From Actinomycetota bacterium (GTDB taxonomy: Bacteria; Actinomycetota; Thermoleophilia; Gaiellales; F1-60-MAGs149): a DNA stretch of 59,246 bases. Of the stretch, positions 1 through 59,246 are shown piece by piece. The stretch's first letter is position 1. Every line of letters begins with the position of its first letter. The stretch covers positions 1-59,246 of the forward strand of contig SYIF01000142.1 of NCBI GenBank assembly GCA_005798855.1. Direction: 5' to 3'. The position numbers and the translations under genes are program-made. The notes below the pieces were generated by a model. The model was given only the letters and a program-made list of their open reading frames with translations, searched no databases and was not told where the DNA came from.

Positions 1-1
1 C

Positions 2-547
2 TTCATCGACATGCACAAGGAGGGTGCGGCCTACCGCTCCCTGATGAACAGCTTCGCGATTGCCATCTCGCTGGGACTCCAGCATGGTGTGCCGTTGGAA
101 GAGTTCGTAGACGCCTTCGTCTTTACCCGCTTCGAGCCGAACGGCATGGTTGTCGGCAACGAGCGGATCAAGATGTCGACAAGCGTCATCGACTACATCT
201 TCCGTGAGGTCGCGATCTCCTATCTCGACCGCAACGACCTGTCGCACGTGGACGACCAAGACCTGCGCACCGACTCGATCGGTACGCCTAAGTCCGAGCG
301 TCTCAGCACGACACCGGTCGTGGCGATTGGCGCAGCACCAGTGGCACCGGTCACGACGGGCTCCCTGTCGCCCGCCGCGAGAACACGCATGGCGCAACGC
401 CCAGCGCCACTCTTGACCGAGCGGGACGAGGCGCGGCTGAAGGGCTACGAAGGCGACGCCTGCGTCAACTGTGGTCAGATGACTCTGGTCCGCAACGGCA
501 CCTGCCTCAAGTGCATCAGTTGCGGCGAGACGAGTGGCTGCTCATAG
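2..547 (+). CDS. nrdJ: Adenosylcobalamin-dependent (class II) ribonucleotide reductase, C-terminal fragment; 5' end lies outside the window
   Basis: The frame is open from the window edge to TAG at 545-547. The peptide ..[38 protein letters not shown] looks like the conserved C-terminal region of B12-dependent RNRs. It ends in a Cys-rich zinc-ribbon tail (CVNCG...CLKCISCG). Confidence 0.8.
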
Positions 548-572
548 GTCGCACGACACGCGATGGTTTGTC

Positions 573-598
573 GAAGGGGAGCCTCCGGGCGCCCCTTC
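573..598 (+). terminator. GC-rich hairpin downstream of nrdJ (putative intrinsic terminator)
   Basis: GAAGGGG (573-579) pairs with CCCCTTC (592-598), 26 nt after the nrdJ stop. It is followed by TGCGTTTCGT, so the U-tract is weak. Confidence 0.45.
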
Positions 599-685
599 TG
601 CGTTTCGTGGGGCAGCAACGGATGCATCATCGTGGAGGCGCAGCACGTAGGCTTCCACGCGAGACCGATTGGGAGCTGACTGGAC

Positions 686-1687
686 ATGGCTGACACCTTT
701 AAAGCACTGATGATGCGCGAGATCGAGGACGGCAAGGTTGCCGCCGCGATCGAAGACGTGTCCGTCGTCGACCTTCCCGAAGGCGAGGTCGAGGTACGGA
801 TCGAGCACTCGACGCTCAACTACAAAGACGGCCTCGTCGTTGACGGCAACAAGGGACGGCTCGCCCGCACGTTTCCGCACATTCCGGGTATCGACTTGGC
901 TGGCGTTGTTGAGGCCTCGACCGATAGCCGCTACGCCGTCGGCGACCGAGTCGTCGTGACCGGCTGGCACATGGGCGAGCGCTACTGGGGGGGATTTGCC
1001 GAGCGTGCCCGCGTGCGCGCCGACTGGCTCGTGCAGGTACCGGAGGGCATGACAACGCGTCAGGCGATGGCCGTCGGCACCGCTGGCCTGACATCGATGT
1101 TCGCGCTGATGGCGCTCGAGCAGCAGGGTCTCAAGCCAGGTGGCGACAAGCCCGTCTTGATCACGGGCGGCGCCGGCGGAGTTGGCTCCGTCGCGATCGC
1201 GCTGCTGTCACGCAATGGCTACACCGTGGCGGCCAGCACTGGTCGCCCCGAACTGGCCGACTACCTGACAAAACTTGGTGCACACGAGATCGTCACGCGC
1301 GAAGAGCTTGCCGAGGAATCCAGTTCTCCGCTCGAGTCCGAGCGCTGGGCCGGCTGCATCGACGCGGTGGCAGGCTCGACAATTTCGAAAGTCCTGCGCC
1401 AGCTCGAGCGTGGCGCCTCGGTTGCGGCGTGTGGCCTCGCCGGTGGTGCAACGTTCGAAGGTCACATCATGCCGTTCCTCTTGCGCGGCATTAACTTGCT
1501 TGGCATTGACTCTGTGACGATGCCGCACGACCAGCGCGTGGTGGCCTGGGATCGCGTCGCGAAGGAGCTCGATCTCGCGTTGCTCGACGAGATCACCAGT
1601 GGCTGCTCGCTCGAGGACGTTCCGGCGCAAGCCACGGCCATCCTCAAGGGCCAGGTCAAGGGGCGACTCGTGGTTGATTTCGGCTGA
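686..1687 (+). CDS. NADPH-dependent quinone oxidoreductase / acrylyl-CoA reductase, YhdH/AcuI subfamily of medium-chain dehydrogenases
   Basis: 333 aa. The N-terminus FKALMMRE..GKV...LPEGEVEVRIEHSTLNYKDGL and the GGAGGVGS nucleotide loop are typical of the zinc-free YhdH/AcuI group. Confidence 0.8.
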   Translation: MADTFKALMMREIEDGKVAAAIEDVSVVDLPEGEVEVRIEHSTLNYKDGLVVDGNKGRLARTFPHIPGIDLAGVVEASTDSRYAVGDRVVVTGWHMGERYWGGFAERARVRADWLVQVPEGMTTRQAMAVGTAGLTSMFALMALEQQGLKPGGDKPVLITGGAGGVGSVAIALLSRNGYTVAASTGRPELADYLTKLGAHEIVTREELAEESSSPLESERWAGCIDAVAGSTISKVLRQLERGASVAACGLAGGATFEGHIMPFLLRGINLLGIDSVTMPHDQRVVAWDRVAKELDLALLDEITSGCSLEDVPAQATAILKGQVKGRLVVDFG

Positions 1688-2832
1688 TGCGCGAGGCTGC
1701 GATCGACGTGGCACCGGAGGTGCCGGAGAAGATTGCGTTGGTCATGCGCCGTCAGCGCCGGTCGCTGCGCGCGCTGCGCGCGGAAGGTGTGCTCCTGCCC
1801 GCGCTGCTGCTCGTGCTGGTGCTCGCAATCACGGCGCTTGATGGGGTCATGCCCGTTGGGTTGGGGCTGCTGCTGGCTTTCGTGCCCGTGCCGCTCGTGG
1901 CTGCCATCCTGCTGCGCCTCGATCGCTTCGAGCCGGAACCAACGCGCCTGCTCGTGCGCACGTTTCTGTGGGGTGCCGGTGCGGCCACCTTCATCGCGCT
2001 CGTGATCAATACCGCCGTGGGGCTCGCGTTTGGCGAAGACGCTTCCGCGGTGGCATCCGCACCGATCGTGGAGGAGGGAGCCAAGGCGCTGGCTCTGCTG
2101 TTCGTGATCCGTCGGCGCCCCGGCTTCATCGACGGCGTACACGACGGCATCGTCTACGCCGCATGGGTGGCGCTCGGGTTCGCCACCATCGAGAATATCC
2201 TCTACTACGCGGCCGCATGGAACGATGGTGGCCTCGGCGAACTGACCACGATCTTCGTGCTGCGCGGACTGGTGACGCCACTCTGCCATCCGATTTTCAC
2301 TGCCATGACCGGCATCGCTCTGGGCATCGCGATAAAGCGACGCGGTGGGCGTGCCGGCAAGATTGCGATTGTGCTCGTGGGACTCCTGCTCGCCATAATC
2401 CTGCACGCCCTATGGAATCTCTCGGCCGGTCTCGGGGCCGCGCCGATCGCGTACGTCGCTGGCTACCTGCCGCTCGCCGTGATTGGGATCGTGCTCCTGA
2501 TCTCGGGCGCACGGCGCGAGCGCCGCATCCTGCGCGAGGGGCTGGAGCAGGAGGTCGCGCTCGACACGCTCACCCAGGCCGCCTACGCTCAGCTGATTGC
2601 CGGGGGGCGCACGCGCGGACGCATGCGTCGGCATGCTCGCCGTGCCGGGCGGGACGCGCGGCGCCTGCTGTATCAGTACGAAGCCGCCGCCTACGAGTTG
2701 GCGCACGCGAACGTGCGTGGTGAGCGGCCTGGGCGACCGAACGTCATCGAGACTGCCTCGGCCTGTCGAGCCTGCCTGATCAGCGCCCGCACCGAGATCG
2801 ACGACCTAGCACCGGGACTCGTCGCGACCTGA
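1687..2832 (+). CDS. PrsW-family intramembrane metalloprotease
   Basis: 381 aa, polytopic. It carries FEPEP, IVEEGAKALA (EExxK), GFATIENILY and ILHALWN (HxxxN) motifs. The start forms an ATGA overlap with the upstream stop. Confidence 0.8.
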   Translation: MREAAIDVAPEVPEKIALVMRRQRRSLRALRAEGVLLPALLLVLVLAITALDGVMPVGLGLLLAFVPVPLVAAILLRLDRFEPEPTRLLVRTFLWGAGAATFIALVINTAVGLAFGEDASAVASAPIVEEGAKALALLFVIRRRPGFIDGVHDGIVYAAWVALGFATIENILYYAAAWNDGGLGELTTIFVLRGLVTPLCHPIFTAMTGIALGIAIKRRGGRAGKIAIVLVGLLLAIILHALWNLSAGLGAAPIAYVAGYLPLAVIGIVLLISGARRERRILREGLEQEVALDTLTQAAYAQLIAGGRTRGRMRRHARRAGRDARRLLYQYEAAAYELAHANVRGERPGRPNVIETASACRACLISARTEIDDLAPGLVAT

Positions 2833-2860
2833 CGCCATCGCCTGTCGCTATGGTGACCGC

Positions 2861-4108
2861 ATGCGCGTGGCGATCATCGGCGGCGGAGTGGTGGGACTGG
2901 CCTGCGGCTGGTCGTTGGCTCAGCGCGGCGTCGAAGTCGTCGTGATTGAACGAGATGTAATCGGCGAGGGCGCTTCGAAGGGCAATACCGGTTGGGTCTC
3001 ACCGACGATCTCGTTTCCCCTTGCCTCGCCCGGTACCCTCGCGATGGGGCTCAAGAGCGCGTTCGACCCAAACGGCGCGCTGGTGATTCGCCCCGAGCTT
3101 GATACGCGCTGGTTGCGGTGGCTGTGGGCTTTCCGAGGCGCCGCAACGCGCGAACGTTTTCTACGAGGTGTCGAGGCGCTCCATAATCTCAATCGCCGCA
3201 CCTTCGAGGTGCTCGACGCCTATCAGGCCGACGGCATCCCGTTCGAGATGCACGCCGGGGGCATCCTCACGCTCGGCAAGACCGAGAAGGGGATCGCCTG
3301 GTTCGCGCCCGTCTTCGAGGATCTCAAGAAGGTCGGGTTCGAAGGAAAGATCGAGACGTTGACGCCTGACGAGGCGCGCAAGATCGAGCCCGCGATTGGC
3401 GAGCAGGTCAAGTTTGTGGTGCGCACGACGATCGATCGCTACGTACAGCCGCAGTCGCTGATGCGCGGACTCGCAGACCGCATCGTCGAACTGGGGCACA
3501 CCGTGCTGGAGCAGACGACGGTTAAGGGCATGCGACCAACGGCGTCCGGCTGGGAGATCGACACCAACACGGGACCGATCAACGCTGACCGCGTGATCGT
3601 GGCGACGGGTGCGTTGAGCCCAGCGCTCCTCAAGCCACTCGGGATCGAGGTGCCGATCGTGCCGGCCAAGGGCTACTCGATCACGCTGCGAGGCGAGGGC
3701 GTCCGGCCATCGCAGGCGCTTTATATGACGGAATCGAAGATCGGTGTCTCGGGCTTTGAGGAGGGCGTGCGCATTGCCGGTGTCTTCGAGCTGCCGGGCA
3801 AGGATCTGACGATTGACAAGCGCCGACTCGATGTTGTCGTCAAGGACGCCTGTTCGTACCTCGTGGACTGGCATCCATCGACGAGTGAGACGAGCGTGGA
3901 GGGTTGGGCCGGCTTCCGACCTGCGACTCCAGACTCGCTACCACTGCTCGGCCCCGTCCCAGGGCATGACGGCCTCTATCTGGCCACGGGCCACGGCATG
4001 CTCGGGGTCACGCTGGCGCCCTCGACGGGTGCGTTGCTTGCCGACATGATCCTCGACGGTGTCGCTCCGGCGTGGGTTGCGCCGATGCGGCCAGACCGGC
4101 GCTTCTAG
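2861..4108 (+). CDS. FAD-dependent oxidoreductase, D-amino-acid dehydrogenase (DadA/DAO)-like
   Basis: 415 aa. It has an N-terminal dinucleotide loop (VAIIGGGVVGLACG), followed by EGASKGNTGW as in DadA-type enzymes. Confidence 0.7.
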   Translation: MRVAIIGGGVVGLACGWSLAQRGVEVVVIERDVIGEGASKGNTGWVSPTISFPLASPGTLAMGLKSAFDPNGALVIRPELDTRWLRWLWAFRGAATRERFLRGVEALHNLNRRTFEVLDAYQADGIPFEMHAGGILTLGKTEKGIAWFAPVFEDLKKVGFEGKIETLTPDEARKIEPAIGEQVKFVVRTTIDRYVQPQSLMRGLADRIVELGHTVLEQTTVKGMRPTASGWEIDTNTGPINADRVIVATGALSPALLKPLGIEVPIVPAKGYSITLRGEGVRPSQALYMTESKIGVSGFEEGVRIAGVFELPGKDLTIDKRRLDVVVKDACSYLVDWHPSTSETSVEGWAGFRPATPDSLPLLGPVPGHDGLYLATGHGMLGVTLAPSTGALLADMILDGVAPAWVAPMRPDRRF

Positions 4109-4137
4109 TCCCCCTCGTAAGCGGGTAGCATGGCGTC

Positions 4138-4773
4138 ATGCAGCAACCGGTCCTCCAGATTTGCGACCACCCGTTAGTCCAGCACAAGGTCGCCTTGCTT
4201 CGCGATGCGTCCACCTCGACACGCGACTTTCGGGCGCTCTCGTCCGAGCTTGCGGGGGTGCTTGCCTACGAAGCAACGCGTGACCTTGATCTTGAGGACG
4301 TGACGGTGACGACGCCGATCAAAGACACGATCGGACGCAAGGTGACCGGCAAGAAGGTTGGTGTCGTGCCGATCCTGCGCGCCGGCGTCGGCATGCTCGA
4401 CGGTGTGCTCGCCATGATCCCCGTCGCGCGCGTGGGATTTCTCGGCATGTATCGCGATGAGGACACCCTGCAGCCAGTCTCGTACTACGAGAAGTTGCCG
4501 AAGGATCTCGGCGATCGTCTGATGCTGATCATCGATCCAATGCTCGCGACTGGTGGTTCGGCGTCGTACGCGGCTCAGGTCTGTAAAGACCGTGGAGCAC
4601 ACACTGTCAAGTTGCTTTCGTTGATTGCCGCGCCCGAGGGTGTCGAGCGCATGCACGCCGATCATACCGACGTTGCCATTCATGTTGCGGCCCTGGACGA
4701 GTGCCTCAACGAGAAGGGCTTCATCGTGCCCGGCCTTGGCGATGCGGGCGACCGGCTCTGGGGTACGCGCTAG
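4138..4773 (+). CDS. upp: Uracil phosphoribosyltransferase
   Basis: 211 aa. It has HPLVQHK..LR near the N-terminus, the PRPP loop LIIDPMLATGGS, and a C-terminal PGLGDAGDRLWGT. Confidence 0.95.
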   Translation: MQQPVLQICDHPLVQHKVALLRDASTSTRDFRALSSELAGVLAYEATRDLDLEDVTVTTPIKDTIGRKVTGKKVGVVPILRAGVGMLDGVLAMIPVARVGFLGMYRDEDTLQPVSYYEKLPKDLGDRLMLIIDPMLATGGSASYAAQVCKDRGAHTVKLLSLIAAPEGVERMHADHTDVAIHVAALDECLNEKGFIVPGLGDAGDRLWGTR

Positions 4774-6032
4774 CTGCGAATCGGCCAGGTCAGCCGAATC
4801 AGGCCGCCCAACATGAAGGCGGGGAGCGTGGCGCCGAGTGCACTATCGAATGGCGGCGTAATGTGGTCTGCGAGGCCAAGTAGATGGGTGGGGCTGAGCC
4901 ACTCGTAGACGAGAAAACCGACGAGCCACGCAGTGACCGTCGCCATCGGCGCCACGGGGCGTAGGCGATTGGCGAAGCCGGCACCAAAGAGGGGGACGAA
5001 GACAGCGCCGAGCAGGTAGAGAACGTCGGAGAATCGGTCGAGCGAGATTGTCAGTGCGCCGATCGTGACGATGATCCCAATTACGATCGCGATTAGAGCC
5101 TGTGGAGCGCGGGGTGCGAGGTTGCGGACGGAGACTGCCGTGGAATAGATATTGGCAAAGGCCTTTTCCGATTCGTCCACCACGAGGATCGATGCCACCA
5201 GCACGCCGAGTGGCAACGCCAGCATGACCGCCCGCCGCCTTGGGCCGAGTCGATCACACCAGCGTGGACTGCAGCTAAGGCGCCAACGGCAAACGTGACG
5301 GTGCTCGCCCCGAAGTATCCGAGTGACGTTCCGACTGCAGCTCCGCGCACCGTCTTTGAAAGACGCGCGTAGTCGGGCACGAGTGGGAGCCACGAGGAGA
5401 AACTCGCGACCACCAGATCGATCGCGACCACCAGGCCGATGCCACCCGCGGCGGCGTTGGCCAGTTCCGACGATGTGTCATCGAGGGCGAGGCGAATCAG
5501 GAGATAAAAAAATCGAAGTGACGCCAAGCGGCGCCATCAATCGACGGAGGAGCTTGCGCACCACGAGTTCTGGTCCCAACACGGCCAGCAGTGTCCCGAG
5601 CACGCCAGCGGCGATGACGAAGGGCCAACGAGCATCAACGCCGACAACGAGCCGCGCTGCCTCAGCGATGACCAAAATCTCGAACGTGCTCCAGCCGACC
5701 CCCTGAGCGATGTTGAGCACCGTCGGAATGTACGAGCCGCGCGTCCCGAGAGCGCGGCGCAGGACGACCATTCCGGTCTGACCCGTGCTCGCACCAAGTG
5801 CCGCCGCGGCGGCCAGCAGGGTGCCGCCGATGATTCCCCCGACGACGATCGCGATCAGTGCACGCGAGAGGCCGGCGCCATAGGCAATCAGCCCCGCGCC
5901 CGCAACGACTCCGAGTAGGCTGATGCCCATGGTCGACCACAGCACGCCGACATCGATGCCTTAGAGGTGGCGTTCGACGAGAGGTATCGGCTCGGTGATC
6001 GGCCGATCGATACGTTCGTGGGGCAGGGCCAT
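4770..6032 (-). pseudogene. NCS1-family nucleobase (cytosine/purine/uracil-type) permease, disrupted by one in-frame TAA and at least two frameshifts
   Basis: The minus-strand reading starts ATG 6032-6030 with GGGAGAG upstream: MALPHERIDRPITEPIPLVERHL, then TAA (plus-strand tta at 5961-5963), then GIDVGVLWSTMGISLL.. It continues in ORF 5478..5945, switches frame at an A7/T7 homopolymer (5506-5512) into ORF 5093..5527, and switches again near 5225-5250 into ORF 4770..5393. Joined, the pieces give about 420 aa of continuous polytopic permease-like sequence. Confidence 0.8.
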
Positions 6033-6117
6033 CGTCGAGCTCTCCCGAGGTGCGGTGCGTCGATTGGACGCGCTGCACCGCGCCGTAGAACGAAGGGGAC
6101 CCCAGCGGTTGCTCGAC

Positions 6118-6855
6118 TTAGAGGCCAAGGATGGAGCCATCGACCATGCGCGTGGCTACGGCTTTGCCGACGACTTCGGCAGCCATCGTTCGCGCCACAT
6201 CCAGTCGAACGGGCGACTTCGCGCCATGACCGTCAGAACCGATCAGGTCGACCAGACCCTCCATCAGCAGGCGACGGGCCTCGACGTCGCAGCCGGGACC
6301 ATCGGCGCCCGTCAGTCCCGAGGCGTCGATTTGTAGGAGCGCGCCTGCAGCCTTCATCCGCTCGGCAAAGCCATAGTCGTGCTCGCCACGCCAGCAGGCG
6401 CGTCGCTCGGGGTGCGCAAGAATCGGCGTCAGGCCTTCGGCACGAATGCGCCGGGCATAGCGCTCCGTCGTCGAGTCGCCAACCCACGGCACGGCCTGAG
6501 GGCCGTCCATCAAGACGAACTCCGTGCCCGTCAAGCGAAAGCGATGGATATCGTCGTCGGCGCGCAACCGGTGTGGTCGCGCCGTGACCTCGAAGCCGAG
6601 GCGGACTTCGATATCGGCTGGTGCCTGTTCGACGATCGCTGCAAAGTTGCGTCGAATACGAGCGATCCGCGCTTGCGACGCGTTCCAATTGTGATACGGG
6701 GGGACGACGTGGGGGGTGGCGAAGACGAGGCGTGTGCCGGTATCGCGGGCCTCGGTCAAAAGGCGGAGAGATTCTTCGAGCGACCGCGCACCATCATCGA
6801 CGCCAAAGACAAGATGCGAGTGGACGTCGACGTAGCCAGCCATCGACTGCAGCAT
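6118..6855 (-). CDS. PHP-domain Mn-dependent protein-tyrosine phosphatase (CpsB/YwqE-like)
   Basis: 245 aa. The N-terminal YVDVHSHLVFGVDDGARSLEESL signature matches the CpsB/YwqE PHP phosphatases. Further His/Asp metal ligands are present (ATPHV, AHPER, GSDGHG). Confidence 0.75.
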   Translation of the reverse strand: MLQSMAGYVDVHSHLVFGVDDGARSLEESLRLLTEARDTGTRLVFATPHVVPPYHNWNASQARIARIRRNFAAIVEQAPADIEVRLGFEVTARPHRLRADDDIHRFRLTGTEFVLMDGPQAVPWVGDSTTERYARRIRAEGLTPILAHPERRACWRGEHDYGFAERMKAAGALLQIDASGLTGADGPGCDVEARRLLMEGLVDLIGSDGHGAKSPVRLDVARTMAAEVVGKAVATRMVDGSILGL

Positions 6856-6914
6856 CGCACGACTCGAGCCGGACCGGGTGGAAATCGGGTGACGAAACCA
6901 GTAGGCGGGCAGTC

Positions 6915-6931
6915 AAATGGTATGACCATTT
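6915..6931. promoter_or_regulatory. Perfect 7-3-7 AT-rich palindrome AAATGGT-ATG-ACCATTT (GntR/PdhR-like operator shape) in a divergent promoter region
   Basis: Read directly from the sequence. It lies between the phosphatase start (6855, minus strand) and the epimerase pseudogene start (6957, plus strand). The core TGGT-N3-ACCA resembles FadR/PdhR-subfamily GntR operators. No regulator gene is adjacent. Confidence 0.4.
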
Positions 6932-6956
6932 ATGACTCGAACGAGACGTCCTCACC

Positions 6957-7811
6957 GTGCCTGCTGATCTCGGACTGACAACATGGAATTGGGTTTCTCC
7001 GCTGACCGACGCCGGTCTACCTGAGGTCTTGTAGCAGATTAGGGAGGTTGGCTACGACCGTGCTGAGCTGCCCTTTGAAACGCTCAACGGATTCTCGCCC
7101 GAGTACGCTCGGGAGGTTTTAGAGGAGCTCGGGCTGGGAGCGACGACGGTCGGCGCGATTACCGACGATCGCGACCTACTTTCAGCCGATGTTGCGATCA
7201 GTCAGAACGGCCACAACTTCTTGATCGGTGCTATCGACGCAGCCACAGCGCTGGGATCGCCGACGATGAGTGGACCGATTTATTCTGCGGTCGGACGTTG
7301 TTGGTTGCAGTCAGCGGACGAACGTAAGCGCGACATTGCAACGCTCGTCGAACGACTTTCGCCGATTGCCGAGCACGCTGCGACTCAAGGCGTCGTGCTT
7401 GGGCTGGAGCCGCTCAACCGCTTCGAGACGAGCTTTATCAACCTCGTTGATCATGCGTTGGAGGTAATCGAACGCATCGATAGTCCTGGACTCGGATTGC
7501 TGCTGGACACGTTCCATATGAACATCGAAGAGAAGTCGATCGGAGATGCGATCCGCATGGCTGGGCGTCACGTTGTCCACTTCCATGCGTGCGAGAATGA
7601 CCGGGGCACGCCAGGATCGGGACACGTCCCATGGGGTGAGGTTGCACAGGCGCTGCGAGACATCGATTACACCGGCCCGATCGTGATCGAGACCTTCAAT
7701 CCTCGCATCGAGACAATCGCGCGCGCGGTTTCGGCCTGGCGGGATTTTGCGCCTTCGCCTGAGTCGCTCGCCGTGGAGGGTTACGCCTTCCTCCGCTCGA
7801 CGTTCGGCTAG
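6957..7811 (+). pseudogene. Sugar-phosphate/ketose 3-epimerase-like TIM-barrel protein (xylose isomerase-like fold) with an in-frame TAG
   Basis: The same frame as ORF 7221..7811 reads VPADLGLTTWNWVSPLTDAGLPEVL, then TAG (7032-7034), then QIREVGYDRAELPFE...ISQNGHNFLIGAID.. This is a continuous epimerase-like N-terminus upstream of the TTG called by the ORF track. The C-terminal part carries LEPLNRFET, DTFHMNIEE and HFHACENDRG motifs. Confidence 0.75.
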
Positions 7812-7849
7812 GACTCGTTCCTCGGGAGAGTGCCTGCAACTATCTTGGC

Positions 7850-8497
7850 ATGCTGATTCTCCTGCCACCCAGTGAAGGCAAGGCGACGCCGGAGCGCGGA
7901 CGGCCGATTGAGTTGACGCGGTTGTCGTTTTCTTCACTGACCGACCAGCGGCGAGTATTGCTGTCGGCGGAGCAGGCAGCAGCACCTGCGCTGCCGGCGC
8001 GGCTCTTGTACACAGGCGTGCTGTACGCGGCGCTTGATCTGCCATCGCTGTCCGCGAACGTTCAGCGCCAGTTCGTGATCATCTCAGCCCAGTTTGGCGC
8101 CATTCGACCGGCCGATCGGATCCCGACGTATAAGCGCGTGATCGATGCCAAGTCCTGGCGGCCGTTGTTGGAGCCCGAGCTGGCGCGGGCCGCAGGGCGC
8201 GGTGTGATTCTTGATTGCCGATCAGCAACGTACGTCGCTGCCTGGCGTCCAGCCTCTGCGCAGGCCGCGCAGACTGCGCACGTTGCCGTCGTCCAGAAGC
8301 GAAACGGCAAACGCACGGTCGTCTCTCACAATGCAAAGCACACGCGCGGCGAGGTTGCAAGGTTTGTCGCCGCGTCCGGAGAGCAGCCGCGATCGGTGCC
8401 AGCTCTTGCCACGCTCGTTCGTCGCGCATTTGCCTGCGAGCTTGAGGAGCCCACGCGCGACGGCGCACCTTGGCAGCTGACAATCGTGACGCGGTAG
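7850..8497 (+). CDS. yaaA: YaaA-family (DUF328) peroxide-stress protein
   Basis: 215 aa. The N-terminus MLILLPPSEGK is diagnostic of the YaaA/UPF0246 family. Confidence 0.8.
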   Translation: MLILLPPSEGKATPERGRPIELTRLSFSSLTDQRRVLLSAEQAAAPALPARLLYTGVLYAALDLPSLSANVQRQFVIISAQFGAIRPADRIPTYKRVIDAKSWRPLLEPELARAAGRGVILDCRSATYVAAWRPASAQAAQTAHVAVVQKRNGKRTVVSHNAKHTRGEVARFVAASGEQPRSVPALATLVRRAFACELEEPTRDGAPWQLTIVTR

Positions 8498-8504
8498 TCG
8501 GTCG

Positions 8505-8538
8505 GGGGACATGACAAACCCCGGTTTGTGGTGTCCCC
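8505..8538. terminator. Bidirectional hairpin between convergent genes; copy 1 of a repeated element
   Basis: GGGGACA..ACAAAC-CCCG-GTTTGT..TGTCCCC, about 13 bp of stem. It sits 8 nt after the yaaA stop and 4 nt from the stop of the minus-strand gene. The left arm GGGGGACATGACA (8504-8516) is identical to 25858-25870. Confidence 0.6.
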
Positions 8539-8541
8539 GTG

Positions 8542-9459
8542 CTAGTGGAGGTAGGGCTTGATCGCTTCGCGCGCGATTAAGAAGCCGCGCTCGACGAGTT
8601 CGCGGGAACCCTCGAAGGACCGATCTTCATGCTCGACTGAGACGACGCCGTCGTAGCCGTGGCGGAATAGTGCAGCGATAAAGCGATCCCAGCGCACCTC
8701 GCCTAGGCCCGGGAGGCGTGGCACCTGCCAGCCCATGCCAAGGCTCATGACGCCCTCGTCGTAGAGTCCGTCGCGGTCGATTTCGAGATCCTTGGCATGC
8801 ACATGAAGGATCTTGGGAGCGAACTCGCGCACGACGCGCTCGATGTCGATCATCTGCCAAACGAGGTGCGAAGGGTCGAGGTTGAGACCAACGTCGTCGC
8901 CGGGCAGTACGCGAAACAGTTCGCGCCAGATCGCGGGCGAATACGCGAGGTTCTTGCCGCCAGGCCATTCGTCCTGCGAGAAGATCATCGGACAGTTCTC
9001 AAAGGCGACCGCGACGTTGTGCTCACGGGCAGAGGCGATCAGGGCGGGCCAGACGGCTTTGACATCCTCAAAAGCGTTCGGCATAGATTGGGCTGGATTG
9101 CGTCCGACGAAGGTGCCGACGACTTCGACACCAAGCAGGCTGGCGGCGCGAAAAACATGGGGAAGATGTTCGCGAGCCGCCTGCGCGGTGGCGGCATCCG
9201 GGTCGAAAACGTTCGGGTAAAAGCCGAGCGACGAGATCGACAACCCACGCTCGTCAAGGAGCGTGCGAATCGCCGCCGCCCCGTTGGCGTCCAGCGTCTC
9301 GGTTGGCACGTGGCAGACGCCGGAATAGCGACGCTCCGCACCATTGTCCGGCGGCCAGGCTGCCAACTCCAGAGCCTGATAGCCGTTAGCGGTCGCGAAA
9401 TCGGCCACCTCAGTCAGCGTTGCATCGGGAAAGGCTGCGGTGAAAAGTCCGAGGTGCAT
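8542..9459 (-). CDS. Sugar phosphate isomerase/epimerase (xylose isomerase-like TIM barrel)
   Basis: 305 aa, apparently intact. MHLGLFTAAFPD...GYQALELAAW at the N-terminus and HVHAKD / SVEHED metal-ligand motifs are present. The ATG is preceded by TAAGGAG. Confidence 0.8.
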   Translation of the reverse strand: MHLGLFTAAFPDATLTEVADFATANGYQALELAAWPPDNGAERRYSGVCHVPTETLDANGAAAIRTLLDERGLSISSLGFYPNVFDPDAATAQAAREHLPHVFRAASLLGVEVVGTFVGRNPAQSMPNAFEDVKAVWPALIASAREHNVAVAFENCPMIFSQDEWPGGKNLAYSPAIWRELFRVLPGDDVGLNLDPSHLVWQMIDIERVVREFAPKILHVHAKDLEIDRDGLYDEGVMSLGMGWQVPRLPGLGEVRWDRFIAALFRHGYDGVVSVEHEDRSFEGSRELVERGFLIAREAIKPYLH

Positions 9460-9469
9460 ACGATGCTCC

Positions 9470-10613
9470 TTATGTGCTGACGCGTGCCCAGGTACTGGAG
9501 GCTGCGCTGGCGAGAACGGCGTCGCCGATCAACACCTGATGAGTCCATCAGCGAATGTGGGTACGTGGGATGGGGGGACGGTTGACCAGCGAGGACGTCG
9601 GCGTAGACCGCGCGATAGAGCGCGCGGAAGGTATCGGGAAAGCCTTCAGCATGCCCACCTGGGTGCCAGGTCGACTGCTGTGCGAGTGGCGAGAGGAGGC
9701 TCGGGTCTCGCTGGCTCAATTCGGATGGGCGTCCGCGGTGCCCGATCCAGAGCTCGTCGGGTGTTTCGTTGCACCAAGCGAGCGCGTCGTTCGATCCGTC
9801 AACCTCAAGCCAGAGGCGATTTTTGCGACCGGGGCTGACCTGCGACAACGTGAAGGCGCCGCGACCGCCGCCTACAAAGCGCACGAGGAGGTTGGCGACA
9901 TCTTCGGTTCGAATCTGGTGTGACGTGGTGTCGCCATTTGCCGATGCGTAGGTTTCGACCGGGCCCGCAGGCGCGAGGCGGGTGGGGTGGACAGTGACGA
10001 GATCGGCCATCACACTCTCGACGGTCAGCCCCGAAACAAAGCTCGCGAGGTCGAGCCAGTGTGAGCCGATATCGCCAACGGCGCGTAGTGGGCCGCCGAT
10101 CGCGTCGTCGAGGCGCCAGTTCCAATCCGTGTCTTCGAGCAGCCAATCTTGAAGGTACGAACCCGAGACTAGGCGGATAGCGCCCGCCGATCCGCCGCGA
10201 ACCCGCGCCGCCATCTCTTGGGCCTGAGGGTAAAAGCGCTGATTGAAGTTGACGCAGTGCACGACACCGGCCGCATTGGCCGCGGCGAGGAGCGAGCGAG
10301 CGTCGTTTGACGACGTGGCCAGAGGTTTCTCGCAGACGACGGGCTTGCCGGCCGCGATCACGGCGTGCGCCTGAGCGGCATGCTGATTGTTCGGGCTGGT
10401 GATGTGAACAACGTCGACACTGTCGTCAGCGAGCAGCTCGTCAAGCGAGCCGTAGGAGTGGTGGACGCCAAGCTCGCTGGCGCGCAGGCGGCCGCGTTCG
10501 GGTGAGGACCCGAGCACGCCGGCGAGTTCGACGCCGAGGCGCCTCAAGGCATCGATGTGCACGGCTCCGATAAAGCCAGTGCCGATAACGGCTGCGCGGA
10601 TTCGTCAGTCCAT
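9470..10613 (-). pseudogene. Gfo/Idh/MocA-family NAD(P)-dependent oxidoreductase, disrupted (TGA at codon 3 plus two 1-nt deletions near the 3' end)
   Basis: The minus strand reads ATG GAC TGA CGA ATC CGC.. = M D stop R I R A A V I G T G F I G A V H I D. The Rossmann GxGxxG therefore lies upstream of the GTG used by the ORF track, behind a TGA at 10605-10607. At the 3' end the family C-terminus PTFADGL / HQVLIGDAVLASAASSTWARVST is spread over two other frames, with shifts at about 9559-9577 (a G6 run on the plus strand) and about 9539-9541. It ends at TAA 9472-9470, which overlaps the TAAGGAG Shine-Dalgarno of the next gene. The track ORF tail (..HSLMDSSGVDRRRRSRQ..) is out-of-frame read-through. 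Confidence 0.8.
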
Positions 10614-10667
10614 TCGGGAAAACACTACTGCCTCAAGCCCGTAGCTGTTGGCTGAGGAGATCGTCGA

Positions 10668-10738
10668 AAGCGGGTAACGAGGATCGAACTCGTATCACAG
10701 GCTTGGAAGGCCAGTGCTCTACCGTTGAGCTATACCCG
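10668..10738 (-). tRNA. tRNA-Gly (anticodon UCC)
   Basis: The 71-nt minus-strand sequence is GCGGGTA TA GCTC AACGGTA GAGC A CTGGC CTTCCAA GCCTG TGAT ACGAG TTCGATC CTCGT TACCCGC T. It forms a full cloverleaf with one T-T mismatch in the anticodon stem. CCA is not encoded. Confidence 0.9.
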
Positions 10739-10841
10739 CGGACGCGCCCAAGGGCGCTGTGTCTCGCAGATTCTACGCGGGTCGTACGGCGGGTGTAGCG
10801 TCAGCACACTGTCGGCTTCTAGTTGTGCAGAACATTAACAC

Positions 10842-10869
10842 TTGTATTCGGGACTAAATGTTGTATAAA
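10842..10869 (+). promoter_or_regulatory. Possible sigma-70-type promoter (TTGTAT-16 nt-TATAAA) in an AT-rich patch upstream of the ECF sigma gene
   Basis: Hexamers at 10842-10847 and 10864-10869 sit about 30 nt upstream of the ATG at 10900, which is preceded by GAAAGG. Hexamer match only. Confidence 0.3.
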
Positions 10870-10899
10870 TTCGGAAACGACGTGCAGAAAGGTCTCTTA

Positions 10900-11466
10900 A
10901 TGTCTGTCATCCGTTCCACCGATACTGATGAGTCGCTCGTGGCGCGCACCGCCGCGGGAGACATGGACGCTTACGCCGAATTGTACAAGCGGTACCTCCC
11001 CGTGGTGCGAGCCTTTGCTCGCCGCCGCACGGGTGACTTGGACCGAGCCGACGAGCTGACGCAGGAAATCTTTCTCGATGCGTGGCGCAGCGCCGGTCGC
11101 TACGACCCCAAGGTCGCGCCCGTTGGCGCTTGGATTCGCACGATCACCGCTCGCCGCACGGTCGACTGGACACGCCGAGCGGCGGTACGCCCCCCGCTTG
11201 CGCAGCATGAAGGACGCGAGGTGGTGGAAGACTCGCATGACAGCGAATTGGTTGATCGCCTCGACTTCACAGATGCGCTCAGGGAGCTGCCCGAGGCTCA
11301 ACGCGAAACGCTCGCGTTGGCCTTCTACGGTGATCTGACATATCCAGAGATCGCAGAGCGCACGAAAACGCCTCTCGGCACGGTCAAGAGTCGTGCACTG
11401 CTCGGAATGCGCCGCCTGTCAACCGCGTCGGTTGCACTGGATGCTCGTCCGAATGTTTCGCGGTAA
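10900..11466 (+). CDS. ECF-type RNA polymerase sigma factor (sigma-70 family group 4)
   Basis: It has region 2 (DAYAELYKRY..VRAFARRR..ADELTQEIFLDAW) and region 4 (LPEAQRETLALAFYGDLTYPEIAERTKTPLGTVKSR). I prefer the ATG at 10900 (SD GAAAGG) over the track start at 10858, whose first codons are atypically AT-rich. Confidence 0.85.
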   Translation: MSVIRSTDTDESLVARTAAGDMDAYAELYKRYLPVVRAFARRRTGDLDRADELTQEIFLDAWRSAGRYDPKVAPVGAWIRTITARRTVDWTRRAAVRPPLAQHEGREVVEDSHDSELVDRLDFTDALRELPEAQRETLALAFYGDLTYPEIAERTKTPLGTVKSRALLGMRRLSTASVALDARPNVSR

Positions 11467-11475
11467 TCTACGGCG

Positions 11476-12366
11476 ATGTCTGATGCACCCGTTTTGATCA
11501 CTGGTTCGACCGGTTTTATCGGCAGCCGATTGGCGCGACGACTCGTCAGCGCGGGCGTTCCGGTGCGCGCGCTCGTGCGGAGAGCATCGGCAACTGTCGT
11601 CCCGGGTGCAGAAGTTGTCGTCGGTGACCTGACCGATCGCGCATCGCTCGCTCGATCGTGTGAGGGAGCTTCGGCCGTGATTTCGTGTGCCGCTATTACG
11701 GGCGACAAGAAGGGCCCGTACGACCACGTCAATGACGAGGGAATTACCGCGCTGGCTCAGGTCGCCACCGCCGCGGGCGTTGGGCGCATGATTCATTTTG
11801 GCGGCATCGACACTGCGGGGCTCAAGCCAGGTCCGTATCTTGCGGGTCGTCGGCGTGGGGAAGAGGGCATTAAGGCCGCCGGTGTATTGTGGACGATCTT
11901 GCAGCCGTCGGTCCAGTTTGGACCAAGGTCACCATTTATTGCTGCGATGACTGGTCTCGTTCGCGGGCCCGTCGTTCCCGTGGCCGGCAATGGGCATACG
12001 CGGATTCAGCTGATCCATGTGGACGATGTCTGCCGAGCAGCACAGGAGTGCCTGACGGGCGATCAACGCCTCGGGCGCACCATCGAGCTCGGCGGACCAG
12101 AGGCTGTCGAATACGACGCGATGCTCGACATCATCGGCCGAAGCCTGGGCAAGGCGAAGGTGCGGAAAGTGCATGCGCCGATGGGCGTCGTCAAGTTGCA
12201 GGCCAGGGTGCTGCAGGTCTTGCCGGAGCCGCCCGTCACTCCGGCGGCCGTTGAATTGCTTGAGCACGACAACGTGGCGGCAACGCTAGACGGTGTGCAG
12301 ACCGAGTTCGGCTTTACCCCAGTTGGCTTTGCGGAGCACGTTGCCTCGCACGGCCTCGAACTCTGA
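11476..12366 (+). CDS. NAD(P)-binding atypical SDR (NmrA/NDUFA9-like epimerase/dehydratase fold)
   Basis: 296 aa. The N-terminal VLITGSTGFIGSRLARRL Rossmann motif is present. Confidence 0.75.
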   Translation: MSDAPVLITGSTGFIGSRLARRLVSAGVPVRALVRRASATVVPGAEVVVGDLTDRASLARSCEGASAVISCAAITGDKKGPYDHVNDEGITALAQVATAAGVGRMIHFGGIDTAGLKPGPYLAGRRRGEEGIKAAGVLWTILQPSVQFGPRSPFIAAMTGLVRGPVVPVAGNGHTRIQLIHVDDVCRAAQECLTGDQRLGRTIELGGPEAVEYDAMLDIIGRSLGKAKVRKVHAPMGVVKLQARVLQVLPEPPVTPAAVELLEHDNVAATLDGVQTEFGFTPVGFAEHVASHGLEL

Positions 12367-12380
12367 TCCGAACTCTGATC
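12357..12380 (+). repeat. Perfect tandem duplication of a 12-nt unit (CGAACTCTGATC x2) spanning the stop codon of the SDR gene
   Basis: 12357-12368 equals 12369-12380. Each copy carries an in-frame TGA (12364-12366 and 12376-12378). Confidence 0.9.
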
Positions 12381-12397
12381 GACGATACTGCGGCGCA

Positions 12398-12988
12398 ATG
12401 CGCCTGATTCTCGCCTCGACCTCGCCGCAACGACGTGCGATTCTGACCTCACTGAATGTCGACTTCGAGGTCGTTCCGCCAACCTATGACGAAGTACCCA
12501 TACGGGGGACACCGGAGCAGGTCGTGATGGAGCGAGCGCTTGGCAAGGCACTCTCGGTCGCAGCAATCACGCCTGCCAGGCCCGTGCTTGGCGTGGACAC
12601 CGAAGTGGTGATCGATGATGGTGACGTGCTTGGGCAGCCGGCTACCGCCGATGAGGCCCACGCGATGCTGTCGGTGCTGTCCGGTCGCGAGCATCGCGTG
12701 ATCTCTGGGATCGCGCTGATCGGAGCACAGCAGCAGGTGGCCTCTGCGGTGACGATCGTGCGACTCCGCAGTTTGAGTGACGACGAGATCACCGCCTACG
12801 TTGCAGGGGGTGAGTGGCAGGGGCGGGCAGGCGGTTATGCCATTCAAGAGTTGGGCGCCGAACTGGTCGCCGCAGTTGAGGGCGACACCAGCAACGTCGT
12901 TGGATTGCCCGTTGTTCTGCTCGAAGATTTACTCGCAGCCGAAGGCCTCAGCCTTCCGGTCGTGGGAGGGAATCCCGAAACAACGTAG
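12398..12988 (+). CDS. maf: Maf-like nucleoside-triphosphate pyrophosphatase (septum formation protein)
   Basis: [19 protein letters not shown].. is at the N-terminus, with ..GRAGGYAIQ and SNVVGLP motifs further on. The ATG at 12398 is chosen over the longer track ORF. Confidence 0.9.
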
Positions 12989-13050
12989 AATCGGTGTCCA
13001 GAAGCGGCAACACGCGTCGCAAGGGGGATCTCATCGGTATCAGGAACTGG

Positions 13051-14088
13051 ATGTTTGGCTTCGGCAGCCGGGACATGGCGGTCGATCTCGGGACGGCGAA
13101 CACGCTCGTCTACGTGCGCGGGCGTGGCATTGTGCTGTCCGAGCCATCCGTGGTGGCACTTGATCAGATGACGCGTACCGTTCTCGCTGTCGGCATTGAG
13201 GCCAAGCGCATGCTCGGAAGAACTCCTGCATCGATTGTCGCAATTCGCCCACTCAAGGATGGCGTGATCGCCGACTTTGAGGTGACGGAAGAGATGCTCC
13301 GCCATTTCATCCACAAGGTCCACCAAAACCGCTGGGCCCATCCGCGCGTTGTTGTCTGCGTTCCTTCTGGTGTGACGGGTGTCGAGAAGCGCGCAGTTGA
13401 AGAGGCCGCGCTCTCTGCTGGCGCCCGCGTTGCCTACCTAATCGAAGAGCCGATGGCTGCCGCAATCGGCGCCGGGCTCCCTGTCTCGGAACCATCGGGC
13501 AACATGATCGTCGACATCGGCGGCGGTACGACTGAGGTTGCTGTCATCTCGCTCGGCGGCATCGTCGTGGCCCAATCGATCCGCGTTGGTGGCGACGAGC
13601 TCGACGAGGCAATCGTGAAGCACGTCCAGCGCAGCCACAAGTTGCTCGTCGGTACGCAGACGGCTGAGCAGGTCAAGATCGAGATCGGTAGCGCGTATCC
13701 GCGCTCCGACGAGGACACGCAGTGTGAGGTACGCGGACGCGACCTTGTGACGGGACTCCCGAAGACGGTGATTCTGACGGCCAGCGAAGTCCGAAGTGCT
13801 CTTGAGGAACCGTTGCTCTCTATCATCGGTGCGATCAAGTCGACGCTCGATCAGACGCCGCCAGAGCTGGCCGCTGACATCATGGATAAGGGCATCGTGC
13901 TAGCCGGTGGTGGTGCATTGCTGACCCGCATTGACGAACGAATTCGCGCGGAGACGCAGATGCCGGTGCAGATAGCCGAGTCGCCGTTGACCTGCGTCGC
14001 TGTGGGTTCGGGACGTTCGCTCGACGAGTTCGAGGTGCTCCAGCGCATGCACATGAATAACCGCGGGCGTCGTGCCCGGCGGCGCTAG
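13051..14088 (+). CDS. mreB: Rod-shape-determining actin homologue MreB
   Basis: It has [39 protein letters not shown] and LAGGGALL motifs. The ATG at 13051 (AGGA 5 nt upstream) is preferred to the track start at 12994. Confidence 0.93.
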
Positions 14089-14118
14089 CGATCGGCCCCT
14101 GCGAGAATACGGCCGATC

Positions 14119-15075
14119 ATGTCCTACCCAAGCGCATCCACCCCGGCAGAACCTGATACTCGTCCGCTCGCGGCCGGAGTTATCGGCGCGTCCGGGTATG
14201 CCGGGGCAGAGCTGGTGCGGCTACTGTCGGGCCACCCGTTTTTGCGTCCCGCAGTGCTCCAAGCGCGGTCTGAGGGTTTCGATGCGATTGACGCGAAGGC
14301 AGCCGCCGCGTGTGACGTTGTCTTCCTCGCGCTTCCGCACGGAGAGTCGCACGCGGTCGGCACCGAGCTGCTCGAGTTAGGCAGCCAGATTGTCGATCTT
14401 GGGTCGGACTTTCGCGTGGGCGGTTGGACGTATGGCATGCCGGAATTGCACCGTGAAAGCATCCGTGTAGCGCGGGCTGTTGCCAATCCCGGCTGCTATG
14501 CGACCGCCGCGATTCTTGGTCTTGCACCATTGGCTGCGGCTGGGCTGATTGATGGTCCTGTGCATCTCGACGGCAAATCTGGCGTCACGGGCGCAGGGCG
14601 TACGCCCTCGGAGAAAACCCATTTACCCGAGCTCTACAACGGCATTACGCCCTATTCGGTGACGGGCCACCGCCATCTTGCGGAGATCGAGCAGGAGCTC
14701 TCGGCTGTCGCCGGATCAACGTTGGCGGCGACGTTTGTACCGCACCTGCTGCCCACGAGCCGCGGCTTGCTCGCGACAGCCCACGTGCGCCTTCTCCAAC
14801 CGCTTGATCAGGCCGATATTGATGATCTCTATCGCGCTCGTTACGATAGCGAGCCGTTCGTGCACCTTGGTGGTCTACCGGCACCACAACGACTGGCGGG
14901 CACGAACGTCTGTTGGATAAACGCGTGGGTGGACGAGCGCACGGGCTCCGTGCTGGTTGAGTCGGCGCTGGACAACTTGGTTAAGGGTGCGGCCGGTCAA
15001 GCAATTCAAAACGCGAATATCATGCTCGGCTTGGAGGAGTCTGCAGGGCTGACGATGCGGGGCCTGTGGCCTTAG
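14119..15075 (+). CDS. argC: N-acetyl-gamma-glutamyl-phosphate reductase
   Basis: 318 aa. It has GASGYAGAELVRLL, the active-site segment NPGCYATA, and NLVKGAAGQAIQNAN. It heads an argCJBD block. Confidence 0.9.
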   Translation: MSYPSASTPAEPDTRPLAAGVIGASGYAGAELVRLLSGHPFLRPAVLQARSEGFDAIDAKAAAACDVVFLALPHGESHAVGTELLELGSQIVDLGSDFRVGGWTYGMPELHRESIRVARAVANPGCYATAAILGLAPLAAAGLIDGPVHLDGKSGVTGAGRTPSEKTHLPELYNGITPYSVTGHRHLAEIEQELSAVAGSTLAATFVPHLLPTSRGLLATAHVRLLQPLDQADIDDLYRARYDSEPFVHLGGLPAPQRLAGTNVCWINAWVDERTGSVLVESALDNLVKGAAGQAIQNANIMLGLEESAGLTMRGLWP

Positions 15076-16253
15076 GAATCACGTTTCCTCGGGGTTTCGT
15101 TGCCGCAGGTGTGGCGGCCGGGATTAAGGCATCCGGACGACCTGACGTCGCGATCATTGCCGCGACCGAGACCATTCCTGCTGCAGCCGTGTTCACACGC
15201 AGCGCGACGTCCGCACCACCCGTTGTTGTCTCGCGCGCTCACATCGCTCGTGGAACGACCCGTGCGATTGTGATCTCGAGTGGCAATGCCAACGCGGCAA
15301 CAGGCGAGCCTGGACGACGCGATGCCGAGCGCATGACCGTGCTCGTTGCTGCCGGGCTCGGATGCGACACCGAGCAGGTGCTTGTGGCCTCGACGGGCGT
15401 GATTGGCGTCCCGCTGCCGATGGACCTCGTTGAGCGGGGCATCGAACGAGCTTTAGCGAGTCTACGTGACGATGGCGGGGCGGACGCCGCGGTTGCGATC
15501 ACGACTACGGACGCCGCGCCAAAACAGGCCGAATGCGAAGTCGCAACTTCGATCGGAATGATTCGCGTGGGTGGTATCGCGAAGGGCGCTGGCATGATCC
15601 GCCCGGATCTCGGCACGATGATCGCTGTCGTCACGACCGATGCGCCGCTTGATTCTCTGCAGACGGAGAACGCGCTACGCGCGGCAGTCGACCGCACCTT
15701 TAACTGCATCACGGTTGATGGCTGCACCTCGACGTCGGATACGGTTGCGTTGCTCGCGAGTGGCGCGTGTGCTGGGGTCCTCACGGCCGGCGATCTGATC
15801 CTCGTTGGCTCGGCGATTGAGGCTGTCTGTGAAGACCTGGCGTTGCAGATCGTTCGCGATGGCGAAGGGGCACATCGCATCGCGCATTGGACCGTGACGG
15901 GCGCCAAAGACGACAGCGAGGCTCGCACTATTGCCTACGCCGTTGCTGAGGCCCAACTCGTGCGGTGCGCCCTCAATGGCGGCGACCCAAATTGGGGCCG
16001 TATCGTCGCAGCCCTTGGCGTGACTGGCTGTTCGATAGCGGCAGAGCGAATTGGCATCACGCTCGGTGGGCACGCGCTTTGCCGCGACGGTATGGCGGTC
16101 GACAGCGTAGATATAGCTGCCGTCAACGCGGCTGCCGCACTCGACACCGTGGAGATCGCGATTGAGCTTGGGGTGGGGGAGGGCACGGCAAGCATCTGGG
16201 CCTCCGACCTCTCAAAGCTGTACGTCGAACTGAACGCGGAGTACACAACGTGA
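15066..16253 (+). CDS. argJ: Bifunctional ornithine acetyltransferase / N-acetylglutamate synthase
   Basis: 395 aa. It has GFVAAGVAAGIK, the autoprocessing region GTMIAVVTTDA and LNAEYTT at the C-terminus. The GTG start overlaps the argC end. Confidence 0.9.
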   Translation: MALGITFPRGFVAAGVAAGIKASGRPDVAIIAATETIPAAAVFTRSATSAPPVVVSRAHIARGTTRAIVISSGNANAATGEPGRRDAERMTVLVAAGLGCDTEQVLVASTGVIGVPLPMDLVERGIERALASLRDDGGADAAVAITTTDAAPKQAECEVATSIGMIRVGGIAKGAGMIRPDLGTMIAVVTTDAPLDSLQTENALRAAVDRTFNCITVDGCTSTSDTVALLASGACAGVLTAGDLILVGSAIEAVCEDLALQIVRDGEGAHRIAHWTVTGAKDDSEARTIAYAVAEAQLVRCALNGGDPNWGRIVAALGVTGCSIAAERIGITLGGHALCRDGMAVDSVDIAAVNAAAALDTVEIAIELGVGEGTASIWASDLSKLYVELNAEYTT

Positions 16254-16927
16254 GCGGCGCACTCGTCGCCAAGCTTGGTGGGAATGCGCTTGCGCTGTTG
16301 CCTAACGCACTGGCCGCCGCCGACGGGCGACCGCTCGTCCTGGTCCACGGTGGTGGTGCGCAGATCACCGCACTGATGTCGCAGCGCGGCATTCCTGCGC
16401 GCTTTGTTGATGGCCGGCGCTTTACGGATTTGCCGACCCTGGCCTGCGTGCGCTTTGCGCTTGCGGATGTCTCTGACGAACTTGTTGCTGCGTTGCGGGT
16501 GGTGGGGCGCGAGGCTAAGGTGTTTCGGCAAGGCGAACTCCTGCAGTGCACCCGACGCGTTGACCTTGGTCTCGTTGGTGAGCCAGCAACAATCGCTGCC
16601 GATGCGATTTGGGCGGCGTGGGCTGCCGATCGGATTCCGTTGGTTGCTCCGATTGGTTGTGATCTCGATAGTCCCCGACTGCTCAATGTCAATGCCGATG
16701 ATGTGGCAGCGGCATTTGCGATTGGAGTCGAGGCCGACGAGCTGGCGTTTCTCTCGGATGTTCCGGGCGTGCTCGACGACGCAGGTGTCGTAATTCGACA
16801 AATCTCGGCTAGTGCGCCCCCAACGGTAACTGGTGGCATGTTGCCGAAACTGGAAGCCTGCGCTGCCGCGCTTGCCGGTGGTGTTCGCTGCGTGCGGATC
16901 GGTGTTGGCACGGAGGTGACGGCATGA
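16250..16927 (+). CDS. argB: Acetylglutamate kinase (compact form)
   Basis: 225 aa. It has KLGGNA, LVHGGG, NVNADDVAAA and GGMLPKLEA motifs, with a 4-nt overlap with argJ. Confidence 0.85.
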   Translation: MSGALVAKLGGNALALLPNALAAADGRPLVLVHGGGAQITALMSQRGIPARFVDGRRFTDLPTLACVRFALADVSDELVAALRVVGREAKVFRQGELLQCTRRVDLGLVGEPATIAADAIWAAWAADRIPLVAPIGCDLDSPRLLNVNADDVAAAFAIGVEADELAFLSDVPGVLDDAGVVIRQISASAPPTVTGGMLPKLEACAAALAGGVRCVRIGVGTEVTA

Positions 16928-18096
16928 GCATCGCGGATCGAGGCACCGAGGCGATGATGACGAACTATCCACCGCGACCGTTGGCAGTCGTACGCGGTGA
17001 AGGGTGTTGGCTTTGGGACGATGCTGGCACGCGCTATCTCGATCTTGTGGCAGGCATAGCAGTGGTTACGCTCGGGCATGGTCATCCAGCCCCAGTCGCT
17101 GCACTCGCGGCGCAGTCCGCAGTGCTGGATCACGTCTCGAACCTCTACTGGACCGAGCCAGCAATCGCATTGGCCGAACGGCTCAACAGTCTGTCGGGCC
17201 TCGAGCAGGCCTTTTTCTGCAACTCGGGTGCCGAGGCGAATGAGGCGGCGATCAAGCTTGCCCGCCGACATGGAACCGAGACTGGGGGAGCCGAAAAACA
17301 TGAGATTGTCTGTCTCGAGGGCGCCTTTCATGGCCGCACGCTTGGCGCGCTCCAAGCCACGTGGGCTCAGCCAAAGAAGATTCCGTTTGAGCCGCTGCCA
17401 GCGGGCTTTCGTCACGTTCCCCGTAACGACATCGCGGCACTTCGTGCGGCGGTAGGCCCCCAGACAGCCGGTGTTTTGATCGAGCCGATTCAGGGCGAAG
17501 GGGGCGTGCATGTCATCGACGAAGCCTTCTTGTTCGAAGCACGATCGCTGTGTGATCAGCACGATGCGTTGCTGCTGTTTGACGAGGTGCAGACCGGCAT
17601 CGGTCGCTGCGGTGCCTGGTTTGCGTTCCAGCGGACCGGTGTACGCCCCGATGCGGTAGTGCTTGCTAAGGGGTTGGCGTCCGGGATGCCGATTGGCGCG
17701 CTGCTTTCGAAGCGGCTGGCGACAGGCTTTCGACCCGGAGATCACGGCACAACGTTCGGCGGTTCGCCGCCCATCGCAGCAGCGGCATTGGCGACGATTG
17801 AGGTGGTCGAGCGCGACGACCTAATTGGCAATGCAGCGCGTGTCGGCGAACACCTGTCCGTCGCGGTCGCTCGCCTCGACGGGGTTGCAACGGTTCGTGG
17901 AGCAGGGCTCCTACTTGCGGTCGAGCTCGTGGACGGTGACGCAGCGGGAGCGGCCACGGCGCTCCGCGAGCGTGGTGTGATCGTCAACGCTGTCTCCGAC
18001 ACAGCGATTCGGCTGTGTCCACCGCTCGTGATCTCGTTGGAGCAATCCGAACTAGCGATCGAAGCATTCCGAGCGGTTTTAGCCGCCCGGGGCTAG
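16924..18096 (+). CDS. argD: Acetylornithine aminotransferase (class III PLP enzyme)
   Basis: 390 aa. It has GHGHP, FCNSGAEANEAAIKLAR, DEVQTG.GR.G and LAKGLASG (PLP lysine), with a 4-nt overlap with argB. Confidence 0.9.
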   Translation: MSIADRGTEAMMTNYPPRPLAVVRGEGCWLWDDAGTRYLDLVAGIAVVTLGHGHPAPVAALAAQSAVLDHVSNLYWTEPAIALAERLNSLSGLEQAFFCNSGAEANEAAIKLARRHGTETGGAEKHEIVCLEGAFHGRTLGALQATWAQPKKIPFEPLPAGFRHVPRNDIAALRAAVGPQTAGVLIEPIQGEGGVHVIDEAFLFEARSLCDQHDALLLFDEVQTGIGRCGAWFAFQRTGVRPDAVVLAKGLASGMPIGALLSKRLATGFRPGDHGTTFGGSPPIAAAALATIEVVERDDLIGNAARVGEHLSVAVARLDGVATVRGAGLLLAVELVDGDAAGAATALRERGVIVNAVSDTAIRLCPPLVISLEQSELAIEAFRAVLAARG

Positions 18097-18106
18097 TGCG
18101 GTTGCG

Positions 18107-18337
18107 GTGTCAGACGAGGTCGCTCACACTGCTCATATGAAGCGAATCTTTGACTATCTCGGCACCTTTGGGCTCGGCTACTTCTTCGGTCTGGGCGCAA
18201 TGGCGTTGGCTCATGCGTTCGTCGGGTGGCCTGCGAGTTACCAGGACGCTGCCTACCTCGCATTGATCAGTGGTGCGGGGGCGGTTGGAGCGCGCCTGTA
18301 CAACAGTCGCTTGGTTCCTACGGGTAGCGACGAGTAG
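18107..18337 (+). CDS. Small hypothetical membrane protein (2 predicted TM helices)
   Basis: 76-aa ORF filling the gap between argD and the next gene, with hydrophobic stretches FGLGYFFGLGAMALAHAFV and AYLALISGAGAV. No family recognised. The start is uncertain (GTG 18107 or ATG 18137). Confidence 0.4.
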   Translation: MSDEVAHTAHMKRIFDYLGTFGLGYFFGLGAMALAHAFVGWPASYQDAAYLALISGAGAVGARLYNSRLVPTGSDE

Positions 18338-18341
18338 GCTC

Positions 18342-19253
18342 GTGCAACTGCACGGCATTCATCATGTCACCGCAATCACCGCTGACGGTCCTCGCAACGC
18401 CGAGTTCTATGGCGGCGTGCTGGGTCTACGACTCGTTAAAAAGACCGTCAACTTCGATGATCCCGGTGCGTATCACCTGTACTACGGCGATGACGCGGGA
18501 ACTCCGGGTACTGCGTTGACGTTTTTCGAGTATCCGGGTGCGCGGCTGGGACGCACGGGCGAGGGGATAGTGACGCGGATCGATTGGAGCGTCCCATCGG
18601 TTTCTTCGTTGGACTGGTGGGAGCGACACTTGGTCGGAAGGGCCACGACGGAGCGTTCGCCTGAGAGTCTTGATGTCTGGGACCACGAAGGTCTCGTGAC
18701 ACGCCTCGTGGCGGTTAGCGGCTGTGACAGCGTCTCGCACGCCCATGCGCCGCACGTGCCAGAAGAGCACGCGTTGAGGCGCATGATTGGTGTCACTGCG
18801 CAGGCGCGCGATCCGCATCACAGCACGGCGGTGCTGGAGTCGCTCGGATTTCAATATCAGGATGACGCCTGGCACACGGGTAGCGGCTCGCGCTCGGCGG
18901 TCTACGGTCTCGAGACGAGCGGTGGCGAGCATGCGACGCCGGGTGCTGGCACGATTCATCACGTCGCTTGGGCGAGTCTCGACGAGGACCATCAAGGCTG
19001 GCTCGTGCGGGCTGCCGAAGCGGGCGTGCAGGCGACGCCAATTGTGGATCGAGACTACTTCCGTGCGATCTATTTCCGCGAACCCTCTGGCGTCCTATTC
19101 GAGTTGGCAACAGACGGTCCGGGCTTCGCGATCGATGAGGAGCCCGATGCGCTTGGCTTCGCGCTGCGCCTCCCGCGCCAGCACGAGCACCTACGAGCAC
19201 TTCTCGAACAGCGTCTCGTGCCCATTCCCGACCCGTGGGAGCCGTACCGATGA
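18342..19253 (+). CDS. Ring-cleaving dioxygenase / glyoxalase (VOC) family protein, MhqO/MhqE-like
   Basis: GIHHVTAITADGPRNAEFYGGVLGLRLVKKTVNFDDPGAYHLYYGD is followed by a second VOC repeat (IHHVAW..). The GTG at 18342 is chosen because the track start at 18270 overlaps the previous ORF. Confidence 0.8.
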   Translation: MQLHGIHHVTAITADGPRNAEFYGGVLGLRLVKKTVNFDDPGAYHLYYGDDAGTPGTALTFFEYPGARLGRTGEGIVTRIDWSVPSVSSLDWWERHLVGRATTERSPESLDVWDHEGLVTRLVAVSGCDSVSHAHAPHVPEEHALRRMIGVTAQARDPHHSTAVLESLGFQYQDDAWHTGSGSRSAVYGLETSGGEHATPGAGTIHHVAWASLDEDHQGWLVRAAEAGVQATPIVDRDYFRAIYFREPSGVLFELATDGPGFAIDEEPDALGFALRLPRQHEHLRALLEQRLVPIPDPWEPYR

Positions 19254-19888
19254 CGGGTCTTACCGACCGCATTCGTCTGGCGGTGGGGAAGCCTCAAGGC
19301 GCGTTAGTGTTGTTTCACGGCCGAGGCGCTGACGAACACGACTTGATGCCGCTGATTGAGGTGCTTGACCCCGAGCAGCGACTGGTCGGGGTGACGCCAC
19401 GTGCGCCGTTGTCGCTTCCACCGGGTGGTGCGCATTGGTACATCGTCGAGCGCGTGGGAGATCCCCACGAAGAGACCTTCATAGCCTCGGTCGAGCTCTT
19501 GTCCGACTGGCTCGACGAGCTCCCTGATCGGATCGGCGTACAAGAGGACAAGCTCGTTCTTGGCGGTTTCTCGCAGGGCTGCGTGATGGCGTATGCGATG
19601 GCGCTGGCCGCGAATCGAACCCCGCCGGCGGCGCTGTTGGCGATGGTGGGTTTCATTCCGCACGTCAGGGACCATCCACTCGATCTGACGTCGATAGATC
19701 GGCCGCCAGTCACCGTGGTCCACGGCAGCATCGATCCGGTCATCGACGTTTCCTTCGGGCGTGCAGCGCGGGATGAGATGCTTGCAGCGGGCATGGATGT
19801 CACCTATCGCGAGACGGCGGTCGAGCACACGATCGACCCGGCCTGGCTGACAGACCTGCGTCATCAGATCGGCATGACACTGCGCTAG
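19250..19888 (+). CDS. Phospholipase/carboxylesterase-family alpha/beta hydrolase (MhqD-like)
   Basis: It has LVLFHGRGADEHDL and the nucleophile elbow GGFSQGC. The start forms an ATGA overlap with the dioxygenase stop. The pairing mirrors the B. subtilis mhq quinone-detoxification genes. Confidence 0.8.
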   Translation: MTGLTDRIRLAVGKPQGALVLFHGRGADEHDLMPLIEVLDPEQRLVGVTPRAPLSLPPGGAHWYIVERVGDPHEETFIASVELLSDWLDELPDRIGVQEDKLVLGGFSQGCVMAYAMALAANRTPPAALLAMVGFIPHVRDHPLDLTSIDRPPVTVVHGSIDPVIDVSFGRAARDEMLAAGMDVTYRETAVEHTIDPAWLTDLRHQIGMTLR

Positions 19889-19892
19889 GGCG

Positions 19893-20699
19893 TTAACGAG
19901 ACCGGGTGGCCGTGGCGAGCGTCCACGTCAGCGGCTTCACGTCGAGCCGCTCAGACGTCATTGGCATAGCGGCAGTGACCAGCGTCATGGTCTGACCAGC
20001 GCTAATCTTGGCGAGCGTAGTGGGATCCGCACTGAGGACAATGATCCCGGTGCGACTGATCGCCGACCCATCGCTGGCTTTGATCGAGCGTGCGCGGACC
20101 AGGAGGCGACCGGTAGTGCCTGTCGAGACAGCCCAGACAACTGTGCCTTTGATGGTCAGCGAAACCGCACTATTAGACGCGCTCATCATCGCTGGGTCGC
20201 TTGGGTCGGGCTGCAGGATTGTCGCAGCCTGAAGCCAGGAGTAGGGCGTGACGACTCTGTCACCGAAGCGCAGCTCGAAGTGCAGGTGACACGGCGCGCT
20301 CGCTGCATCGCCCGTCCGGCCAACGTAGGAGATAACCTGGCCTGCTTTGACAGTGGAACCATTCTTAAGTCCCTTAGCGAAAGCGCTGCTCGCGTCGCCG
20401 CTGACACCCATGTGAATGTAGCGATACCAGGAGTTCTTGCCCGTTAGCGTGACCATCCAGCCCGAGCGATCACCGTAATCGAGGCGGACTGTTCCTGCCA
20501 CCACGGCTACGGCGGGTGTACCGCAGGGTGCCATCAGGTCATTCCCTTGATGGTTGCCACCGCCGCGAGGATCGCCAAAATCGTCTGTGTAGCGCGCGCC
20601 GCCCACGACGGGAAAGAGGTCGAATGGCGGTGTGGCCGCTGCGGCCGTCCCGCTCATGGCCACGAGAAGCCCGACGCTGATCAGGAGTGCAATACGCAT
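19893..20699 (-). CDS. Secreted M23-family peptidoglycan metalloendopeptidase with an uncharacterised C-terminal domain
   Basis: It has a signal peptide (MRIALLISVGLLVAMSGTAAAA) and the M23 motifs HQGNDLMAP and HLHFELR. The ATG at 20699 is chosen because the track extension to 20915 has no protein-like character. Confidence 0.85.
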   Translation of the reverse strand: MRIALLISVGLLVAMSGTAAAATPPFDLFPVVGGARYTDDFGDPRGGGNHQGNDLMAPCGTPAVAVVAGTVRLDYGDRSGWMVTLTGKNSWYRYIHMGVSGDASSAFAKGLKNGSTVKAGQVISYVGRTGDAASAPCHLHFELRFGDRVVTPYSWLQAATILQPDPSDPAMMSASNSAVSLTIKGTVVWAVSTGTTGRLLVRARSIKASDGSAISRTGIIVLSADPTTLAKISAGQTMTLVTAAMPMTSERLDVKPLTWTLATATRSR

Positions 20700-20902
20700 A
20701 CGTAGAGACCGGCAGACGCCGGATCCGCTCTCAAGGCTACACGGGGTCGTGTCTGACTGTCCAACGTCGGCTTCGTTGTGAAGAAATTGAGACGAATGAC
20801 GCAAGCCTCCACGCGTCGGACGATAACGCGGTATCCTTTCGTCACTGTTCGCTGGAAACGCGTGAGACATGATCGATCGTTTTCGGCAAGAACGCTGACC
20901 TA

Positions 20903-22003
20903 ATGGCACCAACACCGCGCAAAACGCCTCTGCACGATCGCCACGTCGAGCTCGGCGCGCGCATGGTCGACTTCGCCGGCTGGGAGATGCCCGTCTACTA
21001 CGTGGGAATCAACGAAGAACATCGCGCGGTTCGAGCGCGAGCCGGACTCTTTGACGTCTCGCACATGGGACAGTTCGAGATCACCGGAACCGGCGCTGAG
21101 GGGCTGCTACGCAAGGCTCTCGCGAGTGACATTGACCGCCTTGATGAGGGCCAGGCTCAGTACTCGTTTCTACTTAATGCCAAGGGCGGCATTATCGACG
21201 ATCTGATCGTCTACAAGCTGCCCAACAAGGTCTGGCTGCTCGTCGTCAACGCAGGCAACATCGCGATCGACCTCGCGCACCTCAAGAGCTTTAAGCATCG
21301 CGCAGCAACAATCTCGGACGTCAGCGGCGAGACGGCGATGATTGCGTTGCAAGGACCCGTTGCGATGGAACTACTGGCGGATATTTGGCCGAAGAAGACG
21401 CCAGCACCCGAGACGGGCAAGCCGTTCACGATCGTAGAGCGTGTCGTCGTGGGCGTACCGTCGTGGGTTGCGTATACGGGCTACACAGGCGAGCCTGGCG
21501 TCGAAATCATGTGTGCCGGCGATCGCGCTGGCGACCTCTGGGATGGCATCCTTGCCCGTCGTGAGCACGGTGTCGTACCGAGCGGCCTTGGCGCGCGTGA
21601 CACGCTTCGTCTCGAGGTGGGGTATCCGCTGCACGGCCACGACATCAACCCGAAGACCACACCGATCGAGGCTAACCTCGGACGCTTTGTGCATCTGGGC
21701 CGCGAGTTCATGGGCAGCGACGTGCTCGACAAGCAGGCCGCTAAGGGTGTCAAGCGTCGACTGGTCGGCCTCAAGATCGTTGATCGTGCAATTCCGCGCG
21801 AGGGCTACCCGATTCTGTCGGGCGGCGAGAAGATCGGCACAATCACGAGTGGAACGCTCTCCCCAAGTATCGATCGTGGGATTGGTCTCGGCTACGTGCC
21901 CGAGATGTTTGCGAAGCCTGGAACGGTCCTTCAGGTCGATATCCGGGGGCGCTTGCGCGATGCTGAAGTCGTCAAGTTGCCGTTCTATAAGAAGGAAGCC
22001 TGA
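20903..22003 (+). CDS. gcvT: Glycine cleavage system aminomethyltransferase (T protein)
   Basis: 366 aa. It has TPLHDRHVELGARMVDFAGWEMPV.Y, FDVSHMGQ and GYTGEPG motifs. Confidence 0.95.
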   Translation: MAPTPRKTPLHDRHVELGARMVDFAGWEMPVYYVGINEEHRAVRARAGLFDVSHMGQFEITGTGAEGLLRKALASDIDRLDEGQAQYSFLLNAKGGIIDDLIVYKLPNKVWLLVVNAGNIAIDLAHLKSFKHRAATISDVSGETAMIALQGPVAMELLADIWPKKTPAPETGKPFTIVERVVVGVPSWVAYTGYTGEPGVEIMCAGDRAGDLWDGILARREHGVVPSGLGARDTLRLEVGYPLHGHDINPKTTPIEANLGRFVHLGREFMGSDVLDKQAAKGVKRRLVGLKIVDRAIPREGYPILSGGEKIGTITSGTLSPSIDRGIGLGYVPEMFAKPGTVLQVDIRGRLRDAEVVKLPFYKKEA

Positions 22004-22006
22004 ACC

Positions 22007-22393
22007 ATGCCTGCCGACGAGTCCTATCCCGCCGATCTTCGCTACCACCACGACCATGATTGGGTGCGCGTGGCGGGTGACGAGGCTACCTTTGGCATTA
22101 CGTGGCACGCTCAGGATGCGCTCGGAGAGGTCGTCTTTTTTGAGCCGCCGACTGTTGGTAGCCGTGTCGAAACTGACGGCTCGTACGGTTCGCTCGAATC
22201 GGTCAAGGCTGTCTCTGACGTCATTTCGCCGCTGGCTGGCACCGTTACGGCTGTCAATGATGCCGTCGTCGAGACGCCCGAGCTTGTCAACGAGGCACCG
22301 TACGACGCAGGCTGGTTGATTCGCGTCAAACTCGACGACGCCGCGGCTGTCGAATCTCTGCTTGATGCAACCGCCTATCAAGCCACGCTCTAA
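22007..22393 (+). CDS. gcvH: Glycine cleavage system H protein (lipoyl carrier)
   Basis: 128 aa. It has HDWVR and the lipoylation motif ESVKAVSD, and sits 3 nt after gcvT. Confidence 0.95.
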   Translation: MPADESYPADLRYHHDHDWVRVAGDEATFGITWHAQDALGEVVFFEPPTVGSRVETDGSYGSLESVKAVSDVISPLAGTVTAVNDAVVETPELVNEAPYDAGWLIRVKLDDAAAVESLLDATAYQATL

Positions 22394-22443
22394 GCGCCAG
22401 CGACGCCTGTGCGTGCTCGTCGAACAGCGGTGATACTTCGTAG

Positions 22444-22821
22444 ATGAGTCTTGAGCGCGAAGCATCCTGCCGGCGTTGTCGGGTGTACTGCGACTGGGTG
22501 ATTGATCCCGTCGGCTGTCTCGGCTGTTCTCGGCTGTATGCCTACGACGCCAAAGATGGTCGGCGCTATGCCGGTTGCGTCGAGCGCGTGCATGCTGCCG
22601 AGGTCGACCTTGGTGTGCTCGAGAAATGTGCGGTGGATGAGCGAGGCTTCGGTGGGATTCGCGCGGTGCGCGTTCCACTTCCGATCTGCAGCGCTGTCGT
22701 TGACTCCGCCTACCCGCGGCGGCTGCCAGCAATTGGCTGTGTCGATCCTGAGTTCTACGAGCCGCCGGGTGGCGGCACGTTCGTAATTACTTCGCGCGAG
22801 CAGCCTTCGCACGACGCGTAG
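22444..22821 (+). CDS. Hypothetical cysteine-rich protein (9 Cys in 125 aa; CxxCxxxC-x8-CxxC at the N-terminus)
   Basis: The ORF starts 50 nt after gcvH on the same strand. By eye, codon third positions look like those of neighbouring genes. Its 3' end overlaps the convergent nfo gene by 35 nt. No family recognised. Confidence 0.45.
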   Translation: MSLEREASCRRCRVYCDWVIDPVGCLGCSRLYAYDAKDGRRYAGCVERVHAAEVDLGVLEKCAVDERGFGGIRAVRVPLPICSAVVDSAYPRRLPAIGCVDPEFYEPPGGGTFVITSREQPSHDA

Positions 22822-23659
22822 CGCCGTGCTTGCATAGCGTCCGAAGCGCAGTGATCTCCGCCGCATCCGGGCCATTGCCTTCGGCGCCCGGAGTTTCGAG
22901 CAGCATCGGGAGGTCCACGAGTGCAGGGTGCGATAGCGTCACTGCGAGCCCATTGCCCAGCTCGCCTTGGCCGATGTTGGCATGGCGATCGCGATTCGAG
23001 CCGAGCGCCGCCGCCGCATCGTTGACATGCAGGCAGCGCAGCCGTTCGATCCCAACGTGCGTATCGATTTCCGTAACCAGTGCATCAAGTTGCGGGGAGT
23101 CGGTGACATCGACGCCGGAGACGTAGGCATGACAGGTGTCAATGCACAGGCCCAACCGTGGGTGGTCCACGGCATTGATGATGCTCGCCAATTCGACTGG
23201 GTCGCGCCCAATCGTGCCGCCGGCGCCCGCAGAATTCTCGAGCAGGAGCCAGGGGCCATCGAGCCGTTTGAGTGCTGTCTGCAACTCCTTCACGATCTGC
23301 GGTAGCGTCGCCTCGAGTCCACGTCCCTTATGGGAGCCGACGTGCAAGACGATGCCATCGGCAGCAATTGCGTTGGCGACGTCGATCGTGTTGAGCAAGG
23401 CGGAGCGACTCTTTTTCAATAGCTCGGGTTCATCCGTGGCCAGGTTGATGAAGTAGATCGCGTGGCAGGCGATGTAGTGAACCTGCCCGCTCTCGCGCGC
23501 GGCGCGTAGTACGGCGAGATCCTCTGGCTTGTGTGTGGTTGGCTTCCACGTGCGCGCACTCTGAATAAAGACCTGAACGCCATCGGCGCCGATTGCCGAG
23601 GCTCGTTCCGGCACGCGATGCAGTCCGCCCGCAGACGAGATGTGAGCGCCAGCAATCAC
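22787..23659 (-). CDS. nfo: Endonuclease IV (deoxyribonuclease IV)
   Basis: 290 aa. It has MIAGAHISSAGG at the N-terminus and HAIYFINLA, LHVGSH, LLENSAG, DTCH and LHVNDA metal-site motifs. Confidence 0.9.
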   Translation of the reverse strand: MIAGAHISSAGGLHRVPERASAIGADGVQVFIQSARTWKPTTHKPEDLAVLRAARESGQVHYIACHAIYFINLATDEPELLKKSRSALLNTIDVANAIAADGIVLHVGSHKGRGLEATLPQIVKELQTALKRLDGPWLLLENSAGAGGTIGRDPVELASIINAVDHPRLGLCIDTCHAYVSGVDVTDSPQLDALVTEIDTHVGIERLRCLHVNDAAAALGSNRDRHANIGQGELGNGLAVTLSHPALVDLPMLLETPGAEGNGPDAAEITALRTLCKHGATRRAKAARAK

Positions 23660-23730
23660 TCCGCCAGCATAGGTGTCGCTCCGGCGGCGGCCTGACGGGG
23701 CGCATGGGGAAGGGGAGGTACGGTTCCGCT

Positions 23731-25176
23731 ATGTCCGTCCGCGTCCGCTTCGCTCCCTCGCCCACCGGCTTTCTTCACGTTGGCGGTGTACGCACTGCGC
23801 TGTACGTGTGGCTCTTTGCGCGTCACCATGGCGGAACGACCGTCCTGCGAATCGAAGATACGGATACGGAGCGCGAAGAGGTTGGCGCGATCGAGCAGAT
23901 CCAACGCTCACTCGACTGGCTCGGGCTCGACTTCGATGAGTCGCCGCGCGTCGGCGGGCCGCACGGTCCGTACTTGCAGAGCGAGCGCAGCGAGCACTAC
24001 CATGCTGCCGTCGATCGTCTGCTCGCCCAAGGCGACGCTTATCGTTGCTATCAGACAGCCGAGGAACTCGAGGTCGCGCGTGCTGAGGCGCGCCAGACCG
24101 ACGACCCCACGCTTCCGACACGACTTCATCGCGATCTTACCGCAGAGCAGATTGCCTCCTTTGAGGCTGAGGGGCGGCCAGCGGTGATTCGATTCCGTAC
24201 GCCACTTGAAGGCGAGACGGTGATTGAGGATCTCGTGCGCGGACAGGTCGTCTTTGAGCATCGATTGCTCGGGGATACCGTTCTGATGCGCGGCGGTGGT
24301 CGTCCGACCTATCAACTGGCGAACCCGCTTGACGATCTCGCGATGGGCATCACGCACGTGATCCGCGGCGAGGACTTGCTGTCCTCGACACCGCGTCAGA
24401 AGCTGCTCGTAGAGGCGCTCGGTGGGACGTTCCCACAGACCGCACACCTCTCGATGATTCTCGGGGCAGACAAGAAGCGGTTGTCCAAGCGGCATGGTGC
24501 AGCCAGCGTCGAGGAATTCCGTGAGGCCGGCTACTTGCCCGAGGCGCTGGTTAACTTCCTGGCGCTGTGCGGCTGGTCGTGGGATGGCGAGACCGAACTG
24601 ATGAGCGTCGCCGAACTGATCGAGCGTTTTTCGATTGAGCGTGTCAATGCGGCTCCGGCGGTGTTCGATCACGAGAAGTTGGCGTGGATGAACGGGCAGT
24701 ATCTGCGGGCACTCGACACGGGGGCCTATACGGCCGCGTTGCGTCGATACCTTGAGGATGCTGGCTCTCCACTCGCCGGTGCCGCGCGCCTTGACGAGCT
24801 CGTACCAGTGGTGCAGGAGAAGCTCGGTGCCTTCAGTGAATTCGACGCACTCGTCGGTTCGCTGCTCGAGTCACGCGAACCAGATGCCGAGTCGTGGCAG
24901 AAGTTGCTCAACGACGAGCAGGCTGCCCGTATCCTCGACGCGGCGACAGCGAGCCTCAGTGTGCTACCGGCGTGGACGGTCGACAACGTTGAGTCTGCGC
25001 TACGTGCCGTCTGTGAGGAGCTGGCACTGAAGCCGCGGCAGGCATTTCTGCCGATTCGGATTGCAATTGTCGGCTCGACGGTCGCGGCTGGACTGTATGA
25101 GTCGATTGCGTTTCTTGGGTCTGAGGCTTCGCTGGCACGCCTGCAGCACGCACGCGCCGCTCTTACCGACGTGTAA
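23731..25176 (+). CDS. gltX: Glutamate--tRNA ligase
   Basis: It has RFAPSPTGFLHVGGVRTAL (HIGH region) and KRLSKRHGA (KMSKS). The ATG at 23731 with AGGGGAGG upstream is preferred to the longer track ORF. Confidence 0.95.
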   Translation: MSVRVRFAPSPTGFLHVGGVRTALYVWLFARHHGGTTVLRIEDTDTEREEVGAIEQIQRSLDWLGLDFDESPRVGGPHGPYLQSERSEHYHAAVDRLLAQGDAYRCYQTAEELEVARAEARQTDDPTLPTRLHRDLTAEQIASFEAEGRPAVIRFRTPLEGETVIEDLVRGQVVFEHRLLGDTVLMRGGGRPTYQLANPLDDLAMGITHVIRGEDLLSSTPRQKLLVEALGGTFPQTAHLSMILGADKKRLSKRHGAASVEEFREAGYLPEALVNFLALCGWSWDGETELMSVAELIERFSIERVNAAPAVFDHEKLAWMNGQYLRALDTGAYTAALRRYLEDAGSPLAGAARLDELVPVVQEKLGAFSEFDALVGSLLESREPDAESWQKLLNDEQAARILDAATASLSVLPAWTVDNVESALRAVCEELALKPRQAFLPIRIAIVGSTVAAGLYESIAFLGSEASLARLQHARAALTDV

Positions 25177-25216
25177 GCCCGAGCGCAGGAAGTTCGTGGT
25201 TTGGCGCGTAACGTGA

Positions 25217-25735
25217 GTGCAGATGGCGCCACGCGAACGCAGCAAACCGAAGAGTGACGACCAAGACACGGTCGAGACGCGTCCGCGGCGCGCGTGTGGT
25301 GTCTTTGCGGCGATCATTGCCGCTGCTGCTCTGATCATCGTAACGGCGGTGGTGACCGCGATCGTGGTTGACGCCGTCCACGGGCGCTCGAATCCGGTTG
25401 TTGCATCAGTGTCTGGCTCTGACTCGCAGTCGAATGAGATCGATACGGCGCGCGCTACGGGCTACAAAGATGGTGTACGGGACACGAAACAGTTGGCTAA
25501 GGATCAACTTGATGCGCGCTACGACCAGGGTTTCGCGAAGGGGTACGCCAAGGGGCGCGAGACGGCCACGAATAACACAGGCCAAGATGGCGGTTACGAA
25601 GAGGGGTTTAATACCGGCGTCAAGACCGCTGTCGACGCGTACAAGAAGATCATCGAGCAGGCCCAGCAGATCATCGCCGAGGCGAATCAGATGCCGGTCG
25701 TGACCGCCCCGATCCCCACGACGACAACCGGGTAG
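25217..25735 (+). CDS. Hypothetical single-pass membrane protein with repeated G-x3-G-x3 motifs
   Basis: 172 aa. It has a basic N-terminus and a TM segment (VFAAIIAAAALIIVTAVVTAIVV). The ectodomain contains GYKDGVRD / GFAKGYAKGRE / GYEEGFNTGVK repeats. Confidence 0.55.
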   Translation: MQMAPRERSKPKSDDQDTVETRPRRACGVFAAIIAAAALIIVTAVVTAIVVDAVHGRSNPVVASVSGSDSQSNEIDTARATGYKDGVRDTKQLAKDQLDARYDQGFAKGYAKGRETATNNTGQDGGYEEGFNTGVKTAVDAYKKIIEQAQQIIAEANQMPVVTAPIPTTTTG

Positions 25736-25857
25736 ACGTTCTGCATGCGATAGGGCTGTAGTCGGCCGCGCTCGGCTGCGTCTGGACCAAGACTCGTAGT
25801 CCGAACGGTAGGCGGACGCTTGTTCAACACTCGTTGTTCGACCGTAGTTGCAGAGCA

Positions 25858-25894
25858 GGGGGACATGACATCCGCGCGGTTGTGATGTCCCCCC
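25858..25894. terminator. Bidirectional hairpin between convergent genes; copy 2 of the repeated element
   Basis: GGGGGACATgACA (25858-25870) pairs with TGTgATGTCCCCC (25882-25894). It lies 17 nt from the stop of the minus-strand aminotransferase. The left arm is identical to 8504-8516. Confidence 0.55.
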
Positions 25895-25911
25895 GTTATC
25901 CGTACGACGCT

Positions 25912-27297
25912 CTAGGCCGTGAGGTCGGACGCCATCTCTTCGAAGGCGTCGACGAAGCGCTGGCAATCTTCGAGCGAGTGCTGGATGGACAGTGTCCATT
26001 CCTCTTCACGACCCGGAGTCATGAAGACGCCACGGTTCATGTTGTAGAGCCACGCCAGGTCACAGAGTTCGCCGTCTTGCTGGGCCTTGAACGACTCGTA
26101 GTCGACGATCGGATCATGCGCGAACGTGACGCAGCCCTTCGAGCTAATGCCAACCGTGTAGCCGGGAAGGTTGTACTTCTCGAGCACAGCAGAGCAGCCG
26201 CCGAGCATCACGTCGTTGAGGCGATCCAGGTGCGCGTAGGCGTCGGGTGTCAAGACCTCGAGCAAGTTGACGCGCGCCGCTGCCATGCCAAGCGGGTTGC
26301 CGTTGTAGGTACCCACCTGATAGACGCCACCGTTGCTGACGACTTCCATGACCTCATCGGAACCACCGATGGCACCGATCGGCAGGCCGCCGCCGAGGGC
26401 TTTCGCCAACGTGACCATGTCGGGCATCACGCCGAACTTCTCAACTGCGCCACCCGCTGCGATCGTCATACCCGTCTTGACTTCGTCAAAAATCAGGATG
26501 ATGCCGTGCCTCTTCGTGATCTCGCGGACAGCCTCCAGGTAGCCGGGCTCTGGGAGCACGACACCGAGGTTCATCATCGCCGCTTCCATGATCACGCAGG
26601 CCGGCAGGCGACCCTCCTCGGAGAGGCGCTCAATGCGGCGCTCCATGGCGGGAGCGTCGTTGAAGGGGACCGCGATCGTCATGTCCGAAACGGCCTTCGG
26701 AATGCCGCCGCCATAGGGTAGGGACGCGTAGTTCTCGCGATCGCCAATCGAGTCGTAGTCAACGCCGATCGACACCATCACGTAGTCGTGGTGGCCATGG
26801 TACGAGCCGAAGATCTTGATGATCGTGTCGCGTCCCGTGGCGGCACGGGCGATGCGAATTGCATCCATCGTGGCTTCGGAGCCCGAGTTCGTATAGCGCC
26901 ACTGCGGCAGGCTCCAACGGCGCTGCAACTCTTCGGCGACAACAATCGCATCTTCGGTCGGGGCAGCAAAGTGGGTGCCCTGCGTCATGCGCTCAGCAAC
27001 AGCCTTCGTGATCACCGGATGAGCGTGACCCTGCACCATCGAACCAAAGCCGTTGTGAAAGTCGATCATCTCCGTGCCGTCGACGTCCCAAACCTTCGAG
27101 CCAACACCGCGCTCAAGGTAGATCGGCCACGGGTCGCGAAACTGGTACGACGAGGCGACGCCGCCGGAGAGCACGTGGTTGGCGCGCTTGTACATCTCGC
27201 CGGAGGCAGTGGTGGTGCCATCAAGGACTTTTGCTTCGCGTGCTGTCAATTCCGCAATGCGTCCGCGCTCAAGTTTAATCGGTGTTCGTACCGCCAT
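25912..27297 (-). CDS. Class-III PLP aminotransferase, glutamate-1-semialdehyde aminomutase-like paralogue
   Basis: It has NSGSEATMDAIRIARA, IFDEVKTG and TLAKALGGGLP (PLP lysine). The ATG at 27297 is preceded by GAGGAGGA. Its length (461 aa) and termini differ from canonical HemL, so substrate specificity is open. Confidence 0.8.
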   Translation of the reverse strand: MAVRTPIKLERGRIAELTAREAKVLDGTTTASGEMYKRANHVLSGGVASSYQFRDPWPIYLERGVGSKVWDVDGTEMIDFHNGFGSMVQGHAHPVITKAVAERMTQGTHFAAPTEDAIVVAEELQRRWSLPQWRYTNSGSEATMDAIRIARAATGRDTIIKIFGSYHGHHDYVMVSIGVDYDSIGDRENYASLPYGGGIPKAVSDMTIAVPFNDAPAMERRIERLSEEGRLPACVIMEAAMMNLGVVLPEPGYLEAVREITKRHGIILIFDEVKTGMTIAAGGAVEKFGVMPDMVTLAKALGGGLPIGAIGGSDEVMEVVSNGGVYQVGTYNGNPLGMAAARVNLLEVLTPDAYAHLDRLNDVMLGGCSAVLEKYNLPGYTVGISSKGCVTFAHDPIVDYESFKAQQDGELCDLAWLYNMNRGVFMTPGREEEWTLSIQHSLEDCQRFVDAFEEMASDLTA

Positions 27298-27373
27298 GAT
27301 GTCCTCCTCGGTGCGCCTGATCACGCAGTTAACCTCTGTACGATACGGCCCCTGCGGGGGTGCCGTCAATGTT

Positions 27374-28042
27374 CTACGACGCGACGAACATCGTTTCGGC
27401 GACGTCCTGTCGTTCGCGGATCAGGGCGCGCACGCCCTCCGTGTCGCCCGCGCGCAACATTTCGATGGGGTCTGGATCGCCGTTGACGAGTCCCTCAAAA
27501 AAGACTTTGCGGTCGTTGTACGTCGGAAACAGATCTTTGGCCCAGCCGCGGATGCCGTTAAGCATCACAGCGAACTCGGCATGTGGTTCACCGTAGGTCT
27601 CGAGGATCTCGCGCTTGAGGCGCTTGGCGAGTGCTGGGCTGGCGCCCGAGGTCGAGATTGCGATCGCGATCGGTCCGCTGCGGACGACCGCCGGCAGGAT
27701 GAAGTTGCAGAGTGGTGGTACATCGACGATGTTGACGAGCATCGCGCGCTCTTCGGCCCGGCGATAGATCTCGACGTTCAGCTGCGTGTCCTCGGTCGCG
27801 GCGACCACCAAGAGGCGTCCTTCGAGATCCGCAGGCGTGTACTCGCGTAATTCGATCGTGATCGCACCCTCGTTGGCCAACTCGTGCACCTCTGCGCAGG
27901 CCGTCTTCGTAATCACGTGGACTGCGGCGTTGGCCGCCAAGAGGCCCTCGATCTTCTCAAGCCCAATCGGGCCAGCCCCAACGACGAGGGTCGGGCGATC
28001 CGTCAGATCGAGACACGCCATGTAGAACGTCTTCTCGAGCAT
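27374..28042 (-). CDS. Precorrin-2 dehydrogenase / sirohydrochlorin ferrochelatase (SirC / CysG N-terminal domain type)
   Basis: It has LDLTDRPTLVVGAGPIGLEKIEGLL, VNIVDVP and SGASPALAKRLKREI. The start is uncertain; the track gives 28108, and I prefer the ATG at 28042. Confidence 0.8.
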   Translation of the reverse strand: MLEKTFYMACLDLTDRPTLVVGAGPIGLEKIEGLLAANAAVHVITKTACAEVHELANEGAITIELREYTPADLEGRLLVVAATEDTQLNVEIYRRAEERAMLVNIVDVPPLCNFILPAVVRSGPIAIAISTSGASPALAKRLKREILETYGEPHAEFAVMLNGIRGWAKDLFPTYNDRKVFFEGLVNGDPDPIEMLRAGDTEGVRALIRERQDVAETMFVAS

Positions 28043-28141
28043 TTTGGCGTTGCACGACGCATCGCAACGATCAAGAGCAATTTCACAAACACAGGGTCTG
28101 GGAGGCATACAGAAAGACTATCGCGGCTCCCAAGGTGGCGG

Positions 28142-29257
28142 ATGGGTCACGATTGCCCGATGGGACACGTCAAGCACCTCTATGTCCACGTTCCGTTTTG
28201 CGCGCACCGCTGCGGGTACTGCGACTTTGTGACGGTGACGGGCAACGACGATCGTCACGCAGCCTACGTCGAAGCGATATTGGGCGAACTCAAGACGCGT
28301 GGCTCGGTGCTTTCCGATCCCGTCGAGACGGTGTACGTCGGTGGCGGCACGCCATCCAAACTGGGCCCACAGCTCTTGGCGTCACTGCTCGACGCGCTCC
28401 CGCAGGCCACGATCGAGACGACGGTGGAGTGCAACCCTGAAGGCGTCGATCCCGCACTGGCCGAGATGCTGGGAGAGCGTGCCGTGCGCGTCTCCCTTGG
28501 GGCACAGACGTTCGCCGCGCCACTGCTCGCTACGTTAGAGCGCCAGACGACGCCCGAGCAGGTCCGCGCCGCGGTTGCGTTGCTGCGCGAGGCGCGGATT
28601 CCATCGCTGTCACTCGATCTGATCTACGGGATTCCCGGCGAGCGCGAAAGTGACTTAGCGCGCGATCTGGCGGTCTTTGAGGAGCTTGGCCCCGACCATG
28701 TCTCCGCCTACGAACTCGAGGCGAAGCCCGGCACGCGCTTCTCAATTCATCATGGAGCCGAGCTCGAGGCGCAGGGCGAGTTGCTGGAGCGCCACATGGA
28801 TCTCGTGATTGACTCACTCGGTTACTCGGGTTACAGCTGGTACGAGATCGCCTCGTTTGCTCGCGGTCGCGAGCACGAGGGGCAACACAATCGGGCGTAC
28901 TGGCTGGGGCGCGATTATCTCGGTCTTGGGATCGGAGCTGTTTCGACGGTTGCGGGTGCCCGTCGTGTCAACGCTCCCAAGCTTTCCGCGTACATCGAGG
29001 ATCCGGCAGCAGCACCAGCCACGATCGAGTTGATCGACGAACGCGCGCGTCAGACCGAACGCCTAATGCTCGGACTTCGCCTTGCGGACGGTGTGCCGCT
29101 CTCGGAAGTTGCGGACGTGCTCAACCGTTCAGCGTTAGAGCGACTCGTGCAGATTGGCATTGCCACCACGACGGACGATACGATCCGTTTAGATCGGCGC
29201 GGTCGCATGCTCCTACACGATTGTGTCGCAGACCTCCTTGATGATGATGCTGCCTGA
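28142..29257 (+). CDS. hemW: Radical-SAM heme chaperone HemW (coproporphyrinogen III oxidase-like)
   Basis: It has HLYVHVPFCAHRCGYCDF (CxxxCxxC) and GGGTPS. The start is ATG 28142 or 28160; the track start at 27884 would overlap the divergent gene. Confidence 0.9.
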   Translation: MGHDCPMGHVKHLYVHVPFCAHRCGYCDFVTVTGNDDRHAAYVEAILGELKTRGSVLSDPVETVYVGGGTPSKLGPQLLASLLDALPQATIETTVECNPEGVDPALAEMLGERAVRVSLGAQTFAAPLLATLERQTTPEQVRAAVALLREARIPSLSLDLIYGIPGERESDLARDLAVFEELGPDHVSAYELEAKPGTRFSIHHGAELEAQGELLERHMDLVIDSLGYSGYSWYEIASFARGREHEGQHNRAYWLGRDYLGLGIGAVSTVAGARRVNAPKLSAYIEDPAAAPATIELIDERARQTERLMLGLRLADGVPLSEVADVLNRSALERLVQIGIATTTDDTIRLDRRGRMLLHDCVADLLDDDAA

Positions 29258-30281
29258 CCTCGACCTCACCCAACGACGCCAACTGGTACTGCGTGCCGTC
29301 ATTGAGGAACACATTTTGACGGGCCAGCCTGTTGGTTCGAAGACGTTGTCGGCCCGTCGCGGCTTTGAGTCTTCTGCCTCGACGCTGCGCAACGAGCTCG
29401 CCTGGCTCGAATCGGTCGGTCTGCTCGGACATCCCCACACCTCAGCCGGGCGCGTCCCAACCGAACTCGGCTATCGCTTTTATGCCGGCGAGCTGTTGTC
29501 CGAACGGATTGCAGCCGAACCAATGGTGCTGGATCTGAGTGAGGCCACTCAAGAGGTGGATGACGCTCTGCGTGCCACCACCGAAGCACTCTCACAGGTG
29601 ACTCGCCTGTTGGCGATCGCGAGCTCACCGAGCGTGGCGACGATTGACGTCCGACACATTGAGGTCCTAACGCTGCAGCCGCAGGTTCTGATGGTTCTTG
29701 TGATTACCGGTTCTGGCGCGGTCGCCAAACGCGTCTTTGCCTTTGAGGGACCGGTCGATCCGGGGCTAGCGGAGTGGGCGAGGGAGTATCTCAACGAAAC
29801 GTTCACGGGCGGTTCGTTGTCCGAGCGCTCGGTTCGGGCACGGCTTTCGTCCGACGCGATCGACGCGCGGGAGCGGGCCTTCCTGGCCGCCATTGCGCCG
29901 GTCTTCCACGACATCTTCGATTCCAGCGCAGACGGCCTCTTTGTCGGAGGGGCGTCGAGATTGATGAGCGAGTTGCGTGCGCAGGATCAGCACGAGCTGA
30001 ACGAGCTAGCCTCCGTGCTCGAGGAGCGTGCGGTCATGCTCGACCAGCTGCGCGATGCGTTACGCGGTGATCAGGTGACGGTACGAATCGGCGAAGAGCA
30101 CCTGGCACCGGCCCTGCGTCCTGTCGCGATGGTGACGGCCGGCTACGGATTGCCACATCGCGTGCTGGGAGCGATCTCGGTGATCGGCCCGGTGCGGATG
30201 GATTACGCCCATGCGATCGTCGCCGTGCGTGGTGCAGCAGCCGCCCTCAGCTCGTACGTCGAGGACGTCTACGAGGATTGA
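29241..30281 (+). CDS. hrcA: Heat-inducible transcriptional repressor HrcA
   Basis: It has LTQRRQLVLRAVIEEHILTGQPVGSKTL, LRNELAWLE..GLL.HPHTSAGRVPT, and sits in a hemW-hrcA-dnaJ arrangement. Confidence 0.9.
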   Translation: MMMLPDLDLTQRRQLVLRAVIEEHILTGQPVGSKTLSARRGFESSASTLRNELAWLESVGLLGHPHTSAGRVPTELGYRFYAGELLSERIAAEPMVLDLSEATQEVDDALRATTEALSQVTRLLAIASSPSVATIDVRHIEVLTLQPQVLMVLVITGSGAVAKRVFAFEGPVDPGLAEWAREYLNETFTGGSLSERSVRARLSSDAIDARERAFLAAIAPVFHDIFDSSADGLFVGGASRLMSELRAQDQHELNELASVLEERAVMLDQLRDALRGDQVTVRIGEEHLAPALRPVAMVTAGYGLPHRVLGAISVIGPVRMDYAHAIVAVRGAAAALSSYVEDVYED

Positions 30282-30291
30282 TGGTCGTGGC

Positions 30292-30492
30292 GTGAATTGG
30301 GCGCTGCTGGCAGCCGGCGTCGCCCTCGCCAGCTATCAGACATGGGCGATCTGGCTGCGTTGGAGCGAGGTGCATGGTCTCCCAACTGCCGATCGCAAGA
30401 TCATGCTTTGGACGTTGATCCTGACGCGTGGACTCGGCTGGCTGCTCGGAGTAGGGCTGATTGTTGGGGCGTTATACCGCGCGACCCAGTGA
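30292..30492 (+). CDS. Small hypothetical membrane protein (2 TM, Trp-rich)
   Basis: 66 aa from the GTG at 30292 (VNWALLAAGVALASYQTWAIWLRW...LGWLLGVGLIVGALY), filling the hrcA-dnaJ gap. Confidence 0.4.
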   Translation: MNWALLAAGVALASYQTWAIWLRWSEVHGLPTADRKIMLWTLILTRGLGWLLGVGLIVGALYRATQ

Positions 30493-30535
30493 TGGTGTCA
30501 GGCGGGAGCGTCAACCCCGATAGGATGCCCGGCGA

Positions 30536-31663
30536 ATGTCCACGCCGCGCGATTACTACGAGATTCTTGGTGTGTCGCGCGACGCGTCGGACGACGAGAT
30601 CAAGAAGGCCTTCCGCAATCTTGCGCGCCAGCATCACCCGGACGTCAATCCGGACAACCCCGAGGCAGCCGAGACCTTCCGCGTAGTGGCCGAGGCCTAT
30701 GAGGTTCTCTCGGTCACAGAGACGCGTGTGCAGTACGACCGCTTTGGGCACGCCGGAATCTCAGGTGCAGGTGCGGGCGGTGGCGCAGGCTTCGGCAATC
30801 TTGACGATATTCTTGGCATGTTTTTTGGTGACGGCATGTTTGGTGGACGCGGTGCTCGGCGCGGTCCGCAGGCTGGTCCCGATGCCGCCACAGCAATCTC
30901 GCTGACGCTACGCGAAGCGGCCGTTGGCGTGCAGCGCGACATTGAGGTCGAGATCGTTGCTCCTTGCGACCGCTGCTCTGGTTCCGGGGCAGAGCCACCG
31001 ACGCGCCCAATTCCCTGCCCGACCTGTGGTGGACTCGGACAGGTACGACAGATTTCGAATACGCCGCTGGGCCAGATCGTTCGCGAGATGCCGTGCCCGG
31101 GGTGTCGTGGCCGCGGTGCAACCGTCGAGACCCCGTGCGGCGATTGTCGCGGCCAGGGCAAGCAGCCCGAGCGTCGTACCGTCAGCGTGGGCATTCCTGC
31201 TGGTGTCGACACGGGGCAGCGCGTGCGCGTCGTGGGGCAGGGCCATGCCGGCGATGCTGGCGCCCCCGCTGGCGATCTCTACGTGGCGATTCAGATCGAG
31301 GACGACCCGGCGATCGAGCGAGAAGGCTTCGACCTCCACGTGCTTGTCGACCTAACCGTCACTCAGGCGATGTTGGGCGCCACGGTTCACGTGCCGACCT
31401 TGGAGGGCATGGAGACGATCGTCTTGCAATCTGGAACCCAGCCGGGCGATCGGCGTACGTTGCGCGGTAAGGGCATGCCGCAGATTGGCAACGAAAATCG
31501 TCGCGGTGACCTGCACGTCATGTTCGCCGTTCACATTCCTAAGAAGCTCGAACCAACGACGCGGCTGCTCGTCGAAGAACTGGACAAGGCGATTCCTGAG
31601 GATGCGTACAAGACCGAATCCGGTTTCTTCAATCGCGTCCGACGTGGGTTTAGTGGTGGTTGA
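30536..31663 (+). CDS. dnaJ: Molecular chaperone DnaJ
   Basis: It has a J domain ([15 protein letters not shown]), a Gly-rich linker and four CxxCxGxG zinc-finger repeats. Confidence 0.95.
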
Positions 31664-32423
31664 TCCGCCACTGACCCGCTGGCAGATCGAGGTGCCGGCT
31701 GCGCGCGCAGAGGAGGCGATTGCCGTCCTGCTTGAGGCCTTTCCGGGAGGTCTCGAAGAGGTCGCACGCGGTGGTGGGATTGGCTATGCCGGCTTTCTCG
31801 GTGTCGACGAGCCCGCACCAGACCTGCCCGACTGGATGGTGGCGACGCCGGAGCCTGTCCCAGATGGGTGGCGCGAGGCGTGGCGCCAGTTTCATCACCC
31901 CGTCCAGATCGGTGATGTCTGGGTGCGGCCGCCGTGGATCGCAGAGCCTACCGACGCTGTGATTTTGGGGCCGGGGCGCGCCTTCGGCACGGGCGCACAC
32001 GGCACGACGCGCGGTGCGGGCATGCTGCTGCTCGACGAGCCGCCTGGGCGATTGCTGGACCTCGGTTGCGGTTCGGGTCTGCTCTCAATTCTTGGTGCCT
32101 ATCGCGGGCACGGACCAATCTTGGCGATGGACATTGATCAGCACGCGATCGACTCGACGCGCGAGAACGCCGAGGTCAACGGCTTTCAAGATCAGATCGA
32201 GACGCGCCTCGGCGACGTAATCGTGGAGCCGCTGCCGAAGTCGGACCTCGTTGTCGCCAACATCGAGCGCAAGCTGATTGAGATGCTGCTGCAGCGAGAA
32301 GGCCTGCCGAATCGCATTATCGTCAGCGGCCTGCGGATCGAGGACACCGTTGACCATTATGGTTGGTCGCTCGTGACGCAACACGTTCTCGACGGTTGGC
32401 GTTCCGCGCTCCTCGTGCGCTAG
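31653..32423 (+). CDS. prmA: Ribosomal protein L11 methyltransferase
   Basis: It has FGTGAHGTT and the SAM motif [12 protein letters not shown]. Start candidates are GTG 31644, 31653 and 31656, overlapping the dnaJ stop. Confidence 0.85.
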
Positions 32424-32459
32424 GTCGAGAGAGGTAGCGCTGCAAGGTAGCCTACGTCG

Positions 32460-33161
32460 ATGGCGCACGTCTTTCGATTCTTTCTTCCCGTTTCGTCCGA
32501 GGACTTGGTGGTTGACAGCACGGTGCGGCTTGCTCCTGACGATGCCAAGCGGCTGCACAAAGTACTGCGGGTAGAGGCGGGGGAGAGCGTGGAGATCGCC
32601 GATGGTCGCGGACGCGTTTTCGTGGCCACCGTCGCCAACCCGCGTGCGGGCGAGGTGGTGTTGAGCGAGGAGATCCCGGGCCAACCTTCGCTGCTTCCAA
32701 TTCGGGTGCTGCTGGCACAGAGCGGTCCACGTGCTGACGACGCCGTGGAGAAGCTGGTCGAGCTCGGCGTAGCGGAGATCAGTCCGCTGCAAGCGCGTGG
32801 TCGCCGTCGTGAGGCGCGCATCGACCGCTGGCAACGCATCGCCGAGGGTGCTGCGGCACAGGCGAAGCTGGTCATGATCCCGACGATCAGTGCGCCGATC
32901 GCGTATCGAGACGCGCTTGTGCCCGGCGCGATCGTCTGTTCGCATGAGCACGATGATTCGTCGCTGGCGGATGCCCTTGCTGCTCTGGCCTCACCGATCA
33001 CGCTGTTGATTGGGCCGGAAGCGGGATTCTCTGACGAGGAGCTTGGCGCTGCCCAGCAGGCTGGAGTGCCGATCGTGCGGTTCGGGCAGACCGTGCTGCG
33101 GACGGAGACAGCGGCAGTCGTCTTCGCTGCGTTGGTGATCGACCGACTATCCTCGGTGTAG
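32460..33161 (+). CDS. rsmE: 16S rRNA (uracil1498-N3)-methyltransferase
   Basis: 233 aa. It has HVFRFF, HKVLRV..GE.VEI.DG.G and LIGPEAGFS.EE motifs of the RsmE/DUF558 SPOUT family. Confidence 0.85.
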   Translation: MAHVFRFFLPVSSEDLVVDSTVRLAPDDAKRLHKVLRVEAGESVEIADGRGRVFVATVANPRAGEVVLSEEIPGQPSLLPIRVLLAQSGPRADDAVEKLVELGVAEISPLQARGRRREARIDRWQRIAEGAAAQAKLVMIPTISAPIAYRDALVPGAIVCSHEHDDSSLADALAALASPITLLIGPEAGFSDEELGAAQQAGVPIVRFGQTVLRTETAAVVFAALVIDRLSSV

Positions 33162-33185
33162 ACCACCGGTACGAAAGGCGTCACC

Positions 33186-33623
33186 ATGATCGAGCAGGTA
33201 GAGGCAGATCTCCGCACCGCGCGTCTGGCGCGCGATAGCGAAACGGTCGGTGCGCTCTCGATGCTGCTCGCCGCACTCAAGGACGCCGAGAAGTCAGCTG
33301 GCACGCTTGACGACGCTGGGGCGATTCAGGTCTTAACTCGGGAGCGCAAGAAGCGCGTCGAGGCAGCTGAGAGCTTCCGGGAAGGCGGGCGCGAAAACGA
33401 CGCCGTTAAGGAGGAACAGGAGGCCGCGATGATCGATCAGTACCTGCCTGCTCAGATGATCCAGAGCGAAGTCGACGCGATCATTGCTGCGGCGATCGCC
33501 GAGGCGGGCGCGACGTCGGTCAAGGACCTCGGCTCCGTGATGAAGCTCGTGCAGCCGCAGACCGCGGGGCGCGCCGATGGTAAAGCTGTGGCGAACGCCG
33601 TGCGCGAAGCCTTGGGAGCTTGA
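33186..33623 (+). CDS. GatB/YqeY domain-containing protein
   Basis: 145 aa. It has DLRTARLARD...L..A.K..E, F..GGRE, EE..I.QYLP and DLG.VMK motifs. Confidence 0.85.
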   Translation: MIEQVEADLRTARLARDSETVGALSMLLAALKDAEKSAGTLDDAGAIQVLTRERKKRVEAAESFREGGRENDAVKEEQEAAMIDQYLPAQMIQSEVDAIIAAAIAEAGATSVKDLGSVMKLVQPQTAGRADGKAVANAVREALGA

Positions 33624-33647
33624 CCACGTGCCGCTAGGCTACGCGGG

Positions 33648-34598
33648 TTGAGTCGAACCTCTTTCACCGTCACTGACGCCCTTGCGCGCGAGTTGTCCTC
33701 GCGTAGCGATGAGGTACTTCGGGCCGTCGCCATCGCTGCCAGCTGCAAGGTCTATCTCCGTGGTGATGAGGTGATGCTCGATGGTGACGATGATCAGATC
33801 AAGCATGCGCAGGCCGTTCTAGGCGAACTTCGTGACGTGGTGGACGGAGGACAGGCTCTGGAGACTCAGACCGTTGAGGCCGTGACGGGCGTTTTGGCAG
33901 CGAACGGCAGCGCGAAGGAAGTTCTGGGTGATGTCGTCTGGCGCTACCGCAACAACACGATCCAACCGCGCACCGTCAATCAGAAACGCTACGTCGACGC
34001 GATCCGCTCGACGACGATGACGTTTGGCTGCGGACCAGCCGGCACGGGTAAGACCTATCTCGCGATGGCGCTGGCCGTGGCGGCACTCGAGTCGCGTCAG
34101 GTCTCACGCATCGTCCTGACGCGACCAGCGGTCGAGGCCGGCGAGCGCCTTGGCTTCTTGCCGGGCGACCTGATGGCGAAGGTCGACCCCTACCTGCGAC
34201 CACTGTTTGATGCGCTCTACGACATGATGGACGGCGAGCGGGTGACGGCAATGCTGGAGCGCGGCGTGGTGGAGGTTGCTCCGCTCGCGTTCATGCGCGG
34301 CCGCACACTCAACGATGCGTTCATCATCCTCGACGAGGCGCAGAATACGACGCGTGAGCAGATGCGGATGTTTCTAACGCGGCTCGGTTTCGGCTCGCGG
34401 GCCGTGATCACCGGCGACCCCACGCAGATCGACCTGCCGCGCGATCAGATGTCTGGCCTCAACGAGGCACGCCAGGTCTTGGACGGTGTCCCAGGGATCC
34501 GGATTATCGAGTTCGAGCGCGCCGACGTGGTTCGGCACAAGCTCGTTCAGAGCATTGTTGAGGCCTATCGAATCTCGGACGAGGCCCGCGACGCGTGA
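33648..34598 (+). CDS. phoH: PhoH-family ATPase (PhoH/YbeZ)
   Basis: 316 aa. It has Walker A (GPAGTGKTYLA), FIILDEAQNTT and ITGDPTQIDLP. Confidence 0.9.
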   Translation: MSRTSFTVTDALARELSSRSDEVLRAVAIAASCKVYLRGDEVMLDGDDDQIKHAQAVLGELRDVVDGGQALETQTVEAVTGVLAANGSAKEVLGDVVWRYRNNTIQPRTVNQKRYVDAIRSTTMTFGCGPAGTGKTYLAMALAVAALESRQVSRIVLTRPAVEAGERLGFLPGDLMAKVDPYLRPLFDALYDMMDGERVTAMLERGVVEVAPLAFMRGRTLNDAFIILDEAQNTTREQMRMFLTRLGFGSRAVITGDPTQIDLPRDQMSGLNEARQVLDGVPGIRIIEFERADVVRHKLVQSIVEAYRISDEARDA

Positions 34599-35038
34599 GC
34601 GTCGAACTCGACGACAGGGCAGAGTCCGGAGTCTCGGAGTCAGAGATCGATCGTGTGGTCGCCGCCGTGCTGTTGGCCGAAGCGATTGGCGAGGTCGAGG
34701 TCGGTGTGATCATCGTGGGCGAGTCCGACATGCAGGCGCTCACCCGCGAGCATCGCGAGCAAGACTCAGCAACGGATGTGCTGTCCTTCCCGATCGATGA
34801 TGACGAGTCGCTTCCCGGTGTGCCACGCATGCTCGGCGATGTCGCCATCTGTCTTCCTGTCGTGCTCGCACAGGCGGCAGAGCGCGAGGTTTCGCCCGCG
34901 GCCGAATTGACAGACCTGTTGATCCATGGCGTCCTGCACCTCTTGGGCTACGACCACGAGACAGACGCGGGCGAAATGCTGTCGCGGCAGGACGAGATCG
35001 GCGATGAGATCGCGACGATTATGTGGCAGCCCGCGTAG
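34595..35038 (+). CDS. ybeY: rRNA maturation endoribonuclease YbeY
   Basis: 147 aa. It has TDVLSFP and the zinc motif HGVLHLLGYDHE, with a 4-nt overlap with phoH. Confidence 0.9.
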   Translation: MSVELDDRAESGVSESEIDRVVAAVLLAEAIGEVEVGVIIVGESDMQALTREHREQDSATDVLSFPIDDDESLPGVPRMLGDVAICLPVVLAQAAEREVSPAAELTDLLIHGVLHLLGYDHETDAGEMLSRQDEIGDEIATIMWQPA

Positions 35039-35155
35039 GTCCGCGGAGAATGGGTGCGTCTCGGGTCCGAACGTGCGCGCAGACGATGACAGTCTGTGTG
35101 GGGCCAGCGCCAATCTGAGCCAACGGCGTTGTTGCAGTCGTGGCAGCGTCTGGTC

Positions 35156-36118
35156 ATGGAAACGGAGCTGAACGCACGAGGGATTGTGATTGGTGAGCGG
35201 TATCGGGTGGCCGGTGCGCTGCGGCGCGTCGGCATGATGGAGGCCATCGATCTCGACGCCGATCGTGACGTGGCGGCGTGCCGGATTGTTGGCATTCCTG
35301 GCGACGCTGCAGCTGTAGACGCTTGGGAAGACGCCTGGCGCGAAGCGGAGGTTGCGGCTCGCCTACCTCGACTTCTAGAGGTCGTCACGGATGAAGACGG
35401 TGTGGCCTGGGCTGCCCTGGCGGCAGCGGAGGCGACGGGCGCGGCGTTGCCGCCCGACGCCCGCCGACAGGCCTATGCGATCGGCATGGCGCTGGCAGCA
35501 GCGGGACTCGATGTTGCCGACGTGACACCCCTCATGTTTGCGGTGAATACCCGAGGACGGCTGATCGTCGACGGCGTGCCGTTTCTTGGTGGAGCAGGAC
35601 CAACGCGTTCGGCGGCTGAGCAGCTCGTGGCACTGCTACCGCCCGACCAGGAGCAGGAGGTTGAGCCCGACTGGGTCGAGGCCCCCGTACGGCGGGCCGT
35701 ACGGCAGCGAGGGGCCGCGCGACCGAGGCGACGATTGCTCGTCCCAGGTGCGATTGGAATGATCGTGGCTGCCGCTCTGCTGATCTTGCTGGTGCCGGCG
35801 CGATCGGCTGGCACGCCAAACATCGGTGTCACGATCAAGGCACCAGCAGCGGATGTGCTGCTCGGTGACGCGGCTCACCCAATCGTGGCGGCCGAGCCCG
35901 TCCAGACGGTGACCATCACCGAAGCGGTCCAGCCAGTGCAAGCGAATGCGGAGCGCCAGTCCGCGGAGACATCGGAGAGCGTGGTGAGCAATCCGACTGT
36001 CACCAGCGTCGTTCCAAGCCTGCCGATAGCGGACGTGCCCAACGTACCGCGGGCAGCAGCAGCGGGAGTGCTACTCCCCGTCGAGAGCGGCATCCCGGTC
36101 GTCCCGCCCGGCGGTTGA
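35156..36118 (+). CDS. Hypothetical membrane protein with a degenerate Ser/Thr-kinase-like N-terminal domain, one TM helix and a Pro/Val/Ala-rich C-terminal region
   Basis: IGERYRVAGALRRVGMMEAIDLDADRDVAACRIV mimics the kinase N-lobe start, but the GxGxxG loop and the VAxK lysine are lost. AAGLDVADVTPLMFAV..GRLIVDGVPFLG mimics the HRDxKPxN...DFG segment, also degenerate. A TM segment (LLVPGAIGMIVAAALLILLVP) follows. Motif-level inference only. Confidence 0.5.
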   Translation: METELNARGIVIGERYRVAGALRRVGMMEAIDLDADRDVAACRIVGIPGDAAAVDAWEDAWREAEVAARLPRLLEVVTDEDGVAWAALAAAEATGAALPPDARRQAYAIGMALAAAGLDVADVTPLMFAVNTRGRLIVDGVPFLGGAGPTRSAAEQLVALLPPDQEQEVEPDWVEAPVRRAVRQRGAARPRRRLLVPGAIGMIVAAALLILLVPARSAGTPNIGVTIKAPAADVLLGDAAHPIVAAEPVQTVTITEAVQPVQANAERQSAETSESVVSNPTVTSVVPSLPIADVPNVPRAAAAGVLLPVESGIPVVPPGG

Positions 36119-36157
36119 GCCACGCAGCGGGGCGTGGCGCGGGCCACACCAACATGA

Positions 36158-36230
36158 TGCCCTCGGCACGATTTGAACGTGCGACCCCAGCCTTCGGAGG
36201 GCTGTGCTCTATCCCCTGAGCTACGAGGGC
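36158..36230 (-). tRNA. tRNA-Arg (anticodon CCG)
   Basis: The 73-nt minus-strand sequence is GCCCTCG TA GCTC AGGGGATA GAGC A CAGCC CTCCGAA GGCTG GGGTC GCACG TTCAAAT CGTGC CGAGGGC A. All four stems are perfect. Confidence 0.95.
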
Positions 36231-36285
36231 ATGGGGAGAAGGATAGCGGAGGCCTGTTGGTGTCCTGTGCCTTACGGTACCGGAC

Positions 36286-37296
36286 ATGGAGATTCGTGCT
36301 CACATTGAGAACCTCACGCTGCATGAACCCTTCGAGATTGCCCGTGGCGTTTCGACGCACGAGCCCGTGCTAATTGTGGAGCTTGAGCACGATGGCGTCG
36401 TGGGAATTGGCGAGGGTGCGCCCGTTGACTATCACGGCGAAACGACCGAGGCTATGCTTGCTGAGGCGCAGCGCGATATGGTGCCGCTGATCGGCGACGA
36501 TCCGTTTGCACTCGAGGTGATCATGCACCGGTTGCGTTCGGAAGGACTGATGGGTGGCACGCGGATGGCGATCGATGGCGCGCTGCACGACTGGATTGGG
36601 AAGCGACTTGGGCAGCCGACATGGCGTGTACTCGGACTTGCTCCGACCAGTCCAGCTACCTCATTCACGATTGGGATCGATTCCGTCGAAGGCACCGCCG
36701 ACAAGGTGCGACGCGCCGTCGGGTACCACGTGCTGAAGGTGAAGGTTGGTGGTGCTTCGGATCTCGAGCGCCTCGAAGCCGTTCGTGCGGGCTTTGCCGG
36801 CGCAATTCGGATCGATGGCAACGAAGGCTGGGATATCGAGATCGCAAAGGCAATCACGCCCGATCTGCTCCGACTCGGTGTCGAGTTTGTCGAGCAGCCC
36901 TTTCCTCGTGGTGACAACGACGCGTACCACCAGTACCGCGAGTTGCCCCAACGCCTGCCCGTCGTGCTCGACGAAGGTTGCATCGAGGCCCACGACGTGC
37001 CGCTGGCTGCGACGATGGCCGATGGCGTCAATATCAAGCTCTCGAAGACGGGCGGTATCCGGGGTGCGATGTCGCTTGCTCGAACCGCTCGGGCGCACAC
37101 GTTGTCCGTCATGCTCGGTTGCATGATCGAGTCGCACCTCGGCATCAGCCAGGGCGCTCAGATCGCCTCGCTGATGGATCACATCGATCTGGACGGGCAT
37201 TTGCTGATCGACGACGGACCGTTCGAAGGATTGGGATTTGAGAATGGTGTCGTGACCGTGGCGTCCGCACCTGGACTGGGAGTGAGGGCTGTATGA
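36286..37296 (+). CDS. Enolase-superfamily dipeptide epimerase homologue (L-Ala-D/L-Glu epimerase / N-acyl-amino-acid racemase type)
   Basis: 336 aa. The capping domain begins FEIARG. It has barrel residues (KVKVG, the IRIDGNEGW metal ligand, FVEQP, VVLDEG, NIKLSKTGG). Confidence 0.8.
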   Translation: MEIRAHIENLTLHEPFEIARGVSTHEPVLIVELEHDGVVGIGEGAPVDYHGETTEAMLAEAQRDMVPLIGDDPFALEVIMHRLRSEGLMGGTRMAIDGALHDWIGKRLGQPTWRVLGLAPTSPATSFTIGIDSVEGTADKVRRAVGYHVLKVKVGGASDLERLEAVRAGFAGAIRIDGNEGWDIEIAKAITPDLLRLGVEFVEQPFPRGDNDAYHQYRELPQRLPVVLDEGCIEAHDVPLAATMADGVNIKLSKTGGIRGAMSLARTARAHTLSVMLGCMIESHLGISQGAQIASLMDHIDLDGHLLIDDGPFEGLGFENGVVTVASAPGLGVRAV

Positions 37297-38345
37297 CTGA
37301 GCGTCTCGCAATTCTGGCGGAGGGACTGTTTGATCAGTCCGACGCCAAAACGGGGCACGGCGTGCTGCGCTTCGGCGATCGTGATGTTGTCTGCGTTGTC
37401 GACAGTACGCAGGTGGGTAAGACGTCCGCGAGTGTCGTGCCATTCTCGCGGCGCGACGTCCCGATCGTCGCCGATGTGACCGCCGCTCAGGCACTGGGTG
37501 CTACGACCGTCTTGATCGGCATTGCTCCCGGAGGCGGAAAGTTGACGCCTGCGTGGCGTGAAACGCTGCTCTTGGCGATGTCGCTTGGGCTCAACGTCGA
37601 GGCGGGCCTCCACACGCTGCTGTCGGATGATGCCGAACTGGTGGCCGCTGCGGCCCAGTATGGGGTGGAGGTGCGCGATCTGCGTACGTCGCCTGTGGGG
37701 CTGTCGGTCCCACGCCTCGATCTCTCGCGTTCTGCTGGGATTCGCGTGGTGCATACGGTCGGCACCGATTGTGCAATCGGCAAAATGACGACTGGTCTCG
37801 AGTTGGCTGATGCCGCCAAGGCGCGTGGCCGCCAGAGCGTCTTTGTCGCGACCGGCCAGACGGGAATCGCGATTACGGGCTGGGGTATCGCCGTCGACCA
37901 TGTGATCGCGGATTACATCGCCGGTGCTGCCGAGCGCTTGATCGACGAGGGTGCAACACGCGGCGATCTGCTTTTTCTGGAGGGTCAAGGCTCGCTGATT
38001 CATCCGGGCTACAGCGGTGTTACGCAGGGGCTTCTGCACGGAGCGCAACCCGATGTCCTGGTACTGCAGCACCTGGCGGGGCAGACGGTCAACGATGACT
38101 ATCGGTCGCGACCAATACCGCCGTTGCCCGATGTCGTGCGTCTCTATGAGCAGTCGTCTGCGGCAGTGCGGCCGGCGCGCGTGGCCGCGATCGCGCTCAA
38201 TACGAAGCTGCTCGACGATGCGGGAGCCCAGCGCGCGATCAAAGAGACAGAGGTACTGACCGGCCTCGTTACTGACGACGTGGTGCGCAACGGGCCCGAC
38301 CGACTGCTGGATGCGGTGTTGGACGCTGTCGACGCGTTAGGGTAA
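37293..38345 (+). CDS. DUF1611-family protein (possible D-glutamate N-acetyltransferase DgcN-like)
   Basis: 350 aa, with a 4-nt overlap with the epimerase gene. The segment VHTVGTDCAIGKMTT is a P-loop-like feature typical of DUF1611. The family assignment is from recollection of its sequence character and its known pairing with epimerase homologues. Confidence 0.65.
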   Translation: MTERLAILAEGLFDQSDAKTGHGVLRFGDRDVVCVVDSTQVGKTSASVVPFSRRDVPIVADVTAAQALGATTVLIGIAPGGGKLTPAWRETLLLAMSLGLNVEAGLHTLLSDDAELVAAAAQYGVEVRDLRTSPVGLSVPRLDLSRSAGIRVVHTVGTDCAIGKMTTGLELADAAKARGRQSVFVATGQTGIAITGWGIAVDHVIADYIAGAAERLIDEGATRGDLLFLEGQGSLIHPGYSGVTQGLLHGAQPDVLVLQHLAGQTVNDDYRSRPIPPLPDVVRLYEQSSAAVRPARVAAIALNTKLLDDAGAQRAIKETEVLTGLVTDDVVRNGPDRLLDAVLDAVDALG

Positions 38346-38351
38346 ACCGAC

Positions 38352-38380
38352 TTGACGCGAACGTACGTTCGATCTATTGT
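38352..38380 (+). promoter_or_regulatory. Sigma-70-type promoter TTGACG-17 nt-TATTGT predicted to give a leaderless (or 1-3 nt leader) mRNA for the LysM gene
   Basis: The -35 is at 38352-38357 and the -10 at 38375-38380, with an exact 17-nt spacer. The ATG at 38390 lies 10 nt after the -10 and has no Shine-Dalgarno. Confidence 0.6.
38357..38372. promoter_or_regulatory. LexA (SOS) box 1: GCGAAC-GTAC-GTTCGA
   Basis: 15 of 16 positions match the actinobacterial/Gram-positive consensus TCGAAC-N4-GTTCGA (Cheo box core GAAC-N4-GTTC). It occupies the -35/-10 spacer. Confidence 0.75.
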
Positions 38381-38381
38381 T

Positions 38382-38397
38382 TCGAACATATGTTCGA
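38382..38397. promoter_or_regulatory. LexA (SOS) box 2: TCGAAC-ATAT-GTTCGA
   Basis: Perfect 16/16 match to TCGAAC-N4-GTTCGA. It covers the predicted transcription start and the ATG (38390-38392). Confidence 0.8.
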
Positions 38398-38659
38398 CAT
38401 CCGCATATTCCGTTCCCTGGGACTGCTCCTCGCCGTCCTCGCTCTCGTGCTCGCTTTCGGTCTTCGCAGCGCGCCATCCAGCGCGGGCGCAGCGCCACCG
38501 GTGAGCTATGCCGTGCAGTCGGGCGACACGCTCTGGTCGATCGCCGACGCGTACACGGAAGGCGACCCTCGCGATGTTGTCGCCCAGATGCGGCAGCTCA
38601 ACGACCTGTCGACGACGATGCTCCAGCCGGGGCAGACGCTGTTGTTGCCCGCGATGTAG
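38390..38659 (+). CDS. Small membrane-anchored LysM-domain protein; candidate SOS-inducible cell-division inhibitor (YneA/ChiZ-like architecture)
   Basis: 89 aa. It has an N-terminal TM/signal anchor ([16 protein letters not shown]) and a LysM domain ([16 protein letters not shown]...[10 protein letters not shown]). Two LexA boxes lie on its promoter. Confidence 0.8.
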
Positions 38660-38814
38660 GGTCGAGCGATGCCGGTTTGGTTGTCACTGAATGTTGGCGT
38701 TGTGTTCACGCTAAGCCAGTTCTCGGACGAGATATTCGGACATTGTTAGGAGTCCGACAGGATTCGCCGATTCGAGTAGCGGATCGGCTTGCAACGCGGA
38801 ATCCTGACGAGGCC

Positions 38815-39762
38815 ATGACAGCAATCGCCACATCCAAGCGCCCTACGCGCACACTCCGTGTCGTCGATCCAGAGACCGTCTTTGACGCTCCGGTCGCCGA
38901 TGTCGCCATTGACGATTCCTTCGACGAGACTCCCGAAGTTGATCTGCTTTTCACCTACGTGCGACAGATTGGCGACGGGCGTCTGTTGAGTGCCGGCGAA
39001 GAGGCCGCCCTCGCGCGCCGCAAGGATGCAGGAGACATGCACGCCAAGCAAGAGCTTGTCGAGCGCAACCTACGGCTCGTGATGTCGATTGCGCGTCCCT
39101 ACAGCGCAGCCTCGGGTGTGCCAATGCTCGACCTGATCCAAGAGGGCAACGTCGGCCTGATGCGCGCCGTGGAGAAGTTCGACCACACCAAGGGTTTCAA
39201 GTTGTCGACGTACGCAACGTGGTGGATCAAGCAAGCCATCAGTCGCGCGATCGCCGATCAAGGACGCACGATTCGCCTGCCCGTCCATGTTGTTGACAAC
39301 CTCAAGCGCGTCCGCAAGGCCGAACGACGGCTGCGACAGGAGTTAGGGCGTCCCGCGACGCCCGAAGAACTGTCGACGGCGACGGGTCTTGGTCTCAAAA
39401 AAGTAACTGCACTGCTCGACATCGTCGACGACCCGATCTCCTTGGATGTCAGCGTCGGAGACGGCGACTCGGACATCGCCGATCTCGTCGAGGACCAGAA
39501 CGCCACGCAGCCGGATGCCGCGATCACCGAAGGTGACGTGTCGGTCGACCTGCAGCAGGCACTCGATCAACTGCACGGCCAGGAGCGTAAAGTTGTAGAG
39601 CTGCGTTTCGGACTCGACGGCAACGGCACGAGAACGCTCGATCAGGTCAGCAGCACGTTGGGCTGTACCCGCGAGCGAGTGCGTCAGGTCGAAGGCCGCG
39701 CGCTCAGCGCGTTGGCCAAGGCGAATCCGGAGTTGCGCGAGTATCTCGCGCTGAGTGCCTGA
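38815..39762 (+). CDS. Sigma-70 family RNA polymerase sigma factor, group 2 (SigB/HrdB-like, lacking a long region 1.1)
   Basis: It has region 2 ([36 protein letters not shown]), region 3 (IRLPVH) and region 4 ([20 protein letters not shown]). The ATG at 38815 is preceded by GAGG. The long track ORF from 38377 is a spurious N-terminal extension that overlaps the LysM gene in another frame. Confidence 0.9.
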
Positions 39763-39846
39763 GGCACGGAGCGGAATGGACGCTGAGGTAGAGGCGGAAA
39801 CGCCTCTTCCTCGCGACCTACCCACCGACCTGCGTAGAATCTGCCT

Positions 39847-41739
39847 GTGACAAAATCTCCGGAGCGGATGCGGGTCTACCGCTTTGTGGAACCGATCGAG
39901 AGCAGTCTCGATTCGAAGCCGCGCCGTCGCCGTGGACGCCTGCTCTTGGTGGTTGGCGCGATCGTGGTGGTCGTGCTTGGACTACCGACCGGGGCGGCGC
40001 TCTATCTCGGTCGCGATACGGGCAGCAGCATTCCAGCCGGTACCGAAATTGATGGTGTGCCGGTGGGAGGCCTGACGGTTCAAGAGGCCCGTGCGGTGGT
40101 GCGCACACACGGCAACGAGCTGATCGCTCGCGGCTTGGTCTTCGTGGCAGGAGGCAATCGCTTCCAGATCGATCCGGTCGAGATTAAGTTGCGCCCGAAC
40201 GTCGCTGCCGCCGTGGCCACGGCCCAAGCCGACTCGAGCTTCGTTGAGCGACTGCGAGGACGGCTTGGGGATACGACGACGCGCTCGATCCCACTGACCT
40301 ACCTGTACAACGCGAATGCCTATCGGCGCGCCACTCTGCCAGTGCGCCAGGCAGTGTCGATTGCCCCACGGTCGGCGAGCATCACCACCACCGAGTCTGG
40401 TGCGTTTGTGGTGACGCCAGCCGTCAATGGCCAGCTGCCCAAGATTTCCGAGATGCAGGCTGCCGTTCGAAACATCGGTCAGGCTGGTCCTGAGATTCCC
40501 GTGGCTGTGCGCGTCGTGGAGCCACGAATTCCGACCGCAGTGGCGAACGAGGCAGTAAGCAGTGCGCGGACCTTCGTCGCGACCCGCCACATCGTGGTAT
40601 TGAAGTACGACTCGCGGGTGATTCCGAGAGCTGTCGCGAAACGAACAGCCGGCTTTACGCAAACCGAAAACACGGTGCGCTTCACGATCGGTCGCGGCGT
40701 CCTGCGTGGGTACTTCACGCGGATCTACGGCAAGAGCGAGCGCCCAGCCCGGAACGCGATCTTCGTGACGAATGCCGCGGGCAAGGCTCGAATCATCGGG
40801 GGTCGCAATGGGCGCGGTGTGGATGTCGAGACGCTGGCGCGTGCCTGGGAGGAAACTCCCGATTTGAAAATTGCGCGGATCACCGTGGGGGTGCGCGAGC
40901 CGGCGTTGACGAATGAGGAGGCGCAAAAACTCGGCGTAAAGCAGATCGTTGGGCAGTTCTTCACGCCCTACAACGGCGGTGCCCGGGTGACCAACATCAA
41001 GCGCGCGGCAGAGATTCTCGATCAGTTCATCTTGCCGGCCCAGGCAACGTTTTCGCTCAATGATGCGCTTGGTGAGAGAACGCTCCCACGGGGGTTTGTT
41101 GAGGCACCAATGATCGGCGAGAACAATGTGCTCAAGGACTCGGTCGGTGGCGGTGTTTCGCAGGTTGCCACGACCATATTTAATGCGGCGTTTTTCAGTG
41201 GACTCAAGTTAATTGCCCACACACCGCATTCATTCTGGATCCCACGTTATCCAATGGGGCGAGAGGCGACCGTCTCGTGGGGTGACCCGCAACTGATCTT
41301 CGAGAATAACTGGGACGCACCGATCGTGATCCTGACGCACACCAACGACGAAGGGCTGACGGTGCAGTTTCTGTCAGATCCGCTCGGGCGGAAGGTTGTT
41401 GCTGTCGAAGGCGAGCCATACTCGTACAAGAAGGCGAAGATGATTCGCGAGCGCGACCTAACGCTCGCGCCAGGGGAGGTTAAGCTCCACCAGCGGAAAG
41501 GCGCCGATGGCTTTCACATCAAATATGGGCGGCGCGTCTATAAAGACGACAAGTTGATTTCTCAAGAGAATTGGCACTGGCGCTATGCGCCAGAAAACGG
41601 GATCATCTACGTCGGACCAAAGGTGCCGGCTCAGGGTGGGGGTGGGGGAGCCAGCACGGACGGTGGTGGTGCCGACACCACAGGCGACGTGACTCCCGAT
41701 CCGACCGCCACCAGCACGGTGCCAGCAAGCGGCACCTAG
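39847..41739 (+). CDS. VanW-family protein (YoaR-like) with an N-terminal TM anchor and a C-terminal G5-like segment plus a Gly/Thr-rich tail
   Basis: 630 aa. It has TM LLLVVGAIVVVVLGL, the VanW core GGGVSQVATTIFNAAFFSGL...HS..I.RYP.G.EATV and a tail GGGGGASTDGGGADTTGDVTPDPTATS. Confidence 0.8.
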   Translation: MTKSPERMRVYRFVEPIESSLDSKPRRRRGRLLLVVGAIVVVVLGLPTGAALYLGRDTGSSIPAGTEIDGVPVGGLTVQEARAVVRTHGNELIARGLVFVAGGNRFQIDPVEIKLRPNVAAAVATAQADSSFVERLRGRLGDTTTRSIPLTYLYNANAYRRATLPVRQAVSIAPRSASITTTESGAFVVTPAVNGQLPKISEMQAAVRNIGQAGPEIPVAVRVVEPRIPTAVANEAVSSARTFVATRHIVVLKYDSRVIPRAVAKRTAGFTQTENTVRFTIGRGVLRGYFTRIYGKSERPARNAIFVTNAAGKARIIGGRNGRGVDVETLARAWEETPDLKIARITVGVREPALTNEEAQKLGVKQIVGQFFTPYNGGARVTNIKRAAEILDQFILPAQATFSLNDALGERTLPRGFVEAPMIGENNVLKDSVGGGVSQVATTIFNAAFFSGLKLIAHTPHSFWIPRYPMGREATVSWGDPQLIFENNWDAPIVILTHTNDEGLTVQFLSDPLGRKVVAVEGEPYSYKKAKMIRERDLTLAPGEVKLHQRKGADGFHIKYGRRVYKDDKLISQENWHWRYAPENGIIYVGPKVPAQGGGGGASTDGGGADTTGDVTPDPTATSTVPASGT

Positions 41740-41760
41740 ATCCCTGTCCTAGAACAACAC

Positions 41761-43185
41761 CTAAGCGCCGAGTGGCTGCGTACGCGGTAGGGCGATGCCC
41801 GAGCCGCTCGCCGCGATTCGCCGGTTCATTGCGCGCTCAGCTGCTCGTTGAAGCGATTCCGACATTGAGGGGGTGACGACGCCGGTGTTAGCGAGCGATT
41901 CGACGCTGAGGCCCTCGTTGACCGCAAGCGCAACTAAGGCAATGTTCTCGGAGGCGCGATAGCCGACGATCGATCCGCCGAGCAGCACACCCGTCTCTGG
42001 ATCCGTGATCAGTTTGATCATGCCCTCGCGCCAGCCCGAGATAACCCCGCGCGGATTCGCTCCAAGGTAGTGCTTGGTGACATCGACGGCGATGCCTTCC
42101 TTCGCTGCTGCGTTCTCCGTGAGACCGATCGTTGCCACCTCGGGCCGTGTAAAGATCGTCCAGGCGACGTTCTGGAGGCGGATCGGGTCGCCGGCCACAC
42201 CAAAGGCATGGAGCGCCGCATGTCTGCCTTGCATGGCACCGGTTGAGGCGAGCATCATGCCGCCCGCGACATCACCGGCGGCATAGATACCTAAGGCGGT
42301 CGTCTGCATGTGCTCGTCGACGACAATCGCGCCCCTGGCGTCGAGTTTAACGCCGAGCAGTTCGAGACCGAGACCTGCCGTGTTCGCCCGCTGTCCCATG
42401 CAAATGATGGCGTGCGTGCCGCGGTACGAATGTCCACCATCGCTCGTCACCACGACATGATCGCCATCGATGTTGATCTGGTTGATCCGCGTGTTCATTT
42501 GAATCTCGATGCCACGAGCAAGGAAGCCCTCCTGGATGATCTCGGCGACGTCCTCATCCTCGTTTGGGAGCACCTGCGAGCGCGCGGATAGCAGCGTCAC
42601 TTGACTCCCAGAGGAAGCAAAAAACTCAGAGTATTCGCAGCCCGTAGCGCCAGCGCCCACCACGATCAGGTGTTCGGGAGTCTGGCGCTGATCGAGTACC
42701 TCGCGGGTCGTAAAGACGCGTTGATGGTCGCATTCGGCAAACTCAGGAACCCACGGACTGGCCCCGGTCGCGATCAGCAGGTGGTCGTAGGTGACCTCTT
42801 GCTCGTAGCCATCGCAGTCGACGTGGATCATGCCGGGTGCGTCGACGTGGGCTCGGCCGTGTACGACACGGACGGTGGTCTCTTCGAGGCGGTCACGAAT
42901 ACCGCGCGACTGATGGGTCGCTACCCAACGGGCGTGAGCAACCGTGCGAAGCATGTCGACGTGGGGTTTGCCGTGCTCGAACGTGACACCAGACTGGTCG
43001 GCGCGATCGATGGCAGCCAGCACCGTGGCCGTGGAGAGCAGCGTCTTCGATGGAATCGCGTCGGTCAGTGTGCAGGACCCGCCGAGGCCACGGTCCTCAA
43101 TCAGGGTTACTTCGGCGCCCAGGGCGGCGGCTGCAGATGCAGCGGCATAGCCAGAAGGGCCACCGCCAAGAATCACGTAACGCAT
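41761..43185 (-). CDS. Pyridine-nucleotide-disulfide-family flavoprotein, LpdA (NAD(P)H-quinone reductase)-like, lacking the redox-active CxxxxC pair
   Basis: It has MRYVILGGGPSGYAAA (FAD loop). GGSCTLTDAIPSK stands where dihydrolipoamide dehydrogenases have GGTCLNVGCIPSK, so the second Cys is missing. A second GxGxxG (VVGAGATGCE) is present. The ATG at 43185 is chosen over the track start at 43290. Confidence 0.8.
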   Translation of the reverse strand: MRYVILGGGPSGYAAASAAAALGAEVTLIEDRGLGGSCTLTDAIPSKTLLSTATVLAAIDRADQSGVTFEHGKPHVDMLRTVAHARWVATHQSRGIRDRLEETTVRVVHGRAHVDAPGMIHVDCDGYEQEVTYDHLLIATGASPWVPEFAECDHQRVFTTREVLDQRQTPEHLIVVGAGATGCEYSEFFASSGSQVTLLSARSQVLPNEDEDVAEIIQEGFLARGIEIQMNTRINQINIDGDHVVVTSDGGHSYRGTHAIICMGQRANTAGLGLELLGVKLDARGAIVVDEHMQTTALGIYAAGDVAGGMMLASTGAMQGRHAALHAFGVAGDPIRLQNVAWTIFTRPEVATIGLTENAAAKEGIAVDVTKHYLGANPRGVISGWREGMIKLITDPETGVLLGGSIVGYRASENIALVALAVNEGLSVESLANTGVVTPSMSESLQRAAERAMNRRIAASGSGIALPRTQPLGA

Positions 43186-43296
43186 GGGCGTAGCGTATCG
43201 CGACCGCGAGGAAGACCCGTGCGCCTCTCTACTTGGTTGCCGATCTCTGACCTCGAGTGGTGCACCGAGACGGCTTCCGCCGAACTGCAACTTCTC

Positions 43297-43310
43297 ATAA
43301 TCATGATTAT
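43297..43310. promoter_or_regulatory. Perfect 14-bp AT-only-core palindrome ATAATCATGATTAT (Fur-family-box-like) in a divergent intergenic region
   Basis: Read directly from the sequence. It lies 112 nt upstream of the lpdA-like ATG (minus strand) and 93 nt upstream of the TatA-like ATG (plus strand). It resembles NATWAT hexamer arrays and the TGATAAT-N-ATTATCA Fur/PerR boxes, but with 7-0-7 spacing. Confidence 0.35.
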
Positions 43311-43402
43311 CAGGCGTGGAAATTTGGTGGGGGTTGACAGTGGTTTCTCATACTCGGGTGGTAGCAGCGCTAGAATGCGCCCTGAGCTTCCGAGGAGTCC
43401 GC

Positions 43403-44029
43403 ATGTTCGGTTTAACGCCCATCCAGATTTTGATTGTCGTCGCGATTGGGTTTCTGGTCTTTGGAGTTGGCGGCAGCAAGAAATTGTTTCGCCGTGGCGC
43501 AAATCGCGTCAAAGAGACCGGCGGCGGCATCAAGGGTGCAGCAACGGAGCTGCAGGCGAGCCTTGGCGAAGAAGTCGACGAGAATTCGGCGATTTATCGC
43601 GCGACTGTGGCTGGACGTGAGAAGGCTGCCGAAGGCGCGACGATCGCGCTTGAGGCCGCCAAGGAGGCGCGCGACGAAGTTGCTGGGCTCGCTGACGATG
43701 CGCGTGCTGGCGCCACAGGCGAAGAGCCACAGACTGCGATCGGACGGGTGGCGAGATCCGTGAGCGACACCGCCCGCGATGTGCGCGCTGGCATTACGAG
43801 CGATGAGGAAGCAGAGCACGAACCACAGACGGTGCTCGGCAAGGCAGCAAAATCGGTTGGCGATTCCGCAAAGGCGCGCGTCGACATGTTGGGCGAAACG
43901 GCGTCGGAGTTTGCGGCCGGCATTGAGGGTGCTCCTGCTGTGGAGGCAACGCCGGCGGCTGGTGAGCCCGCCGCGCTATCCGCGGCCGACGATTCGACAC
44001 CACCACCAGCACCACCAACTCAGGCCTAG
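43403..44029 (+). CDS. TatA/E-like protein with an unusually long (about 150 aa) repetitive acidic/Ala-rich C-terminal extension
   Basis: MFGLTPIQILIVVAIGFLVFGVGGSKKLFRRGANRVKE resembles the TatA TM helix, FG hinge and amphipathic helix. The ATG at 43403 is preceded by GAGGAG and a TAGAAT -10-like hexamer (43371-43376). The tail contains a duplicated module EEPQTAIGRVARSVSDTARDVRAG / HEPQTVLGKAAKSVGDSAKARVD. Confidence 0.55.
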   Translation: MFGLTPIQILIVVAIGFLVFGVGGSKKLFRRGANRVKETGGGIKGAATELQASLGEEVDENSAIYRATVAGREKAAEGATIALEAAKEARDEVAGLADDARAGATGEEPQTAIGRVARSVSDTARDVRAGITSDEEAEHEPQTVLGKAAKSVGDSAKARVDMLGETASEFAAGIEGAPAVEATPAAGEPAALSAADDSTPPPAPPTQA

Positions 44030-44035
44030 TCTCTG

Positions 44036-44218
44036 ATGTCGAGCACGCTCGACCGTGACCGTGGCGCACTCTTCGAAATCGCGATCGTGCTGGCCCTGGC
44101 GCTCGGTGCGGTGGCAGGCGCGATCGTTATCGCTACCTCCCTCCCGCTCCTCACGATCGTCGTTGGAGCGGCTGCTCTCTACGCGATCGGATTCGTCGTG
44201 ATCGCACTCGCAGTCTGA
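44036..44218 (+). CDS. Small hypothetical membrane protein (2 TM)
   Basis: 60 aa, starting 6 nt after the TatA-like stop: ALFEIAIVLALALGAVAGAIVIA..LLTIVVGAAALYAIGFVVIALAV. Confidence 0.45.
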   Translation: MSSTLDRDRGALFEIAIVLALALGAVAGAIVIATSLPLLTIVVGAAALYAIGFVVIALAV

Positions 44219-44229
44219 CCCTGCGGGCT

Positions 44230-44571
44230 CTACGCAAGATTGATGGAGATTGGCGAATTGCCCGTGAAGACGGCAATCATCGAACCGAGGAGCCAGCCAA
44301 CAGCGGCGATGACGAGCGCGATCTTGCCGATGCGGTTGCGATCGCCACTGATCGCGAGACCGATGATCGCGAAGCCGATGGCGAAGAAGCCGATCACCAT
44401 CGGGGCAAACCACAAGGCGACGACGCCGAGGCCACAGGCGAGTCCACTCAGAAGGGCAGCGGCCGAATCCAAGCCGGTCTCTCGCTGCTCGAGCATTCGA
44501 TCCACATAGTCTAGCTGTGTCATCGGTGCGGCGACTTCTTCGTCTGTGGGCTGCGACTGATTGGCGCTCAT
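44230..44571 (-). CDS. Hypothetical membrane protein (about 3 TM)
   Basis: 113 aa from the ATG at 44571, with GGAGGA 8 nt upstream. It has an acidic N-terminus followed by hydrophobic helices. The longer track ORF (to 44892) overlaps the cta promoter region and is not protein-like. Confidence 0.55.
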   Translation of the reverse strand: MSANQSQPTDEEVAAPMTQLDYVDRMLEQRETGLDSAAALLSGLACGLGVVALWFAPMVIGFFAIGFAIIGLAISGDRNRIGKIALVIAAVGWLLGSMIAVFTGNSPISINLA

Positions 44572-44764
44572 CGTGACGGGACTTCCTCCGGTCGTTCGCG
44601 CCGCTTTTCGACGCGCTCTCAGCATAGCGCGACCGTCACGAAGTCCCAATCGGAGCATCGTTTCGTTTGATGCGATGTTGCGCGTCGTCCGCAAGCGTGG
44701 ATACGATGCCGAACGTGGGCAATTTGATTCCGATCTACGCGCGCGCTCGAAAGGCGTGTCTGAG

Positions 44765-45568
44765 GTGAAGACGATCAAGGTTTTGCCACTTGCCCTGCTC
44801 GGCACCGCAGTCGGACTTGTCATCAGTCTGGTCCTGATCTTCACGCGAACCCTGCCCGTGCAGGCTTCCGCTGAAGCTGCGGGCATCGACAATCTCTACA
44901 TCTTTTTCCTTGGCTTTTCGGGGATTATCTTCGGCATCGTTATGCTCTTTCTGGTCGTCGCGGTGTACCGCTTCCGCGCTCACCCGAACGACGAGCGCGA
45001 AGGCGACAATGTCCACGGCATCACGTGGCTGGAGGTCGTCTGGACCGTGATTCCCTTCGTGATCGTCGTGCTCTGTGCGATTGGCGGTTTGATGGTGCTG
45101 CGCAGCGGAGACGTTGAAGCGCAGGCGCGGACGAGCGGCCAGCAGATCCATGTGCTCGGCTACCAGTTCGGCTGGAAGTACTCCTACCTCAATCAGGACA
45201 TCGATCTCAAGGATCAGCAGACGCTGGTGTTGCCGGTTAACGAGCCGGTCATCTTCGAGCTTGAGAGCAGTGACGTGATCCACTCGTTCTGGGTACCGGC
45301 GTGGCGCATGCAGATGAATGCGACACCCGGTCAGGTCAACGAAACGTCGACCACACCGACAAAAATCGGCACCTTCGAGATCGTCTGCGCCTATCTCTGC
45401 GGCGTTGGCCACACGAACATGAACTCTGCCCTACCGGGATCGATTATTCCGAAGGTTCAGGTCGTCTCCAAGAGCGACTTTGACGCGTGGGTCTCGAAGC
45501 AAAAGGCCGAGGCTGCCAAGGTAGCCGAATCGTCTAGTGAAGAGATGACCACTGGGAGCGCTGGCTGA
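44765..45568 (+). CDS. ctaC: Cytochrome c oxidase subunit II (aa3-type, no fused cytochrome c domain)
   Basis: It has two N-terminal TM helices and a cupredoxin domain with HSFWVP and CAYLCGVGHTNM (the CuA ligands C-x3-C-G-x2-H-x2-M). The start is uncertain; I chose the GTG at 44765. Confidence 0.88.
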   Translation: MKTIKVLPLALLGTAVGLVISLVLIFTRTLPVQASAEAAGIDNLYIFFLGFSGIIFGIVMLFLVVAVYRFRAHPNDEREGDNVHGITWLEVVWTVIPFVIVVLCAIGGLMVLRSGDVEAQARTSGQQIHVLGYQFGWKYSYLNQDIDLKDQQTLVLPVNEPVIFELESSDVIHSFWVPAWRMQMNATPGQVNETSTTPTKIGTFEIVCAYLCGVGHTNMNSALPGSIIPKVQVVSKSDFDAWVSKQKAEAAKVAESSSEEMTTGSAG

Positions 45569-45611
45569 TGTCCGCAACTATGACTGATCGCTTGCTTGGA
45601 GGGTTCGACCG

Positions 45612-47477
45612 ATGACCGCTGTCCTAAAACCAACGCTCGCACGCTGCCTCTGGGTCGCTCCCGCTTTCGCTGCGCTTGCGATCCTGATCACCGTCGCCGC
45701 GCGGTCCATCTTCGGCATGACACCAGTGCTGCAAGAAAGCACGCTGTTGACGGTCGCCTACATCGCGGGTGGTATTGGTTTCATCGTCGGCATCGGTGGT
45801 TTTGACTACTGGTTCACCTGGATGCGCGGCGGGGAGCTCGACCCGAACGATCATTCCCAGCACGGAGCCCACTCGTGGGGCGATTACTTCAAGTTCAATA
45901 CCGATCACAAAGTCATCGGTATTCAGTACATCGTCTTCACGTTCATCATGTTCCTTGTCGGCGGCATGTTCGCCGAGGTCTTCCGCTCCGAGCTGGCGAA
46001 CCCTGGCCAGCAGGTTCTGACGGATCAGCAGTACAGCGGCTTGATCTCGCAGCACGGCGTAATCATGATCTTCGTGTTTATGGTGCCCGTCTTTGCCGGC
46101 ATCGGTAACTACGTCATTCCGCTGATGATCGGAGCGGCCGATATGGCCTTCCCGCGTCTTAATGCCGTTTCGTTCTGGCTGCTACCGGTTGCTGCATTCA
46201 CGCTACTGTCGTCGTTCATGTTTGGTTCGTTCGACGGTGGCTGGACCGGCTATCCGACGCTGTCCGAGCAGAGCGGCTACGGCATGACGCTCTACCAGCT
46301 GGGTGTTCAGCTGGCTGGTGCGTCGTCGATTGCGACGGCCGTCAATTTCCTCGTCACGATCATCGCGATGCGTGCACCGGGAATGACGCTCTTTCGGATG
46401 CCGCTGCTCGTCTGGGCCAACCTCGCCACGTCCGCCCTCGTTGTGGCGGCAACTCCCTTCATCGCCGGTGCGCAGTTCATGGCGATGTTCGACCGTGAGA
46501 TGGGCACACATTTCTTCACGATCGCTGGTAACGGCGACACGTTCGTCTATCAACACATCTTCTGGTTCTATTCGCACCCAGCTGTCTATATCATGATCTT
46601 GCCTGGCTTCGGCATCATCAGCGAGGTGATCGCAACGCATGCGAGAAAGCCCGTCTTTGGCTATCGCGCCGTTGCCTTCTCGTCCGCGGGTATCGCAATT
46701 CTCGGCTTCGCGGTTTGGGCGCACCACATGTTTGCCTCCGGCATGGAGCCATGGCTGCGTGTGCCGATCATGCTCTCCACCCTCCTGATCGCGATTCCGA
46801 CTGGAATCAAGATCTTCTCGTGGCTCGGCACCATGTGGGGCGGCGTGCTGCGCATGACCACAGCCAACCTGTTCGCGATTGGCTTCATCTTCACCTTCGT
46901 GATTGGCGGTCTGTCCGGCGTCATGCTCGCCGTGGTGCCGTTCGATGTCTCGATTACGAACTCCTACTTCATCGTGGCGCACTTCCACTATGTGCTCTTT
47001 GGTGGCTCGATCATGACCATCTACGCTGGGTTCTATCACTGGTTCCCGAAGGTCACCGGGCGGATGTACAACGAAGTGCTCGGACGCTGGCACTTCTGGA
47101 TTACGTTCGTAGCGATGAACGTTACCTTCTTCCCCATGCACTATCAGGGGCTCGTGGGCATGCCGCGTCGCGTTGCGGATTATGCGCCCGAGTTTGCCTG
47201 GAGCAACATGGTGATCTCGCTTGCGGCCTTCATCCTCGGCGCCAGCACGCTGATCTTCGTGTACAACATGATCCACTCGGCACGGCACGGCAAGAGGGCT
47301 GGAGCCAACCCTTGGGGTGGTCTCACGCTCGAGTGGCTGCTGTCCTCCCCACCGCCGATCTTCAACTTCCCTGCCACGCCGCGCGTCATCGGTGGCCCCT
47401 ACCGCTACGGCGAAGAGGGTGCGAAGCACGCGATCGTCCCAGAAGTCGAACCCGCGACCGTCGAGACGACCGTCTAG
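45612..47477 (+). CDS. ctaD: Cytochrome c oxidase subunit I
   Basis: 621 aa. It has the heme-copper oxidase signatures GGFDYWF.., HPAVYIMILPGFG, WAHHMF and HFHYVLFGG. Confidence 0.95.
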   Translation: MTAVLKPTLARCLWVAPAFAALAILITVAARSIFGMTPVLQESTLLTVAYIAGGIGFIVGIGGFDYWFTWMRGGELDPNDHSQHGAHSWGDYFKFNTDHKVIGIQYIVFTFIMFLVGGMFAEVFRSELANPGQQVLTDQQYSGLISQHGVIMIFVFMVPVFAGIGNYVIPLMIGAADMAFPRLNAVSFWLLPVAAFTLLSSFMFGSFDGGWTGYPTLSEQSGYGMTLYQLGVQLAGASSIATAVNFLVTIIAMRAPGMTLFRMPLLVWANLATSALVVAATPFIAGAQFMAMFDREMGTHFFTIAGNGDTFVYQHIFWFYSHPAVYIMILPGFGIISEVIATHARKPVFGYRAVAFSSAGIAILGFAVWAHHMFASGMEPWLRVPIMLSTLLIAIPTGIKIFSWLGTMWGGVLRMTTANLFAIGFIFTFVIGGLSGVMLAVVPFDVSITNSYFIVAHFHYVLFGGSIMTIYAGFYHWFPKVTGRMYNEVLGRWHFWITFVAMNVTFFPMHYQGLVGMPRRVADYAPEFAWSNMVISLAAFILGASTLIFVYNMIHSARHGKRAGANPWGGLTLEWLLSSPPPIFNFPATPRVIGGPYRYGEEGAKHAIVPEVEPATVETTV

Positions 47478-47499
47478 CGCCGCGCGCAGGAGATTCACG

Positions 47500-48096
47500 A
47501 TGAGCGCAGCTACCAACCACTCCGAACCTCAGATTCAGCCCTATCGCACGGGGCTGCGCCCAGAGATTCTCGGGCTGATCATCTTCCTCGTTTCGGAGGC
47601 CGCGCTGTTCGGTGCGTTCTTCATGTACTACGCCAATCTTCGCGTCCTCAATGGCATCGCCTGGCCCGGCGAGTTCAATGTCCCAGCAGAGGCCACGTCG
47701 ATCAACACGCTGATCCTCGTGCTGTCGAGTTTCACCTGCGAATTTGCGCTGCTGTCGCTCTACAAGCGCAAGAACGGCGCCGTGTTTGCGTGGCTCTTAG
47801 CGACCTTCATCCTCGGCGCGATCTTCCTTGGCCTGCAGGTTGAGGAGTACAGGATTGTGGGCTTTACCCCGAAGGATGAGTCGACGGGCGCCATCTTCTT
47901 CAGCTTGACCGGTCTGCACGGTGCACACGTCTTCATTGGTCTGGTGCTGCTGCTTTTAGGCATGATTCGCGCGCTGGCTGGTCGATGGACGCCAGAGCGT
48001 CATACCGGTCTGCTGTCGATCAGTATCTACTGGCATTTCGTGGATATCGTCTGGGTGATTCTCTTCACCGTCGTGTACTGCCTCCCGAGCAGCTGA
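47500..48096 (+). CDS. ctaE: Cytochrome c oxidase subunit III
   Basis: 198 aa from the ATG at 47500 (CAGGAG upstream). It has LGLIIFLVSEAALFGAFF, TGLHGAHV and YWHFVDIVW. Confidence 0.9.
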   Translation: MSAATNHSEPQIQPYRTGLRPEILGLIIFLVSEAALFGAFFMYYANLRVLNGIAWPGEFNVPAEATSINTLILVLSSFTCEFALLSLYKRKNGAVFAWLLATFILGAIFLGLQVEEYRIVGFTPKDESTGAIFFSLTGLHGAHVFIGLVLLLLGMIRALAGRWTPERHTGLLSISIYWHFVDIVWVILFTVVYCLPSS

Positions 48097-48118
48097 CGCT
48101 GGGTTAGGAGTTCGACCC

Positions 48119-48760
48119 ATGCTGTGGGTCGCGATTCATTTGCCCCATATTGTTCCGCCGCTGATCGCCTTCTTCTTTCTTGGCCGACTGGCTGTCTGGG
48201 CGGCTGCACAACCGCCATCGCACTACACCGATGACCAGGTTGACGAGTGGAATGCGGCTCGGCTTGAGAAGCAGCTCTTACTCAATCAGCCCGTGCGGCG
48301 CAGAACCGCTCGCTTCGGTGTCACTGCGTTGCTGCCCCTGCTCGTGGCGTTTGCGACGGGCCTTTGGATCTACACGTTGAGTCTCCGAGGGCAGGCATCT
48401 GATCCGTGGCTGGTCTGGCTGCACGTGGGGACGGGCGTTCTGGGGTTGCTGTTGGTGACGATCAAATCGGGTGAGTTGGGTCGCAGCAGAATCGTCGCTC
48501 GCCTCCAACTGAAGCGCCCGCAGGATGCGATCGCCTCGCTGGTCATGCTCGGCCTTGGTGTGCCGATTGCAGTGACAGGCGTGTGGATGCTCTTTCGCCC
48601 CTCAGGCGGGGCATTCACCGTTATGGACTACCTTCACGTCATTACCGGTATATGGTGGACACTGATCGTCCAGTGGCACCTATTTCGTTATCTCACGCGA
48701 GCGCTGCGAGCGCTGTCGGGTGGGTCGATTGAAGATGTTTCGTCCGATCCGTCCGCCTGA
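48119..48760 (+). CDS. Hypothetical polytopic membrane protein (4-5 TM, conserved-looking His residues) directly downstream of ctaE
   Basis: 213 aa. Its helices carry IHLPH, WLHVGTG and YLHVITGIWWTLIVQWHLF. No family confidently recognised (possibly cytochrome-b/DUF4405-like). Confidence 0.55.
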   Translation: MLWVAIHLPHIVPPLIAFFFLGRLAVWAAAQPPSHYTDDQVDEWNAARLEKQLLLNQPVRRRTARFGVTALLPLLVAFATGLWIYTLSLRGQASDPWLVWLHVGTGVLGLLLVTIKSGELGRSRIVARLQLKRPQDAIASLVMLGLGVPIAVTGVWMLFRPSGGAFTVMDYLHVITGIWWTLIVQWHLFRYLTRALRALSGGSIEDVSSDPSA

Positions 48761-49119
48761 TCCGTCTGCAGTGCGAGTGCCTGGATGACGAGGCGATGGA
48801 CGATCATGCGCGCCGCCGTGGCGTCGCCTGTGCGCTCGAGGATGCAGATCCACAGCTCGTCGAACAATGGCGGAATCCGGACGGCAGCGATTGATCCGCC
48901 CAAGAGTTCCTCGCCGCTGCCGAGGCCAAGTTCGCGCGCAGCAAGCGTCAGCAGACAACCATCCCCATCATCGACGCCCCACGTCCCTCCGACGAGCCGA
49001 TCGCCCGAGCGCTCCAGCGCGCGCGAGAGGGCTGGCAACAGCGTCGGATCGACGCATGTCAATTCCTGCTGCAACGCTTTCTGAAGCTCGAGTTCGTGGT
49101 GCGTGGGACCGATATTCAT
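48688..49119 (-). CDS. Hypothetical soluble protein, opposite strand, inside the cta cluster
   Basis: 143 aa with a globular-looking composition (MNIGPTHHELELQKALQQEL...). Its 3' end overlaps the previous gene convergently by 73 nt, so one of the two C-termini may be mis-called. Confidence 0.4.
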   Translation of the reverse strand: MNIGPTHHELELQKALQQELTCVDPTLLPALSRALERSGDRLVGGTWGVDDGDGCLLTLAARELGLGSGEELLGGSIAAVRIPPLFDELWICILERTGDATAARMIVHRLVIQALALQTDQADGSDETSSIDPPDSARSARVR

Positions 49120-49350
49120 AGACGCAATGCTAAACTTACCCTCGTGCTCGGACTATTGACCCCGATGCGTGCACTGCTGCTTGGCGGCCTTGGTCTCCTG
49201 CTCCAAGTCGTTGCACTGCTGCCCGCCGTGGAAGGCGCGGTGGATTCGAACGGAGCGATGCACTACCTCCAGCACGGCATTATCTTCGCCGGCGGCCTGT
49301 GTATGGGCATTGCCCTCCGCGATCTCCTGATGATGAGCCGGCGTCGCTGA
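49096..49350 (+). CDS. Small hypothetical membrane protein (2 TM) upstream of ctaB
   Basis: Up to 84 aa: LLLGGLGLLLQVVALLP...HYLQHGIIFAGGLCMGIAL. The start is uncertain (GTG 49096 or ATG 49165). Confidence 0.35.
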   Translation: MVRGTDIHRRNAKLTLVLGLLTPMRALLLGGLGLLLQVVALLPAVEGAVDSNGAMHYLQHGIIFAGGLCMGIALRDLLMMSRRR

Positions 49351-49404
49351 CGCGCAGTCGTCGTTTGGTGTCCTCGGATACGATGCGCTGCGTGAGTACG
49401 CACA

Positions 49405-50343
49405 ATGAGTCGCGGGCCCGTCGTGTCCGCTGAGGCCGTGATCACACCCCATGCTCCGTCCGTGTATCTGGACTATTTTGAGCTGACAAAGCCGCGGATT
49501 ATGATTCTGCTGCTGATCACGCTGCTCGGAGGGATGATTTGGGCTGAGGGTGGTATCCCACCGCTGTGGCTGATCGCTTCGACGCTGCTTGGCATGGGGC
49601 TCGCCTCCGGCGGAGCGAGTGCGATCAACCATGCGCTGGATCGCGATCTCGATGTGCGGATGGAACGCACGCGCCTGCGGCCGGTTGCAGACGGCCGCAT
49701 CGAACCGCGCCCCGCGATCATTTTCGGCGTTGTGCTGACGACACTCGGGATCGTTGTCCTGGCCGTGCTGACGACGCCGCTCGCGGCCGCGCTCGCGCTC
49801 GCCGGCAACCTCTTCTACGTCTTCATTTACACGATCTGGCTGAAGCGCCGAACACCACAAAACATCGTCATTGGTGGTGCTGCGGGTGCGATGCCACCGC
49901 TCGTCGGGTGGGCGGCCGTGACGGGATCGGTCGCGTTTGCGCCGATTTTCCTGTTTGGCCTGATCTTCCTCTGGACCCCTCCCCACTTCTGGGCTTTGGC
50001 GTTGATCAAGCAAGACGAATACGAGGACGCTGGCGTGCCGATGCTGCCGAACGTGGCGGGCGTGCGGACGACGACGATCCAGATCATCGTCTACACGATC
50101 ATCCTGCTGGTCTTCTCGTTGATCCCGGTGTCGTTGGGGTGGTTTGGGGTCAGCGACAGTATTCTCGGTCCCGTCTACGGGGTGATTGCACTGGCGCTAG
50201 GTCTGCGGTTCGTGCAGGTCGGTGTCCGCTTGCACCGTGCCGATGGTGACCTTGACATTGCCCGCGAGGCTTTCCGATTTTCGTTGTTGAACCTGGCTGG
50301 CATCTTTGCTGCGATCGCGTTGGACCGCGTGCTCTTCAGCTGA
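49405..50343 (+). CDS. ctaB: Protoheme IX farnesyltransferase (heme O synthase)
   Basis: 312 aa. It has YFELTKPRIM, NHALDRDLD..M.RT..RP and TPPHFWALA motifs. Confidence 0.93.
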   Translation: MSRGPVVSAEAVITPHAPSVYLDYFELTKPRIMILLLITLLGGMIWAEGGIPPLWLIASTLLGMGLASGGASAINHALDRDLDVRMERTRLRPVADGRIEPRPAIIFGVVLTTLGIVVLAVLTTPLAAALALAGNLFYVFIYTIWLKRRTPQNIVIGGAAGAMPPLVGWAAVTGSVAFAPIFLFGLIFLWTPPHFWALALIKQDEYEDAGVPMLPNVAGVRTTTIQIIVYTIILLVFSLIPVSLGWFGVSDSILGPVYGVIALALGLRFVQVGVRLHRADGDLDIAREAFRFSLLNLAGIFAAIALDRVLFS

Positions 50344-50347
50344 GCTG

Positions 50348-51538
50348 ATGATGGATCAACGCCGGCCGGTGTCGCCCCGTCGTCTGACAGCGCTCATCTC
50401 TGCGCTGATTTTCCTCGACATGGTGACCTGGCTCGCCGCGATACCGCTGATTCCGGTCTGGCACGACCAGTTTGGTCTGACGGATGGACAAGCGGGGCTG
50501 GTGCTCGGTGCCTATAGCTTCTCGGTTCTGGTTTTCGCGATCCCTGCGGGCTGGGTTGCCGACCGGATCGGCGCGCGCCGTGTGACGCTGATTGCAGCGG
50601 CCTGCTTCGTGGTCGCAGCGCCCGCGATCGCCTTTGCCGACACCTTCGCCCTCTTGATCCTGGTGCGCATCGTGCAAGGTGCCTGCTCGGCGGTCGTCTG
50701 GTCGGCAGGGCTCGCCTGGTTGTCCGGAGCTGTCGATTCGAGCCATCGTCCGCGTGCGCTGACGATCGCCAATGCCTCTGCGACGATTGCCACGATTGGC
50801 GGGCCGCTCTTGGGTGGGCCAATCGTGGCGCGCTTTGGGATCACGGAATCGTTCGCTGGGCTCGGCCTGCTGGTCGGCGTGATCGTCGTGTGGGGACTGT
50901 TCGAGCCCGGTGGCGAGAGTGGCGTCGTGCCGCATGCGGATCGACATGGACCGTTTGTGTCGCTGCGGCACGCACTCCAGCCGGGATTGCTACAGGTTAG
51001 CTTCATCTCGATTGGCTTTGTCGCCCTGATGATGGCCGCCCTTCAGCTCCTCGCGCCTCTCTATTTTGCGGATCAGGGAATCAGTTCTGCTGCAATCGGT
51101 TGGATTTTCACAGCAGGCAGCGTTCTCTCGGTAGTTGCAATTCTGGTCGTGGCTCGCTTAGGCACGCGACTCAATCACCTGATTGCATTGGTCGTGCTGC
51201 CTGCAGTCTGTGGTGCTTGTCTCGCAGTGCTGCTGCTGCCGATAGGCGTGCCGGCCTACGCGGTGATGCTGGTTCTGCTGATCGGACTCGCTGCGCCGAT
51301 CTTCGCGATTGCTTATCCCATCTGTGCCACGGGTGCGCGCACCGTCAACATCGGCGAGGGTGGCGCCTTCGGCATGCTCAATGCAGTCTGGGCCGTGGGT
51401 TCGTTGATCGCTCCGGTGATTGCGGGCGTTGTGTTGCAGCGCGGCGCTCCGTGGCTGGTCTACCTCGTCGTTGCCCTGCTGAGCTTTGGAGTGTCGTTCG
51501 TCCTACTCCGATCGCGGGCGGCCGTCGCCGCCGCCTGA
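50348..51538 (+). CDS. MFS transporter
   Basis: About 396 aa from the ATG at 50348, with 12 predicted TM helices and the MFS loop motif GWVADRIGARRV between TM2 and TM3. Confidence 0.8.
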   Translation: MMDQRRPVSPRRLTALISALIFLDMVTWLAAIPLIPVWHDQFGLTDGQAGLVLGAYSFSVLVFAIPAGWVADRIGARRVTLIAAACFVVAAPAIAFADTFALLILVRIVQGACSAVVWSAGLAWLSGAVDSSHRPRALTIANASATIATIGGPLLGGPIVARFGITESFAGLGLLVGVIVVWGLFEPGGESGVVPHADRHGPFVSLRHALQPGLLQVSFISIGFVALMMAALQLLAPLYFADQGISSAAIGWIFTAGSVLSVVAILVVARLGTRLNHLIALVVLPAVCGACLAVLLLPIGVPAYAVMLVLLIGLAAPIFAIAYPICATGARTVNIGEGGAFGMLNAVWAVGSLIAPVIAGVVLQRGAPWLVYLVVALLSFGVSFVLLRSRAAVAAA

Positions 51539-51559
51539 CCGCGCGGGATACCATCTGGT

Positions 51560-52936
51560 GTGGTGAGCACTCGCGTGACAGCAGCTGGAGCACTTGCGCG
51601 TTGCGCGGGAGCCGTCTCGCGTGTGATGGGCCAAGGCGGTGGCACGACGATGCCCGGCCACGTCTTTCTCCGTCTGGCTCCCGATGGACTGAGTGAGTTG
51701 GCCGTCGGACTGACCGACGGCATCGTTGCGGTCAGCGCCACCAACGGTAAGACCACGACCTCGGCGATGCTGACGGCGATCGTTGGGCCGGATCATGCGG
51801 TCTGCCGTAATGGTGCGGGTGCCAACTTGGTGACGGGAATTGCCACCACGCTGGTGAATCGACCCCGTGGTGCGACGCTTGGAGTGCTCGAAGTTGATGA
51901 GGCTGCACTGACCGGAGTTACGCGACAGCTTTCGCCCACCGTGATCGTCTTGGGTAACCTTTTTCGCGACCAGCTCGACCGTCATGGTGAGCTCGAGATG
52001 GTGGCGGATCGGTGGAGAGAACTCGTGGCCACGCTCCCCCCCTCCACCACGCTCGTGCTCGGAGCCGACGATCCCGTCATCGATGGGCTGGCAGGCGATC
52101 GAGCGAACGTCGTGCGCTTCGGCATCGATGATCCCCGCGTCTCGCTCGGCGCTCAGGATGCTGCAGCCGACTCGACGTTTTGCGTCCGCTGTGGCAGTGC
52201 ATACGTGTACGACGAGATGTACCTCGGGCACCTTGGGTCCTACCGCTGTCCACGCGGCGACCACCAGCGCGGTACGCTCGATGTCGTCGCCCGGCAGGTG
52301 ATTACCGACGGCGTCCGCGGCACGACCTTCCGTCTCGACGCACCCGATGGCTCGCGCAACGTCTCGTTACCGCTACCCGGGCTCTACAACGTCGAGAACG
52401 CTCTTGGTGCGATCGCGGCGGCCTTCGTGCTCGGTATTCCGACTGCTGTGGCAGCCAGCCGCCTCGCGCAGTTCCACGCCGCCTTTGGCCGCTTCGAGCG
52501 GATTGCCGTTGGTGATCGCGAGGTTGTCCTGTTGCTTTTCAAGAATCCGACGGGTGCTAACGAGGCGCTACGAGCCATCGCCGACGATGTTGCTGGCGCC
52601 CAGGTCGTACTGGTCCTCAACGACCGCATCGCGGATGGTCGGGATATCAGCTGGATCTGGGATATCGATTTCGAAGGAGCACTCGCCACAGCCGCGCAGA
52701 TCACCTGTAGTGGCACGCGCGCGGCAGAGCTTGCCGTGCGACTGCGCTACAGCGACGTCTCCCCGGGCCGGGTAACGACCGAGACCGTGACTGAGGTGGC
52801 GTTCGATGCGGCCGTTGGGGCCACGGCAGTTGACGGCCGGATCTTTGTGTTGGCGACGTACACCGCGATGCTTGATCTTCATGGCGTGTTGGCGGATCGT
52901 GGACTCACCCAACGGTTTTGGCAGGAGCAGGTATGA
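51560..52936 (+). CDS. murT: Lipid II isoglutaminyl synthase, Mur-ligase-like subunit MurT
   Basis: 458 aa. It has the ATP loop VSATNGKTTTSAM, a Cys4 ribbon (CVRCGSAY..YRCPRGDH) and a C-terminal DUF1727-like region. It is paired with gatD. Confidence 0.88.
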   Translation: MVSTRVTAAGALARCAGAVSRVMGQGGGTTMPGHVFLRLAPDGLSELAVGLTDGIVAVSATNGKTTTSAMLTAIVGPDHAVCRNGAGANLVTGIATTLVNRPRGATLGVLEVDEAALTGVTRQLSPTVIVLGNLFRDQLDRHGELEMVADRWRELVATLPPSTTLVLGADDPVIDGLAGDRANVVRFGIDDPRVSLGAQDAAADSTFCVRCGSAYVYDEMYLGHLGSYRCPRGDHQRGTLDVVARQVITDGVRGTTFRLDAPDGSRNVSLPLPGLYNVENALGAIAAAFVLGIPTAVAASRLAQFHAAFGRFERIAVGDREVVLLLFKNPTGANEALRAIADDVAGAQVVLVLNDRIADGRDISWIWDIDFEGALATAAQITCSGTRAAELAVRLRYSDVSPGRVTTETVTEVAFDAAVGATAVDGRIFVLATYTAMLDLHGVLADRGLTQRFWQEQV

Positions 52937-53670
52937 CGCTCCGCATTGTGCCGCTCTACCCCGAGCTGCTGTCGATCTATGCCGATCGTGGCAACGTTCG
53001 CGTGCTCGAGCAGCGCGCGCACTGGCGTGGGCTTCCGGTCGAAGTTGTGCCGCTTGCGCTCGGTGCGTCGTTCGATCCAGAGCAGGCCGATGTGATCTTG
53101 ATTGGTGGTGGTCAGGACCGCGATCAGGCACTAGTGGCCGAAGCATTGATTGCGCAGGCACCCGCGTTACGCTCCGCGATTGCCGACGGAGTGCCCGTGC
53201 TGGCTGTCTGTGGCGGGTACCAGCTGCTCGGACACCGCTACGTCGACCAATCGGGTCGTCACACGCCGGGCACGGGCCTCGTCGATCTCGAAACCCACGC
53301 TGGACCAACACGCCTCGTCGGCAACGTCGTTGTGGATGTCGACCTTGCCGGCACCCACCACGAGTTGGTCGGTTTCGAAAACCACGCAGGCCGAACCATT
53401 CTCGGACCTGGCATCGCTCCGCTAGGGAAGGTCATCGTCGGTGGAGGAAACGACGGGACCGGGACGGCAGAAGGCTGTCTTGAGGGCCGCATCGTCGGTA
53501 CGTATGTACACGGCCCGCTGCTCCCGAAGAATCCGTGGTTGGCAGATCAACTGCTCGCTTGGGCCTGCGAACATCGTGGCCTCCCCACCACGCTCGCTCC
53601 GCTCGACGATCAGCTAGAACAGGCAGCAGCCGGAGCCGCCGCTGCCCTCGCGCGCAGCGAACGCCGCTAA
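52933..53670 (+). CDS. gatD: Lipid II isoglutaminyl synthase, glutaminase subunit GatD (CobQ/CobB-type amidotransferase)
   Basis: It has LYPELLSIYADRGN, LIGGGQD, the catalytic Cys in AVCGGYQLLG and THGPLLPKNP-like YVHGPLLPKNP. The start forms an ATGA overlap with murT. Confidence 0.88.
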   Translation: MTLRIVPLYPELLSIYADRGNVRVLEQRAHWRGLPVEVVPLALGASFDPEQADVILIGGGQDRDQALVAEALIAQAPALRSAIADGVPVLAVCGGYQLLGHRYVDQSGRHTPGTGLVDLETHAGPTRLVGNVVVDVDLAGTHHELVGFENHAGRTILGPGIAPLGKVIVGGGNDGTGTAEGCLEGRIVGTYVHGPLLPKNPWLADQLLAWACEHRGLPTTLAPLDDQLEQAAAGAAAALARSERR

Positions 53671-54122
53671 GGCACCCACATCCGACCGAGCGACACGAAC
53701 GCATCGCCCGGGCGATAGCCACGAAGATAGTCATGGATTGGTGGGCGCAGATCGAGGCCGTCGAGCTCCTGCTGGTCGATGAACGCGTGTCCGAGGACGG
53801 CTGCGTCGTCCGAGCTGAACAACTCGACGTTCGCTGTGGCGAGTTCGATCGCGAAGACCATATGGAGAATGTGGCGGCCTTTTGGGGTGGCGGCTGGTGG
53901 AATCGTTTCCGCAAGTGCAATCGGCCCGCGGATCGCCGTGGGCGGCATGCCGCACTCCTCGGCGATCTCGCGCAGCAATGCATCCTCGAGCTCTTCCCCC
54001 TCCTCGACGCCCCCACCGGGCAGAAGCCAGTACGTACGCCCGTCCTTCTGCTGACGAACCAGTAGGACGCGGCCACCGTTGATCAGCAGGCCGGCGACGC
54101 GAATGCGCAGACCGTCGGTCAT
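53667..54122 (-). CDS. NUDIX hydrolase
   Basis: 151 aa. The Nudix box is present: GGGVEEGEELEDALLREIAEECG. Confidence 0.85.
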   Translation of the reverse strand: MTDGLRIRVAGLLINGGRVLLVRQQKDGRTYWLLPGGGVEEGEELEDALLREIAEECGMPPTAIRGPIALAETIPPAATPKGRHILHMVFAIELATANVELFSSDDAAVLGHAFIDQQELDGLDLRPPIHDYLRGYRPGDAFVSLGRMWVP

Positions 54123-54559
54123 GCCGACTGTCCCGTCGATCCGAAACCTCCCGTGCCTCGCGTGGACTCGGGCAAACTGTCGTGCTCGGCGAAGGTGACG
54201 GTCGGCAGAGCGGTAATCAGCAGCTGCGCAATGCGATCGCCGCTGGCAATCGTGTACGTCGTCGTTTGGTCGTGGTTGATCAGGACCACCTTGACCTCGC
54301 CACGGTAGCCCGCGTCGATCAAGCCTGGAGCATTGAGTACCGTCACGCCGGCCTTGAGCGCGAGCCCGGAGCGCGGCAGAACCAGCGCGGCAAGGCCATC
54401 GGGAAGCGCAATCCCGAACCCACAGCCGATCGCCTCTCGCTGTCCTGGGGCCAGCGCTGCGGACTCTGCTGCGTACAGATCAAAGCCCGCATCGCTCGCG
54501 TGCGCCTGCGTGGGAAGGCGCGCGTCGTCGTGCATCCGCAGCCAGGTGATCTCACTCAT
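54119..54559 (-). CDS. dut: dUTP diphosphatase
   Basis: 146 aa. It has AGFDLYA, PRSGLALK, IDAGYRGE and RG.GGFGSTG motifs. Confidence 0.93.
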   Translation of the reverse strand: MSEITWLRMHDDARLPTQAHASDAGFDLYAAESAALAPGQREAIGCGFGIALPDGLAALVLPRSGLALKAGVTVLNAPGLIDAGYRGEVKVVLINHDQTTTYTIASGDRIAQLLITALPTVTFAEHDSLPESTRGTGGFGSTGQSA

Positions 54560-55845
54560 GCCGGCACCGATGGTGAGACAGCAAAGCGTGCGTAGCGATC
54601 TCGCTCGGCCTTCGGCAGACGCGCACGGATGCGTACGCCCTCCGACGTGTCCTCGCGCGAGGTAATCGGTGCGCCCAGCGCGTAGAGCGCGGACAACACA
54701 CTGCCCTCGCTATGTGGCACCAGGAGATCGGTGGGCTCGAAGCGACCAGAGAAGTGCTCGGCGATGGCAATTTCCAGTTCCTCAAGGCCCTCGCGCGTGT
54801 TGGCGCTGACTTGGATCGCCATCGGCAGGCGGTTGTGGAGCCGTTCGCGATTCTCGGGCGAGACGAGGTCGATCTTGTTGAGCACGATGATCTGTGGCAG
54901 ATCGGAGGCGCCGATCTGTTCGAGCACGTCACCGACGGCGCGCATCTGCTCGTTGCGCTCTTCCTCTTCGATCGCCCCATCGACGACGTGTACGAGCAGG
55001 TCGCCGGCGAGCGTCTCTTCGAGCGTCGAGGCAAACGCGTCGACGAGGCCGTGCGGCAGCTTGCGAATAAAGCCGACGGTGTCCGTAATCGTGTAAGCGC
55101 GACCGACGTGCTGGAACTTGCGCGTCGTTGGGTCGAGCGTCTCGAAGAGTCGGTTGCGGCTCGACACCTCGGCGCCCGTGAGAGCGTTGAGAAGGCTGGA
55201 CTTGCCAACGTTCGTGTAGCCGGCTAGTGATACCGTCGGCACCATGCCCTCGGTGCGCTGCTTGCGTTGCAGGCGACGGCGCTTGCTCGTCTCCTTGATC
55301 CGCCGCCGGAGCAGCGTGATGCGATCGCGAGCAAGGCGACGGTCGGTCTCGAGCTGCGACTCGCCCGGACCGCGGGTACCAACGCCGCCGCCGAGGCGCT
55401 CGAGGTGGTTCCACATCCCACGCATGCGGGGAAGCTGGTACTCGAGTTGGGCGAGCTCGACTTGGAGCTTGCCCTCCGCCGAATGGGCGTGGCTCGCGAA
55501 GATATCCAAGATCAACGTCGTGCGGTCGATCACGCGGATCGAGAACTGGTTCTCGAGGTAACGCTGCTGCGACGGGGTCAATTCACCGTCAATCACCAAG
55601 ACCTCGGCCTCGGTCTCCTTGATGCACTCCTCTAGCTCAGCAACTTTGCCGCGGCCAAGATAGGTCTTCGCTTCGGGCTGGTCTTTGCGTTGAATCAGTT
55701 CACCGACCGTGCTGCACTGTGCGGTCAGCAGCAACTCGCGCAACTCGGCAACGTCGGCATCAATGCGCTGTGTGGGGCGTGCGATCGCGGCGATGAACGC
55801 CCGCTCGGGCGCCTCGTCACGAATTTGATAGAAGCCGTCACCCAC
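54556..55845 (-). CDS. hflX: GTPase HflX
   Basis: 429 aa. It has the HflX N-domain (GKV.EL), G1 (AGYTNVGKSSL), DTVGFI and NKID. Confidence 0.93.
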   Translation of the reverse strand: MGDGFYQIRDEAPERAFIAAIARPTQRIDADVAELRELLLTAQCSTVGELIQRKDQPEAKTYLGRGKVAELEECIKETEAEVLVIDGELTPSQQRYLENQFSIRVIDRTTLILDIFASHAHSAEGKLQVELAQLEYQLPRMRGMWNHLERLGGGVGTRGPGESQLETDRRLARDRITLLRRRIKETSKRRRLQRKQRTEGMVPTVSLAGYTNVGKSSLLNALTGAEVSSRNRLFETLDPTTRKFQHVGRAYTITDTVGFIRKLPHGLVDAFASTLEETLAGDLLVHVVDGAIEEEERNEQMRAVGDVLEQIGASDLPQIIVLNKIDLVSPENRERLHNRLPMAIQVSANTREGLEELEIAIAEHFSGRFEPTDLLVPHSEGSVLSALYALGAPITSREDTSEGVRIRARLPKAERDRYARFAVSPSVPA

Positions 55846-55874
55846 GTATCAAGCAGTCTACTGGGGGGCGGCGC

Positions 55875-57029
55875 TCAGAGAATGGCGCCGATCCGCTCGA
55901 TTGCTTCAGCGAGCCGATCCTCAGGGATCGTCAGAGCCATGCGAACGAAGCCTTCGCCCGCGGCTCCGTAGGCATTCCCGGGCGTTACGACGACTGCTGC
56001 TTGCTCGAACACTCGGTCGGCAAATGCCAACGACGATTCGTCGGTGGGAACGGGCACCCACAGATAGATTGCGCCGGCCGGCGGTGCGACTGGCATGCCA
56101 ATCTCGCCCAGACGGGTGCAGGCGAGATCGCGACGGGCTCGGTAGGTCGCAAGCGGTGGTCCTGCGATGTCTGTCTGCCCGAGCAGCCACGTAGCCGTTC
56201 GCTGGAGCGCCAGAAACATGCCGGAATCGATCTGCGTCTTGAGTCGCTGCAGCGTTGCGATTACCTCGGGGTTGCCGACAGCGAAGGCGATCCTCCAGCC
56301 AGGGATCGAATACGTCTTGGAGAGCGAGAGGATCTCGATGCCGTGCGCGCGAAAGCCGGGATCGGCGAGCGCGCTCGGTGCCGGATCGCCCTCGTAGACG
56401 ATGTCGGCATAGGCGTGGTCGTGGCAGAGCACGAGGTCGTGCTGATTGGCAAAGGCGCCCAATTCCCCGAACAGGCCTGGCCGCGCGATGGCGCCAGTTG
56501 GATTATTGGGAAAGCCAACAATCAGCAGGCGCGCCTGCACCGCGGCTTCCGTCGAAACAGCACTGAGGTCGGGCTGAAATCCGTTTTCAGGCAGCAGCGG
56601 CAGCGGCAGGGACGCAGCGCCTGCCAACAGTGGTCCCCCCGCGTAGACGGGGTAGCCGGGGTCGGCGATCAGCGACAACGAACCAGGGTCCAGAATCGCG
56701 GTCGCAAGGTGCGCCAGTCCCTCCTTCGCACCCAGCAGCGGAAGCACTTCGGTGGCCGGGTCGAGCGAGACACCGAAGCGACGCTGATAGTAGTCCGAGA
56801 CGGCCTCGCGTAGCGCGGGCTCGCCGTGGTTGGTCGGATAGCGCGCAGCGTCGTTGCGTTGTACTTCGAGCGCCAGTCGCTTGCGCAGGGCCGGATCGGG
56901 CGGTAGGTCTGGGTCGCCGATCCCAAGCGAGATCACGTCAACGCCACGTGCCCGAGCTTCGGCGATTGCGCGATTGAGGCGCGCCACGACGTACTCGGGA
57001 ATCGTGTCCATGCGGTCGGAAAGCTGCAC
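55875..57029 (-). CDS. Class I/II PLP aminotransferase, probable diaminopimelate-pathway aminotransferase (DapC or LL-DAP aminotransferase type)
   Basis: 384 aa. It has LGIGDPD, NNPTG and SLSKTYSIPGWRIAF (PLP lysine). It is collinear with dapD-dapE-dapF. The specificity is inferred from context. Confidence 0.75.
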   Translation of the reverse strand: MQLSDRMDTIPEYVVARLNRAIAEARARGVDVISLGIGDPDLPPDPALRKRLALEVQRNDAARYPTNHGEPALREAVSDYYQRRFGVSLDPATEVLPLLGAKEGLAHLATAILDPGSLSLIADPGYPVYAGGPLLAGAASLPLPLLPENGFQPDLSAVSTEAAVQARLLIVGFPNNPTGAIARPGLFGELGAFANQHDLVLCHDHAYADIVYEGDPAPSALADPGFRAHGIEILSLSKTYSIPGWRIAFAVGNPEVIATLQRLKTQIDSGMFLALQRTATWLLGQTDIAGPPLATYRARRDLACTRLGEIGMPVAPPAGAIYLWVPVPTDESSLAFADRVFEQAAVVVTPGNAYGAAGEGFVRMALTIPEDRLAEAIERIGAIL

Positions 57030-57032
57030 GCT

Positions 57033-57827
57033 CTAGGCCAGCATCGAGGCGATCGTCGGAGGCAGATCAAAGCTCTCGATGCGCTCGGCAGGACCGTGCA
57101 TCGTCACGCTACCGTCGTCACCGACATCGATCACGAGCTCGCCGCCGTGCAGCACGACGGTGACGGGACTATCCGCCACGCCGGTTGTCACTGCAGCCAC
57201 GGCGGCAGCGCAGGCACCCGACCCGCAAGCCGGGGTCTCTCCCACCCCGCGCTCCCAGACGCGCATGCGCAGGCGGTGGCGATCGATCACCGTGGTGATC
57301 TCCACGTTGGCGCGCTCGGGAAACCACGAGTGGTGCTCGAGCAGTGGCCCCTGCGTGGCGAGCGGAAACGTATCGACATCGTCGACGGGTATCACCACAT
57401 GGGGATTGCCGACGCTGACGAAGGTGTGGGCATATGGGAAGGCTTCGGCGGTAGGACGGTACTGCGGGCCTGCGAGCGTTGCGGGTGCGAGCTGTGCCGT
57501 GATGGTGTCGCCCTCGACATGACAGGGAAGAATGCCCGCGGCGGTCGCGATCGAGACGTCTGCTTGTACGAGACGTTCTGAGGTCCATCGCGCGACCATG
57601 CGCGTACCGTTGCCACAGGCTTCGCTCTCGGAGCCGTCGGGGTTCCAGATGCGCATGGACACATCTGCGCCGTCAGAGCCCGCAGAGAGCTCTAAAACCC
57701 CGTCTCCGCCGCACTCTGTGACCAGCGCACGCGCGGTAGCTGCCGTCAGCGGCTGTGAGAGCTCACCCGCGTCAAGGAGCAGGTAGATGTTGCCCGCACC
57801 CTGCCAGCGCTCCACGAGCGGTGTCAC
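57033..57827 (-). CDS. dapF: Diaminopimelate epimerase
   Basis: It has GAGNIYLL and two catalytic Cys motifs (ACGNGTR and ACGSGA). The GTG at 57827 forms a GTGA overlap with the dapE stop; the track start at 57890 would overlap dapE by 67 nt. Confidence 0.9.
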   Translation of the reverse strand: MTPLVERWQGAGNIYLLLDAGELSQPLTAATARALVTECGGDGVLELSAGSDGADVSMRIWNPDGSESEACGNGTRMVARWTSERLVQADVSIATAAGILPCHVEGDTITAQLAPATLAGPQYRPTAEAFPYAHTFVSVGNPHVVIPVDDVDTFPLATQGPLLEHHSWFPERANVEITTVIDRHRLRMRVWERGVGETPACGSGACAAAVAAVTTGVADSPVTVVLHGGELVIDVGDDGSVTMHGPAERIESFDLPPTIASMLA

Positions 57828-58891
57828 GGAGCGCTCAACTCCTCCGCCAGCACGCGCTCGCACTCCTCCAGCATCGCGATTTCCACCCATTCTCCGGGCT
57901 GGTGTGCCTGGCTAGGCTCGCCGGGGCCGTAGTTGAAGGCAGGAACACCCCACTCTTGCAGCGTTGCCACATCGGTCCAAGCCTGTTTCGGCAGCACCGC
58001 TAGGCCACTGCGAGCGACAAAATCGCTAACAATCGGATCGGACAGGCGCGGCTCGGCCGGCAAGGCGGTGTCCAGCCATGTCAACTCTGCCTCGGGACCA
58101 GCGAGCGCAACGACCTCGGCCTGCGCTGCCTCAACGGAACGCCCAGGCGCAATCCGCACGTTGACGGAAAGCTCGACACGGTCGGGCAGCACGTTGTGGG
58201 CAATGCCGGCGTTGAGCATGGTGACGGTAACCACGTCGCGGTAGAGCAGGCCATCGACCTCGACCGGAACAGGCTCGCGTCGGGCGAAACGTGCCAGCGC
58301 CTCGGCGAGCGCGAGCGAAATCGCGTTGTCACCTTCCCACGGCCGGGCTGAATGAGCCGACGTGCCACGGAAAACGACCCGCGCGTTAAACGAACCAACA
58401 GCACCGGCGTGGATCGTGCCCGCCGTCGGCTCCAGCACGACGGCCATCTTCGGCTTCGGGTTCAGCAGCGTGGAGTCGGCGAGTACGCGATGAATGCCGT
58501 TATCCGAATTAGGGCCTTCCTCGCGGTCATAGAAGATAAAGGCAACGGGCTGAGGCGCATCGATCATCCGCTCGAGAATGCGCAACATGACGGCGACGCC
58601 GCCCTTCATATCGGAGGCCCCGCGGCCAACGATGCGTTGATCAGTTCGCTCGGCGACCCCACCTACCCAATTCGGCACCGTGTCGAGGTGACCGACCAGG
58701 ACGATCGCCGAGCCCGGGTCGCCCGTCCGCGCTACGATCGAGTTGCCGATGCGCTCGGGAACGATTCCATACGAGCGCACGCGTTTCTCGACGGCGTCGG
58801 CAAGTGCCTGCTCGTCGCCGTACTCCGAGGCGGTCGCGACGAGATCGAAGCACACGTCGGCAACGCTTCCACTGAGGAAGGGTCTAGACAT
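57824..58891 (-). CDS. dapE: Succinyl-diaminopimelate desuccinylase (M20 metallopeptidase)
   Basis: 355 aa from the ATG at 58891. It has LVGHLDTVP, GRGASDMKGG and EEG motifs, with an 8-nt overlap with the dapD stop. Confidence 0.85.
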   Translation of the reverse strand: MSRPFLSGSVADVCFDLVATASEYGDEQALADAVEKRVRSYGIVPERIGNSIVARTGDPGSAIVLVGHLDTVPNWVGGVAERTDQRIVGRGASDMKGGVAVMLRILERMIDAPQPVAFIFYDREEGPNSDNGIHRVLADSTLLNPKPKMAVVLEPTAGTIHAGAVGSFNARVVFRGTSAHSARPWEGDNAISLALAEALARFARREPVPVEVDGLLYRDVVTVTMLNAGIAHNVLPDRVELSVNVRIAPGRSVEAAQAEVVALAGPEAELTWLDTALPAEPRLSDPIVSDFVARSGLAVLPKQAWTDVATLQEWGVPAFNYGPGEPSQAHQPGEWVEIAMLEECERVLAEELSAP

Positions 58892-59246
58892 CCACACCGA
58901 GCTCGCGGAGTGCGGAGTTGAGCGAGGTCTTACGGTCGGTCGACTCGGTGCGCTCGCCAATAATCAACGCGCACGGCACGTCGAAGGTACCGGCGGGAAA
59001 CTGTCGCGGTCGCGTACCGGGGATGACGACCTTGCGGGGCGGTACATACCCGACGTGTTCAACCGGCTCGCTCCCCGAGACGTCGATGATCTTGGTCGAC
59101 GCAGTCAGAATCACACCCGCACCCAAAACTGCCTCGGCGCCAACATGGACACCCTCCACGACGATGGCGCGCGAACCAACGAAGGTGCCGTCCTCGATGA
59201 TCACGGGGCGCGCACCCGGCGGCTCGAGCACACCGCCGATGCCGAC
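58884..59246 (-). CDS. dapD: 2,3,4,5-tetrahydropyridine-2,6-dicarboxylate N-succinyltransferase, C-terminal fragment; 5' end lies outside the window
   Basis: The frame is open to the window edge (VGIGGVLEPPGARPVIIEDGTFVGSRAIVVEGV..), with left-handed beta-helix hexapeptide repeats and the typical DapD C-terminus. Confidence 0.85.
   Translation of the reverse strand, partial: VGIGGVLEPPGARPVIIEDGTFVGSRAIVVEGVHVGAEAVLGAGVILTASTKIIDVSGSEPVEHVGYVPPRKVVIPGTRPRQFPAGTFDVPCALIIGERTESTDRKTSLNSALRELGVDV

Follow-up and report, generated by a model that had tools for sequence, protein, structure and literature searches.

Can a gene that is not linked to lexA carry a LexA-type DNA-damage switch of its own? 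This question is raised by an 89-aa open reading frame (ORF) in the stretch of DNA analysed here (59,246 bp; hereafter, the window), which lies behind two palindromes of the form TCGAAC(N4)GTTCGA. This form is the LexA consensus of actinobacteria, in which a multi-box region is common to lexA and Rv2719c (PMC3381160). Judging from the sequence, we consider it likely that the locus joins a damage-responsive switch to its effector gene, namely a LexA-repressed, (near-)leaderless inhibitor of septal peptidoglycan synthesis of the YneA type. The features on which this reading is built are listed in Table 1.

Table 1. Features of the locus. Positions are those of the window.
Feature	Position	Strand	Description or evidence
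DUF1611 gene	37293..38345	+	Conserved left neighbour (context, outside the switch); Pfam DUF1611_N and DUF1611
-35 hexamer TTGACG	38352..38357	+	Promoter scan; TTGAC invariant in 10 aligned loci
Box 1, GCGAAC-GTAC-GTTCGA (GCGAACGTACGTTCGA)	38357..38372	.	LexA-type operator within the promoter spacer; 15/16 vs TCGAAC-N4-GTTCGA
-10 hexamer TATTGT	38375..38380	+	Promoter scan; 17-nt spacer
Box 2, TCGAAC-ATAT-GTTCGA (TCGAACATATGTTCGA)	38382..38397	.	LexA-type operator that covers the start codon and the predicted start of transcription; 16/16
89-aa ORF	38390..38659 (stop codon included)	+	Small protein, bitopic, with a TM helix and a LysM domain; YneA/ChiZ class; Pfam, NCBIfam, homologues
TM helix, residues ~4-26 (hydrophobic core 9-25)	38399..38467	+	AlphaFold2, Kyte-Doolittle
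LysM peptidoglycan-binding domain, residues ~38-87	38501..38650	+	Pfam, AlphaFold2, Foldseek
LysM gene/sigma-70 gene spacer, 155 nt	38660..38814	+	Conserved blocks; possible read-through or separate control
sigma-70 gene	38815..39762		Downstream neighbour

Operators and Promoter

Both palindromes have a perfect CGAAC-N4-GTTCG core; box 1 differs from the full consensus at one position and box 2 at none, and their centres are 25 bp apart. The coordinates and match scores that an earlier examination of the letters alone had given (the sequence-only reading) were reproduced. Its statement that the 59 kb contain no other full box also stood, even when the pattern was relaxed to GAAC-N4-GTTC, which gave 0 further sites in the window. 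The 10-base core occurred twice in the 59,246 bp, at boxes 1 and 2, where 0.09 copies were expected, and at least two copies were found in none of 100 dinucleotide-preserving shuffles of the window.

The promoter scan of 37800-39400 returned TTGACG-17 nt-TATTGT as its sole sigma-70-like match, and both boxes overlap this core promoter or the predicted start. The core of box 1 (38358-38371) is fully within the spacer. The sequence-only reading had the box filling the spacer exactly, which was right about its location and slightly generous about its extent, since the first G of the 16-mer is also the last base of the -35 hexamer, and 2 nt lie between the box and the -10 hexamer. Box 2 extends from 2 nt past the -10 hexamer across the ATG. 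The start codon (38390-38392) consists of the last two N4 bases of box 2 and the first base of its right half-site, and this half-site is encoded by codons 1-3 (ATG TTC GAC, Met-Phe-Asp), a beginning that was invariant in 20/20 aligned Gaiellales-type proteins.

The sequence also upheld the claim that box 2 lies over an ATG without a Shine-Dalgarno sequence, as none was found in the bases before the ATG (ctattgtttcgaacat). The ORF is probably translated from a (near-)leaderless mRNA. A leaderless mRNA has been described for lexA of M. tuberculosis (PMC2897130). The gap between the end of the -10 hexamer and the ATG is 9 nt, slightly above the usual 6-7 nt, so the transcript may have a leader of 1-3 nt.

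Conservation and Genomic Contexts

To follow the promoter among relatives, we aligned the upstream regions of 10 loci that were retrieved by protein similarity and not by their boxes (the window, L005, L008, L009, L010, L015, L020, L022, L027 and L034). The only invariant non-coding columns were TTGAC, CGAAC/GTTC(G), the TA/T-A...T of the -10 hexamer, and CGAAC..ATGTTCG. The N4 of box 1 varied (GTAC, ACGT, ACCT, GTGT, AAAT, ATAT and GTCT), as did the flanks, and the half-sites were invariant. The -10 hexamer varied as well (TATTGT, TACTGT, TATTCT, TACCGT, TAACGT, TATCAT and TAGCAT), with only the positions T-A...T kept. Both boxes were also present at an eleventh protein-retrieved locus (L018), and no further boxes were found in 177 kb of protein-retrieved loci.

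A pattern scan of metagenomes, with the -35 and -10 hexamers left out of the search pattern, gave 96 additional distinct ORFs (78-91 aa, 'MF...', TM + LysM) behind the same layout. In 80 of these 96 variants, box 1 was preceded by TTGAC at a distance of 1-3 nt, and in 95 a hexamer of the form nAnnnT lay between the boxes, with the ATG 7-10 nt past the -10. Conservation in the 11 protein-retrieved loci and the 96 metagenomic variants was confined to functional positions, and we regard the promoter and operator as almost certainly functional.

We scanned genomes for homologues with a profile made from 7 sequences. At ~55 of 80 genome loci, in Actinomycetota and Bacillota, the homologue was divergent from lexA and adjoined it, and in Actinomycetota nrdR was usually next. 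The lexA-divergent homologues that were checked in detail, from Bacillota, Acidimicrobiia and other Actinomycetota, had the same plan of -35, box 1, -10 and box 2; together with the invariant palindromes of the protein-retrieved loci, this supports the earlier view that the boxes are LexA-type operators. The Bacillota homologues adjoining lexA (L039, L068 and L096) differ in having a leader and a Shine-Dalgarno sequence, whereas the window gene is (near-)leaderless with its start codon within box 2.

Closer counterparts of the start region are lexA-linked leaderless homologues from deep-branching Actinomycetota (L042, L046, L054, L055, L086 and L094; L042-type). They have TTGAC, box 1 in a spacer of 16-17 nt, a -10 hexamer, an ATG or GTG 6-7 nt further on, and box 2 at the start of the message. 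Their box 2, however, comes just past the start codon and reads R-T-x-V-R in translation, while the start codon of the window gene is inside box 2 and leads to Met-Phe. They also retain lexA and nrdR as neighbours, and a third box (CAAACATATGTTCG) on the lexA side. A leaderless promoter with two boxes is an ancestral trait, not peculiar to the window gene.

In Thermoleophilia/Gaiellales, the promoter and the gene together make up a single cassette that follows a DUF1611 gene, and lexA is not in the vicinity. The DUF1611 gene adjoined the cassette in all Gaiellales-type loci; at 44 metagenomic cassette loci, all without lexA, a DUF1611 gene lay 0.1-5 kb upstream. Pfam confirmed that the gene of the window lies between a DUF1611 gene and a sigma-factor gene, an arrangement to which the sequence-only reading had drawn attention. 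The DUF1611-proximal, lexA-unlinked arrangement is a feature of the whole lineage and less unusual than was implied there. Among the lexA-linked matches of the metagenome scan, LexA most resembled the Acidimicrobiia-type bait, and the arrangement at L111 and L185 was the classical one; the scan yielded no cassette of the window's type with lexA still alongside.

The spacer downstream of the gene showed conserved blocks and an inverted repeat in the alignment. Apart from box 1 itself, nothing terminator-like was detected in 37800-39400, no consistent hairpin followed the stop codon in five relatives, and the Rfam search of 38300-38900 gave no match. In the sub-clade of the window, the sigma-70 and VanW genes downstream are tightly syntenic. 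A RecA-NDp/PafBC-like motif (TGTC[AG]GTG-N8-TAnnnT) was absent from L218, and TTGTCACTG at ~38700, judged by eye, was not conserved in relatives.

The 89-aa Protein and Its Family

Pfam, AlphaFold2 and Foldseek all confirmed that the product consists of one TM segment and a LysM domain. The Pfam LysM family (PF01476) matched residues 40-87 with E 6e-12 and 45.7 bits, against a cutoff of 20.9. The AlphaFold2 model (pLDDT 81) has a helix at residues 4-26 and then a beta-alpha-alpha-beta fold at 38-86 (E38-41, H48-55, H60-70, E83-86). The Kyte-Doolittle maximum is 2.67 (17-residue window, beginning at residue 9), only 8 residues precede the hydrophobic core, and Arg5 and Arg8, N-terminal to the TM helix, suggest an N-in orientation. 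The best PDB matches from Foldseek were all LysM domains (~2.1 Å over ~50 residues, including 4uz2/4uz3), and a PDB sequence search for ChiZ gave generic LysM domains only.

We found ~30 homologues of 89 aa in metagenome-assembled genomes of Thermoleophilia/Gaiellales, with 57-92% identity. The protein alignment showed a conserved GDPRD insertion in LysM, with D59 and R61 invariant. A motif of small residues is also conserved after the TM helix (ARxSxAxG in relatives of the 79-aa class, APSSAGA in the window protein); it could be a signal-peptidase site, and cleavage there would free the LysM domain.

YneA was the top NCBIfam family for 25/25 family members tested, with a best E-value of 5e-14. 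For the window protein, the YneA model NF010723 gave 50.4 bits (E 1.6e-13), which is below the curated equivalog cutoff of 60, and the alignment was nearly full length (residues 13-88 on model positions 9-86 of 87). Like B. subtilis YneA, the protein is small and bitopic: a single TM helix separates a cytoplasmic N-terminus of very few residues from a single LysM domain outside the cytoplasm, and its length is close to the ~90-105 aa of that architecture. Unlike yneA, the gene is not divergent from lexA with a shared operator region, and its neighbours are the DUF1611 and sigma-70 genes. The YneA/ChiZ-like identity proposed earlier is thus borne out by the architecture and the best family match, but the score falls short of the YneA equivalog cutoff. 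By sequence, the protein is very probably a homologue of the YneA/ChiZ class.

ChiZ (Rv2719c) of M. tuberculosis, from the same phylum, also combines a TM helix with a LysM domain at its C-terminus. Remote homologues at the lexA-X-nrdR position (P0036, P0033 and P0038), which is the position of Rv2719c in M. tuberculosis, give E-values of 1e-8 to 1e-9 with the window protein. The synteny lexA-chiZ-nrdR is absent in the window and present at L014, L016, L017 and most Actinomycetota loci. The three remote homologues have an N-terminal extension of ~50 residues rich in Arg, Pro and Ser, which resembles the disordered residues 1-64 of ChiZ (PMC7355643), whereas the window protein has 8 residues there and lacks a long disordered Arg-rich cytoplasmic N-terminus. 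The ChiZ promoter, like that of the window, has several boxes of the TCGAAC-N4-GTTCGA type; it differs in having three boxes with 2-3 mismatches, while the two of the window are perfect or near-perfect, and induction of Rv2719c has mostly been attributed to a RecA-independent promoter (PMC3381160).

Other damage-made small membrane proteins that block a late division step are SosA of S. aureus and SidA of Caulobacter, and DivS of Corynebacterium is another SOS-induced small membrane division inhibitor. No sequence relationship of the window protein to SosA or SidA was detected. The TM segment of YneA binds TM7 of FtsW and its LysM domain binds peptidoglycan; ChiZ is predicted to work alike, SosA and SidA are also predicted to bind FtsW TM7, and SosA has no LysM domain (PMC13396833). 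By its family resemblance, the window protein is more probably a division inhibitor than not, a judgement that we make with less assurance than that on its family. LysM is a common domain, and short TM + LysM proteins may have other roles.

Alternatively, the gene may be LexA-repressed and damage-induced while its product is not a division inhibitor at all; it would then be a secreted or membrane-tethered peptidoglycan-binding factor, whose N-terminal hydrophobic segment might be a cleavable signal peptide. Such a factor might have a protective or remodelling role at the wall, or act jointly with the racemase/DUF1611 pair upstream or with VanW downstream. We hold this to be unlikely. In its favour, peptidoglycan binding by LysM modules is generic, the PDB structures matched best are LysM domains from wall hydrolases, an S-x-A-like motif does follow the hydrophobic segment, wall-related genes are neighbours (MR_MLE epimerase-like, DUF1611 and VanW), and the YneA score is under its cutoff. 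However, a hydrophobic stretch of 17 residues in a modelled helix of 23 is more anchor-like than the core of a signal peptide, and the sigma and VanW neighbours are confined to one sub-clade and missing from other cassette loci. The whole family, moreover, derives from YneA/ChiZ-class genes that are divergent from lexA, and it has kept their promoter. YneA itself is turned over by proteolysis, so cleavage would be compatible with a YneA-like role. The factors of YneA turnover are DdcA, DdcP and CtpA (PMC13396833).

lexA, recA and the Protein That Binds the Boxes

The gene had been described as not linked to lexA, and this proved to hold over a wider region. Neither tblastn with LexA of E. coli, an actinomycete and Dormibacteria nor Pfam annotation found lexA in the window, and none was present in ~8 kb beyond its end (~67 kb of contig in all). 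At other Thermoleophilia-type loci, the 7-10 kb around the cassette were likewise free of lexA. A weak LexA tblastn match at 53640-53732 was rejected, as it lies in a GATase/NUDIX region. Searches for a Gaiellales LexA returned only Candidatus Dormibacteria LexA with the L026 bait and only matches labelled Actinomycetota bacterium with a profile of L042-type LexA, and none could be picked out among 150 LexA proteins in a representative-library search.

The expectation that other SOS genes would have the same motif was not borne out by recA of this contig, the one other SOS gene covered. The 119 nt upstream of recA lack a box, and GAAC-N4-GTTC was absent there even with one mismatch; an everted GGTTC-N7-GAACC repeat was noted in this upstream region. 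Because recA on the same contig is boxless, a motif shared by a regulon is not demonstrated. A literature search on the SOS response in Thermoleophilia or Gaiella found no paper.

The protein that binds the boxes is, in all likelihood, LexA, to judge from the sites. It is conceivable, but very improbable, that the operators are real and read by another protein, lexA having been lost or replaced in this role by another repressor, with a signal other than RecA-mediated cleavage of LexA. The boxless recA and the failure to find lexA in ~67 kb around the gene or in any cassette locus of this type would fit such a change, and there is a precedent in the deep-branching relative Rubrobacter radiotolerans RSPS-4, which was reported to lack lexA (PMC4148983). 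The sites, however, fit the experimentally defined LexA consensus of the phylum perfectly (PMC3381160, PMC9380542) and occupy positions equivalent to the operators of lexA-linked relatives. Both pairs of half-sites have been strictly kept in >100 diverged variants, so that any binder needs exactly the specificity of LexA. The search for lexA covered ~67 kb of contig and the cassette loci, and its outcome reflects the reach of the tools. Nor is the missing recA box diagnostic, since recA is outside the LexA regulon in several bacteria that have LexA.

It is also possible, albeit improbable, that the operator pair of Thermoleophilia/Gaiellales is a stand-alone division-checkpoint switch in a much reduced SOS circuit, of which a non-LexA repressor would be the extreme version. 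Behind this idea are an inhibitor gene with two perfect boxes, a recA on the same contig with none, and a lexA that is no longer a neighbour. In the sub-clade of the window, such a circuit might include damage-induced read-through into the sigma-70 gene, which no predicted terminator precedes.

That the palindromes are incidental, arising by chance or as a short terminator hairpin at the end of the DUF1611 operon, is effectively refuted by conservation: in the terminator scan, box 1 did register as a weak hairpin with a stem of 5 bp and a loop of 4 nt, and ATCTATTGTT comes next, but relatives keep the half-sites and not the loop or the T-rich tail, the elements are phased with the conserved -35 and -10, and two sites stand 25 bp apart where the expectation for one is far below unity.

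Proposed Mechanism and Evolution

The sequence elements, the extent to which they are conserved, the homology and the genomic contexts are observations; LexA as the binder, induction by damage, the leaderless start and the inhibition of division are inferred from them. On the reading that we prefer, a LexA-repressed inhibitor of the YneA type, a dimeric LexA-type repressor would occupy both operators in undamaged cells. Because box 1 lies between the -35 and -10 hexamers and box 2 over the transcription start and the start codon, both the binding of RNA polymerase and initiation would be blocked. DNA damage would inactivate the repressor and the promoter would fire, giving an mRNA that begins at the AUG or 1-3 nt before it. 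As this mRNA has no Shine-Dalgarno sequence, it would be translated as a leaderless message. In transcripts reading through from the DUF1611 operon, the AUG would be internal and without a ribosome-binding site, and little protein would be made.

The product would place 8 residues in the cytoplasm, followed by the TM helix, a short linker and the extracytoplasmic LysM domain. Most likely it would delay division as YneA does: the TM helix would dock on the septal polymerase FtsW, the LysM domain would bind nascent peptidoglycan, and septal wall synthesis would stall.

In evolution, the promoter, both operators and the gene appear to have moved as one cassette from the lexA-divergent position, which would be ancestral, to the DUF1611-proximal position in Thermoleophilia/Gaiellales. 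The lexA-proximal third box would have been lost in this move. Compared with the L042-type genes, in which the start codon is just before box 2, the N-terminal tail would have been trimmed, which would have brought the start codon inside box 2.

Implications

A relocated member of a well-known family of damage-induced division brakes (YneA/ChiZ) is largely expected, and current understanding is not overturned by it. The boxless recA hints at a small LexA regulon in this lineage. Since gene and two-operator promoter travel together in one cassette, a search for such genes cannot rely on their lying next to lexA. In this cassette, nature provides a clean case of a leaderless start codon within an operator, and the family, with its 78-89 aa, would give tests of the FtsW-docking model a minimal, naturally occurring form of the inhibitor. 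With it, the YneA/ChiZ class of damage-induced division inhibitors would be extended to Thermoleophilia/Gaiellales, an abundant and hardly cultured lineage of soil bacteria.

Operators and Promoter of the LysM Gene

The two 16-mers ahead of the LysM gene, box 1 and box 2, differ from the LexA-type operator TCGAAC-N4-GTTCGA at one and no positions, respectively, in agreement with the 15/16 and 16/16 matches claimed in the sequence-only reading. The core CGAAC-N4-GTTCG (10 bases) occurred only at these two sites in the 59,246-bp window (expectation, 0.09), and two sites were reached in 0 of 100 shuffles of the window. Even GAAC-N4-GTTC was not found elsewhere in the window, so the earlier statement that the 59 kb contain no further full box stands. 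A scan of 37800-39400 gave TTGACG-17-TATTGT as the sole sigma-70-like promoter match, with box 1 in its 17-nt spacer, as had been proposed. The promoter begins 6 nt past the DUF1611 stop codon, and no terminator lies between them. The ATG at 38390 is inside box 2, 9 nt from the end of the -10 element, and has no Shine-Dalgarno sequence ahead of it, again as first read. The 25-bp spacing of the box centres (23-24 bp in relatives) probably follows from the promoter geometry and not from helical phasing.

Features of the window sequence and their positions
Feature	Position	Sequence or content
Ala/Pro-rich ORF	35096-36118	340 aa
MR_MLE racemase-like and DUF1611 genes	36286-38345	
Promoter and operators	38352-38397	TTGACG-CGAACGTACGTTCG-atc-TATTGT-t-TCGAACATATGTTCGA
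LysM gene	38390-38659 (+)	89 aa
Spacer before sigma gene	38660-38814	155 nt
Conserved spacer block	38692	TGTTGGCGTTGTGT
Conserved spacer block	38745	GTTAGGAGTCC
Inverted repeat, left arm	38758	CAGGATTC
Inverted repeat, right arm	38799	GAATCCTG
hflX neighbourhood	53667-57890	dapF, aminotransferase, hflX, dut, NUDIX

Conservation of the Promoter and Boxes

We aligned the upstream regions of 10 loci retrieved by protein similarity alone (the window, L005, L008, L009, L010, L015, L020, L022, L027 and L034). The only invariant non-coding columns were TTGAC of the -35 element, CGAAC and GTTC(G) of box 1, TA of the -10 element and CGAAC...ATGTTCG of box 2. The box 1 N4 (GTAC, ACGT, ACCT, GTGT, AAAT, ATAT or GTCT), the box flanks, the -10 interior and the 3' end of the upstream gene all varied. 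An eleventh protein-retrieved locus, L018, also has both boxes, and no further boxes were present in 177 kb of protein-retrieved cassette loci. The right half of box 2 reads ATG-TTC-GA, and all 20 Gaiellales-type proteins accordingly start with Met-Phe-Asp.

Metagenomes were scanned for two boxes 23-24 bp apart with an ATG in the second. Among the 120 loci found, 111 had TTGAC just upstream of box 1. The matches included 96 distinct complete 'MF...' TM+LysM ORFs of 78-91 aa; TTGAC stood 1-3 nt ahead of box 1 in 80 of them, and 95 had an nAnnnT hexamer between the boxes, with the ATG 7-10 nt past it. Because the -35 and -10 elements were not part of the search pattern, this is an independent confirmation of the promoter. 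Judged by sequence, two palindromes with the exact LexA specificity of the phylum, upheld in more than 100 diverged variants, would require a cognate binder, and LexA is by far the simplest candidate for the predicted binder of the window boxes.

The Protein and Its Family

The product contains a Pfam LysM domain (E 6e-12). Its AlphaFold2 model, based on the family alignment (mean pLDDT 81), shows a helix at residues 4-26 joined by a poorly ordered linker to a beta-alpha-alpha-beta domain at 38-86, and the nearest solved structures were LysM domains in every case. These results bear out the earlier description of an 89-aa protein with one TM segment and a LysM domain. A contig of the NCBI MAG GCA_005773085.1 and an ENA contig of 165.7 kb both encode an identical protein. 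MAGs with the names Thermoleophilia or Gaiellales supply about 30 homologues, each exactly 89 aa long and at 57-92% identity, and their gene order is constant: MR_MLE (racemase-like), DUF1611, LysM-89, a 315-aa sigma-70-family gene and VanW. The position between DUF1611 and sigma-factor genes noted at first is thus the rule in these loci, and the LysM gene is therefore real and conserved. These matches place the window in Gaiellales (class Thermoleophilia, phylum Actinomycetota).

The NCBIfam YneA model was the top-scoring family for 25 of 25 members tested; it aligned with nearly the whole length of the window protein, at 50.4 bits against a curated cutoff of 60. This ranking, although below the cutoff, and, more strongly, the homologues beside lexA support the proposed YneA/ChiZ likeness. 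In actinomycete lexA-linked proteins the N-terminus is longer by about 50 residues, a stretch rich in Arg, Pro and Ser that is similar to the disordered ChiZ N-terminus, whereas the Thermoleophilia proteins lack it and therefore look more YneA-like.

A small-residue motif past the TM helix is kept in the metagenome cassette proteins (L098-L217, residues ~20-27; A-R-x-S-x-A-x-G in the 79-aa class), and its counterpart in the window protein is R-S-A-P-S-S-A-G-A (residues 26-34). This motif looks like a possible signal-peptidase I site or protease recognition site.

Genomic Context

The remote homologues P0035, P0036, P0033 and P0038 are divergent from and adjoin lexA, with nrdR next in the actinomycete examples; we take this order (lexA, X, nrdR) to be that of Rv2719c (chiZ) in M. 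tuberculosis. In a scan with one genome per species, lexA was divergently adjacent in about 55 of the best 80 loci. These span Bifidobacterium, Cellulomonas, Mycobacteriales, Micromonosporaceae, Acidimicrobiia and many Bacillota, and nrdR is usually downstream in those from Actinomycetota. The exceptions that still have two boxes are Thermoleophilia-type loci (L018-L020, L022, L027, L034), with no lexA within 7-10 kb and with DUF1611 at 0.1-5 kb on the upstream side. The two contexts never coincided in the metagenome set: 44 cassettes lay downstream of DUF1611 without lexA, and 11 lay between lexA and nrdR, the latter seen where the flank reaches that far.

The loose DUF1611 linkage (0.1-5 kb upstream) extends across the whole lexA-unlinked class, the 44 metagenome loci included (e.g., L103, L134, L151). 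The racemase-like/DUF1611 pair resembles DgcA/DgcN, an N-acetyl-D-Glu racemase and an N-acetyltransferase, with scores far under the model cutoffs (236 vs 400 bits and 238 vs 480 bits). The Ala/Pro-rich ORF between ybeY and the racemase gene has no Pfam match, and a no-Pfam gene of 310-368 aa is called at its position in all Gaiellales-type loci. Locus L019 (CAMAWJ010000007.1; 64% GC), assigned to a 'Bifidobacterium breve' MAG, contains a Gaiellales DUF1611 (98% identity) and the LysM cassette (93%), and is almost certainly a mis-binned contig. In L026 (CAZDTK010000010.1; filed as Actinomycetes), LexA shares 92% identity with proteins that bear the name Candidatus Dormibacteria; the LysM gene stands behind a two-box promoter of the same kind, about 2 kb from lexA (next to miaA), with a protease-like gene and a membrane-protein gene between the two.

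Ancestry of the Promoter

Several lexA-linked groups share one plan: -35 TTGAC, box 1 in a 16-17-nt spacer, -10 and box 2. Box 2 is followed by a leader and Shine-Dalgarno sequence in Bacillota (L039, L068, L096) and by a leader of ~200 nt in Acidimicrobiia (L021, L025, L036). A deep-branching actinobacterial group (L042, L046, L054, L055, L086, L094) is leaderless, with ATG or GTG 6-7 nt past the -10; box 2 lies in the coding sequence as codons 3-7 (R-T-x-V-R, then an Arg run), so that the N-terminal peptide is set by the operator. Compared with these genes, the cytoplasmic tail in the window is trimmed and the start codon is now inside box 2. Since the plan is common to the lexA-linked relatives, the window holds the ancestral yneA/chiZ-type promoter and gene, moved away from lexA as one cassette. 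The feature is less exceptional than first thought, because the two-box plan is common to the inspected Bacillota and Actinomycetota lexA-linked relatives, some of them also leaderless.

A third box, nearest to lexA (consensus CAAACATATGTTCG), is present in the inspected lexA-linked loci and missing from the window. This operator is strikingly uniform, CAAAC-(ATAT/TTAT/ACAT/AAAT)-GTTCG with the left half CAAAC and not CGAAC, in the lexA-LysM intergenic regions of L012, L016, L017, L021, L025, L036, L037, L042, L046, L054, L055, L068, L086, L094 and L096, labelled Bacillota, Acidimicrobiia, other Actinomycetota and Candidatus Baltobacteraceae. Four loci of 39-45% GC (L061, L066, L083, L088; L061 and L088 labelled Candidatus Microthrix) carry four tandem LexA boxes, 15-22 bp apart, between lexA and the LysM gene, the densest operator array in the set.

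No lexA in the Window, and a recA without a Box

Pfam annotation throughout the 59-kb window gave housekeeping genes, among them mreB, maf, argCJBD, gltX, gcvT, hrcA, dnaJ, phoH, ybeY, cytochrome oxidase genes, murT/gatD, dut, a NUDIX gene, hflX, dapF and an M20 peptidase, and no lexA, recA, uvr or dinB; the LysM gene is thus unlinked to lexA, as claimed. In the actinomycete locus L014, lexA-chiZ-nrdR lies a few kb beyond hflX, in a neighbourhood of miaA, dapF and hflX. In the window, dut and the NUDIX gene come next after hflX, lexA and nrdR are missing from this neighbourhood, and the LysM gene is 16 kb away on the opposite strand, which suggests local rearrangement.

In the roughly 8 kb past the window end, the same ENA contig (L218) carries a rodZ-like HTH gene, cinA, recA, rny, miaB and miaA; recA is about 27 kb from the LysM gene. 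The sequence-only reading had suggested looking for the same motif at SOS genes; for recA, the sole one reached, the answer was negative. Its 119-nt upstream region (L218 1513-1631) contains neither CGAAC-N4-GTTCG nor GAAC-N4-GTTC with one mismatch, and no RecA-NDp/PafBC-like motif. It has just a single GCGAAC half-site and the everted repeat GGTTC-N7-GAACC (1575-1591), which follow a possible CATACT -10. The shared-regulon argument therefore cannot be made here. However, a boxless recA is compatible with LexA control of the LysM gene, because several LexA-bearing bacteria, e.g., Geobacter and Dehalococcoides, keep recA out of the LexA regulon. In the deep-branching relative Rubrobacter radiotolerans RSPS-4, lexA is reported absent (PMC4148983), and thus its presence in the window's lineage should not be assumed.

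The Downstream Sigma Gene

Throughout the window's sub-clade, the order after the LysM gene is the 155-nt spacer, the sigma-70-family gene and VanW. No terminator was predicted between the two genes, and no consistent hairpin follows the LysM stop codon. The spacer is strongly conserved among Gaiellales loci, with two blocks and an 8-bp inverted repeat ending 9 nt ahead of the sigma start codon; it shows one compensatory change only, no Rfam match, and neither a clear sigma-70 promoter nor a conserved Shine-Dalgarno sequence. Read-through into the sigma gene under SOS conditions is possible but unproven, and it is not general to the cassette, because other cassette loci have no sigma gene.

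Proposed Mechanism

In the repressed state, two LexA dimers would be bound, one between the -35 and -10 elements and one over the start point. RecA-stimulated LexA self-cleavage would release the promoter, and the transcript would start at the AUG or 1-3 nt before it and be translated without a Shine-Dalgarno sequence. A LexA-controlled leaderless mRNA has precedent in the phylum, in the lexA mRNA of M. tuberculosis itself (PMC2897130). In transcripts reading through from the DUF1611 side, the AUG would be internal and without a ribosome-binding site, so that synthesis of a potentially toxic protein would be confined to the LexA-gated start.

The product has the same layout as YneA, whose TM helix docks on FtsW TM7 and which halts septal wall synthesis only if its LysM domain binds peptidoglycan; the same mode of action is predicted for ChiZ (PMC13396833). 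By this analogy, we propose that the window product probably acts likewise, by FtsW docking and a septal wall block, with moderate confidence. The main rival gives the product a different role, as a wall-binding protein induced by damage, and the conserved S-x-A-like motif past the TM helix, which could be a signal-peptidase or turnover site, would fit this explanation. On the division-inhibitor reading, the window feature is an addition to the LexA-controlled division inhibitors of the known YneA/ChiZ type, and its notable traits are the unlinking from lexA across a whole lineage and the predicted leaderless start codon inside an operator.
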